Shown: positions 1 to 42,823 of the stretch, one piece after another
How positions within the stretch are numbered: position 1 is the first letter of the stretch
Layout of the letters: each line of letters starts with the position of its first letter
From: Sphingomonas sp. UBA4766
GTDB lineage: Bacteria; Pseudomonadota; Alphaproteobacteria; Sphingomonadales; Sphingomonadaceae
Assembly: GCA_002403415.1 (NCBI GenBank)
Contig: DHHS01000171.1
Span: forward strand, 1 to 42,823
DNA: 42,823 nucleotides
Reading direction: 5' to 3'
The notes under the pieces: generated by a model
Databases searched by the model: none
What the model was told of the DNA's origin: nothing
The model's input: only the letters and a program-made list of their open reading frames with translations
Translations under genes and position numbers: made by a program

Positions 1-1257
1 CCGGACGAAGTAAGCGTCGTCACCTGCCCCGCCGATCAACTGATTAGTGCCGGCACCACCCCCGACCAGGGTGTCATTGCCGTCGAACCCCTCAAGCCGA
101 TAACTCCCCACATTGCCCACGGACAACCGATCCGCGCCGCTGGTGCCGTTGATAGCAACCACGGAGAATGACAGATTGCGCAAGGGTGACGAAGCATCGC
201 CGTCAATGAAGCCCCGGAGTTCCAGCTCCGAAATCAGGACAGTGGCCAAGCCGTTGGAAAGGCCATCGCTTAACAGATTATTGCTCAGCCAGCGCGCAGT
301 GGCGTTAATCGTGTCTCCACTCGCCGCCAGCGATTCGACGTTGCCTGAATGGCGCACCGATTCGTCGAACACGAAATCGGTGGCGATGTTGCCTGTGACG
401 ACAGCATTGTCGCTGTTCACAACGCGCAGCCAGCTCGGCTGATCATTATGGGCAATAACTGTATTACCCGTTACCGACAGTCCACTGCGAACATCCGCAA
501 TCCCAATTCCATGGTAACTGGCCCCGACAATCGTATTATCGGAAATGGTTACGCGCTCATAGGGCTTCGATCCCGTTTCATCGCGTAGCCAAATACCTTG
601 AATAGGTGAACCGGCGCCGCGAACAAATGTATTTCCGGATATAAGGATATCGGTCGCACCTGCTTTAGTATTAGTTGTCCACACCTGAATCGCGTCAGGA
701 TGGATTACCCAATCGACATTTTGAAAATTGGTGAAAAAGTTATCCGTGATCGTCAAATGCGATGTGCCGCCTCCCGCCACACCATTGTCTCGGATAACGC
801 TGAATTCATTATTCGAGATCTGTACATTACGACTATCGCGATGAGTTATCGCGTCAGTGAGTTCAGCAAATTTTGAATTGGTTATGCTGACGTTATTACT
901 ATCTCGGATAGAGAGGCCACGAAAATCGTCATGAGATGACCCATTCAATGATCCATGCAAAAACATTTTTTCGAATTTTATATTCGAGGATCCATTGATT
1001 GAAAATGATGAATCTCTACGCGATACCATCTCCAACCCTGAGAATGTAAATCCGCTGCTGCTGTTTACAGACAATCCATACAGTACGGCAGGATTATTTT
1101 GATCCACCGACGAAATCGTCACATTACCACTTTTTACGATTCCAGAGAGATAGATATTGCTATACGATCCAGGATAAATCTTGATATCGTCTCCTGCCTG
1201 TGCAGCTTTCATTGCCGCCAACAACTGACTGCTGCTTGAAACGAATATCGTTGCCAC
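1..1257 (-). CDS. SpsR/GelR/DpsR-like right-handed beta-helix protein (putative polysaccharide lyase) with C-terminal RTX-type Ca-binding repeats; 3' end runs off the window
   Basis: Absent from the ORF track. My translation of the minus strand from GTG 1257 (GGGGG SD upstream) is open for 419 codons to position 1: MATIFVSSSSQLLAAMKAAQAGDDIKIYPGSY...IHPDAIQVWTTNTKAGATDILISGNTFVRGAGSPIQGIWLRDETGSKPYERVTISDNTIVGASYHGI...LEGFDGNDTLVGGGAGTNQLIGGAGDDAYFVR. The HPDAIQ/QGI..DE.G..PY/YHGI blocks match sphingan R proteins as I recall them; GGxGxD repeats are RTX-like. Confidence 0.85.
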   Translation of the reverse strand, partial: MATIFVSSSSQLLAAMKAAQAGDDIKIYPGSYSNIYLSGIVKSGNVTISSVDQNNPAVLYGLSVNSSSGFTFSGLEMVSRRDSSFSINGSSNIKFEKMFLHGSLNGSSHDDFRGLSIRDSNNVSITNSKFAELTDAITHRDSRNVQISNNEFSVIRDNGVAGGGTSHLTITDNFFTNFQNVDWVIHPDAIQVWTTNTKAGATDILISGNTFVRGAGSPIQGIWLRDETGSKPYERVTISDNTIVGASYHGIGIADVRSGLSVTGNTVIAHNDQPSWLRVVNSDNAVVTGNIATDFVFDESVRHSGNVESLAASGDTINATARWLSNNLLSDGLSNGLATVLISELELRGFIDGDASSPLRNLSFSVVAINGTSGADRLSVGNVGSYRLEGFDGNDTLVGGGAGTNQLIGGAGDDAYFVR

Positions 1258-1486
1258 ACATACCCCCGAAATTATATTTGCCCACGCTCCGCTCAATTTG
1301 ACAAATATTGGAGGAACGATTGCACTTACGCTTTCAGATCCGGTATATTATGCGGTAACTAAGAATCCCGGTTACGTCGCGCCCCGAACTCTTTAAAGTA
1401 AACACAACGTTGCATCTCTGGCAGCAATCGTGTTTGGACGGTCGCCGTCGTTCGGACCATCCGGATTCGATAGGAGTATCGGCATC

Positions 1487-3106
1487 ATGAATCGGGACGG
1501 ATCTGGCATCTCGACGGTTCCGAGGCCGCTGGGCGGCTACACGCAGCACAATTTTCTGATGCGCGCGCCGTATTTGGGCTATCTTGCATTAACGGCACTC
1601 GTTGGAAGCTATGGCTTGGCATTCGCGCTGCACGGAGTCGAGGCGCCAGCGCCCTATCTGGCGCCGATCGGCTTAATGATTATCACCATCCTGTGGATCA
1701 TGCCGGAGGTGGAACGCCCGCCCGAACAATGGATTGGTCGCCTCGTTGTCGGGTTTCTAATCGCCCTGGTCGGTTGGCCAGACTATCTCGCGCTAACATT
1801 CCCGGGCTTGCCGTGGATCAGCGCGATCCGCCTGTTTGGCATCCCCTTGATGGCCGTACTCACCATTTGCTGGGTAGGGTCGCCAAGTTTTCGGGCAATG
1901 ATGCTGGAGCGCATGACGGGAGATCGATTGATCAGCGGTGCGATGCTGGCATTCTTTGTAATCTGCGCGCTTTCGGTCGTTTTATCCAAAGATACATCGT
2001 CATCGCTAAACAAGTTTTTTGTCGCGACGATGACTTGGTTCTTTCTGTTTATCGCGGGCATCCATTATTTTGCGACGCCGGGGCGCGTGCGCGTTTTTGC
2101 TAACCTGATGCTGAGTGCCGTGATCCTGTCGACAGCGATCGGCCTGTACGAATGGCAGTTTAATGCACTGCCGTGGAAAGATCGCATTCCGTGGTTTTTG
2201 GCCGTCCATAGCCCGCAAGTTGATGCGATCTTGGCAGGTATTACAAGGTCCGCCACGGGCGTGTATCGCGTCCAGAGCAAATTTAGCAGCAGCATTGGAC
2301 TTGGCGAATTTTTCGGCATGGCTCTACCCTTTGTCTTGCACTTGATGACGACAACAAAATCTCAATCAATGAGAATTATGATCGCACTCTTGTTGCCATT
2401 TATGTTTGTCGTAGTTTTACAAACTGACTCGAGACTGGCATTTATTTCATTCTTCTCATCGTTGATAATTTATATCTTGTATGCATTCATTGATCGATGG
2501 CGCCGTCGTAAGGACAGTTTGTTTGCACCAGCCATTGTACTGATTTATCCGATATTGTTATCGAGTCTTATCTTTGCATCGTTTTTCTGGCGTCGACTTT
2601 CCGTGAAAGTATGGGGGGGCGGCGCGCAATCTTTCAGCTCTGACTCGCGAGAGATACAGGTAAGTCTTGGCATCCCCAAAATTCTTGCCAGACCATTCGG
2701 ATATGGCATCGGCCAGGGCGCGGACACGCTTGGTTATGTGGCGCCCGGCTATGATATCGTTACGATCGACAGCTATTTTCTCGCCGCGGCCCTCGAATTC
2801 GGCGTCATCGGATTCTTGATACTCTATGGTTTGTTAGCCTGGGCAGTAGTCCGCTCAATGCAAATTGCGTTGCGGGCACATAACCCCGATGTCATTTTTC
2901 TGGCCCCCGCCGCAATCGGGCTGGCAAACTTCATCCTCTCCAAATCAATCTACAGCCAAACCGAGAACCATCCGCTCGCCTTTTTTCTGGTCGGGATGGT
3001 GCTCGTCCTGCTGTATCGCGAACGAAGGGAAGGCGAGCAGGGAGCGGTCAAGCGCGCGCTCGCCGCGACAAACAAATCGCATGGAGCAAATCGCTCCGTT
3101 ACCTGA
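1487..3106 (+). CDS. SpsG/GelG/DpsG-like polysaccharide polymerase (Wzy/O-antigen ligase family)
   Basis: Multi-TM protein. WPDYLALTFPGLPWIS, YRVQSKFSS, VWGGGAQ..S...RE.Q..LG.P.I..RPFGYG and TIDS.FL motifs resemble sphingan G proteins. AGGAG at 1472-1476 precedes ATG 1487. Confidence 0.8.
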   Translation: MNRDGSGISTVPRPLGGYTQHNFLMRAPYLGYLALTALVGSYGLAFALHGVEAPAPYLAPIGLMIITILWIMPEVERPPEQWIGRLVVGFLIALVGWPDYLALTFPGLPWISAIRLFGIPLMAVLTICWVGSPSFRAMMLERMTGDRLISGAMLAFFVICALSVVLSKDTSSSLNKFFVATMTWFFLFIAGIHYFATPGRVRVFANLMLSAVILSTAIGLYEWQFNALPWKDRIPWFLAVHSPQVDAILAGITRSATGVYRVQSKFSSSIGLGEFFGMALPFVLHLMTTTKSQSMRIMIALLLPFMFVVVLQTDSRLAFISFFSSLIIYILYAFIDRWRRRKDSLFAPAIVLIYPILLSSLIFASFFWRRLSVKVWGGGAQSFSSDSREIQVSLGIPKILARPFGYGIGQGADTLGYVAPGYDIVTIDSYFLAAALEFGVIGFLILYGLLAWAVVRSMQIALRAHNPDVIFLAPAAIGLANFILSKSIYSQTENHPLAFFLVGMVLVLLYRERREGEQGAVKRALAATNKSHGANRSVT

Positions 3107-3142
3107 GCTTGTTGCGAGAACACCCGGCATCCCACCCAAGGT

Positions 3143-4468
3143 TCAGTCTGCACGCGCCTCAGCCTCGTCAGGCTCAACGTAACTGCCCGTGATGATGTTG
3201 ATGCGTTCGAGTCGGCGCACCGTCAACAGATTGGCGATATTGCCGATGATCGGCACCAGCGCCATCGTAACCGCCAGACCGGTCAAGCCAAAGAGATGTG
3301 CAGCGATTGGGGCGGCAATGAGCAAGGCGCCGGTAACGCTTGCCGCAATCAGGAAATTCAACCGCTCATGCCCCATCATGGCGAGGACAAGTCCGGCTGG
3401 GCCCGTCGCCACATAAATGAACTGGCCCACCAGCATGATCTGGAGCAGCGGCGCTGCAGCCACGAACTCAGGGCCGATGAACGCGAGCAAATTTCGGGCA
3501 AAGACGCCGAGCAGGACCACGGGAACCAACGTCACCAAGATCCCCAGCCGCGTGGCCGAGCGCGACAACCGGGAAACCCAGTAGATATCACCCGTTTCAA
3601 TCGCGGCGCTGATCCGGGCGGCAAAGACATTGTAAAGGCCCATCGCAACAAAGGTCAGCGCGCCGGCAATCTGAAACGCGATTCGGAACAGCCCTGCTTC
3701 ATAGACGCCCAGCACCGACGCAGCCGTCGCCAGCCCGTACCAATCGGCAATGTTAAGCGCGATACCGGTCAGCCACAGCGGCAGCGACGTGCGGAACAGA
3801 TCGCGTAATTGGACATCGACGGTGTCCGAGCCGCCGCGCGTAAACCCGAACGAACGCAACACACCAAACAAGCCCGCCGCCACGCCGATCAGCGCGGTGG
3901 CCCACAAGACTTCGCCAAGCGTCGCCAGCACGCCGCCCGCCATCAGCAGCGCCACGCTGGTGGGAATGACCAGCACCTCAATCGTTTGCGCCATGATGTG
4001 AACATTTTGCGAGCGCAGAATTGCAGCGGTCAATCGCGTCATACTGCGCGCAAGCATCACCAGACACAGCAGGATGACGGCATCTTGCGGATAGTGTTTG
4101 CCGAACAGCCCAACAAAATAGGGCATCCCCGCCGCACCCAGGGCAATGACAATCACTGCCGCTGCCATCAGGCAATAAGCGAGCACCTTTAGAACGGCGG
4201 CGCGCGACAGGGGCACCTTGCGGACCATCGTCGCCGAAAACCTCCGAACCACAGCCAAATCCATGCCGCCAACCGCAATGATCGAGAGAAAGATGCCGGT
4301 CTGGGTAATCAGCGCATATTGGCCGCTCGCAACTGGGCCATAGAGGTTGCCGATCAGAAAACTGATCGCAAAGCCAGCGAGCACCGACAGGCCTCTGATC
4401 GAAATCGACGCCAGCGATTGAAAATGCGCGCCCAAATAGTGGCGCAGTCTGACGATCGAAAACTGCAT
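3143..4468 (-). CDS. Polysaccharide flippase (Wzx/MATE-like; possible SpsS equivalent)
   Basis: 441 aa with about 12 hydrophobic segments, flippase-type patterns (GPVASGQYAL, VYEAGLFRIA, GPEFVAAAPLL, LAMMGHER) and EPS context. Confidence 0.85.
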   Translation of the reverse strand: MQFSIVRLRHYLGAHFQSLASISIRGLSVLAGFAISFLIGNLYGPVASGQYALITQTGIFLSIIAVGGMDLAVVRRFSATMVRKVPLSRAAVLKVLAYCLMAAAVIVIALGAAGMPYFVGLFGKHYPQDAVILLCLVMLARSMTRLTAAILRSQNVHIMAQTIEVLVIPTSVALLMAGGVLATLGEVLWATALIGVAAGLFGVLRSFGFTRGGSDTVDVQLRDLFRTSLPLWLTGIALNIADWYGLATAASVLGVYEAGLFRIAFQIAGALTFVAMGLYNVFAARISAAIETGDIYWVSRLSRSATRLGILVTLVPVVLLGVFARNLLAFIGPEFVAAAPLLQIMLVGQFIYVATGPAGLVLAMMGHERLNFLIAASVTGALLIAAPIAAHLFGLTGLAVTMALVPIIGNIANLLTVRRLERINIITGSYVEPDEAEARAD

Positions 4469-4677
4469 GCTCTATCCAGATGTAGGAATGGGGCGACCTT
4501 AGCGATATCGTCGTGTTGCGCTACCGCAATGTGCACTGGCGGGCACCAGGGCAACTCGCAATCCGCCAAACTCCGGATGAGTGAGCGCGGCGTGACCCCA
4601 ATTGTTCGCCGCATAAACATTGTGGCAGTGCGGCATCCATCTTGGTAGGGGGGAGGGGACGGCACAAAGGACGCGAC

Positions 4678-5949
4678 ATGGAAATTTTCAAGTGGGCGAA
4701 GCGCCAAAGCAATCGCCCCGCTGACGCGGCGGATTTCGATGCATCGGCCAACGGGGTGGAGCCGGTTGCAATCCCCAAACGATCATTACCGCGGTTCAAC
4801 ACCACGGGCAGCGATCTTGGTATTTCCGATGCCGAGCTGCCCCGGATGCGCATTCGCATCCGCGATGCGTTCAGCCCGTCGCAACCGATCCAGGACCCGC
4901 GCATGTTTGCCGGCCGCGAGGAAATTCTAAAAACCCTGATTCGCGCGATTGAGGATATGCGCCTGCATGTCGTGGTTTATGGTGATCGCGGCATTGGCAA
5001 GACATCGTTGCTGCACCTGCTTACCCGGCTGGCAACTGACGCACATTATCATGTCGCCTATCATTCGTGCGGCGAGCGTGACAGCTTTAGCGAGGTGTTT
5101 CGGGCCATCGCCGAGCAGATTCCGCTGCTGTACGATTCACGTTACGATCCCACCGCCGACGAGACGGCCAGCGGCGCATCGCTCGCGCTCATGCTGCCGC
5201 AAGGCGAGTATAATGTCAGCCAATTGAGCCAGGCCTTTTCGCACCTGTCCAACACCCGTCTGATTATCGTACTCGACGAATTTGATCGCAGCCCCGGCGG
5301 CGACTTTCGGCGGATGGTGGCCGAGTTTATCAAGAACGTATCGGATCGCTCGCTCCGGGTCCGGCTGGTAATTGGCGGTGTCGGGACCAGCTTGTCGGAA
5401 CTGGTCGAACATATCCCGTCGATCCGGCGCAACATTCTTGGCCTCGAAGTCCCGGCAATGACGCCAGATGAAGTCAAGGAAGTAATTTCGATCGGCGAAC
5501 GCGTTAGTGGCCTGAGCTATGCACCACAGTCGGTCGATGACATCATCCATCTTTCGCGAGGCTCGCCGTACATGGCGTCGATGCTGGCGCAGTATAGCGG
5601 ATTTCGGGCGATTGATGACGATCTTGACACCGTCAGCCCGTGGCATGTTGTCGAGGCTGCGCGGCAGGTTGCGCTGGAACTTCGCGGGCGCTTGTCGGAG
5701 CGGGCGGTAACGACCGTTGCCGCAGCACTGGCAGCGGGCATGCAGACCGTGCTGATGGACTGCGCGAAATCAGCGATGGGATCGTCGGCTCGGCTCGTGC
5801 CATCGCATGTCAATCCGGAACAACTCGCCGATTTAAGTGAGCGCTATCCCGCGCTGTTCGAGCCTGTGCCCGGCGACCCGAAAGGCAGCTATCGGTTCAC
5901 CGAAGAAGGCCTGCCCGTCTTTTTGTGGATCTGGCTCAGCACGCATTAA
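4678..5949 (+). CDS. SpsJ/GelJ/DpsJ-like P-loop (AAA-type) ATPase
   Basis: Walker A YGDRGIGKTSLL, Walker B IIVLDEFDR. FSPSQP, KNVSDRS.RV.LVI.GV, PSIRRN.LGL, GSPY and RFTEE.LPVFLW match the sphingan J protein as recalled. AAAGGA SD before ATG 4678. Confidence 0.8.
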   Translation: MEIFKWAKRQSNRPADAADFDASANGVEPVAIPKRSLPRFNTTGSDLGISDAELPRMRIRIRDAFSPSQPIQDPRMFAGREEILKTLIRAIEDMRLHVVVYGDRGIGKTSLLHLLTRLATDAHYHVAYHSCGERDSFSEVFRAIAEQIPLLYDSRYDPTADETASGASLALMLPQGEYNVSQLSQAFSHLSNTRLIIVLDEFDRSPGGDFRRMVAEFIKNVSDRSLRVRLVIGGVGTSLSELVEHIPSIRRNILGLEVPAMTPDEVKEVISIGERVSGLSYAPQSVDDIIHLSRGSPYMASMLAQYSGFRAIDDDLDTVSPWHVVEAARQVALELRGRLSERAVTTVAAALAAGMQTVLMDCAKSAMGSSARLVPSHVNPEQLADLSERYPALFEPVPGDPKGSYRFTEEGLPVFLWIWLSTH

Positions 5950-6023
5950 GACGAGCAATCGCACCTGGTGTGACTGCGGCTCATTGGCCATAATCCTTTG
6001 ATTGCGCTATGTAAGGGGATGAT

Positions 6024-6911
6024 ATGACCGATCGTGATCGTCCGTTTCCTGCCCTGCCAATGCGTTGGCGACTAGTCGTGGGCGGCTTAGGCGCACTGGT
6101 ACTCGTCTTTGGCATAGGGGTCTCTGCACAGTCGGCCACCAGGAAAGCGACAGCACAAAACATTAACGCGATCACGCTCGCCGCCCAATGTGGTGATACA
6201 ATCAAAGCAACCGACGAATTCCCAGCGCCCATCATCGTAAAGTCGCGCCCGACATGTCCCGTGACGCTCGACCTGACCGATGCGACGGTAACGAGCATGC
6301 GGTTTGTCGGCGCCAGCAACTGGACGGTCAAGGGCGGCACATTTACGGGCGCGCGGTTCATAGCAGTCCAGGTCATCGGCTCGGATCACCTGAAATTCCT
6401 CAATGGCACGTACCGAAATTACGGCAACGCCGGCATCAGCCTGCTGAACAGCAGTTTCATCATTGTTCAAGGCAATAGCTTTTCTGATGCGAATGCCGAT
6501 GGCGTCGATGTGGTTTCGAGCCAGGATATCGAATTCCGGAACAATAGCTGCAGTTTGTCCTACACACAAAAGCTGCATGCCGATTGCCTGCAGATATGGA
6601 ACAAACCGGGCAATCCGCTTACGGTCGCCCGCGTCATCGCCGATGGCAACAAATGTTTTGGCCGCATGCAATGCATCGTCACCTTTGGTGCTGGCGATCC
6701 CCGGCCGATATCCGGCATCACCATTACCAATAATTATGCCCATATCCGCACGAAATGGGGGGGACAGATAAATGCACCAGGCCCCGTGTGCCTGGAGTGC
6801 AAGATGAGGGGCAATGTTGCAGAAACCTATCCTGGAATGCCCCCAAGCTGGGAACGACCAGGATGGTACAACGGCAGGCGTGCCGAGCCCGGCAACACCA
6901 ACGGCAAATGA
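6024..6911 (+). CDS. Exported right-handed parallel beta-helix protein (pectate lyase-like fold)
   Basis: N-terminal hydrophobic signal or anchor; PbH1-like repeats (GISLLNSSFIIVQGNSF, DGVDVVSSQDIEFRNN); HADCLQIW motif; AAGGGGA SD. Confidence 0.75.
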   Translation: MTDRDRPFPALPMRWRLVVGGLGALVLVFGIGVSAQSATRKATAQNINAITLAAQCGDTIKATDEFPAPIIVKSRPTCPVTLDLTDATVTSMRFVGASNWTVKGGTFTGARFIAVQVIGSDHLKFLNGTYRNYGNAGISLLNSSFIIVQGNSFSDANADGVDVVSSQDIEFRNNSCSLSYTQKLHADCLQIWNKPGNPLTVARVIADGNKCFGRMQCIVTFGAGDPRPISGITITNNYAHIRTKWGGQINAPGPVCLECKMRGNVAETYPGMPPSWERPGWYNGRRAEPGNTNGK

Positions 6912-7220
6912 CCACGGCCGAACAATAATCTGGTGGACCCAACGCCTGCTGCGCGGTCGCTACGGTGCGCGCTCCTACTGACCCGCTCCCATTGGTCCCG
7001 AGGTTATGACGCGAACCCGCCGGTTTAATATTCGTGTTCACGTCCCGCCGACGCCCGCCCCCGCACCGTGGGACAAAGATCGCGATCACGAAATCAATGA
7101 GGGCGACAAGCCATTACAGCCGCCACAATCTGCCCGGCGGCCAGTCGCCACCCTGCGCGGCGTAGGGGCGAAGCCGAACATGCTATCGTTCGGAGCATGG
7201 TCTGGAGTGCGAGCGGCGCG

Positions 7221-7844
7221 TCATCTGGCCATTGCATAAGGTCCGCCTCGCTCGATCGCCGCCTGATATGCGGGCCTTGCGTGGAGCCGACCAATCCAGG
7301 CATCCAGATTGGGAAAGCGGCTACGCAAGCCAAAGACACCGGCCACTTCGCCGACAAAGCTCATTTGGACGTCCGCAGCACTAAACTCATTGCCGACCAG
7401 ATACTGCACGCCCTCAAGCGATTGCTCGACATAGCCCAGGTGATTGGCAATCTCGCTGTCGATCCGGGGGTGCAAGGGCGCACCGGCATCCCCCAATCGT
7501 CCCACATACATTTTGAGCATCAGCGGCAGCATTGCCGAGCCCTCGGCATAATGGAGCCATTGAACATATTTCTCGTAATCAGCATTAGCGGGTGCCGGGC
7601 ACAGCTTTCCCCCCGACAGCCTGACAAGGTAATCAACGATCGCGCCGGATTCATGAACAATCATTGCCCCGTCGCTGATGACGGGCGACTTGCCGAGCGG
7701 ATGGATCGCAATCAGCTCGGGCGGTGCCAGGCGAGTTTTGGCATCACGCTGATAGAATTGAATCTGATACTCCAGCCCCAGTTCCTCAAGCAGCCAGAGA
7801 ATCCGTTGCGAACGGGATTCGTTCAAATGATGCACGGTAATCAT
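7221..7844 (-). CDS. Glutathione S-transferase (GTT1-like)
   Basis: MITVHHLNESRSQRILWLLEELG, HPLGKSPVI, ESGAI and FSAADVQMSF motifs; ATG 7844 preferred over the track start. Confidence 0.93.
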   Translation of the reverse strand: MITVHHLNESRSQRILWLLEELGLEYQIQFYQRDAKTRLAPPELIAIHPLGKSPVISDGAMIVHESGAIVDYLVRLSGGKLCPAPANADYEKYVQWLHYAEGSAMLPLMLKMYVGRLGDAGAPLHPRIDSEIANHLGYVEQSLEGVQYLVGNEFSAADVQMSFVGEVAGVFGLRSRFPNLDAWIGRLHARPAYQAAIERGGPYAMAR

Positions 7845-7888
7845 AGGATGGCTCGGCCCTTTCAACATCAAACGCTGGCGATGATACG

Positions 7889-9169
7889 TCAGCAATCGCC
7901 CGCTAGCGAGTGGTAGTCTGCCGCCGGGTTCGTTGTTTTTCGCGGCTCGCCTGATCGCTTATCGCCGCAATCGCGCGGGCAAGAACGTCGCGAGTGTTCA
8001 AGCGGGGACCCGCATCGCCGGGTCGCGTGTCTGGCGCCCCGCCGCGCGGTGCGTCTGCGCCACCAAATCAGATAACCTGTTAGCGTAAGCGCACAGGTCG
8101 CCATCCCGGCGAGCAGCACCAGCACGCGTCCGGCCCAGCCCAGCGCCTTGCCGCTATGGAGCGGATATTGCCACGCCATGATTGCATCGGCGGCGGTCCC
8201 TTGCGCGTGATGGGTGCTGCCCAGCACCACCCCACTACGCGCTTCGACCGTGATGAAGCGCGCGCCATAATCCCAGGTAATGTCATGGGGATCACGCGCG
8301 TGAACAATCCAGACGCCCAAGTCCGCGCGATAGGCAAGTGCCGATGGGTTCAGCATCGGCTGGTGGTCGCGGGCCGCGCGCAAGGCGGCATCGGCATTCA
8401 CGGGCGGTGCATATAAGGGGGTGTTCAGCTTGCGCTGGCGATCGGCATGGGTGGGTGTCGGGGTGCTGAACACGCGCAGAATGGTCAGGAATTCGGCGTT
8501 CAGGTTAAAATACGCGCCCGTCACCCCCATCATCACCGTGACCGGCAAAAGCCACATGCCGATGGCACGGTGCAAGTCAAAAGCCGCCTTGTGACGCTGC
8601 GTGGTGCGGCGCAGTTGCACGATTTCGCGCCAGTTCTTGGCCGATCGCCGAGCGAGCGACATCGCGATGGCCTGATCGGCAACCCACATCAGCGCAAGCC
8701 CGCCGAGCAGCCACGCAGCCCATGGCCCCCCGTGCAGTTCATAGTGCAGCTTGTAAACGAACGGCATGACATTGGCCCGAGCCAGCCGCCACGCGCCAAA
8801 TACCCGGCTTCCCTGCACGGTGGCGCTATGGGGGTCGACAAAAGCTTCCCGCCCGCCCGGCCCGACCGCCCCAGCATGATCGTGCCGGTCGACAAGATAC
8901 AGGTGCAGGCTGCCGTCGACCCGTTTGGGTAGCGCAATAAAATTTACGGCCGATCCCGGCCAGGCGCGCTCGGCGGCGGCGATGGCGGGGGCAATTGGTG
9001 CGCGGGTGACTGGGCGCTGCGTCACGGCGGTAAACAGTTCAGGGTTGAGCGCGTGGTCCGCCTCTTCATAGAAAACCAGCACGCAACCGGTCAGCGCGAC
9101 CAAAAACAGCCATGGCCCGCCAATCACGCCGAACCAGCGGTGCCACAGCCGCAGCGACCGGCCGCGCAT
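7889..9169 (-). CDS. PepSY-associated TM helix domain protein (iron-regulated membrane protein/ferric reductase-like)
   Basis: WHRWFG...LTG, KLHYEL, DLHRAIG...VTG, PLHSG and TGYLIWWRRR motifs; directly downstream of the TonB receptor. Confidence 0.9.
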   Translation of the reverse strand: MRGRSLRLWHRWFGVIGGPWLFLVALTGCVLVFYEEADHALNPELFTAVTQRPVTRAPIAPAIAAAERAWPGSAVNFIALPKRVDGSLHLYLVDRHDHAGAVGPGGREAFVDPHSATVQGSRVFGAWRLARANVMPFVYKLHYELHGGPWAAWLLGGLALMWVADQAIAMSLARRSAKNWREIVQLRRTTQRHKAAFDLHRAIGMWLLPVTVMMGVTGAYFNLNAEFLTILRVFSTPTPTHADRQRKLNTPLYAPPVNADAALRAARDHQPMLNPSALAYRADLGVWIVHARDPHDITWDYGARFITVEARSGVVLGSTHHAQGTAADAIMAWQYPLHSGKALGWAGRVLVLLAGMATCALTLTGYLIWWRRRTARRGARHATRRCGSPLEHSRRSCPRDCGDKRSGEPRKTTNPAADYHSLAGDC

Positions 9170-9171
9170 AA

Positions 9172-11286
9172 TCAAAAGTCGACCGACAGCGTCGCCTCAA
9201 TGGTGCGCGGCGTGCCATAGGTGACACGGCTCGCCCCAAAAGCGTCAAAGGCGAAACTGTCGGTCAAATTCTTGGCATTAATCGCCAGCCGCCAATGCCT
9301 GACCCGATAGGAAAGCACTGCGTCAATGCTGGTATAGCCCGGCACGAACAGCGTGTTGGCGCTGGTTACCGGTCGCCGGTCGACGACATAAACACCTCCG
9401 CCAAAGCCAAGTCCCTTAAGCGGGCCGGTTTGCACTTCGTAATTGGACCACAGGCTGGCGGAATGCGGGGAAGTGCGCAGCACCTGCTGCCCCCGCACGG
9501 CGGACTCAGTGGAGCGTGTGACGCGCGCGTCGAGATAGGCATAGCTCGCCTGGACATGCCATCCCGGCGTAACTTCGCCCGTCATCGACACCTCAATCCC
9601 GCGGCTGCGCTGCGCTCCGTCGAGCACCGAAAAGCCGATATTGTCGGGATCGGGCGTGGCGACATTGGTCTGGGTGATCTGATAAATCGCAAAATTGCCC
9701 ATGAGCTGTTTGGTCAGGCCAAGTTTTGCGCCCAGTTCAACCTGTTCGCCGCGCGTCGGGCGAAAGGGCGCGCCGGTGACGCTGCGCCCGATCTGCGGCT
9801 GAAACGATTTGCTGTAATTGGCATAAAAGCTCAGCAAGTCGCGCGCTCGATACAATAACCCGATTCGCGGGCTGAACGCGCTGCCCGATTGGGCAGTTCG
9901 GGTCGCGGCGACACGATCGCGATCGACTTGGTCGAAAATATCATAACGCCCGCCGAGAACCAGGTCGAGCCGCTGGCCAAGTCCGATACGATCCTGAACG
10001 AAAATACCCAATTCGCGCAATTTATTACCCGCATCAAACTGCCCGCCAGCCGGCCCACGCGGCGCCCCAAGGCTTGGGGTAAAAACATCGATCGGCGCGG
10101 ATGCGGCAAAATCGAGGAACAGGAAATCGGCGGTCGAATGCGACAGATCGAGCCCGGCGGTCACATTGTGCTGAATCGCCCCGGTCGCAAATTTGCCGCG
10201 CACGGTCGTCTGCATCTGATATTCGGCATAGCGATCAAACGCATCAAAGGGGAAGCGTGGCAGGGTCCGGCCATCGGCCTCCAGAGCTCCCGGAAGTTCC
10301 GCCTCGCGGACGTCATAGGCGGTGGTGACGAACCGGAACGAGCTGCGGATCGACCAGTCGGGATCAATTTCATGAGCGAAGCGAAACCCGATGCGATACT
10401 GTTCGACATCGACGCCGCCCGTGTTGACGTTGCGTTCGCGGGGAATGCGGCCATTGGGATTGGGCAGGATCGTGCCCCGAGCAGGCAGGCCGAAATTCTG
10501 CCGGTCAAGTTCAAGCAGCCGGTATGATCCCTCCACCGTCAGGCGGGTGCGGTCGCCCAGGTTGACGCTCGCCGCCGGGGTGATGACCGAATTGCGCGTA
10601 TTCGCGCCTTCGAGAAAGGAGCCCTGGTCGCGAAACGACGCGCTGAGCCGATAGGCGAGTTGGCTTTGCGGATCGATCGGCCCGGTTAGATCTGCTTCGA
10701 CGCGGTATAAATCAAACGCGCCGATCGTCGTGGTCAGAAAATAGCCGGGCCGCGCCTCGGGCTGGCGCGAAATGAAATTGATCGTGCCGCCGGGCGATGA
10801 ATTGCCAAACAGGAGTGAAGCAGGGCCAAGCAACAGCTCGATACGATCAATGCCGGTCAGGTCCGGCCCCAGATTGGCGGCCGGCCCATTCCCAACCTTT
10901 GACAAGAGCCCATCAAGCGCGGTGGGGGCGAAAAAGCCGCGGACTTGCACCCGCACCCCGTCGAAATTGACCGGCGCCGAATTGCGCACGCTCGGCAGAT
11001 TGGCAAGCGCCGAAAATGTGTCCGCGCGCTGATCGCGCAGCAACTGTTCGGTCAACACCTGCACCGATTGGGGCGTGTCGAACAAAGTGCCGCCGTCGCG
11101 GGTCGAAATCGCACGATCAGCAAGATAGCTTTCGTTGCGCCCGGTCACGACGATATCATCGCGGTCCGGTGCACGGGCATCTCGCCCGTGCTCTGGTGTC
11201 ACTGTCTGCGCCGCAAGCGGTCCCGCGCCAGCAAGGCCCCCCCCTACCAACGCGCCCAAGAGACAGAACGTCCGCAAACCCAGCAT
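9172..11286 (-). CDS. TonB-dependent siderophore receptor
   Basis: Signal peptide, DIVVTG TonB-box region, TPQSVQV, RIELLLGPASLLFG...PGGTIN plug motif, terminal ...KNLTD...GTPRTIEATLSVDF with C-terminal Phe. Confidence 0.93.
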   Translation of the reverse strand: MLGLRTFCLLGALVGGGLAGAGPLAAQTVTPEHGRDARAPDRDDIVVTGRNESYLADRAISTRDGGTLFDTPQSVQVLTEQLLRDQRADTFSALANLPSVRNSAPVNFDGVRVQVRGFFAPTALDGLLSKVGNGPAANLGPDLTGIDRIELLLGPASLLFGNSSPGGTINFISRQPEARPGYFLTTTIGAFDLYRVEADLTGPIDPQSQLAYRLSASFRDQGSFLEGANTRNSVITPAASVNLGDRTRLTVEGSYRLLELDRQNFGLPARGTILPNPNGRIPRERNVNTGGVDVEQYRIGFRFAHEIDPDWSIRSSFRFVTTAYDVREAELPGALEADGRTLPRFPFDAFDRYAEYQMQTTVRGKFATGAIQHNVTAGLDLSHSTADFLFLDFAASAPIDVFTPSLGAPRGPAGGQFDAGNKLRELGIFVQDRIGLGQRLDLVLGGRYDIFDQVDRDRVAATRTAQSGSAFSPRIGLLYRARDLLSFYANYSKSFQPQIGRSVTGAPFRPTRGEQVELGAKLGLTKQLMGNFAIYQITQTNVATPDPDNIGFSVLDGAQRSRGIEVSMTGEVTPGWHVQASYAYLDARVTRSTESAVRGQQVLRTSPHSASLWSNYEVQTGPLKGLGFGGGVYVVDRRPVTSANTLFVPGYTSIDAVLSYRVRHWRLAINAKNLTDSFAFDAFGASRVTYGTPRTIEATLSVDF

Positions 11287-11342
11287 CAGTGCGCTACCCC
11301 GTGTCGATATCCTTACGCAGGACTGAGGCCGCTCCTAATGCT

Positions 11343-11361
11343 AATGAGATCGATTCGCAAT
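11343..11361. promoter_or_regulatory. Fur-box-like iron-responsive operator
   Basis: 19-bp AATGAGATCGATTCGCAAT, an imperfect 9-1-9 inverted repeat in an AT-rich patch ~57 bp upstream of the TonB receptor start; resembles alphaproteobacterial Fur boxes. Confidence 0.65.
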
Positions 11362-11559
11362 ATCATTTAGGCGGCGTGGTCAATTAGACCCAGCGCCCCT
11401 GTGGTGGCCATTAGACGCATCGCATTTGCGCGATCTGGGTTAGCCGCCAATGCCGGGTTTGCGGCAGTCCAGCCATGATTGGGGTCGAATCACGCTCGCG
11501 ACCGATGCGCAGCACGATCGTCGCCAACTGGGCACGCGACCCGGATCGGATTGCGGAAA

Positions 11560-12030
11560 TCAGGTCGAAAGATGATCGGGCGCATTCCCCGTCGCCGTCC
11601 AATATCGCCCAAGGCCGATCCGGTCGGTAAGCGCGGAGAAGCCCGCCAACCGCCACAGCGGCGCGGCGGGCGGGGCGAACAGAAACGCGGTGTATCGCCG
11701 CGCAAGCTGCGGCTGCGCGGTGTTCACCGGGATGGTGTAATAGTCATTCAGCCGTGCCAGCACCGTCTCAACCTGCCCTGAGGCACAGCATAGCCAGACA
11801 AATTGATCCACGGCGTCGGACTTCAGTCGGTCCAGCGCCGCGCCGGCGTCCGCAGCGCGGCCACTGCTCAGCGCCTTGGCGGCCAGCAATGCCTTTTCAA
11901 TTGCACCAGGGGGCGCGCCGAAAGGATGGGCCTTCTGATTCGCGATCATCAACCCTGCTTCGTCGGGGCGGCCCGCAAATGTCAGGAAGTGGCATCGCGC
12001 AAACCAGAGGCGCGGGTGAGCGTGCAGCAA
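11560..12030 (-). pseudogene. 3' remnant of a TPR-containing (winged-helix/TIR-type) sphingomonad regulator
   Basis: HPRLWFAR...TAFLFAPPAAPLWR...FSALTDRIGLGRYW...PD resembles the C-terminus of these larger proteins. No SD or credible start; in-frame stop 10 codons upstream. Confidence 0.5.
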
Positions 12031-12432
12031 CTGCTGGCGCTGATCGCCGACCCGACGTTAGAAGATGATCTAGGCCGATATGCCGATATCGCCTGTAGCC
12101 AAGTCGAGGCACTTGGAGACGTGGAGGCGACGCAGGCACCGCGTGAGGTCTGCGCCAATGTGGGTGACGCAGCGGACGGCAGAGCTCATGCTATTGCGAT
12201 GCTCGGGCAATGGCTGCGCGATGTCATTCCCACGCAGCCGGTCCATCCTGCATGGGTCGCAGTGAGGCTGGTCTGGTACTACCGCTCGAACCTGCGGAAA
12301 GCGGATTATGCCCGTATCCCGCTAGCGCTGATCGCAGCACGGAAGGAAATCGAAGGTTGGTATCGCGTCGAAACGGTGCGCGGTCGGAAAATGACGTTCT
12401 ACCAGCGGCCAGCCCCTCCGTTGGATTTGTGA
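12017..12432 (+). pseudogene. Probable 3' remnant of a hypothetical protein
   Basis: Protein-like stretch (QQLLALIADPTLEDDLGRYADIAC...VWYYRSNLRKADYARIP...PAPPLDL*) starts where the opposite-strand remnant breaks off; no SD. Confidence 0.35.
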
Positions 12433-12677
12433 CGCGCGCGACAAACCCGCCAACTTAAAAAATTGGGATCCGTCGTGAACGGGAGGTAGGCCGGGATAGG
12501 CGGTGCATTCTCGAAGCTATCCCCCCCGGGTCCCGCCAATTTCGCTTCGGGTCCCTTTCGCTTTTCTTTGGCGAAGCACGAACGACGAGTCGTCCTTTGC
12601 AGCGTCAGGTTTTTTGGGGAGCGATTATGGGAACAATCCTCAAGGAAGTAATTTTATCTAATAAAATCAATGACGTA

Positions 12678-12768
12678 TGGCGGAGCGGGAGGGATTCGAA
12701 CCCTCGATACGCTTTTGACGTATACTCACTTTCCAGGCGAGCGCCTTCGACCACTCGGCCACCGCTCC
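12678..12768 (-). tRNA. tRNA-Ser(GGA)
   Basis: Minus strand GGAGCGG...CCGCTCC-G-CCA; anticodon arm CTCGC-CTGGAAA-GTGAG; long variable arm; GGTTCGAATCC T-loop. Confidence 0.97.
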
Positions 12769-12845
12769 GCATGCTTGGCAAGGCCGCGAGCCCTAGCCCG
12801 ACACACGCCCTTCCGCAAGCAGCACCGGCATGTCATGATGTCGCG

Positions 12846-13775
12846 ATGATCCGATCGCCCCTGCTCCCCCGCGCCACCCGCTTTGCCGCTGCTCTGATGG
12901 TCCCGCTGCTCAGCGCCGCATCCGACTCGCCCCCGCCTCAGGCCGCGCCGCGGCCAAGCACCGCCGATATCTTGAAAAGCGCCCCCGCCGACGCCTGGGC
13001 CACGATCGCTGCCGACGACCTGCTGCTGATCGACATGGCCGATGGGCGGCGCGTGACCATCTGGTTGGCGAGCGGCTATGCGCCCGTTCATGTCGCCAAT
13101 ATCCGCACGATCGCGCGCAGCGGTTGGTGGCGCGATTCCTGGATTTACCGGGTGCAGGACAATTATGTGACGCAGTGGGGTGACCCGACCGAAAAAAGGG
13201 CGCCGCCGCCGGGGATCAACACCGCGCCACCCGCCGAATATGATTGGCCCGCAGCCAAATCGGGCGTGACCCGCAACCCCTTCCCCGATGCCTATGCGCG
13301 GCAAACCGGATTCAGCGATGATGGCTGGCCGATTGCGGGCGATGGCAAGCGCCAATGGCTGCCGCATTGCTATGGCGCGGTCGGCGTGTCGCGCAATCTG
13401 GCACCCGACACCGGGACTGGCACCGATCTTTACACCGTTATCGGCCATGCGCCGCGCCATCTTGACCGCAACATTGCGCTGGTCGGCCGCGTGATTGACG
13501 GAATGGCGGCGCTGTCGGCGCTGCCGCGCGGCACCGGTGGCGGCCTGGGCCTTTATGAGGATGCAAAGCTGTATGTGCCGATCGCGCAGGTGCGGCTGGC
13601 AAGCGACTTGGCCGTCGCCGAACAGCCGCGCTGGGAGCATCTGAAGCCCCGCACGCCGTCCTTTGCTGCCTATCGCGACAGCCGGGCCAATCGCCAGCCG
13701 CCCTTTTTCACCGTCCCGGCAAGAGCGGCGGACCTGTGCAACATTCCGGTGCCGGTGCGGCGGGTGGGGAGCTAG
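12846..13775 (+). CDS. Cyclophilin-type peptidyl-prolyl isomerase, exported
   Basis: APVHVANI, YRVQDNYVTQWGD, HCYGAVGVSR and GHAPRHLDRNIALVGRVIDGM motifs; signal-like N-terminus from ATG 12846. Confidence 0.88.
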   Translation: MIRSPLLPRATRFAAALMVPLLSAASDSPPPQAAPRPSTADILKSAPADAWATIAADDLLLIDMADGRRVTIWLASGYAPVHVANIRTIARSGWWRDSWIYRVQDNYVTQWGDPTEKRAPPPGINTAPPAEYDWPAAKSGVTRNPFPDAYARQTGFSDDGWPIAGDGKRQWLPHCYGAVGVSRNLAPDTGTGTDLYTVIGHAPRHLDRNIALVGRVIDGMAALSALPRGTGGGLGLYEDAKLYVPIAQVRLASDLAVAEQPRWEHLKPRTPSFAAYRDSRANRQPPFFTVPARAADLCNIPVPVRRVGS

Positions 13776-14368
13776 CGCCCGACCCAGGCGGCGATGTCGG
13801 CCGCCACGCGGTTGGCCGCGCGGTTGAGCGCAAGGCCCGCCGCCGCCGCCGTAACGACGGGCATCGGCTCCCGCGCTTCGAACCGGCGTTTCTCGATCGT
13901 CTTTTGCCCGTCGCGCACCAGCACCGCCTCGAATACAACCACCGCCTGATCCGTCGCGGCATCGACGCCAAAGGTCCGCAATTCACCCGACAATCGCGCG
14001 CCGCCATCGCCAAAGCTATTCTGCGGTGACAGCACCACCCGCCCGGCCTGCGCGGCCAAGGTATCGGCCAACACCCGCACAAACAGCCGCGCGGGCGGCT
14101 CTGCCCAGACGGCGCCCTTGACATAGGCGATGCTGGTAGCCCCCGTCATCACCGGCACGCGCGGCCCGGCAATCGCGGCGGGCGTCACCGGCGTCTGGAG
14201 CGCAATCGTGCGTGCGGTGCGCGAATCAAGCGTTACCCCCGCCGCCGGACTGGCCGAGGACGCAAGCGTGAGCAGCATCGCGGGCGGCTTGCCCGCCAGG
14301 CTGATACACCCCGCCAGCGGCGCCAGGGCCACCACGCCCAAGAGACGGATCAGGGATCGCAGCATCAT
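13772..14368 (-). CDS. ABC-type transport auxiliary lipoprotein (PqiC family)
   Basis: Lipobox LAGC; YVKGAVWAEPPARL and LSGELRTFG motifs; last gene of the MCE operon. Confidence 0.88.
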   Translation of the reverse strand: MMLRSLIRLLGVVALAPLAGCISLAGKPPAMLLTLASSASPAAGVTLDSRTARTIALQTPVTPAAIAGPRVPVMTGATSIAYVKGAVWAEPPARLFVRVLADTLAAQAGRVVLSPQNSFGDGGARLSGELRTFGVDAATDQAVVVFEAVLVRDGQKTIEKRRFEAREPMPVVTAAAAGLALNRAANRVAADIAAWVGR

Positions 14369-14373
14369 CGGCC

Positions 14374-15336
14374 TCACTTCCGGGGCTTGTAATCGGGGAG
14401 TTTGGGCTGACCGAGCAGTGCGCCAGCGCCATCGCGGTCGATCTTTTCGGCGACACTGGTCAGCGCTGCCGACATAATCCGCAAATCGCGCACCAGCTGC
14501 CCGATTTCGGGAACGGTCTGCTTGCTGAACGCCTGCACGCCGGGCCGCGCATCCTGCACCAGCCCATCGACCGAGGCGAGGCTTTGCTGCGCGGTGTCGA
14601 GCGCCTTGATCAACTTGCCACTCGCCGGTTTCAGATCGGCAACCGCGCCGTTCGTCGTCTCGGCAAGGGCGGCAATCTGGTCCGCCGCCGCGCCCACTTT
14701 CTGGAGCGTCACGCGCGTCTCGGCAAGCGTCTGACCAATGCCCGGCGACTGATCGGCAAGCGCGCGGGTCAGCCGGTCGGTGTTGGTCAGGATATTGGCC
14801 AGCGAACGGCTATTCTGATCGCTTACCAATTCGGTAACCTTGGCGGTCAGCGTTGACAGCCGCTGGAGCAATTCGGGCGCTGAACTTAGCAGCGCGCCCA
14901 GCCCGCCCTGCCGCGTCGGGATGACGGGCACACCATAGGGGCAGGAACGTTCGGCCTTGGTGGCCGGGCACGCAATCGGCGGCGCGCCGCGGATCGCGCC
15001 GTCCAGTTGCACGGTGCTTGGCCCGGTAAAGCTGCCCTGAACATAGGCGGCAGTCCCCTCCAGTATCGGGGTGTCGTTGTTCACGCGAATGCGCACGCGC
15101 ACAAATTGCGGATCATCCTTGAACAGCGAGATCTGCACCACCTGCCCCGATGGCACGCCCGAATAGCCAACCTCAGACCCCTTGCTCAGCCCGCCGACCG
15201 ATTGCTTGAAGAAAATGTCATATTCCTTCTCCGACGTGCCGTTCAACCGCGCGAGCCACACGAAAAACAGCGCGAGCATTACCAGCAACAGCAGCACGAC
15301 GGCGCCGACAAAAACATGGTTCGAGCGCGTTTCCAT
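14374..15336 (-). CDS. mlaD: MlaD/MCE family protein
   Basis: METRSNHVFVG, single TM, SVGGLSKGSEVGYSGVPSGQV MCE motif, helical tail. Confidence 0.9.
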   Translation of the reverse strand: METRSNHVFVGAVVLLLLVMLALFFVWLARLNGTSEKEYDIFFKQSVGGLSKGSEVGYSGVPSGQVVQISLFKDDPQFVRVRIRVNNDTPILEGTAAYVQGSFTGPSTVQLDGAIRGAPPIACPATKAERSCPYGVPVIPTRQGGLGALLSSAPELLQRLSTLTAKVTELVSDQNSRSLANILTNTDRLTRALADQSPGIGQTLAETRVTLQKVGAAADQIAALAETTNGAVADLKPASGKLIKALDTAQQSLASVDGLVQDARPGVQAFSKQTVPEIGQLVRDLRIMSAALTSVAEKIDRDGAGALLGQPKLPDYKPRK

Positions 15337-16148
15337 CAGTGGCCTGCCCCTTGCTTGGCGGGTGGTGCGGTGTGGTGACCAACGGCGCTGGCGGTTGCCG
15401 CCCGCCCGCGCGGTCCGCGAAAATAGGACTGAATCCACGGATGATCCAGCGCCAGCAATTCCTCAATCGTCCCCACCGCAATCACTCGCCGATCCGCCAG
15501 CACCGCCACCCGATCGCAAATCGCGTAGAGCGTATCAAGATCATGGGTAATGAGGAATACGGTCAGGCCCAATGTCTGCTGCAGCGCGCGGGTCAGGTCG
15601 TCAAAGCCCGCCGCGCCAATCGGGTCGAGCCCTGCCGTCGGCTCGTCAAGAAACAGCAATTCCGGATCAAGCGCGAGCGCGCGCGCCAACCCTGCCCGCT
15701 TGCGCATCCCGCCCGACAGTTCCGCCGGATATTTGGGCCCAGCATCGGGCGGCAGACCAGTCATCACCACTTTATACGCGGCGATTTCATCGAGCAGCGC
15801 CTGGCTAAGGCCCGGATAAAATTCGCGCAGCGGCACCTGGACATTTTCCGCAACCGTCAGCGTTGAAAACAGCGCGCCGCCCTGAAACAACACTCCCCAG
15901 CGGCGGCGGATGTCGACGCTGCCATGGTCCTCGCGGCGCAGGGTCGAGCTGCCAAACACGCTGACATCGCCCGCATCGGGGTGCTGCAACCCGATGATCG
16001 AGCGCATCAGCACTGACTTGCCCGTGCCCGATCCGCCGACCACGCCCAAAATCTCGCCGCGCCGCACGTCGAGGTTCAGCCCGTCATGGACAATCTGCTC
16101 CCCAAAGCTGGTGCACAGCCCGCGCACGCTGATGATGGTGTCGGCCAT
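15336..16148 (-). CDS. mlaF: ABC transporter ATP-binding protein (MlaF family)
   Basis: GGSGTGKS, FQGGALF, LSGGMRKRAGLARA, LFLDEPTAGLDP and ITHD motifs. Confidence 0.92.
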   Translation of the reverse strand: MADTIISVRGLCTSFGEQIVHDGLNLDVRRGEILGVVGGSGTGKSVLMRSIIGLQHPDAGDVSVFGSSTLRREDHGSVDIRRRWGVLFQGGALFSTLTVAENVQVPLREFYPGLSQALLDEIAAYKVVMTGLPPDAGPKYPAELSGGMRKRAGLARALALDPELLFLDEPTAGLDPIGAAGFDDLTRALQQTLGLTVFLITHDLDTLYAICDRVAVLADRRVIAVGTIEELLALDHPWIQSYFRGPRGRAATASAVGHHTAPPAKQGAGH

Positions 16149-17257
16149 CAGTTCCAGCCGACCCAAGTAAAAAACACCGCGAAAAAAGCGTCGAGCACGA
16201 TCACCAGGAAAATCGCCTGCACCACCGCCGATGTCGTGCGCGTGCCGACCGCCTCGGCGCTGCCCTCCACCTGCATGCCCTGGAAACAGCCGGCAATCGC
16301 GATGATCGCGCCGAACACCGGCGCTTTCACCAGCCCGACATAAAGGTCGGTAATCGGCACCACTTCGCGCAGTCGCTGAATGAAGGTGTCGGGCGGAATG
16401 TCGAGCGACACCCAGCACAACAACCCGCCTCCCACAATCGCGATCAACGAAGCGTAAAAGCCGAGCAGCGGCATCATCAGCACGGCGGCCAGCACGCGCG
16501 GCAGCACCAGCGCCTCAATCGGCGACACGCCGATCGTGCGCATCGCGTCAATCTCCTCGGTCAGCTTCATCGTGCCTAGCTGCGCGGCAAAGGCCGATCC
16601 CGATCGCCCTGCCACCATGATCGCCGTCATCAGCACGCCCAACTCGCGCAGGGTAATCCGCCCGACCAGATTGATCGTGAATACCTCGGCCCCGAATTGC
16701 TTCAGCTGCACCGCGCCCTGCTGGGCAATCACGATCCCGATCAGGAAGCTCATCAACCCGATAATGCCCAGCGCGCGGATGCCCACCACTTCGAATCGTT
16801 GCACCGTTGCATTGAACCGAAAGCGCGAGGGGTGGCGGACGACGTTGCCAAACGCGATCGCGGTGGCCCCGAAAAAGCCGAGCAACCCGTAAAGCGTGCG
16901 CAGCGCGCCCAGCACCGCCTCACCAATTTCGGCGAGCAAATGAAGCGCGGGATGCGCGCGTTCGGGGCGCATTGCGACATGCTGATCCGCGGCGGCAACC
17001 TGACGCAGCAAATGCGCGGCGTCATCGCTCAACCCCTCGATCGCGGCGCCTTGTTCAGCGGCAAAGCGCTGGACCAGCCAGGCGCCCACCGTGTCGATCC
17101 GTTCGATCGCGCTCAGGTCGAGCCGCACCACCCCGCCCGATTGGGTGCGTAGCCGTTCGGGAAAATCGCCGAGATTGGCCAGCGTCAACCGCCCCGAAAA
17201 GCGCAACATGTCGCCCCCGTTGCTGGTTTCACGCACGAAATCGGCTCTGGCTCTCAT
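16148..17257 (-). CDS. mlaE: MlaE family ABC permease with N-terminal STAS-like domain
   Basis: RELGVLMTAIMVAGRSGSAFAAQLGTMKLTEEIDAMRTIG motif; LDLSAIERIDTVGA STAS-like N-terminus. Confidence 0.92.
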   Translation of the reverse strand: MRARADFVRETSNGGDMLRFSGRLTLANLGDFPERLRTQSGGVVRLDLSAIERIDTVGAWLVQRFAAEQGAAIEGLSDDAAHLLRQVAAADQHVAMRPERAHPALHLLAEIGEAVLGALRTLYGLLGFFGATAIAFGNVVRHPSRFRFNATVQRFEVVGIRALGIIGLMSFLIGIVIAQQGAVQLKQFGAEVFTINLVGRITLRELGVLMTAIMVAGRSGSAFAAQLGTMKLTEEIDAMRTIGVSPIEALVLPRVLAAVLMMPLLGFYASLIAIVGGGLLCWVSLDIPPDTFIQRLREVVPITDLYVGLVKAPVFGAIIAIAGCFQGMQVEGSAEAVGTRTTSAVVQAIFLVIVLDAFFAVFFTWVGWN

Positions 17258-17323
17258 TGGCAATGTTCTTGCGGCAATCGCGCCGCATCGGCAAGCATAT
17301 ACCCGTCCCAAGGAAGATCCATA

Positions 17324-17980
17324 ATGCGCATCGCCATTTACGACATGGACAAGACAATCACCCGCCGCCCCACCTGGACGCGGTTCCTGATCCATTATGC
17401 GCGCCACCACGCGCCGCACCGGCTTATCCTGTTGCCCGCCGCCGGCGCGCTGGCGCTCGGGCATCCGCTGCGGCTGATCGGGCGGAGTAAGCTGAAAAAA
17501 ACGACGCACCGGCTGCTAATCGGCGCGCGCACCCCGGCGGCGCGGCTGGCGCGTGCGGCGGCGAGCTTTGCCCGGCGAGAGCGGCTGTTCCCCGCTGCAT
17601 TGGCGCAGATCGCGGCGGACCGCGCGGCGGGATACTCGATCGTCATCGCCACCGCCTCGCCCCGTTTTTATGCAGAGGCGATTGCGGCGGCGGTCGGCGC
17701 TAATGCCGTGATCGCGACCGAGACGGTGCAGGACGCCGAAGGGCGCGTCCTCCCGCGCCTTGCCAGCGACAATTGCTATGGCACAGAAAAGCTTGCGCGG
17801 ATCACCGCATGGCTGGCGTCAGCGGGCAAGGCGCGCGACGCGGTGCAGGTGCGCTTTTATTCCGACCATATTTCGGATGCGCCGACGCTGGATTGGGCGG
17901 ACGAGGCGTTTGTCATCAATCCCGGCGCCGCGCTCGCCCGCCTCGCAGATGCAAAGGGGTGGCAGCGCCTGCGCTGGTAA
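17324..17980 (+). CDS. HAD-IB family hydrolase (phosphoserine phosphatase-like)
   Basis: YDMDKT motif I, ATAS motif II, NCYGTEK and FYSDHISDAP motifs. Confidence 0.9.
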   Translation: MRIAIYDMDKTITRRPTWTRFLIHYARHHAPHRLILLPAAGALALGHPLRLIGRSKLKKTTHRLLIGARTPAARLARAAASFARRERLFPAALAQIAADRAAGYSIVIATASPRFYAEAIAAAVGANAVIATETVQDAEGRVLPRLASDNCYGTEKLARITAWLASAGKARDAVQVRFYSDHISDAPTLDWADEAFVINPGAALARLADAKGWQRLRW

Positions 17981-17985
17981 GCCCG

Positions 17986-19278
17986 TCACAATGCCAGGTC
18001 GATTGCGTGGAGCGCGACGCCGACCAACCCGCCGACGAGCGTGCCGTTGATACGGATATACTGGAGGTCGCGCCCCACCGCATTTTCCAGCCGCCGGGTG
18101 ATCGTGCGGGTGTCCCACCCCCGGATCGTCTCCGACACCAGCCGGACAATGCCGCTGCCATAATCGGCTGCCAGTCCCACGGTCGCGCGGCGGACAAAGC
18201 GGTTGATCGTCGCACGCAACGTCACACTCTCGCTCATCGTTTGCCCAAGCTGTTGCAACGCCTCTGCCAGCGCGCCCGCCGATCGCGCCTCTGGATCGCG
18301 AACGTGGCGCAGCATCGATTGCCGCGCCGATTCCCACAGCCCGTCGAGCCAGCGCTGCATCGCCGGATTGTCGATGATATCGAGCTTCAGCGCTTCTACC
18401 CGTGCGCGCATCTCAGGATCGAACTGGAGGTCGGCGGCCAGCGCCACCAGCCCCTCTTCGGCGCGGGCACGCAGCGGATGGTTCGGATCATCGGCCATAT
18501 CGCCCAGCATCTGGTCGAGCCCATCGATAATCTTGTTGGCAACCGTCTCGTCCAGTCCGGTCCAGCGCATCAACGTGCCCGAGCGTTCATGCACCATCGC
18601 GCGGATATTGGCCTCATTCGCGCGGAGCAGCGCACCGCCCCAACGGATCAGGCCATTAAGCAAGGGGATGTGCCGGTCCTTGGCAATCGCCGCCTCCAAC
18701 GCTTGCCCAAGCAGCGGCGAAATCTCCAGCGCGCGCAGGCGATTCGCGACGCTTGCCTTTACCATGCCGCCCAGCCGTTGCTGATCGAATGCGTCGAGCA
18801 TCGCGGCGAGCAGCCGCCCCGCGCCGCGCCCGATCCGTCCATCGCGGCTGCCCGGTTGCGCGAGCCACCGCCCCGCCGCGGCTGCCATGTCGATCCGGTG
18901 CATCCGCCGCGCGACGACTGCGGGCACCAGGAAATTGTCGCGCAGAAAATTGGCAAGCGTATCGCCAATCCGGTCCTTGTTCCGCGGCACAATCGCGGTG
19001 TGGGGAATGGGCAGGCCCAGCGGATGGCGGAACAACGCGGTTACCGCGAACCAGTCAGCCAGCCCGCCAACCATCGCGGCCTCGGCAAAGGCGCGCGCAA
19101 AGCCGATCGAGGGGTGGACGGGGCCAATCCAACGCGTCGCCAGAAACACTGCCGCCATCGCCAGTAACAGCCCACCCGCGATGATCCGCATCCGCACCAG
19201 CGCGCGCGGTGGCGCCAGCCGGTCGGCAGCAGGGTTGGCCGGGCGGGTGGCCGGGCGGTCAGCAGGGCGCAGGCTCAT
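17986..19278 (-). CDS. DUF445 family membrane protein
   Basis: AEAAMVGGLADWFAVTALFRHPLGLPIPHTAI and VGRDLQYIRINGTLVGG motifs. Confidence 0.92.
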   Translation of the reverse strand: MSLRPADRPATRPANPAADRLAPPRALVRMRIIAGGLLLAMAAVFLATRWIGPVHPSIGFARAFAEAAMVGGLADWFAVTALFRHPLGLPIPHTAIVPRNKDRIGDTLANFLRDNFLVPAVVARRMHRIDMAAAAGRWLAQPGSRDGRIGRGAGRLLAAMLDAFDQQRLGGMVKASVANRLRALEISPLLGQALEAAIAKDRHIPLLNGLIRWGGALLRANEANIRAMVHERSGTLMRWTGLDETVANKIIDGLDQMLGDMADDPNHPLRARAEEGLVALAADLQFDPEMRARVEALKLDIIDNPAMQRWLDGLWESARQSMLRHVRDPEARSAGALAEALQQLGQTMSESVTLRATINRFVRRATVGLAADYGSGIVRLVSETIRGWDTRTITRRLENAVGRDLQYIRINGTLVGGLVGVALHAIDLAL

Positions 19279-19333
19279 GGCCGGGGGCACGCGCCCCGCA
19301 CTTGCCCCTTAACGGGCGAGGGCGCGATCGGCC

Positions 19334-22300
19334 TCACTCCGCCGGTTGTGGAGCGCCTTCGCCGGGGCGGAAGCCGATCTTGCCGGGGGTGCCGTCATGG
19401 TCGATCACCGGCACGCCGTCATCGCCGGGGCGATAGGTCAGCAAGCGCTTGCCCAGCCGCGACCCGATCCACTCTTCAATGCCGACCGCGAGCGAGAAGG
19501 TGGCAGGCACAATCACGAGCGTCAGCAACGTCGACAGGATCAGCCCACCAATCACGGTCACGCCCATGGGCGCACGCCAGCTGCCGTCGCCCGTCAGCGA
19601 GAGCGCAACCGGCACCATGCCCGCCACCATCGCCACCGTAGTCATCACGATCGGCTGGGCACGCTTGTGTCCCGCATCGAGCACGGCAGTGGTTTTCTCC
19701 ACGCCCTTGGCCATTTCCTCCAACGCGAAATCCACGAGCAGAATCGAGTTTTTGGCGACAATGCCGAGCAGCATGAGCAACCCGATAAACACTGGCATCG
19801 ACAACGCGTCGCCGCTGATCCGCAGCGCAATCGCCGAGCCAAGCGGCGCGAGAATCAGCGACCCCATATTCACCAGCGGCGGCATCATCCGCTTGTAGAG
19901 CAGCACCAGCACTGCAAAGACGAGCAGCACGCCCGAAATCACCGCGATGACGAAGTTGACCAGCAATTCGCCCAGCCATTTGTCCTGGCCCAGCGTCAAT
20001 TGGGTCACGCCAGTGGGCAGGTTTTTGAGCGCGGGCAATTGCTGGATCTTGGGCTGGGCATCGCCCGTCACCTTGCCGGGGGCAAGGTCGGCGCCAATGC
20101 TGATCCGCCGGGTCAAATTGGTCCGCTGGATCAGTGTCGGCCCCGCGCCAAAGCCGACATCGGCGATCACTTTCAGCGGCACCGACCCGCCATTGACGGT
20201 CGGCACCGGCAAATTCTCGATCGTCGACAGGCTGCGCCGAGATTCCTCAGAGAGCGCGACCCGGATCGGGATCTGGCGGTCAGACAGCGAGAATTTCGCT
20301 GCATTCTGGTCAATATCGCCCAACGTCGCGATGCGGATCGACTGGCTGAGCGCAGCGGTCGTCACCCCCAGATTGGCGGCCAGGTCCATGTGCGGGGTGA
20401 TCGTGATTTCGGGGCGCTGGAGATCGCCCACCACCCGCGGCGCGCGCAATTCGGGCAGCGCGGCCATTTCCTCAACCAACCGGTTGGCGACGTCGTTCAA
20501 CTGCGCCGGATCGCTGCCGCCGATGGTGACGGTGATCGCGCGACCAGAGGCGCCCCCCTCCTGGGCCTGGAAATTGACCCGTGCATCAGGGATTTCGTTG
20601 AGTTGTGGGGCGAGCGCGCGCTCAAACTCGCTGGAGGTGCGCTTGCGGTCCTTTTTCAGCGTCAGGAAAATGCCGCCATTGCCGACATTAGCGACGGTAT
20701 AGGCGGTCTCCACCTCCGGTGCCTTGGTCAGGATCGCGGTCACCCGTTCGGCAACGTCGCGCGTCTGCTCCAGCGTCGTGCCCGGCGCCATCTGGATCGA
20801 CACCTGGCTGAAATCCTGGTTCAATTGCGGCTGGAAGGTCAGCGGAATGCCGCCGAACAGGCCGGGCACACCCGCAAAAATCCCCACGGTCGCCAGAAAG
20901 GCCAGGCCGCCGACCCCCACTGTCTTCCACCGATGCCGCAGCGACAGCCGCAGCGTCGCCATATAGACATCCATCAGCCAACCCTCGCCATGCGTCGCAT
21001 GACCCTTGGCTTTGAGGAAATAGGCCGCGATCATCGGCGTAATCAGCCGCGCGACGCCCAGGCTGAGCAGCACGGCGACAACCACGGTCAGCCCGAAATT
21101 CTTGAAAAACTGTCCCGAAATGCCCGGCATCAGACCCACGGGCAGGAACACCGCGACAATCGCCATGGTCGTCGCTAGCACCGCAAGCCCGATTTCGTCG
21201 GCGGCATCAATCGACGCCTGATAAGCGGATTTGCCCATCCGCATATGTCTGACGATATTTTCAATCTCGACGATGGCGTCATCGACCAACACCCCCGCCA
21301 CCAGGCTGAGCGCCAGCAGGCTGAGAAAATTAAGGGTGAAACCCATCAAGTCCATGAAGAAAAACGCCGGAATTGCCGACAACGGAATGGCAATCGCCGA
21401 AATGATCGTCGCGCGCCAATCACGCAGAAAGATGAACACGACGATGACGGCCAACACCGCGCCCTCGATCATCGCTTCAATGGCGGAATGATATTGCCCC
21501 TTGGTATAATTCACGCTGGTGAACAGCTCGGTGAACTTGACCTTGGGGTTTTCCTTTTCAAGCTGGCGCAGCGTCTTTTGCATCGCGTCATAAACCGTCA
21601 CGTCGGACGCACCCTTGGCGCGTGTCACGCCAAAGGCGACCACGGGATGGCCGTTCATTAACGCAATCGAGCGCTGCTCGGCATAGCCGTCCTTCACTTC
21701 GGCGAGATCGGCGAGCTTGACGGTCCGACCGCCCCCGATCGCGACATCGGATTGCCCGAGCGCATAGGCCGTGCGCGCATTGCCGAGCACCCGTACCGAT
21801 TGTTCAGATCCGGCCACTTGCGCGCGGCCGCCCGCCGCGTTCAAATTGGTCTGGCGCAATTGCTGGTTCACTTGCGCGGCGGTGATGCCAAAGGACTGAA
21901 GCTTGACGGGATCGAGGATAACGCGGATTTCGCGGTTCACGCCGCCATCGCGGCTGACGCTGGCAGTGCCTGCATTGCCCAGCAAGCGCTTTGACACCGT
22001 GTCATCGACATACCAGCTCAGCTCCTCCAGCGTCATGTCGGTCGCCTCGGCGGAGATATAGGCCAGCGAGCCACCGCCGATATCGATCCGCTCCACACGC
22101 GGTTCCAAAATGCCATCGGGCAAATCGCCCCTGATCTGCGAAATCGCATTGCGCACGTCATTGACAGCGCGGTCAATCGGCGTGCCGATCGCGAACGACA
22201 CGCGGGTCGTGCTCGATCCTTCGCCGACGCTGGAGTTGACCTCGTCGATGCCGTTGATGCTGCGCACTGCGGATTCAACCCGCTGGGTTACCTGCTTTTC

Positions 22301-22486
22301 CAATTCGGTCGGCGCCGCACCGGGCTGGCTGATCGTAATGGACGCGGCGGGGAAATCGATGTCAGGGTTGTCATTCACCTGCATCCGCGAAAAGCTGACA
22401 ATGCCCGCGAGCAGGAGCGCGACGAACAGCACGATCGGCGGCACCGGATTGCGGATCGACCAAGCCGAAATGTTACGAAAACCCAT
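19334..22486 (-). CDS. RND efflux transporter permease subunit (AcrB/AcrD/AcrF family)
   Basis: 1050 aa with VLVDDAIVEIEN, AKNSILLVDF and RAQPIVMTT proton-relay motifs. Confidence 0.96.
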   Translation of the reverse strand: MGFRNISAWSIRNPVPPIVLFVALLLAGIVSFSRMQVNDNPDIDFPAASITISQPGAAPTELEKQVTQRVESAVRSINGIDEVNSSVGEGSSTTRVSFAIGTPIDRAVNDVRNAISQIRGDLPDGILEPRVERIDIGGGSLAYISAEATDMTLEELSWYVDDTVSKRLLGNAGTASVSRDGGVNREIRVILDPVKLQSFGITAAQVNQQLRQTNLNAAGGRAQVAGSEQSVRVLGNARTAYALGQSDVAIGGGRTVKLADLAEVKDGYAEQRSIALMNGHPVVAFGVTRAKGASDVTVYDAMQKTLRQLEKENPKVKFTELFTSVNYTKGQYHSAIEAMIEGAVLAVIVVFIFLRDWRATIISAIAIPLSAIPAFFFMDLMGFTLNFLSLLALSLVAGVLVDDAIVEIENIVRHMRMGKSAYQASIDAADEIGLAVLATTMAIVAVFLPVGLMPGISGQFFKNFGLTVVVAVLLSLGVARLITPMIAAYFLKAKGHATHGEGWLMDVYMATLRLSLRHRWKTVGVGGLAFLATVGIFAGVPGLFGGIPLTFQPQLNQDFSQVSIQMAPGTTLEQTRDVAERVTAILTKAPEVETAYTVANVGNGGIFLTLKKDRKRTSSEFERALAPQLNEIPDARVNFQAQEGGASGRAITVTIGGSDPAQLNDVANRLVEEMAALPELRAPRVVGDLQRPEITITPHMDLAANLGVTTAALSQSIRIATLGDIDQNAAKFSLSDRQIPIRVALSEESRRSLSTIENLPVPTVNGGSVPLKVIADVGFGAGPTLIQRTNLTRRISIGADLAPGKVTGDAQPKIQQLPALKNLPTGVTQLTLGQDKWLGELLVNFVIAVISGVLLVFAVLVLLYKRMMPPLVNMGSLILAPLGSAIALRISGDALSMPVFIGLLMLLGIVAKNSILLVDFALEEMAKGVEKTTAVLDAGHKRAQPIVMTTVAMVAGMVPVALSLTGDGSWRAPMGVTVIGGLILSTLLTLVIVPATFSLAVGIEEWIGSRLGKRLLTYRPGDDGVPVIDHDGTPGKIGFRPGEGAPQPAE

Positions 22487-22538
22487 GACTCTGCTCGCCT
22501 CTTTTCAAAACGTTCGCCGCTTCATCGGCGCAGTCGGA

Positions 22539-23720
22539 TCAGCGGACCGCCTTCTGTCGCACCGGAGCAATTTTCTGCCCCGGATTGAGGAAGGCGCCCG
22601 CCGACACCACCACGCGCTCATCGCCGGTCAGCCCGGACGCAATCGCAACCCCCGCATCCGACACCTGCCCGACCTTGATGTCACGCCGGACAACTTCGTT
22701 GTTCGGTCCGACAACATAGACAAAATTGCCCTTTGCGTCACTCTGCACCGATGATTGCGGGAGGAGCGGCGCAACCGCCGACCCCGCGATCAGCGTGGCG
22801 GCGGCAAAGCCACCGGGGCGCAACGCCGAGTCATAGGGGAGCGCAATCCGCACTTCGCCCTGGCGCGTCTGCGGGTCGATCACCGGGGCGACTTGCCACA
22901 CCTGGCCAGTGAAGCGGCGCGTGCTGCCCACCGGCACCACCGTGGCAGGGGTACCGACGCGGGCCTGCGCCATGTCGGCGTCGGACAGCGCGGCCCGCAG
23001 TTCAAGCGCTCCTCCACCGGCCAGCCGGAACAACACGCCCGACCCGGCCGACACAATCTGCCCCGGCTCGACCGACCGCGTCAAAACCAGACCCGCAGCA
23101 GGCGCGCGGATCAGCAAGCGGCCATTGCGCGCGCGGATCTCGTCAAGCTGAGCCTCCGCCACTTTCACTCGGGCAAGGGCGGCATCGCGGGTCGCAGTGC
23201 GGCGATCAACATCGGCCTTGGAGATAAAGCCGCGATCGACCAGTTGCTGCGCGCGGTCAAGCTCGGCCTGCGCCAGCCGGGCATCGGACCGGGCAACGCC
23301 GATTTGTGCGGCCTGCGATGCTTGAGTCTCAACCTGAACCGAGCGATCAATCGTTGCAAGCACCTGACCGGCCTTCACCCATTGACCCGGCTGCACAAGC
23401 ACAGCGGTCACGCGGCCACCCTCGCCCGCCACGCCGACCGGCATATCGACCTTGGCCGCGATCGAGCCGGTGGCCGTGATGGTGCGTGCGACCGTCTGGC
23501 GACCGGGGACCGTAACTGTCACGGTTGGCACCTGTTTGGCGGGTGCCTTGGTCTCCGCCGCCTTGGGCTTGCCGCCAAAGACCCAAAAGCCGATCAGCGC
23601 GAGCACCACGACTGCCACGACTGCAATCGCGATCCAGCGGCCGCGCGAGGCACGCGGCGCATCGCCACCAGGCAGCGCGTAGCGACCATTGTTGCCGATC
23701 GTTCCCGGCTCGTAATTCAT
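22539..23720 (-). CDS. RND efflux periplasmic adaptor (MFP) subunit
   Basis: N-terminal TM, lipoyl/hairpin pattern (VQPGQWVKAGQVLATID...IRAPAAGLVL), GLTGDERVVVSAG; upstream of the RND permease. Confidence 0.93.
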   Translation of the reverse strand: MNYEPGTIGNNGRYALPGGDAPRASRGRWIAIAVVAVVVLALIGFWVFGGKPKAAETKAPAKQVPTVTVTVPGRQTVARTITATGSIAAKVDMPVGVAGEGGRVTAVLVQPGQWVKAGQVLATIDRSVQVETQASQAAQIGVARSDARLAQAELDRAQQLVDRGFISKADVDRRTATRDAALARVKVAEAQLDEIRARNGRLLIRAPAAGLVLTRSVEPGQIVSAGSGVLFRLAGGGALELRAALSDADMAQARVGTPATVVPVGSTRRFTGQVWQVAPVIDPQTRQGEVRIALPYDSALRPGGFAAATLIAGSAVAPLLPQSSVQSDAKGNFVYVVGPNNEVVRRDIKVGQVSDAGVAIASGLTGDERVVVSAGAFLNPGQKIAPVRQKAVR

Positions 23721-23878
23721 ATCCGCCACTTTCGTATCCAATCGCCCCGATCACTATCTGAAACTGTATTAGCGAAATAAGTCACCGACCTCAAGGGGTC
23801 GATGGGGCTGGCGCGCGATTGCCCTTTTTCGGAACATTTCGCAAGCAAAAGCACCGGATCAGCGGGGAGCGGCGAACG

Positions 23879-23916
23879 AAAAGGGCTGCACACCCTATCC
23901 TGCGTGCAGCCCTTTT
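23879..23916. terminator. Intrinsic terminator after sciP (potentially bidirectional)
   Basis: AAAAGGGCTGCAC-12 nt-GTGCAGCCCTTTT perfect 13-bp inverted repeat with T/A runs on both sides. Confidence 0.85.
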
Positions 23917-23952
23917 GCGATATTGGCGGCGAGTCGCGGCGCGACTGGCGGA

Positions 23953-24252
23953 TCAGTATTTCTGCTGACGTTCGTAGAGCGAGCGATAGTGCTGGATGCG
24001 CGTTACGCGCAGGCCCGGCATGCCCGACCGGTCGATCGCCCGTTGCCAGCCGGCAAACTCCTCAACCGTCAGATTATAGCGTGCGCACACGTCATCCACG
24101 CTCAACAGGCCGCCATTGACCGCGGCGACCACTTCGGCCTTGCGCCGTACCACCCACCGCGTCGTCTCCGGCGGTGGCAGCGACTCAAGCGTCAGCGCTT
24201 CTCCAAGCGGGCCGATCACCTTTGCCGGGCGGATCTTTTGGTTCTCGATCAT
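23953..24252 (-). CDS. sciP: CtrA inhibitor SciP (DUF1153)
   Basis: VIGPLGEALTLESLPPPETTRWVVRRKAEVVAAVNGGLL...YNLTVEEF...GLRVTRIQHY; near mnmA as is typical. Confidence 0.92.
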   Translation of the reverse strand: MIENQKIRPAKVIGPLGEALTLESLPPPETTRWVVRRKAEVVAAVNGGLLSVDDVCARYNLTVEEFAGWQRAIDRSGMPGLRVTRIQHYRSLYERQQKY

Positions 24253-24313
24253 GCAAAACCTCGAATAGCGCAACTGCGGTCCAACTGTAGTAACGACCGA
24301 TAGCAGCCGGACT

Positions 24314-24352
24314 TGAATAGGGATTGAAACGGCGGGGTAAACGGCGCCTTCA
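24314..24352. promoter_or_regulatory. Two degenerate CtrA-like boxes upstream of sciP
   Basis: TGAA-N7-TGAA (24314-24328) and TAAA-N7-TTCA (24338-24352) versus consensus TTAA-N7-TTAA; sciP is a known CtrA target in Caulobacter. Confidence 0.4.
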
Positions 24353-24589
24353 TTCCCCTTTCCAGTTCATGATCGCACGCGCCACTGCGGCGTTGAAGGC
24401 GCCCGTCCCCAGCACGCCCGGCGCGATGGCACTCGTCGCGTGGCGGCGGCAGACCTCAAACTGTGCGGTAGCACTTGCGGCCTGGCGCGCGGCAACCCCA
24501 ACCAGCAGCAACGGCAGCGAAAGCGGCCGCCCTGGCGCCTGCGAGGAAAGTTCAAATTGCCGAAAGCCAAGGTCCACGTGCGCGCCCAT
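24350..24589 (-). CDS. Small hypothetical protein upstream of sciP
   Basis: 79-aa ATG ORF filling the mnmA-sciP gap; protein-like (RPLSLPLLLVGVAARQ...CRRHATSAIAP); no family recognised. Confidence 0.5.
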   Translation of the reverse strand: MGAHVDLGFRQFELSSQAPGRPLSLPLLLVGVAARQAASATAQFEVCRRHATSAIAPGVLGTGAFNAAVARAIMNWKGE

Positions 24590-24687
24590 TGCCGAAAGTG
24601 AAGGAACACGAAGCGTAGCGCGCGCATCTGAAGGTCCGGTAAAAGCAGTGCTTGGTTCGCAGGGCCCGCCCCCCTATTTGTGGCGCG

Positions 24688-25806
24688 ATGATGGATGGTG
24701 ATTTTCAGCTTGGCGCAAATCCGGCGGCGCGGCGCATTGTGGTCGCAATGTCGGGGGGCGTTGATTCTTCGGTGGTAGCAGCACTTGCCGCGCGCACCGG
24801 CGCCGAGACGATCGGGATCACGCTCCAGCTTTACGATCACGGCGAAGCGGTGGGCCGCGCGGGCAGTTGTTGCGCGGGCCGCGATATCCGCGACGCGCGC
24901 GCCGTGTGCGACCGATTGGGCATCGCGCATTATGTGTTCGACCATGAAACCGCATTTCGCGAGGCGGTGATCGACGATTTCGCCGACGAATATCTCGCCG
25001 GGCGCACCCCTATTCCGTGCATCAAATGCAATATGGGGCCAAAATTCACCGATCTGCTGAAACTTGCGCGCGATTTGGGCGCCGATTGCCTGGCAACCGG
25101 CCATTATGTCCGCCGGGTGGCGGGATCAGGCGGCGCCGAGCTTCACCGCGCGGTCGACCCGGCGCGCGATCAAAGCTATTTCCTGTTCGCGACGACGCCC
25201 GCGCAGCTCGACTATCTGCGCTTTCCGCTGGGGTCCATGCCGAAGGCACAGGTTCGAGCGCTCGCCTTTGAGTTGGGCCTTGGCGTCGCGGCCAAGCCCG
25301 ATAGCCAGGACATCTGCTTCGTGCCCGATGGCGATTATGCGCGCCTCGTCAAGAAATTGCGCCCTGAAGCCGATATCGGCGGCGATATTGTCGACGAAGC
25401 CGGGCGGGTGCTTGGCCAGCATCGCGGCCTCATCCATTTCACCGTCGGCCAGCGCCGCGGGCTGGAGATTGGCGGCACGCCCGAGCCGCTCTACGTGCTG
25501 CGGTTGGACGCAGCGGCGCGACGCATCGTCGTTGGCCCCAAAAGCGCCCTCGCGGTTTCGGGGGCGCGGCTGGGCGGGATTAACTGGATTGGCGGCGATC
25601 ATGCCGGGCCCCTTACCGCCAAAGTGCGCAGCCTCGCCAAGCCGGTGCCCGCGCGGCTCGATGGCGATCGGCTGATATTCGAGACCCCGGAATACGGTGT
25701 CGCACCAGGGCAGGCGGCGGTGCTCTACGCGGGTGATCGCGTGCTTGGCGGCGGTTGGATCATGGCGACCGAGCGGGCGGCGGCGGTCGAGGCCGCGGTC
25801 GCCTAA
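24688..25806 (+). CDS. mnmA: tRNA 2-thiouridine(34) synthase MnmA
   Basis: [11 protein letters not shown]-loop, [39 protein letters not shown] and PGQAAVLY motifs. Confidence 0.97.
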
Positions 25807-26282
25807 CTCCCCTCGATCCGGTCGCGTGCCACCTCGCGCTTGCCGGTCGCTGGCGCAAGCCCCGCTGCCTTGCCCAGCCCGAAGGCGGGCAAGTTATTGT
25901 AAAGTGTCTCGCTGCCGCCCCCGCGCACGGCATAGGTTTCGTGGAAAATGCCCACCGCCGCATTGCCGCGGACGGCGTGGTTGAACGCCGCCCAGGCCGG
26001 ACGATGCGCGGCGTCGACATTATGGGCATAGGCCTCCAGCGCGTCGAACGAGCGCCAATATTGGATCAGCACTGGCTGACGTGGCGATTTCCAGCACATT
26101 TCGTAAACAATAAAACCGCTATCACGATCGCGGTGCAATTCACCCAGCATGCGCGCCATCGCATTGAACACCGGCAGCCATTTGCCGATCGCGAACCACC
26201 GGTTCACGCGCATGCCGATGATGAAGACCACAATGTCGCCGCTGTGATTGGCGGTCATCCGTCCCGGCACGATCTTGGCCAT
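25803..26282 (-). CDS. DUF4188 family protein (dimeric alpha-beta barrel)
   Basis: [41 protein letters not shown] and [13 protein letters not shown] motifs. Confidence 0.88.
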
Positions 26283-26296
26283 CGGCAATCCTTCAT

Positions 26297-26635
26297 TCAG
26301 GGAACGCGATAGGGCGTACCCTTGAACGGTTCGGGCTGGCACCCCAGCTCCGGGTCATAACGCACCGAGCGCGAGGCGAGCAGCGGGACATAAGCCGTGA
26401 CCGTCTTCAGCTTGGGATCATCCTTCAGGCTGATCTGTTCCATGCCGGGCTCAAAATCCTTGTAACAGCTGTTCAGGTCCCGATTGCCGATATAGCGGCA
26501 CGCGCAGGCCACGCGCGCGCCATAGCCAACGCCCAACTCGATCTTGGGCGTGATCGAACGCGCATAGCCCCATGCCGCGATCAGCGCGATCACGAACAGC
26601 GTCAGCGCGCCCAGCCCAATGCGTCTTGCCATCAT
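26297..26635 (-). CDS. Small exported or membrane-anchored Cys-containing protein resembling the N-terminal domain of AmpC-like serine hydrolases
   Basis: TM/signal then PKIELGVGYGARVACACRYIGNR...KTVTAYVPLLASRSVRYDPELGC; sigma70-like promoter just upstream. Confidence 0.75.
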   Translation of the reverse strand: MMARRIGLGALTLFVIALIAAWGYARSITPKIELGVGYGARVACACRYIGNRDLNSCYKDFEPGMEQISLKDDPKLKTVTAYVPLLASRSVRYDPELGCQPEPFKGTPYRVP

Positions 26636-26660
26636 CGTCGCACACTCTATCGTGGTGGCG

Positions 26661-27713
26661 ATGCAACGCAAGCGTGCCCTCTTTGCGATCGCGGCCCTCA
26701 CGCTCGCCGGCGGCGCGACTCCGCTTGCCGCCGCGCCCGACGATGTGCTGAGCCCATTATTCTCGCCCGGCCTGGGCGAAACGCGCGCCGCAATTCTGGT
26801 CGAGGACGGGCGGGTGATCGCCAAGCGCTATGCGCCCGGCTTTTCGGACACGAATCGCTTCATCAGCTGGTCAACAGCCAAGACGATGACGGCGATGCTG
26901 ATCGGCGAGTTGGTGAGCGACGGCAAGCTCTCACTCGACGCGCCCGCGCCTGTTGCCGAGTGGCAAAAGCCGGGCGATCCGCGCGCGGCCATCACGCTGC
27001 GCCACCTGCTGCACATGGCCGCTGGCCTGAAACACACCGAAGTCGGCGATCCGGTGGAGGCAAGCGATACCAACCAGGTGCTGTTCGCAAGCGGCACCCA
27101 CAGCATGGCCGCGCGCGCAATCGCCCAGCCGCTGGAGGCCAAACCGGGCGCGAAGTTTGAATATAGCTCGCTGACCACGATCATCCTGTCCGAAATCATC
27201 ACCCGCACGCTGACCGAAAGCCGCGATGCGAAAACGCGCGCCAAGGCATATCGCGATTTCGCGTTCGAACGGCTTTACACACCCGCTGGGGCGACGGGGG
27301 TCGTGCTCGAATTCGACGGCGCGGGGACGCAGATTGGCGGCTCGCTGATCCATTTGTCGCTGCCTGATTTCGCCCGCGTCGGCGCGCTGCTGCTCGATGG
27401 GCGCGGCCCAGACGGAGCGCAAGTGATCGCGCCCGACTGGCTCGCTTTCATGAAGACGCCGTCGCCGCGCCAGCCGATTTACGGCGGCCAGACCTGGCTC
27501 AACCGCTTTGCCAAGACCGGCAAAGAACCCGCGATCGCGTCGATGAACGGCCATCTCGGCCAATATGTGCTGACGTTTCGCGGCGTGGGCCGCGACGGCA
27601 AACCGCATGCCTATGTACTGATCCGGCTCGGCAATACACGGCAGGACCGGCTAGACAGCGTGGAACAGGCGATGGGCACGCTCGCAGCGGAGCTGGTGCG
27701 GCCCGCACCGTAA
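26661..27713 (+). CDS. Beta-lactamase-related serine hydrolase (AmpC/class C-like)
   Basis: SxxK (SWSTAK), YSS (FEYSSLTT), ITLRHLLHM and GHLGQY motifs; signal peptide from ATG 26661. Confidence 0.9.
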   Translation: MQRKRALFAIAALTLAGGATPLAAAPDDVLSPLFSPGLGETRAAILVEDGRVIAKRYAPGFSDTNRFISWSTAKTMTAMLIGELVSDGKLSLDAPAPVAEWQKPGDPRAAITLRHLLHMAAGLKHTEVGDPVEASDTNQVLFASGTHSMAARAIAQPLEAKPGAKFEYSSLTTIILSEIITRTLTESRDAKTRAKAYRDFAFERLYTPAGATGVVLEFDGAGTQIGGSLIHLSLPDFARVGALLLDGRGPDGAQVIAPDWLAFMKTPSPRQPIYGGQTWLNRFAKTGKEPAIASMNGHLGQYVLTFRGVGRDGKPHAYVLIRLGNTRQDRLDSVEQAMGTLAAELVRPAP

Positions 27714-27723
27714 TCCGCAGCGA

Positions 27724-28911
27724 TCACCGCTGCTTCGCGGCCCAAGCCTTTGCCTGTGTGTTGGTCAGTTCGACCAGATTGCCCATCACCACCGGCATGT
27801 CGATCAGGTGCAGCCCCCAATCGGCGAGCACCTTGTTCAGCACCGTGACATCGCCTGCAATCGTGTCGGTGCGGGGATCAGCGGGATCAGCGTTCACGGC
27901 GACCGCCAGATAGCTGAACTTGCCGTTCTGCACGCACTCGGTCGAGATCAATCCCGGCGCTTTGACGAACGGGGTGGTGACCGCCGGGCCATCCTTCACC
28001 CATGGTGCCTGAATGCCGCTGCCCAGCCCCGCGCCGCGCGTGCCGAGGTAATTATCGGTGAGGGCCTTGCCCCCGCCAAGCGCCGCCGGGTTGGTGCACG
28101 CGGCCACCATGCCCGGCGATGCCACCACGCCAAAGCGGCTGTTGTCCGGCGGCCGTGTCTCGGCCCGGAACGATACATAGGTGATGAGGCAGCCGGTCTG
28201 GGTCGCCTTGCGGCACAGCGGAAACGCCTTGAAATCGCCGCCTGTATCCTTGCCCTTTGGCACCGCAACATTGGTGCCGATCAGCATGGCGGAAATGATA
28301 CGCGCGGCCGCCGCTGGCTTGCCGTCAATCTCCTCGGCGATCAATTGCTTGAGCATCCCCGACCCCTGGCTATGCCCGATCAGCACGACGCCGCGCCCCT
28401 TGTTCTCGGTCGCCAGATAATGCGCCCACGCCGCTTTCACATCACCATAAGCGAGCGCGCGGTCGGCGGTCGCCGCAGTCGTCGTGCCCAACCGGCGCAG
28501 CCCGGCAAGCGTGATCTGGCGATACAGCGGCGCGAACACCCGACAATGTTTGGCAAAACGCGCGGCCTGAAAAGCGGCCACCGCCTTTTCCTCCAGACCG
28601 GGTTTCAGATCGGCGTTGGGCGTCGGGTCGAGCGAAACCGTGGGATAGACATAGAAGCAGTCGAACTGCGGCGCGGACGCGGGCTTGAACGCCTCAACGC
28701 TCTGGCGGCCATTGGCGGCGACAATCGTTGCGTCCTGCGGCGCGCTGCACGCATCGGCGCGACCGGGCAGGCACAGCCAGGTGTCGGGTTGTGCATAATC
28801 GGGGGCATGCCCGGGTGCGGCAGCGGGGTGTTGCGCGAGCAGCGGGGCGGCGAACATAGCCGCGCTCATGGCGACGACAGAAGCGATCAGGCGTGTGGGC
28901 GACATTGGCAC
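27724..28911 (-). CDS. DUF3089 family alpha/beta hydrolase, exported
   Basis: DCFYVYPTVS, VFAPLYRQ, GHSQG nucleophile elbow, CTNP and GLHLID motifs; signal peptide. Confidence 0.88.
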   Translation of the reverse strand: MPMSPTRLIASVVAMSAAMFAAPLLAQHPAAAPGHAPDYAQPDTWLCLPGRADACSAPQDATIVAANGRQSVEAFKPASAPQFDCFYVYPTVSLDPTPNADLKPGLEEKAVAAFQAARFAKHCRVFAPLYRQITLAGLRRLGTTTAATADRALAYGDVKAAWAHYLATENKGRGVVLIGHSQGSGMLKQLIAEEIDGKPAAAARIISAMLIGTNVAVPKGKDTGGDFKAFPLCRKATQTGCLITYVSFRAETRPPDNSRFGVVASPGMVAACTNPAALGGGKALTDNYLGTRGAGLGSGIQAPWVKDGPAVTTPFVKAPGLISTECVQNGKFSYLAVAVNADPADPRTDTIAGDVTVLNKVLADWGLHLIDMPVVMGNLVELTNTQAKAWAAKQR

Positions 28912-28964
28912 ATCTCCTCCCCAATGTCCCCACCATAACGCAACTTCGCCCTGCGTCGAGGGGG

Positions 28965-29336
28965 TTAGAGCGGGTAGAGCGCCCCCATTATCCAGCGTCC
29001 CTCGCTGCGCAGCACGCCCCAGGCGCGAGCGGCGGCGCGGCTGTCCATTGCCTCCACACCAATCCCTTGCGCCTCAAGCGCTTCGATCAACGCCCGCGGC
29101 GGGTGGCAGAGGTTCGCTCCCGTGCCGAGCAGCAGAAATTCGGGGAGCGGGTCAAGGTCAAGCAGCGTGTCGAGCGCCGCCACCGTCAACGCCTCCAGCG
29201 GCGGCGGTGACCAGCCATCGGCACGCATGGGCGTGATGCGCAGCGCCGTGTAGATATTGTCGTCAACGCGAAATCCGCCGCGCGCGAAACCCGCAATGAT
29301 CGGGCCAGCGCCGGCCGAATCGCGCCCGAGCTTCAC
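28965..29336 (-). CDS. Mth938-like domain protein
   Basis: PEFLLLGTG and GIGVEAMDSRAAARAWGVLRSEGR motifs; downstream of secF. Confidence 0.9.
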   Translation of the reverse strand: MKLGRDSAGAGPIIAGFARGGFRVDDNIYTALRITPMRADGWSPPPLEALTVAALDTLLDLDPLPEFLLLGTGANLCHPPRALIEALEAQGIGVEAMDSRAAARAWGVLRSEGRWIMGALYPL

Positions 29337-30307
29337 GGCTCGCCCGGCCCGATCCGCTCCGCCCCCGCGATTGGCGACGGCTTGGCCGCCGCTGGCACTG
29401 CGGGTTCCGCCCGCAGACCAAGCGTGATGAGCAGCGACGATGACACATAGATCGACGAATAAGTGCCGACCACCACGCCCAAAATCATCGCGGCGGTAAA
29501 GGCGCGCAGCACATGCCCGCCGAAAATCAGCAATGCGACCAGCGCAAGCAAAATGGTGAGCGAGGTCATCACCGTACGCGGCAGCGTTTCATTGACGGAC
29601 AAGTCGACAATCTCGCGCATCTCCATCTTGCGATAACGGCGCATATTTTCGCGGATGCGATCGTCGATCACGATCTTGTCGTTGATCGAATAACCGATGA
29701 TGGTCAGCACCGCCGCCACAATATTGAGGTCGAACTCAAATTGCGTGATCGCAAAGAAGCCGAGCGTCATCAGCACGTCGTGGACAATCGCGACGACCGT
29801 TGACACGCCAAACTGCCACTCGAACCGCAAAATCGCAAACAAGCCAATGCCGAGCACCGCCAGCGCAACCGCCAACATCCCCTTCCAGATCAGCTCGTTC
29901 GACACCTTGCCCGACACCGCATCCTGTTTCGAAAAGCGCGCGTCGGGGAATTTCGCGGTGATTGCGGCCTGCACCTTCTTCACAACCGCTTCGGTGGCGC
30001 CCTTGTCCTGACTTTCGGGCGGGGGCAGGCGGATCGACACGGTCTTGCCATCGCCGTAGGGTTGCAGCCGCACTTCGCCCAGCCCCAGATCATCGACGGT
30101 CTTGCGCAGCGTTTCGATCGCAGGGGGATTGGCGAACTTCTCCTCGATCGTCAGCCCGCCGACAAAATCGACGCCCAGGTTGAGCCGGAAAAGCACCACG
30201 CAAATAATCGCCGCAATCGACAACAGCGTCGTCAGCCCAAACGCCCAATAGCGCAACTGGACAAAGGGAAGATTGGTATTGTCGGGGACAAGTTTCAAAA
30301 GCCGCAT
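29333..30307 (-). CDS. secF: Protein translocase subunit SecF
   Basis: LNLGVDFVGG, RFEWQFG, HDV, IGYSINDKIVIDDRIREN and GTYSSIY motifs. Confidence 0.96.
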   Translation of the reverse strand: MRLLKLVPDNTNLPFVQLRYWAFGLTTLLSIAAIICVVLFRLNLGVDFVGGLTIEEKFANPPAIETLRKTVDDLGLGEVRLQPYGDGKTVSIRLPPPESQDKGATEAVVKKVQAAITAKFPDARFSKQDAVSGKVSNELIWKGMLAVALAVLGIGLFAILRFEWQFGVSTVVAIVHDVLMTLGFFAITQFEFDLNIVAAVLTIIGYSINDKIVIDDRIRENMRRYRKMEMREIVDLSVNETLPRTVMTSLTILLALVALLIFGGHVLRAFTAAMILGVVVGTYSSIYVSSSLLITLGLRAEPAVPAAAKPSPIAGAERIGPGEP

Positions 30308-30324
30308 CGGAATTCGCCTACCAA

Positions 30325-31914
30325 TCAGATGTTCAGCGTCGCCGGGCGCACCCGCCGCAACCACAGCACGACCAACATTCGCGTAAAGACGACGGCGGTG
30401 AACACCGACGTCACAATGCCGATCAACAACACCACGGCAAAGCCCTTCACCGGCCCCGATCCCAAAAGCAGCATGATGACGCCTGAAATCGCGTGGGTCA
30501 CATTTGCCTCAAAAATTGTGCGGCTTGCCTCCTTATAACCAAGCTCGACCGATTGGAGGACACTGCGCCCGCGCCGCTGTTCCTCGCGGATGCGCTCGTT
30601 GATCAGCACGTTTGCGTCGACCGCCGTGCCGATGGTCAACACGAACCCGGCAATCCCCGGCAGCGTCAGCGTGCCGCCAATCACCGCCAGCACACCCAGG
30701 ATAATCAGCACGTTAATGACCACCGCGATATTCGCATAGACGCCAAAGCGGCCATAGGTGACCAGCATGAACACAATCACCGCCACCGTCGCGATGATCG
30801 ACGCGGTGATACCGGCGCGAATCGAATCCGCCCCCAGCTCGGGGCCAACGGTGCGCTCCTCCACCACCCGCAGCGCAACCGGCAGCTTGCCCGAACTGAG
30901 CGCGATGGCCAGCTCATTGGCGGACTGGACGGTGAACGACCCCTCGATATACCCCGAACCACCCAGAATCGCGGTGTTGATGCGCGGCGCCGAGATCACC
31001 TGATCATCGACGACGACCGCAAAACGCTTGCCGACATTGTCCTGTGTCACTTTTGCAAATTTGCGCCCGCCCTCGGTATTGAACCCGAATTCGACGATCG
31101 GCGAATTGTCCTCCTGCTTATACGCCTGCCGCGCGGTCAGCAGTTGGTCGCCGGTGATGATCGCGCGGCGCTGCACCACGATCTTCGCGCCCGGCCCGCC
31201 CTCTGGATAAGCGAGCGCCTGCGTGCCAGGGGGCAGGATGCCTCCTTCGGCATAGGGGACTTCGGCGACCATCTTGAACTCAAGCTTGGCGGTCTTGCCC
31301 AGCAAGTCCTTCAGCGCTTGCGGATCCTTCAGGCCCGGTACCTGCACGACGATGCGGTTGGTGCCCTGACGGATGATGGTCGGCTCGCGCGTGCCCAGCT
31401 TGTCGATGCGGGTGCGCACCACGTCGGTCGCGGTCTCCATGGCATCGTTGATCGCTTGCGCGGTGCCCGCTTGCGTCGGCTGCATCACCACCCGCGTGGC
31501 ATCGACGAACGACAAGTCCCAGTCGCGCTGCCCGGTCAGCCCCACCCCCGCGGTCAGCCGGTTGAGCCGCTCGCGCGCCGCCTCCAGCTGCGTCACATCG
31601 CGCAGGAGAAAGCTCAGCTTGCCGCCCTCTGTCGACACATCGCCAATCTGGATGCGCGGCGTGGCACTTCGCATTTCATTGACGATCTGCTCACGCATCG
31701 CCTCCACCCGGGCTTTCACCAGATCATCGGCATTGGCCTCCAGCAGCAAATAGCTGCCGCCCGCCAGGTCGAGCCCGAGGCTGACGCGCGGATGCGGGAA
31801 GCTGCCCCAGCGATCGGTGATACGTTCGGGGAGCAAAGTCGGCACCGCCAGCAGCATCAACGCCACCAGCAAGGCAATGATCGACGTGACTTTCCAGCGC
31901 GGGAAATCGAGCAT
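30325..31914 (-). CDS. secD: Protein translocase subunit SecD
   Basis: LGLDLAGG, RIVVQVPG, TVGPELG, TLTLPGIAG, AVDANVLINERIREE and GPVKGFA motifs. Confidence 0.97.
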   Translation of the reverse strand: MLDFPRWKVTSIIALLVALMLLAVPTLLPERITDRWGSFPHPRVSLGLDLAGGSYLLLEANADDLVKARVEAMREQIVNEMRSATPRIQIGDVSTEGGKLSFLLRDVTQLEAARERLNRLTAGVGLTGQRDWDLSFVDATRVVMQPTQAGTAQAINDAMETATDVVRTRIDKLGTREPTIIRQGTNRIVVQVPGLKDPQALKDLLGKTAKLEFKMVAEVPYAEGGILPPGTQALAYPEGGPGAKIVVQRRAIITGDQLLTARQAYKQEDNSPIVEFGFNTEGGRKFAKVTQDNVGKRFAVVVDDQVISAPRINTAILGGSGYIEGSFTVQSANELAIALSSGKLPVALRVVEERTVGPELGADSIRAGITASIIATVAVIVFMLVTYGRFGVYANIAVVINVLIILGVLAVIGGTLTLPGIAGFVLTIGTAVDANVLINERIREEQRRGRSVLQSVELGYKEASRTIFEANVTHAISGVIMLLLGSGPVKGFAVVLLIGIVTSVFTAVVFTRMLVVLWLRRVRPATLNI

Positions 31915-31922
31915 GGTCCGGC

Positions 31923-32261
31923 TCAGTCGTTGGCGGGCTTGGTGGCGCCGCTGGGCGCGACGGCGGCGATCGTTGCCTTGACCACGCGGACGCGAACCCC
32001 TTGTGCGATTTCGATTTCGGCGACGCGATCATCAACCTTGGTCACTTTGCCGATGATGCCGCCAGCGGTAGTTACCTCATCGCCCTTCTTCACCGCATTG
32101 ACCGCGTTCTGCAGCGCCTTCATCCGCTTTTGCTGCGGGCGGATCATCAGGAAGTAAAAGGCGACAAACACCAGGAACAGCGGCGCAAGGCCGATGATCT
32201 GGGCAGTGGCGTCGCCATTTGCGGCGCCAGCGGTCTGGGCAAAGGCAGGGGATGCGAACAT
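31923..32261 (-). CDS. yajC: Preprotein translocase subunit YajC
   Basis: FYFLMIRPQQKR...KKGDEVTTAGGIIGKV motif; first gene of yajC-secD-secF. Confidence 0.96.
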   Translation of the reverse strand: MFASPAFAQTAGAANGDATAQIIGLAPLFLVFVAFYFLMIRPQQKRMKALQNAVNAVKKGDEVTTAGGIIGKVTKVDDRVAEIEIAQGVRVRVVKATIAAVAPSGATKPAND

Positions 32262-32408
32262 GGGCGTCCTGATCGGGCTGGAATGGCGGCGCCGTTTTGG
32301 CCCGCCTGTCAAGCGCCGCGCGCTATCACGCGGATTGCCATTCTGCAACCAAGGACCGCAACGGGGCTTGCACCGCCCGCGCCACCCGCCTATGCGCCAC
32401 CCTTCGGT

Positions 32409-32485
32409 CGGGACGTAGCGCAGCCTGGTAGCGCATCACACTGGGGGTGTGGGGGTCGCAGGTTCGAATCCTGTCGTCCCGACCA
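32409..32485 (+). tRNA. tRNA-Pro(GGG)
   Basis: CGGGACG...CGTCCCG-A-CCA; anticodon arm TCACA-CTGGGGG-TGTGG; GGTTCGAATCC; TTGCAC-N17-TATGCG promoter upstream. Confidence 0.97.
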
Positions 32486-32528
32486 AAGTTCGCCACGCGG
32501 GCGCCCCAGCCCTCCGGCGAGCCTCCCC

Positions 32529-33443
32529 CTAAGCCGCGTCGCTCATCAACACACGCTGGCGGTATTCTGCGGGCGACAGGCCGACCACCTGGCGGAAGCG
32601 CGTTGAAAAATGCGCGTGCGTGGTAAAACCCGTCTGACGGGCGACATCGGCAATCGCGGTCGATTTGTGGCGTAACAATTCGCGCGCCAGCCCAATACGC
32701 TCCTGCACGACATAGGCATAGGGCGGCATGCCGGTCGCATCCTTGAACGCGCGGACGAAGTGATAGCGGCTATAGCCCGCGACCGCGGCCAATTGCTCAA
32801 GCGTGATCGGCTGGTCGATATGGTCGCGGATATAGGCGCGCACCCGGCGCACAACATGCGGCGCAAGCGACAGGCGGCGATATTGGCAAAACTCGCCGTC
32901 CCAGGTCGATGTCGCGGCCAGCCGCGCGAGCAACGCATCGAAATGGCTGTGGGCGGCAAGCGCCTCATCCCGATTACCGCGCAGCGCGATCAACCGCCCA
33001 AACAGCGCCGCCGCCTCGGGATCAGGCCGGCCGATCGTCTCGGCAAAACTGACCGAGCCGGGATCGCGATCATAGGCCTCCGCTACCAGCTTCGCGAAAT
33101 ATTGGGGGTCGACATAAAGATGCGTGAACCCAATCGGCCCATCGGTCTGCCAGTGATAAACGCTGCCCGCCTCCACCGTGGTGATCGACTCGCGTTGCGC
33201 CTCGACAACGCGACGGCCGCCCGCGCCATCGCGCTGGACGCGCTTTGGCCCGATCTCATGAAGCACCACCATGTGATGATCGAGCGCGGGTTGTTGCATC
33301 ACGGCATCGGTGCCCGACCATGATTGTAGAAAGCCGCCCGGCAAGATCATCGGCGCTGCTGCGGGCTGATCCGCCATGGACTGCGCCCAGCTCCGCCACA
33401 GCCGCGGATCAGTTAAGAACGGACGTTCTTGTGCAGTTACCAT
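32529..33443 (-). CDS. AraC family transcriptional regulator
   Basis: C-terminal double HTH ([30 protein letters not shown]...[24 protein letters not shown]); G-rich SD before ATG 33443. Confidence 0.92.
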
Positions 33444-33691
33444 CGACCATCCCCCCGAAGCCACAATCGGAAATGGCGCGCCAATGCCCGTCGGTCAACC
33501 CGCGGAGACCAAGGGACAAAGGAGCAGGACTCCCGATCAATAAACGCGGACTAAGGTCGCTCATTTCGTGGCCGCACGGTCCAGCCCGGCTTATCGCTGC
33601 GGCGGATGCGGCTTGGCCCCGGCGTGCGGGTCACGCTGCCCATTGGCGTATTTCTGATCCTGGCGGCGGTGGATGGCACGGACAAAGCGGT

Positions 33692-35011
33692 TCAATCCTC
33701 GACAATCCGGCTGTGCTTGCCGGTGTCCGGCAGCGCGGCAAAGCCAATCGTCGCCACCGCGATGATCGCCGTCACATACCAGTAAAAGCCCGCCTCCAGC
33801 CCCGCTTGCTTGAACCAGAGCGCGGCATATTCCGCCGTCCCGCCGAAAATCGTGTTGCCGATCGCATAGGGGAGCGCAACGCCCAGCGTGCGGATCTCGG
33901 CCGGGAAAATCTCCGCCTTGATGAGTCCCGAAATCGAGGTGTAGGCGCTGAGCAACACCAGCGGCACCAGCGCGAGCGCAAACGCCGTCTCCCATGTCCG
34001 CGCCGCCGCCAGCGCGCTGAAAATCGGCACGGACACCAACATGCCGCCAATCCCGAACAGCAACAGCATCGGCTTGCGCCCAACCCGGTCCGACAGCGCG
34101 CCGAACAACGGCTGAAGCAGCATGAACACAATCAGCGTCGCGGTGGAAATTTCGGTCGCGGTCTGGCGCTCAAACCCGCTGGTGTTGACCAGAAATTTCT
34201 GAAGATAGGTCGTATAGGCATAAAAGGCGCATGACCCGCCACCGCTGATCGCGACCACGATCAGGAATTCGCGCGGATGCGCCCGCCACAGCGCTAATGC
34301 GCTCGACCGAACGCGGGCACCCAGCTTTTCAAACGCCGCCGTCTCGGCAAGCCCGCTGCGCAGCCAATACACCGCCAACGCCAGCACCGCGCCAATAACA
34401 AAGGCGATGCGCCAGCCCCATGCCTCCATCGCCGTCTCGCTCAGCACGCCGACGAGCAGCAAGGTGACGCCCGACGCCACCAATTGCCCACCAATCAGGG
34501 TAAAATACTGAAAGCTTGCCCAAAAACCACGGTCGCGCCGCGTCGCCATTTCAGAAAGATAGGTGGCGCTCGCCCCATACTCGCCGCCCACCGACAAGCC
34601 CTGCAACATGCGCGCGACGACCAGCAGTGCGGGCGCCAGCACGCCGGCCTGCGCGTAAGTCGGCGCGACCGCGATCAACAGCGAGCCCGCGCACATCAGC
34701 GCCACCGACAGCGCCAGCCCCGCCTTGCGCCCATGGGTATCGCCATAAACCCCCATCCAATAGGCGCCTATGGGCCGCATCAGAAAGCCGACCGCAAAAA
34801 TCGCGGCCGCGCTCAGCAATTGCGCGGTCTGGTCGCTCTTGGGGAAAAAGCTCGGCGCGAAATAGATGGTCAGCACCGAATAGGCATACCAGTCATACCA
34901 TTCGACCAGATTGCCCGCTGACCCTCCCAGGATCGACACAAACCGGTTGCGGGACAGGGGCGTGTGGGACAGGGGCGTGTGGGACGGGGGGGTGCGGGGT
35001 GCCGTGGTCAT
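33692..35011 (-). CDS. MFS metabolite:H+ symporter (KgtP/alpha-ketoglutarate permease-like)
   Basis: GNLVEWYDW, MRPIG, RMLQGLSVGGEYGASATYLSE, WGWRIAF, SDRVGRKP and KAEIFPAEIRTLGV motifs. Confidence 0.93.
   Translation of the reverse strand: MTTAPRTPPSHTPLSHTPLSRNRFVSILGGSAGNLVEWYDWYAYSVLTIYFAPSFFPKSDQTAQLLSAAAIFAVGFLMRPIGAYWMGVYGDTHGRKAGLALSVALMCAGSLLIAVAPTYAQAGVLAPALLVVARMLQGLSVGGEYGASATYLSEMATRRDRGFWASFQYFTLIGGQLVASGVTLLLVGVLSETAMEAWGWRIAFVIGAVLALAVYWLRSGLAETAAFEKLGARVRSSALALWRAHPREFLIVVAISGGGSCAFYAYTTYLQKFLVNTSGFERQTATEISTATLIVFMLLQPLFGALSDRVGRKPMLLLFGIGGMLVSVPIFSALAAARTWETAFALALVPLVLLSAYTSISGLIKAEIFPAEIRTLGVALPYAIGNTIFGGTAEYAALWFKQAGLEAGFYWYVTAIIAVATIGFAALPDTGKHSRIVED
34951..34995. repeat. 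15-bp tandem repeat (two perfect copies plus one degenerate) in the MFS 5' end
   Basis: GGGACAGGGGCGTGT x2 followed by GGGACGGGGGGGTGC; encodes RTPPS-HTPLS-HTPLS. Confidence 0.85.
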
Positions 35012-35102
35012 GCGCGCACCATGCCGATGCACGGGCCGAAGGGAAGCGGTTTGTATGTGCCTGTTGCTTGAGCCGGGCGCGATGATCGCGCATAGCCCGG
35101 CC

Positions 35103-35660
35103 ATGCGCCCGGTTTTCCTCCTGATCCTATCTGTGATGATCGCGGTCGGCGGCTGTTCAGCGGTGGCACCGCCTCCGCCCGCGCGCCCCCTGCCCGCGCC
35201 CGTGCGTCCGGCACTGCCGGTTGCGACGCCGATGCCGCTGCCCGTCAGCGCACCTGCGTCCGCCTATCGCGGCGATTGGCGCGACTGGCCGATGAGCGCC
35301 GGGCTGTGGGTGTATCGCCGCGACGCGCGCGGGTCGATCGCGTTGTTTGGCGCGGCGGGGCGTGACGCGACGGTAACACTGCGCTGCGACCAGGCGGGCA
35401 AGCGGCTGTATCTGTCGCGCCAGGGGAGCATAAGTTCGGCAATCACCCTGCGCACCTCCAGCACAGCGCGCACGCTCGCTCCGTTGCCGACGGGGGGCAC
35501 GCCGCCTTATGTCGCGATCGCGCTTTCGCCGGGCGATCCGCTGCTCGATGCGATCGGGCACAGCCGGGGTCGGTTTGTGATGGAACAACCCGGCACACCA
35601 CCTTTGGTCATTCCGGCACGACCGGAAATCTTGCGCGTGGTGGAGGATTGCCGGGGCTGA
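35103..35660 (+). CDS. Hypothetical lipoprotein with Pro-rich linker
   Basis: Signal with lipobox VGGC, Pro-rich tether, globular domain (DWRDWPMSAGLWVY...DPLLDAIGHSRGRF...EILRVVEDCR); TTGAGC-N17-CATAGC promoter 6 nt before the ATG. Confidence 0.8.
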   Translation: MRPVFLLILSVMIAVGGCSAVAPPPPARPLPAPVRPALPVATPMPLPVSAPASAYRGDWRDWPMSAGLWVYRRDARGSIALFGAAGRDATVTLRCDQAGKRLYLSRQGSISSAITLRTSSTARTLAPLPTGGTPPYVAIALSPGDPLLDAIGHSRGRFVMEQPGTPPLVIPARPEILRVVEDCRG

Positions 35661-35750
35661 TTGGGCAGAGCGCACCAAACGGAACACCATTCTTTGCCGC
35701 AGACCCCCTTCTTTGCTGAAAATGAATTTTAAAACAAGTCTTGTATCGAC

Positions 35751-35775
35751 GAATCACCTGATTCACTAAGGAGTC
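35751..35775. promoter_or_regulatory. Cluster of three GANTC (CcrM) sites, including the palindrome GAATCA-CC-TGATTC, in a putative promoter
   Basis: GAATC 35751, GATTC 35760 and GAGTC 35771; AT-rich tract and TTGTAT (35741) upstream; TAAGGA candidate -10. Confidence 0.55.
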
Positions 35776-35823
35776 GCGCTCAGGCAGAGCGTGCCGTTTC
35801 AACTAGCGAAAGGAGGTGATCCG

Positions 35824-35880
35824 ATGTCTCATGGTTCAGCAAGGGGGTCGGTTCAGTTCGTTCGGGGGACGCGCCGCTGA
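35824..35880 (+). CDS. Putative 18-aa small peptide MSHGSARGSVQFVRGTRR
   Basis: ATG 35824 to TGA 35880, preceded by GAAAGGAGGTGATCC (35808-35822); below the ORF-track size cutoff. Confidence 0.55.
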   Translation: MSHGSARGSVQFVRGTRR

Positions 35881-35989
35881 TCCGCCGGGCCTGGCGGGGG
35901 ATATTTCGCCCCAATCAACGCTAAGGCCCACAGGATTGGCGGTTCGCATGGTCTCCCGGGCTGGAGCATCCGGCCGCTGACCATGTCAG

Positions 35990-36034
35990 GAGGTTGCCGG
36001 GGAGGGGCGTGCGCTCCCCCCGGCAGCCTCTTTT
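35990..36034 (+). terminator. Intrinsic terminator closing the sORF/sRNA unit
   Basis: GAGGTTGCCGGGG...CCCCGGCAGCCTC 13-bp stem (one G-U) followed by TTTTCATTT. Confidence 0.85.
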
Positions 36035-36122
36035 CATTTGAAGCGTCGATGCACATGGCGCGGCTTGCCAGCGCGCCACGCGGCGCTAGGCTGAGCTCAA
36101 ACGACTGGCACAGGGGGATTTG

Positions 36123-37709
36123 ATGCGCGCTTTCATCTACGCCACGGTCATTGTCACCGCGATCATCGGCACCGCCACGGCGTCAGCCCAAACGACACCG
36201 CGCGTCGAGGAAGCGTCGATCACGGAGCTGCGCGCGATGATGGCCCGCGGGACGAGCAGCGCGGCGATCACCCGCGCCTATTTGGCCCGCATTGCCGCGA
36301 TGGATCGCACGGGGCCGACATTGCGATCCGTGATTGCAGTCAACCCCGACGCCATCGCCCAGGCGCAGGCGGCCGACGCCCGGCGCAAGGCCGGCATGTC
36401 GCTTGGCCCGCTCGACGGGATTCCGATCCTTATCAAGGATAATATCGAAACGCTCGATCCCGTGGCGACGACCGCGGGCAGCCTGGCGCTGAAGGACAAT
36501 GTCACCCGCCGCGATGCACCGGTGGTGGCGGAGCTGCGCCGGGCGGGTGCAGTCATCCTGGGCAAGACCAATTTGTCGGAATGGGCCAATATCCGCTCGA
36601 ACAATTCAATCAGCGGGTGGAGCGCGGTCGGCGGGCAGGTGCGCAATCCCTATGCGCTTGACCGGACCCCCTGCGGCTCGTCCAGCGGATCGGGGGCGGC
36701 GATTGCGGCGAGCTTTGCCGCCGCCGCGCTTGGTACCGAAACCGACGGTTCGGTGGTGTGCCCATCGTCGATCAACGGGCTGGTCGGGCTGAAACCGACG
36801 ATTGGCCTGGTCAGCCGCACCCATGTCGTGCCGATCAGCCATAGTCAGGATACGCCGGGTCCCATGGCGCGCAGCGTCATGGACACAGCGATCCTATTTT
36901 CGGCAATGATCGCGACTGACCCTGCCGACCCCGCGACAAAGGATGCAAGCGCGCATCGCGGTGATTACACGCGCACGCTCGCCACCGCGTCGCTCAAGGG
37001 GGTGCGGATCGCGGTGCTGCGACCGCGCATGGGTGATGGGCTGCGCACGTCCTATGAGGCGGCGCTTGACGTGCTTAAGGCGCAAGGAGCCGTGCTGGTC
37101 GAGGCAGAAGCGCCCAAGACCGACGGGCTGGGCGAGGCCGAGTTTGCGGTGTTGCTGAGTGAGTTGAAGGGCGATCTGAACGCCTATCTTGCCACCACGC
37201 CACCGGCGGTCAAAACCCGCACGCTCGCCGATGTCATTGCCTTTAACGAGGCGAACAAGGCCGCCGAAATGCCGTTTTTCGGGCAGGAGACCTTTATCGC
37301 GGCCGAGCGGACGCGCGGGCTGGACGATCCCGAATATCTCGGCGCGCGCGCCAAGTCCAAGCGCCTGGCTGGCGTCGAGGGGATCGACGCCTTGCTCGCC
37401 AAGGCGAATGCCTCGATCATCGTCGCGCCAAGCTATGGCCCCGGCTGGCTGATCGAGCCCGTTTACGGTGACCAATATCAGGGGCCATCGTCGAGCGAAT
37501 TGCCCGCCGTCTCAGGCTATCCAAACCTCACCGTGCCGATGGGGCTGGTAAAGGGCATGCCCGTCGGCTTGTCGTTCATCGGCACCGCTTTCGCCGAGCA
37601 AAAGCTGCTGGAGGCGGGGTATGTCTATGAACAGGCTAGCCGCAAGCGCGTGCCGCCGCGATATCTGCTCACCGCCGATGTCGGGCCAGGCATGGACGGG
37701 GCGCGCTGA
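36123..37709 (+). CDS. Amidase (amidase signature family), exported
   Basis: IKDNI catalytic Lys, GKTNLSEWAN, GSSSGSG, GTETDGS and GLKPT motifs; signal peptide; own TTGCCA-N16-TAGGCT promoter. Confidence 0.94.
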   Translation: MRAFIYATVIVTAIIGTATASAQTTPRVEEASITELRAMMARGTSSAAITRAYLARIAAMDRTGPTLRSVIAVNPDAIAQAQAADARRKAGMSLGPLDGIPILIKDNIETLDPVATTAGSLALKDNVTRRDAPVVAELRRAGAVILGKTNLSEWANIRSNNSISGWSAVGGQVRNPYALDRTPCGSSSGSGAAIAASFAAAALGTETDGSVVCPSSINGLVGLKPTIGLVSRTHVVPISHSQDTPGPMARSVMDTAILFSAMIATDPADPATKDASAHRGDYTRTLATASLKGVRIAVLRPRMGDGLRTSYEAALDVLKAQGAVLVEAEAPKTDGLGEAEFAVLLSELKGDLNAYLATTPPAVKTRTLADVIAFNEANKAAEMPFFGQETFIAAERTRGLDDPEYLGARAKSKRLAGVEGIDALLAKANASIIVAPSYGPGWLIEPVYGDQYQGPSSSELPAVSGYPNLTVPMGLVKGMPVGLSFIGTAFAEQKLLEAGYVYEQASRKRVPPRYLLTADVGPGMDGAR

Positions 37710-37772
37710 ACCCGCGACCCTTGCGACAATTGCCAACCGATTGGTAACATCGGCGTGTTAGGCGCAGTGCCG

Positions 37773-38861
37773 ATGACCAAGCCGATGCTGCTCGCCGAAT
37801 TTGTGCAACTGCCGCCGGTGTATCGCACACGTCTGGTCGATGGGCTGGCGAGCGCGATTGACCCGGTTGCAAGCCGCGCCCGCGCCAGCCATCAATTTTT
37901 GCGTTACCAATGGTTTGCGGCGGCCCTTGCTGCTTATGGTGGTGCGGCGCGCACATTGGTGGTGGAGGACGAAAAAGGCCCGGTGATCGCGATGCCGCTG
38001 CTGGGCGTTGGCCCGCGGGCGCTGGGGGCTGCGACCGTGCCCGGATGCTATTGGCCGTTCCGCAGCTTCCCCAAGGTCGCCGGGCTCGACGCGACGGCAT
38101 TTGAGGCACTCGCCGATGCTCTGTCACGCGCGGCCAATGTCGTGCGCCTTGGCCCGGTCTATGATGGCGACCCCGCCGCCACCGGGTTGGTCAAAGCAGC
38201 GCAGCGGCGCGGATGGACCGTGATCGACCGGTTCATCGCCGACAGTTATCTGCTCGATATGGCGGCCGAGGCGCAAAATGGCTGGCCGCGCAATTCGACA
38301 CTGCGCAAGAATCGGTTTCACGAAAAGCATCTGGCCGAACATGGCGCGCTCGACTGGCGGTTTCTTGATGGTGCAGCGCTGGCCGAGGGCGGCTTTGACA
38401 TGCTGGCCGCGGTTGAGGAAAAAAGCTGGATCGCCGCGCGCACCGATGGTCGCGACGCGAAGTTTACCGCGACCGGACACGGCGCGTTCTGGCGCACCGC
38501 CGCACAGGATCCGGTGCTGGCGGAAATGCTCCATGCGGCGCTGCTGACGATTGACGGCGCACCTGCGGCATTTTCGTTCGATCTGAATGTCGGCGCGCTC
38601 AAATATGCGATTGCCAACAGCTATGATCCCGCCGTTGGCAAGCATTCGCCCGGCAAGCTGCTATACTACCGTAACTTGATTGCCGCGATGGCGGACGGAA
38701 TCACGACGGTCGATTGGGGCGCGGGCGACAGCGGTTACAAGCAAGTGATCGGCGCGGCCAAGGGGCCCGCAATCCGCGACTGGTTACTGGTTCGCCCTGG
38801 CGCAGCGGCACTGGCGGCGCGCGCGCTAGGCGGCTGGTGGCGCCGCAGCGGCCAGGGCTAA
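37773..38861 (+). CDS. GNAT family N-acetyltransferase (CelD/BcsL-like)
   Basis: C-terminal LTIDGAPAAF...SYDP...HSPGKLL...VDWGAGDSGYK typical of the Acetyltransf_6 family. Confidence 0.85.
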   Translation: MTKPMLLAEFVQLPPVYRTRLVDGLASAIDPVASRARASHQFLRYQWFAAALAAYGGAARTLVVEDEKGPVIAMPLLGVGPRALGAATVPGCYWPFRSFPKVAGLDATAFEALADALSRAANVVRLGPVYDGDPAATGLVKAAQRRGWTVIDRFIADSYLLDMAAEAQNGWPRNSTLRKNRFHEKHLAEHGALDWRFLDGAALAEGGFDMLAAVEEKSWIAARTDGRDAKFTATGHGAFWRTAAQDPVLAEMLHAALLTIDGAPAAFSFDLNVGALKYAIANSYDPAVGKHSPGKLLYYRNLIAAMADGITTVDWGAGDSGYKQVIGAAKGPAIRDWLLVRPGAAALAARALGGWWRRSGQG

Positions 38862-38933
38862 ACCGACCGCCACCGCAGCGACCAAATGACGCGCTTGATC
38901 GCATCGACTGGGAAACAGCCAGAAAGGAACCGG

Positions 38934-39026
38934 TGGCGGAGACGGAGGGATTCGAACCCTCGGTACCGCTAATCGCAGTACGGCGGTTTAGCAAACCGCT
39001 GGTTTCAGCCACTCACCCACGTCTCC
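38934..39026 (-). tRNA. tRNA-Ser(GCT)
   Basis: Minus strand GGAGACG...CGTCTCC-G-CCA; anticodon arm GCGGT-TTGCTAA-ACCGC; long variable arm; TTGAAG-N17-TATAGC promoter. Confidence 0.97.
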
Positions 39027-39196
39027 GGTTGCATGGCAAGCGGCGGCTATAGCCGCGACCTGCGACTGCTTCAACCACGACTTCGATTCGAACCAGCGCA
39101 AAATCGACTCAGGTCGCCGCCACACGCTTGCGACCGGCCGGAATATATCGATACCCTAACACGTTAGATGCAGACGACAGTCGGCAAAGGATAGCT

Positions 39197-39955
39197 ATGA
39201 TGTTGAAATTGATGCGACGCAGTGCGCTCGCCCCGATGATCGCACTTACGCTGGCAATCGGCGCTGGCACCGCCGCTGTGCCGCAGGTGCGCACCGTGGA
39301 TCCGAACAGCGCCATCGACGCCGATCTGCGCCAGGCGCCACCGGCGCCCCGCACCGCCACGCCGGGTCCGGCGGATCGGCCGCGCTATGACAATGAAGCA
39401 GCCGCTCCGGCTGCGGCCCCCGCGCCCACGGCGGCAAGCACTGATCGCGCAACCGGCACGACATCGGCGGCGGCGACCTATCAGCGAAAGGATTTGCTCA
39501 GCGCGGGGGAGCGCGTGTTCGGCAAAGGTGCGCAGGGGCTCGCCGGGATTCTCGAAAAAATCCTGCGCGATCAGGGCGAACCCAATGCCTATATCGCCGG
39601 GCGTGAAGCATCGGGCGCTGTGGTTGTTGGCCTGCGCTATGGTTCAGGGATTTTGTCGCACCGGGTAGAGGGCGATCGGCCAATTTACTGGACGGGACCA
39701 TCGGTGGGCTTTGACCTTGGCGGGAATGCGTCAAAGGTGTTCGTGCTGGTGTATAACCTTTACGACACGCAGGAAATTTACAAGCGCTACCCAGAAGGCG
39801 AAGGGCATCTCTATTTTGTGGGCGGCTTTTCGGCGACCTATTTGCGGCGCGGTGACAAGGTGCTGATCCCCATCCGGCTGGGCGTTGGTGCGCGTGCGGG
39901 CGTGAACATCGGCTATATGAAGTTCAGCGAAAAGGCGCGCTGGCTGCCGTTTTGA
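39197..39955 (+). CDS. eipA: DUF1134 / EipA envelope integrity protein
   Basis: Signal peptide; GEPNAYIAGREASGA..GLRYGSG, YWTGPSVGFD.G, LVYNL and PIRLGVGARAGVNIGYMKFS...WLPF motifs; AAAGGA SD. Confidence 0.9.
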   Translation: MMLKLMRRSALAPMIALTLAIGAGTAAVPQVRTVDPNSAIDADLRQAPPAPRTATPGPADRPRYDNEAAAPAAAPAPTAASTDRATGTTSAAATYQRKDLLSAGERVFGKGAQGLAGILEKILRDQGEPNAYIAGREASGAVVVGLRYGSGILSHRVEGDRPIYWTGPSVGFDLGGNASKVFVLVYNLYDTQEIYKRYPEGEGHLYFVGGFSATYLRRGDKVLIPIRLGVGARAGVNIGYMKFSEKARWLPF

Positions 39956-40362
39956 TCCCGGCACGCGCTGGCTTTCGCGTGCTGCTTGCGCTGGCCTATG
40001 GCGCGGCGGGGGTAGCGCATTTGCGCGCGCCCGCCGGGTTTCTGGCGATCACGCCCGATTGGGTGCCCGCGCCCGCGCTGGTGATTGCGGTAACCGGATG
40101 GTGCGAGATTACGGGGGCGGTGGGCTTGCTCGTGCCGCGGCTGCGCTGGTGGGCGGGGGTCGCGCTTGCCGCCTATGCGGTGTGCGTCTTTCCCGCCAAC
40201 ATCAAACACGCGGTCGATGCCGTCCCGATCGGCGGCGTGGTGCTTGGCCCCGACTATCATGTTCCGCGCCTATTGTTGCAGCCGATGCTGGTGTGGTGGG
40301 CGCTTTGGGCGGGCGGGGTAACCGACTGGCCGTGGCGCCGTCGCCCACGCGCCGCCCCCTAA
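39952..40362 (+). CDS. DoxX-like membrane protein
   Basis: AGVAHL..P..FLAITPDWVP...TGWCEITGA.GLL...VFPANIKHA...PRLLLQP; TTG start overlaps the eipA stop. Confidence 0.85.
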   Translation: MIPARAGFRVLLALAYGAAGVAHLRAPAGFLAITPDWVPAPALVIAVTGWCEITGAVGLLVPRLRWWAGVALAAYAVCVFPANIKHAVDAVPIGGVVLGPDYHVPRLLLQPMLVWWALWAGGVTDWPWRRRPRAAP

Positions 40363-41426
40363 TCCTCCAGCCGCCATCCCAGCGTCTGCCCGGCGTGGAA
40401 CGGAACAATCGCGCCCCCCTCGCCAAGCGGCAATTGATCGGGCACGACCGTCGCCACGCGCGCGAGCGTGATCCGCTCTTCATTCAGCGGCAGGCCGTAA
40501 AAGCGCGGGCCGAATTCGCTTGCAAATCCTTCCAGCTTGTCGAGCGCGCCCGCTGCTTCGAATAGGGCAGCATAGCTCTCGATCGCAAAGGGCGCGTTGA
40601 AGATCCCCGCACAGCCGCACGCCGATTCCTTGGCGGATACGGCATGGGGCGCGCTGTCGGTGCCGAGGAAGAACTTGGGATCGCCCGATGTCGCCGCCGC
40701 GCACAGCGCGCGCCGGTGCTGTTCGCGCTTGGCGACCGGCAGGCAATAAGCGTGCGGCCTGATCCCGCCATCGAACATCGCGTTGCGGTTAATGTGGAGG
40801 TGCTGCGGCGTGATGGTGGCGGCGACGCACGGCCCGCTCGCCTGCACAAACGCAACCGCGTCGGCGGTGGTGATATGTTCGAGCACAATCTTGAGCGCCG
40901 GAAAGTCGGCAACCAGCGGGCGCAGCACCCGCTCGATAAACACGGCCTCGCGGTCGAAGATATCGACCTCGGGATCGGTCACTTCACCATGGATCAAGAG
41001 CGGCATCCCAATCCGTTCCATCGCGGCCAGCACCGGGGCGAGCGCGGCGATGTTGGTCACACCATGCGCGCTGCCCGTGGTTGCATGCGCGGGGTAGAGC
41101 TTGCACGCGGTGAACACCCCCTCCGCGTGGCCGCGCGCCACCTCGTCCGGGTCGGTTGAGTCCGTGAGGTAGCACGTCATCAGCGGTGTAAAGCGCGCGC
41201 CCGGTGGCAACGCGGCGAGAATGCGCGCACGATAGGCCGCGGCCTCGGCGGCGCGGGTGATGGGCGGCGATAAATTGGGCATCACGATCGCGCGCGCGAA
41301 CTGTCGTGCGGTATACCCCACGACAGCCGCGAGCACCGGCCCGTCGCGCAGGTGGACATGCCAGTCATCGGGGCGGCGGATCGTAAGTCGGTCGGCAAAA
41401 GCTGCGCGGGGGGCTTGGGATTCCAT
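40359..41426 (-). CDS. pyrC: Dihydroorotase (type II)
   Basis: RRPDDWHVHLRDG, VMPNL, KLYPAHATT, LEHITT, YCLPVAKRE and FLGTDSAPH motifs. Confidence 0.97.
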   Translation of the reverse strand: MESQAPRAAFADRLTIRRPDDWHVHLRDGPVLAAVVGYTARQFARAIVMPNLSPPITRAAEAAAYRARILAALPPGARFTPLMTCYLTDSTDPDEVARGHAEGVFTACKLYPAHATTGSAHGVTNIAALAPVLAAMERIGMPLLIHGEVTDPEVDIFDREAVFIERVLRPLVADFPALKIVLEHITTADAVAFVQASGPCVAATITPQHLHINRNAMFDGGIRPHAYCLPVAKREQHRRALCAAATSGDPKFFLGTDSAPHAVSAKESACGCAGIFNAPFAIESYAALFEAAGALDKLEGFASEFGPRFYGLPLNEERITLARVATVVPDQLPLGEGGAIVPFHAGQTLGWRLED

Positions 41427-41449
41427 GATCCCCGTCCTAGCTATCAGTG

Positions 41450-42199
41450 ATGAGCGAAGCCACCCCCCCGACGATGCTTGCCGACCGGGCCGTGTTGCGG
41501 ATCAGCGGCGATGATCCGCGCGGCTTCCTGCAAGGGCTGGTGACCCAAGACCTCGCTCAGGTCACATCGGGGCAGCCGCAATGGGCCGCGCTGCTTACAC
41601 CGCAGGGCAAGGTGCTGTTCGATTTCCTGCTCTGGGCGCAGGACGATGCGGTGCTGATCGATTGCGAAGCGTCGCAGGCAGTCGCGCTCGCGCGTCGACT
41701 GGCGCTCTATCGGTTGCGGCGGGCGATCACGATCGAACAGCCGGCGCTGACGGTCCACTGGTCACAGAGCGCTGGTGACGGCATGGCTGATCCGCGACTG
41801 AGCGCGTTGGGCCAGCGCTGGATCGGGGCGGCGCGCCCCGGCGACGCCGCCTCACGCTGGCGCGCGCACCGGCTATCGCTGGGGGTAGTCGAGGGGGTGA
41901 GCGAGCTGGGCAGCGGCGAGACTTTGTGGCTGGAGGCCAATGCCCGCGAGCTGAACGGGGTCAGCTTTACCAAGGGCTGCTATGTCGGGCAGGAAAATAC
42001 CGCGCGGATGCACCACCGCGCAAAGGTCAATCGCCGCCTGGTGGTCGCGCCGCTCGGCCCGATGAGCGACCGCACACGCGCGAGCTATCCGGACCTTGGT
42101 TTGATGGTCGAGCTGCGTCGGGTGGAGGCCTTGGGCGATGCGCTGCGGCCCGCATGGCTGGTCGCTGCGTTGACAGGCGAGCCTGGGGCGGTGGACTGA
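41450..42199 (+). CDS. ygfZ: Folate-binding Fe-S cluster repair protein YgfZ
   Basis: FLQGLVTQD, LLTPQGKVLFDF and signature GVSFTKGCYVGQE. Confidence 0.93.
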   Translation: MSEATPPTMLADRAVLRISGDDPRGFLQGLVTQDLAQVTSGQPQWAALLTPQGKVLFDFLLWAQDDAVLIDCEASQAVALARRLALYRLRRAITIEQPALTVHWSQSAGDGMADPRLSALGQRWIGAARPGDAASRWRAHRLSLGVVEGVSELGSGETLWLEANARELNGVSFTKGCYVGQENTARMHHRAKVNRRLVVAPLGPMSDRTRASYPDLGLMVELRRVEALGDALRPAWLVAALTGEPGAVD

Positions 42200-42312
42200 C
42201 CCGATCCGGGGCAGGCCTTTCGCCCGCCCGCCACTCTCGAGAGCCGTGCCACGCCGCAACCGTGCGGATCGATCACGATCGCCGCGGACACCAGAGGAAA
42301 GGCCCGGCAACG

Positions 42313-42343
42313 AAAAAGGGAGGCCGACTTGCGCCGACCTCCC
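42313..42343 (-). terminator. Intrinsic terminator of the OmpA gene
   Basis: Minus strand GGGAGGTCGGC-GCAA-GTCGGCCTCCC-TTTTT. Confidence 0.9.
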
Positions 42344-42365
42344 CTTAACTTCCATGGCCTAGGGC

Positions 42366-42821
42366 TTAGTTGCCCGAACCCGGACCATAAGTGATTTCCA
42401 CGCGACGGTTCTGGACTTCACGGACGCCGTCCGCAGTCTGAACGCGCAGCTTGCTGGGGTCTTCACCAAAGGCTTGCGTGGTCATCACGCCTTCTGGGAT
42501 CGAACGCGACCCCATATAGGCCTTGACCGCATCGGCGCGGCGCTGCGACAGTCCAACGTTATACTTCGGATTGCCCGAACGGTCAGCAAAGCCCGCCAGC
42601 ATCACCTGTGCATTGCCGCAATTCTGATAGGCCGCGACTGCGTTGTCGAGGATCGACGCGGCTTCCGGCGTGATGTCCGACTTGTTGTGGTCGAAGAACA
42701 CGATGAACGGACCCGGCGAGCACACTGCAGCCGGTGGTGGCGGTGGTGGCGGCGGCGGAGGAAGTGGCGGTGGTGGGAACCCCTGGCAAAAACATACGCC
42801 AATGCCATCGAAGAACAAATT
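42366..42821 (-). CDS. OmpA family outer membrane protein, C-terminal part only (poly-Pro linker plus peptidoglycan-binding domain)
   Basis: PPPP...CSPGPFIVFFD..KSDI...AGFADRSG..KYNVGLSQRRA.AV..Y...AFGE...NRRVEI; frame open to the window edge. Confidence 0.9.
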   Translation of the reverse strand, partial: NLFFDGIGVCFCQGFPPPPLPPPPPPPPPPAAVCSPGPFIVFFDHNKSDITPEAASILDNAVAAYQNCGNAQVMLAGFADRSGNPKYNVGLSQRRADAVKAYMGSRSIPEGVMTTQAFGEDPSKLRVQTADGVREVQNRRVEITYGPGSGN

Positions 42822-42823
42822 CA

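What the first reader, a model, noticed from the sequence alone, without database searches (positions are those of the whole stretch)
35775..36035. Stand-alone structured RNA with a 15-nt perfect anti-16S-tail sequence and an 18-codon ORF
Seen: in a ~460-bp gap, GAAAGGAGGTGATCC (35808-35822) lies 1 nt before an ATG opening MSHGSARGSVQFVRGTRR* (35824-35880). The stop codon is buried in a 10-bp stem (35874-83/35933-42) with nested helices, followed by another stem-loop (35947-35985) and a strong terminator (35990-36034). The downstream amidase has its own promoter, so this looks like an independent unit rather than a leader. Established: the 15-mer is the exact complement of the 16S rRNA 3' tail (GGAUCACCUCCUUUC), far longer than a normal SD, and neighbouring genes have weak or no SD. 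Inference: a dual-function sRNA/micropeptide, a 30S-sequestering or ribosome-stalling RNA, or an atypical type I toxin-like mRNA. The peptide is basic, not hydrophobic, so it is not a classical membrane toxin. I recognise no family for it.
Basis: partly seen in the sequence, partly recalled or inferred. Interest (0 to 1): 0.85.

Follow-up and report, generated by a model that had tools for sequence, protein, structure and literature searches.

The report
Ribosome-docking mini-mRNA with two-state fold
This is a real, family-wide conserved mini-gene of a known but unexplained kind (rre/CC2171): its RNA matches 15 bases of the ribosome's own RNA tail, is predicted to flip between a fold that hides its start codon and one that locks its 18 codons in a rod, and likely matters as an RNA that docks ribosomes rather than for its peptide.

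Summary
Observation confirmed: the 15-mer (35808-35822) is the exact complement of the 16S tail read from genus relatives, unique in the genome, and precedes an 18-codon ORF. It is not a new family. It is the Sphingomonadaceae branch of the alphaproteobacterial rre mini-mRNAs (rreB/rreR, Hahn 2016, PMC5711450), which are homologous to Rfam CC2171; the window scores 27.8 bits, under the 75 cut-off. Earlier notes of this scan reported the same class on other DNA. It occurs in 35 of 36 genus and at least 142 of 156 family genomes. ORF length is kept with all three stops, but pN exceeds pS, so the peptide sequence looks unselected. What is kept is RNA structure: the ORF pairs with the pre-terminator strand as one rod, and a near-isoenergetic rival fold hides the start codon. 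Published Caulobacter data show ribosome footprints on the homolog in minimal but not rich medium. Best reading: a self-gating 30S-docking RNA that is unzipped and cleared by its own translation (inferred). Function remains unshown. New variant of a known kind; interest 0.45.

The parts
35064..35660 (+). Upstream neighbour, hypothetical protein without Pfam or NCBIfam match; syntenic but not shown to be functionally linked
   Evidence: no family; homolog upstream in 28 of 30 genus and 28 of 30 family loci
35741..35769 (+). Predicted sigma-70-type promoter: -35 TTGTAT (35741-46), 17 nt, -10 CACTAA (35764-69); inferred start near 35775-35777
   Evidence: motif TTG-N17-CA in 27 of 30 genus loci (26 at 36-43 nt before the SD), 0 of 30 control stretches; not called by the generic scanner
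35775..35793 (+). 5' hairpin, sequence variable but stem kept in relatives
35808..35823 (+). Extended Shine-Dalgarno: 15 Watson-Crick pairs plus one G-U pair with the 16S 3' tail, preceded by the conserved CAAC at 35800-35803
35824..35880 (+). 18-codon ORF MSHGSARGSVQFVRGTRR; length and Ser2 kept, peptide sequence not under detectable purifying selection
35821..35851 (+). Fold A (P0): CCGAU 35821-25 pairs with GUCGG 35847-51 and UCUC 35827-30 with 35843-46, hiding the start codon (predicted)
35830..35985 (+). Fold B (rod): 35830-35/35980-85 and 35837-40/35976-79 (P1), 35846-51/35970-75 (P2), 35856-73/35945-67, 35874-83/35933-42, with an apical insert 35887-35929; leaves SD and AUG free (predicted, covariation-supported)
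35946..35986 (+).
35988..36039 (+). Intrinsic-terminator-like hairpin (35988-36032) with U-rich tail
   Evidence: missed by the scanner
36123..37709 (+). Downstream amidase (PF01425, NF006006), not part of the unit
   Evidence: downstream in 7 of 30 genus loci

Best explanation
This is the Sphingomonadaceae form of the rre/CC2171 mini-mRNA, a predicted stand-alone transcript of about 260 bases that likely docks a 30S subunit through its 15-base match to the 16S tail and is likely gated by its own fold, the peptide being likely a by-product. Steps: (1) shown in sequence: 16S complement, 18-codon frame, conservation. (2) Predicted: the free RNA is split between fold A (start codon hidden by codons 7-10) and fold B (rod). 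(3) Inferred: the 16S tail pairs from the upstream GAAAGGAGG, displaces fold A, and the RNA settles in the rod, whose first helix starts at +7, inside the stretch an initiating ribosome must unwind; long SD plus rod hold the subunit in a slow, mostly unproductive state, as measured for rreB. (4) Inferred: when initiation does proceed, 18 codons of elongation unzip the rod, the 3' strand refolds locally (fold C) and the RNA is degraded, matching the start-codon-dependent decay of rreB. The RNA would thus act as a sensor or timer of initiation-competent ribosomes, its output being its own ribosome occupancy and lifetime.
For: Homology: rreB primer context CAAC-GAAAGGAGGTGATCC-AGTG-TCT-TAT equals the window's CAAC..GAAAGGAGGTGATCC-GATG-TCT-CAT; Rfam CC2171 hits Brevundimonas and Methylobacterium eSD loci above cut-off (91.1, 96.8), Bradyrhizobium rreB (41.7, beside a tRNA as in the paper), Dinoroseobacter rreR-type (40.0), Sphingomonas L071 (41.4); MSHC-type, GTG-start forms occur inside the window's own family. 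Translation kept, peptide not: 106 of 124 distinct family elements have 18 codons with TAA 69, TGA 40, TAG 15; pN/pS 0.324/0.248 in the family and 0.095/0.043 in 30 genus loci, third positions the least variable. Rod: across orders the +6..+17 strand pairs with its own pre-terminator strand at -8.7 against -4.3 kcal/mol for cross-class partners, own partner in the best 5% for 59 of 92; distal rod -29.1 own, -19.7 swapped, -18.8 shuffled. Fold A: base -1 covaries with an in-ORF copy of the 16S motif in 38 of 58 non-Sphingomonadaceae loci, permutation mean 19.8, maximum 32; L058/L059 change -1, +26 and the 3' partner together; 8 genomes lose one eSD base but keep CCG-AUG. Two states: -145.2 and -144.4 kcal/mol in the window; median gap -0.4 over 124 elements, free fold A in 63 and rod in 57; shuffling the leader gives rod probability above 0.9 in 58 of 60 trials against 0.33 native. 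Experiments on homologs: 30S co-sedimentation, weak translation, half-life 10 to 37 min on start-codon loss (PMC5711450); Caulobacter CCNA_R0051 ribosome profiling 0 RPKM in PYE, 2049 in M2G at similar RNA level (PMC4117421 supplement), same frame as the eSD ORF.
Against: No transcript, ribosome or probing data exist here for any Sphingomonadaceae copy. Fold A pairs are almost invariant inside the family (one compensatory event), and P1 was invariant partly because it was my anchor, so support comes from between-order comparisons among related sequences. The 3 RreB-type loci failed the P1 test (-2.3 own, -3.8 cross) and the 8 Rhodobacterales loci passed weakly. P2 is broken in 5 of 85 at one pair and 4 of 85 at another. 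Own distal partner beat all sampled swaps in only 60 of 106. The energy balance is not independent across homologs. Outside Sphingomonadaceae folds A and B could coexist as a pseudoknot instead of switching. The Caulobacter PYE zero is a single table entry and may be technical. No phenotype on 20-fold rreB overexpression (PMC5711450).
Confidence: 0.5

Rival explanations
1. The product is a small protein needed in tiny amounts; the long SD and the rod only throttle its synthesis (the reading of Hahn et al.).
For: Frame, Met-Ser start and length are conserved; RreB-EGFP fusion protein was detected (PMC5711450); Caulobacter homolog carries footprints.
Against: pN above pS, synonymous sites frozen; peptides of different orders share only Met-Ser; invariant codons are those in P0/P1/P2 helices and the most variable codon 7 sits in an unpaired loop; synthetic RreB and RreR were unstructured.
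Confidence: 0.15
2. A parking or protecting RNA: it caps the 16S 3' tail of a subset of idle or newly made 30S subunits, and the ORF is only the release key.
For: Match covers the whole single-stranded 16S tail; full-length rreB sits with 30S; single copy in most free-living Alphaproteobacteria (55 of 109 by exact pattern).
Against: Ribosomes far outnumber rreB and overexpression had no effect; the hibernation factor family PF02482 is present in 35 of 35 Sphingomonadaceae genomes tested, carriers included, so it is not a stand-in there.
Confidence: 0.2
3. A translation-gated trans-acting sRNA: ribosome passage frees the conserved 3' strand or a processed fragment to pair with target mRNAs.
For: The 3' strand CCGGCCGCUGACCAUG is near-invariant; stable 60- and 120-nt rreB fragments exist; CCNA_R0051 rises 4.4-fold, non-specifically, after mitomycin C (PMC6237742).
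Against: The invariance is explained by intramolecular pairing; the 3' strand differs between orders in step with the ORF; no target test was run.
Confidence: 0.1
4. A cis element of a neighbour: attenuator leader of the downstream gene or 3' element of the upstream gene.
For: Upstream gene syntenic in 56 of 60 loci; a class IV aminotransferase gene follows in many non-Sphingomonas family loci.
Against: Downstream gene varies within the genus (amidase 7 of 30); own promoter-like motif; the terminator forms in all folds computed; context is not conserved between orders (PMC5711450).
Confidence: 0.05

Closest known systems
rreB (Bradyrhizobiaceae), rreR (Rhodobacter/Roseobacter) and other rre mini-mRNAs; Hahn et al., RNA Biol 14:1353, PMC5711450
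   Same: Stand-alone layout, extended SD matching the 16S tail, one base to the start codon, Ser at codon 2 (TCT), short ORF (rreR also 18 codons), terminator.
   Different: 15 Watson-Crick pairs plus G-U instead of 16-17; ATG instead of GTG; about 260 nt with a 5' hairpin and apical insert against 165 nt; unrelated peptide; Sphingomonadales are not named in the main text or the supplement text (figures not seen). The paper predicts only an SD-hiding hairpin, not the long-range rod or two states.
Rfam RF01867 CC2171 (Caulobacter CCNA_R0051 / CCNA_03965)
   Same: Same 5' consensus through GAAAGGAGGUGAUCC-N-RUGUCUCAU, same helix from codon 3 to the strand before the terminator, terminator; its ORF is the eSD frame.
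   Different: Window scores 27.8 bits against a cut-off of 75; P1 is CAUGGU/ACCAUG instead of CAUUGUC/GACAAUG; Rfam lists it as an sRNA without ORF or function.
Extended SD-aSD initiation in Staphylococcus aureus (PMC13009471)
   Same: Start-proximal extension of the SD helix.
   Different: There two extra pairs on ordinary mRNAs aid start selection; here the match runs to one base from the start codon on a single dedicated RNA.

Membership tests
rre class (Hahn 2016) | At least 16 nt complementary to the 16S 3' end | tested here: inconclusive
   15 Watson-Crick pairs plus one G-U = 16 only if wobble counts
rre class (Hahn 2016) | Small ORF starting directly behind the complementary region | tested here: met
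   18 codons, 1-nt spacer, same register as rreB
rre class (Hahn 2016) | GTG start whose G is part of the 16S match (the paper allows ATG in Azospirillum) | tested here: not met
   ATG in the window and 30 of 30 genus loci; GTG forms exist elsewhere in the family
rre class (Hahn 2016) | Stand-alone transcript with own promoter and terminator | tested here: inconclusive
   motifs conserved; read data uninformative
rre class (Hahn 2016) | 30S binding, weak translation, start-codon-dependent decay | not testable with these tools
   shown for rreB only
rreB or rreR orthologous peptide families | Peptide similarity to RreB (MSYLKRCHLAGIAR type) or RreR type | tested here: not met
   only Met-Ser shared with L180 and L167
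Rfam RF01867 CC2171 | Score at or above the gathering cut-off of 75 bits | tested here: not met
   27.8 bits, E 0.0027; named Sphingomonadaceae homologs 41.4 and 47.8
Rfam RF01867 CC2171 | 5' consensus, codon-3-to-pre-terminator helix and terminator | tested here: met
Type I toxin mRNA | Hydrophobic or conserved toxic peptide with a cognate antisense RNA | tested here: not met
   peptide not hydrophobic, pN above pS; antisense RNA itself not searched for

The most novel reading that the evidence does not exclude
rreB, rreR, CC2171 and this element are one ancient, class-wide riboregulator whose ligand is the 30S subunit itself: the 16S tail flips it from a start-hiding fold to a rod, nutrient state decides whether the docked subunit is released into translation (as the 0 versus 2049 RPKM footprints in Caulobacter hint), and the RNA thereby reports or controls initiation capacity or 16S 3'-end quality in thousands of Alphaproteobacteria, with a peptide that does not matter.
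Probability: 0.25. Interest if true: 0.85.

Novelty: new variant of a known kind. Interest (0 to 1): 0.45.

Why it matters
The rre class has had no function since 2016, yet the pattern stands in about half of the Alphaproteobacteria sampled and an estimated 7100 stored genome stretches. The Sphingomonadaceae branch gives what the original work lacked: over 120 variants of fixed length that separate RNA structure from peptide, natural compensatory mutants, and an explicit three-state model that can be tested by probing, toeprinting and compensatory mutagenesis. The link to CC2171 also brings existing Caulobacter transcript and ribosome-profiling data to bear. As a discovery of a new family it is ordinary.

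Tried and rejected
Antisense rRNA fragment or assembly artefact: rejected, the match stops after 15-16 nt and is followed by a start codon, whereas rRNA loci continue differently. Chance: rejected (reversed-pattern controls 0). Long SD simply implying a short ORF: in 64 viral stretches with the same pattern only 21 ORFs were 30 codons or shorter and 10 had TCN at codon 2, against 28 and 30 of 30 alphaproteobacterial loci. Expression evidence: 24 runs listed, 4 laid; all were contigs, the one recorded RNA run covered the region flatly at depth 2-4 like DNA, and the one run covering only this element began upstream of the predicted start, so nothing is concluded. Hibernation-factor replacement (lead from e1-9285214): PF02482 in 35 of 35 genomes, 16 known carriers and 19 lacking the exact pattern, 8 of which later proved to carry a variant. 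Plasmid search gave one 29-nt match in Azospirillum. Upstream protein: no Pfam, NCBIfam or exact cluster. Other families of the order: 0 of 94 by exact pattern, and no convincing CC2171 hit in 14 tested. Alignment A2 held one row on the wrong strand and was not used for counts. Literature searches for a Sphingomonadales report or a later rre study found none; the library lacks most subscription papers, including Landt 2008, which I did not see.

Full report
Observation. The sequence is as described: a 15-mer at 35808-35822, one G, ATG at 35824, 18 codons, TGA at 35878-35880, within the gap between a hypothetical gene ending at 35660 and an amidase starting at 36123. The window's own assembly holds no 16S gene with this tail, so I read it from 7 rRNA loci of 4 genus relatives: the 15-mer is its exact complement and G35823 adds a G-U pair. 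It is the only such match in the genome (next best 12 nt) and its duplex (-28.8 kcal/mol) lies beyond all 2579 long ORFs (minimum -19.6). The region folds far better than shuffles (z -6.55). The generic scanner found neither promoter nor terminator on the plus strand, but a TTG-N17-CA motif stands in 27 of 30 genus loci and 0 of 30 control stretches, and a 5' hairpin of variable sequence follows it; that this is a sigma-70 promoter is inference from recalled alphaproteobacterial promoter shape.

Conservation. BLAST finds it in 35 of 36 other genus genomes and 0 of 24 genomes of other families. All 30 loci fetched (the window included) have the 15-mer, G, ATG and 18 codons, ending in TAA 15, TGA 10, TAG 5. 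The exact pattern is single-copy in 121 of 156 family genomes and 0 of 94 from other families of the order; looser searches of the 35 misses recovered 13 and 8 more, giving at least 142 of 156. In a phylum draw it is in 55 of 109 other genomes of the class and 0 of 191 of other classes. A scan of named genomes estimates about 7100 stretches; of the 120 returned, nearly all are Alphaproteobacteria, 113 have an ORF of at most 30 codons and 106 of those have a TCN serine second. Named homologs with the window's peptide type are Sphingomonas and other Sphingomonadaceae. The upstream gene is syntenic in 56 of 60 loci, the amidase follows in 7 of 30 genus loci.

What it is. Hahn et al. [quoted passage not shown] Their primer shows the same start context as the window. 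Rfam CC2171 hits the window weakly (27.8 bits, cut-off 75). Of 15 loci I scanned, 12 hit CC2171: Brevundimonas and Methylobacterium above cut-off, rreB- and rreR-type and Sphingomonadaceae loci at 40-48 bits. CC2171-like MSHC forms, some with GTG, occur inside the window's family and as second copies in two genus genomes. Schrader 2014 (PMC4117421; passages and two supplement files seen) lists the CC2171 RNA as CCNA_R0051, 'translated CCNA_03965', with footprints of 0 RPKM in PYE and 2049 in M2G at RNA levels of 1334 and 1696. In 4 of 6 loci matching the published probe, an 87-nt CTG frame like theirs is the eSD frame, 18 nt upstream of the GTG. So CC2171 is the Caulobacter rre gene. Other papers seen as passages only: 10.1101/2022.01.24.477521 (CC2171 Northern in Methylorubrum), PMC11701678, PMC6237742, PMC5988900; PMC13009471 outline and part of one section. 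bioRxiv supplements were closed and could hold Sphingomonadaceae sRNA lists. Earlier notes of this scan filed the same class on other genomes; none lay on look-alike DNA.

RNA, not peptide. Among 124 distinct MSHG-type elements (those with a recognisable 3' anchor and ORF up to 22 codons), 106 have 18 codons and all three stops are used, but pN exceeds pS (0.324/0.248 family; 0.095/0.043 genus) and third positions vary least. Codons 3-6 and 8-10 are frozen where they pair; codon 7, in a loop, takes nine residues. Kin are not independent, so these are descriptions, not tests of significance.

Structure. Three folds are predicted for the window. A (-145.2): CCGAU across the start codon pairs with GUCGG of codons 8-10. 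B (-144.4; -139.1 with the eSD held single): the ORF from +7 to the stop pairs with the strand before the terminator as one rod. B is supported by swap tests between orders (own -8.7, cross-class -4.3; 59 of 92 loci with a callable terminator, 21 of 113 dropped; RreB-type failed, Rhodobacterales weak), by the distal rod inside the family (own -29.1, swapped -19.7, shuffled -18.8; best in 60 of 106), and by the same helix in the Rfam model. A is supported by covariation of base -1 with an in-ORF 16S-like motif in other orders (motif in 58 of 82, shuffled mean 21.5; Watson-Crick match 38 of 58, permuted mean 19.8, maximum 32), by one triple change in L058/L059, and by 8 genomes that drop an eSD base yet keep CCG-AUG. 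A and B are within 3 kcal/mol in 76 of 124 elements, and the native leader is what destabilises B. All of this is computation; a pseudoknot is an alternative outside this family.

Mechanism and verdict. I commit, at about 0.5, to a self-gating 30S-docking RNA: 16S pairing opens fold A, the rod at +7 and the over-long SD slow initiation, and translation unzips and clears the RNA, making it a sensor or timer of initiation-competent ribosomes. Rivals are a parking or protecting role (0.2; hibernation factor is present in 35 of 35 genomes), a functional peptide (0.15), a gated trans-acting sRNA (0.1) and a cis element (0.05). It works like rreB and is homologous to it, but fails the Rfam cut-off, the GTG feature and, strictly, the 16-nt feature, so I file it as a new variant of a known kind. 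Interest 0.45: the family is known and repeatedly met in this scan, but its function is open and this branch makes it testable.

Noticed in passing
L142 (genome contigs), 3' part of the element: This rre homolog carries a perfect copy of the 16S tail (GGATCACCTCC) in its own 3' half; L162 and Rhodobacterales-type loci carry CACCTCC-like anti-SD words there too.
   Followed up: no
L133, L173 (Azospirillum), L104, L171: The same extended SD, in Azospirillum even the MSHG start, opens 48-60-codon ORFs that look like signal-peptide proteins rather than a short rod RNA; the Azospirillum 'rre' of the paper may be a different thing.
   Followed up: no
L108, L127, L161, L086 (Burkholderiales labels), L077, L106, L150: eSD plus short ORF plus terminator outside Alphaproteobacteria; three share an MRD..G start. 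L077, L106, L150 hit CC2171 weakly.
   Followed up: partly
L231 (G018:C1:804900-805500), L232 (G030:C1:681100-681700): Second, MSHC-type rre copies with a degenerate eSD in two genomes of the window's genus.
   Followed up: partly
L285, L303, L311, L294/L299 (viral contigs): Viral contigs with the extended SD before 11-13-codon ORFs followed by structured RNA; L285/L303 have a downstream TCACCTC anti-SD word.
   Followed up: no
L031-L060 downstream: In many non-Sphingomonas family loci the next gene is a class IV aminotransferase (PF01063 for L039), likely the branched-chain one (recalled label).
   Followed up: partly
window 35064-35660: Family-wide conserved hypothetical protein with a signal-peptide-like start and Pro-rich linker, no Pfam or NCBIfam match, fixed upstream of the RNA gene.
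   Followed up: partly
L351: A Caulobacteraceae copy has a palindromic insertion of about 85 nt right at the stop codon, inside the rod's apex.
   Followed up: no
G034:C1: The element lies about 9 kb from an rRNA gene in this one genome; not seen in the three other complete genomes checked.
   Followed up: no
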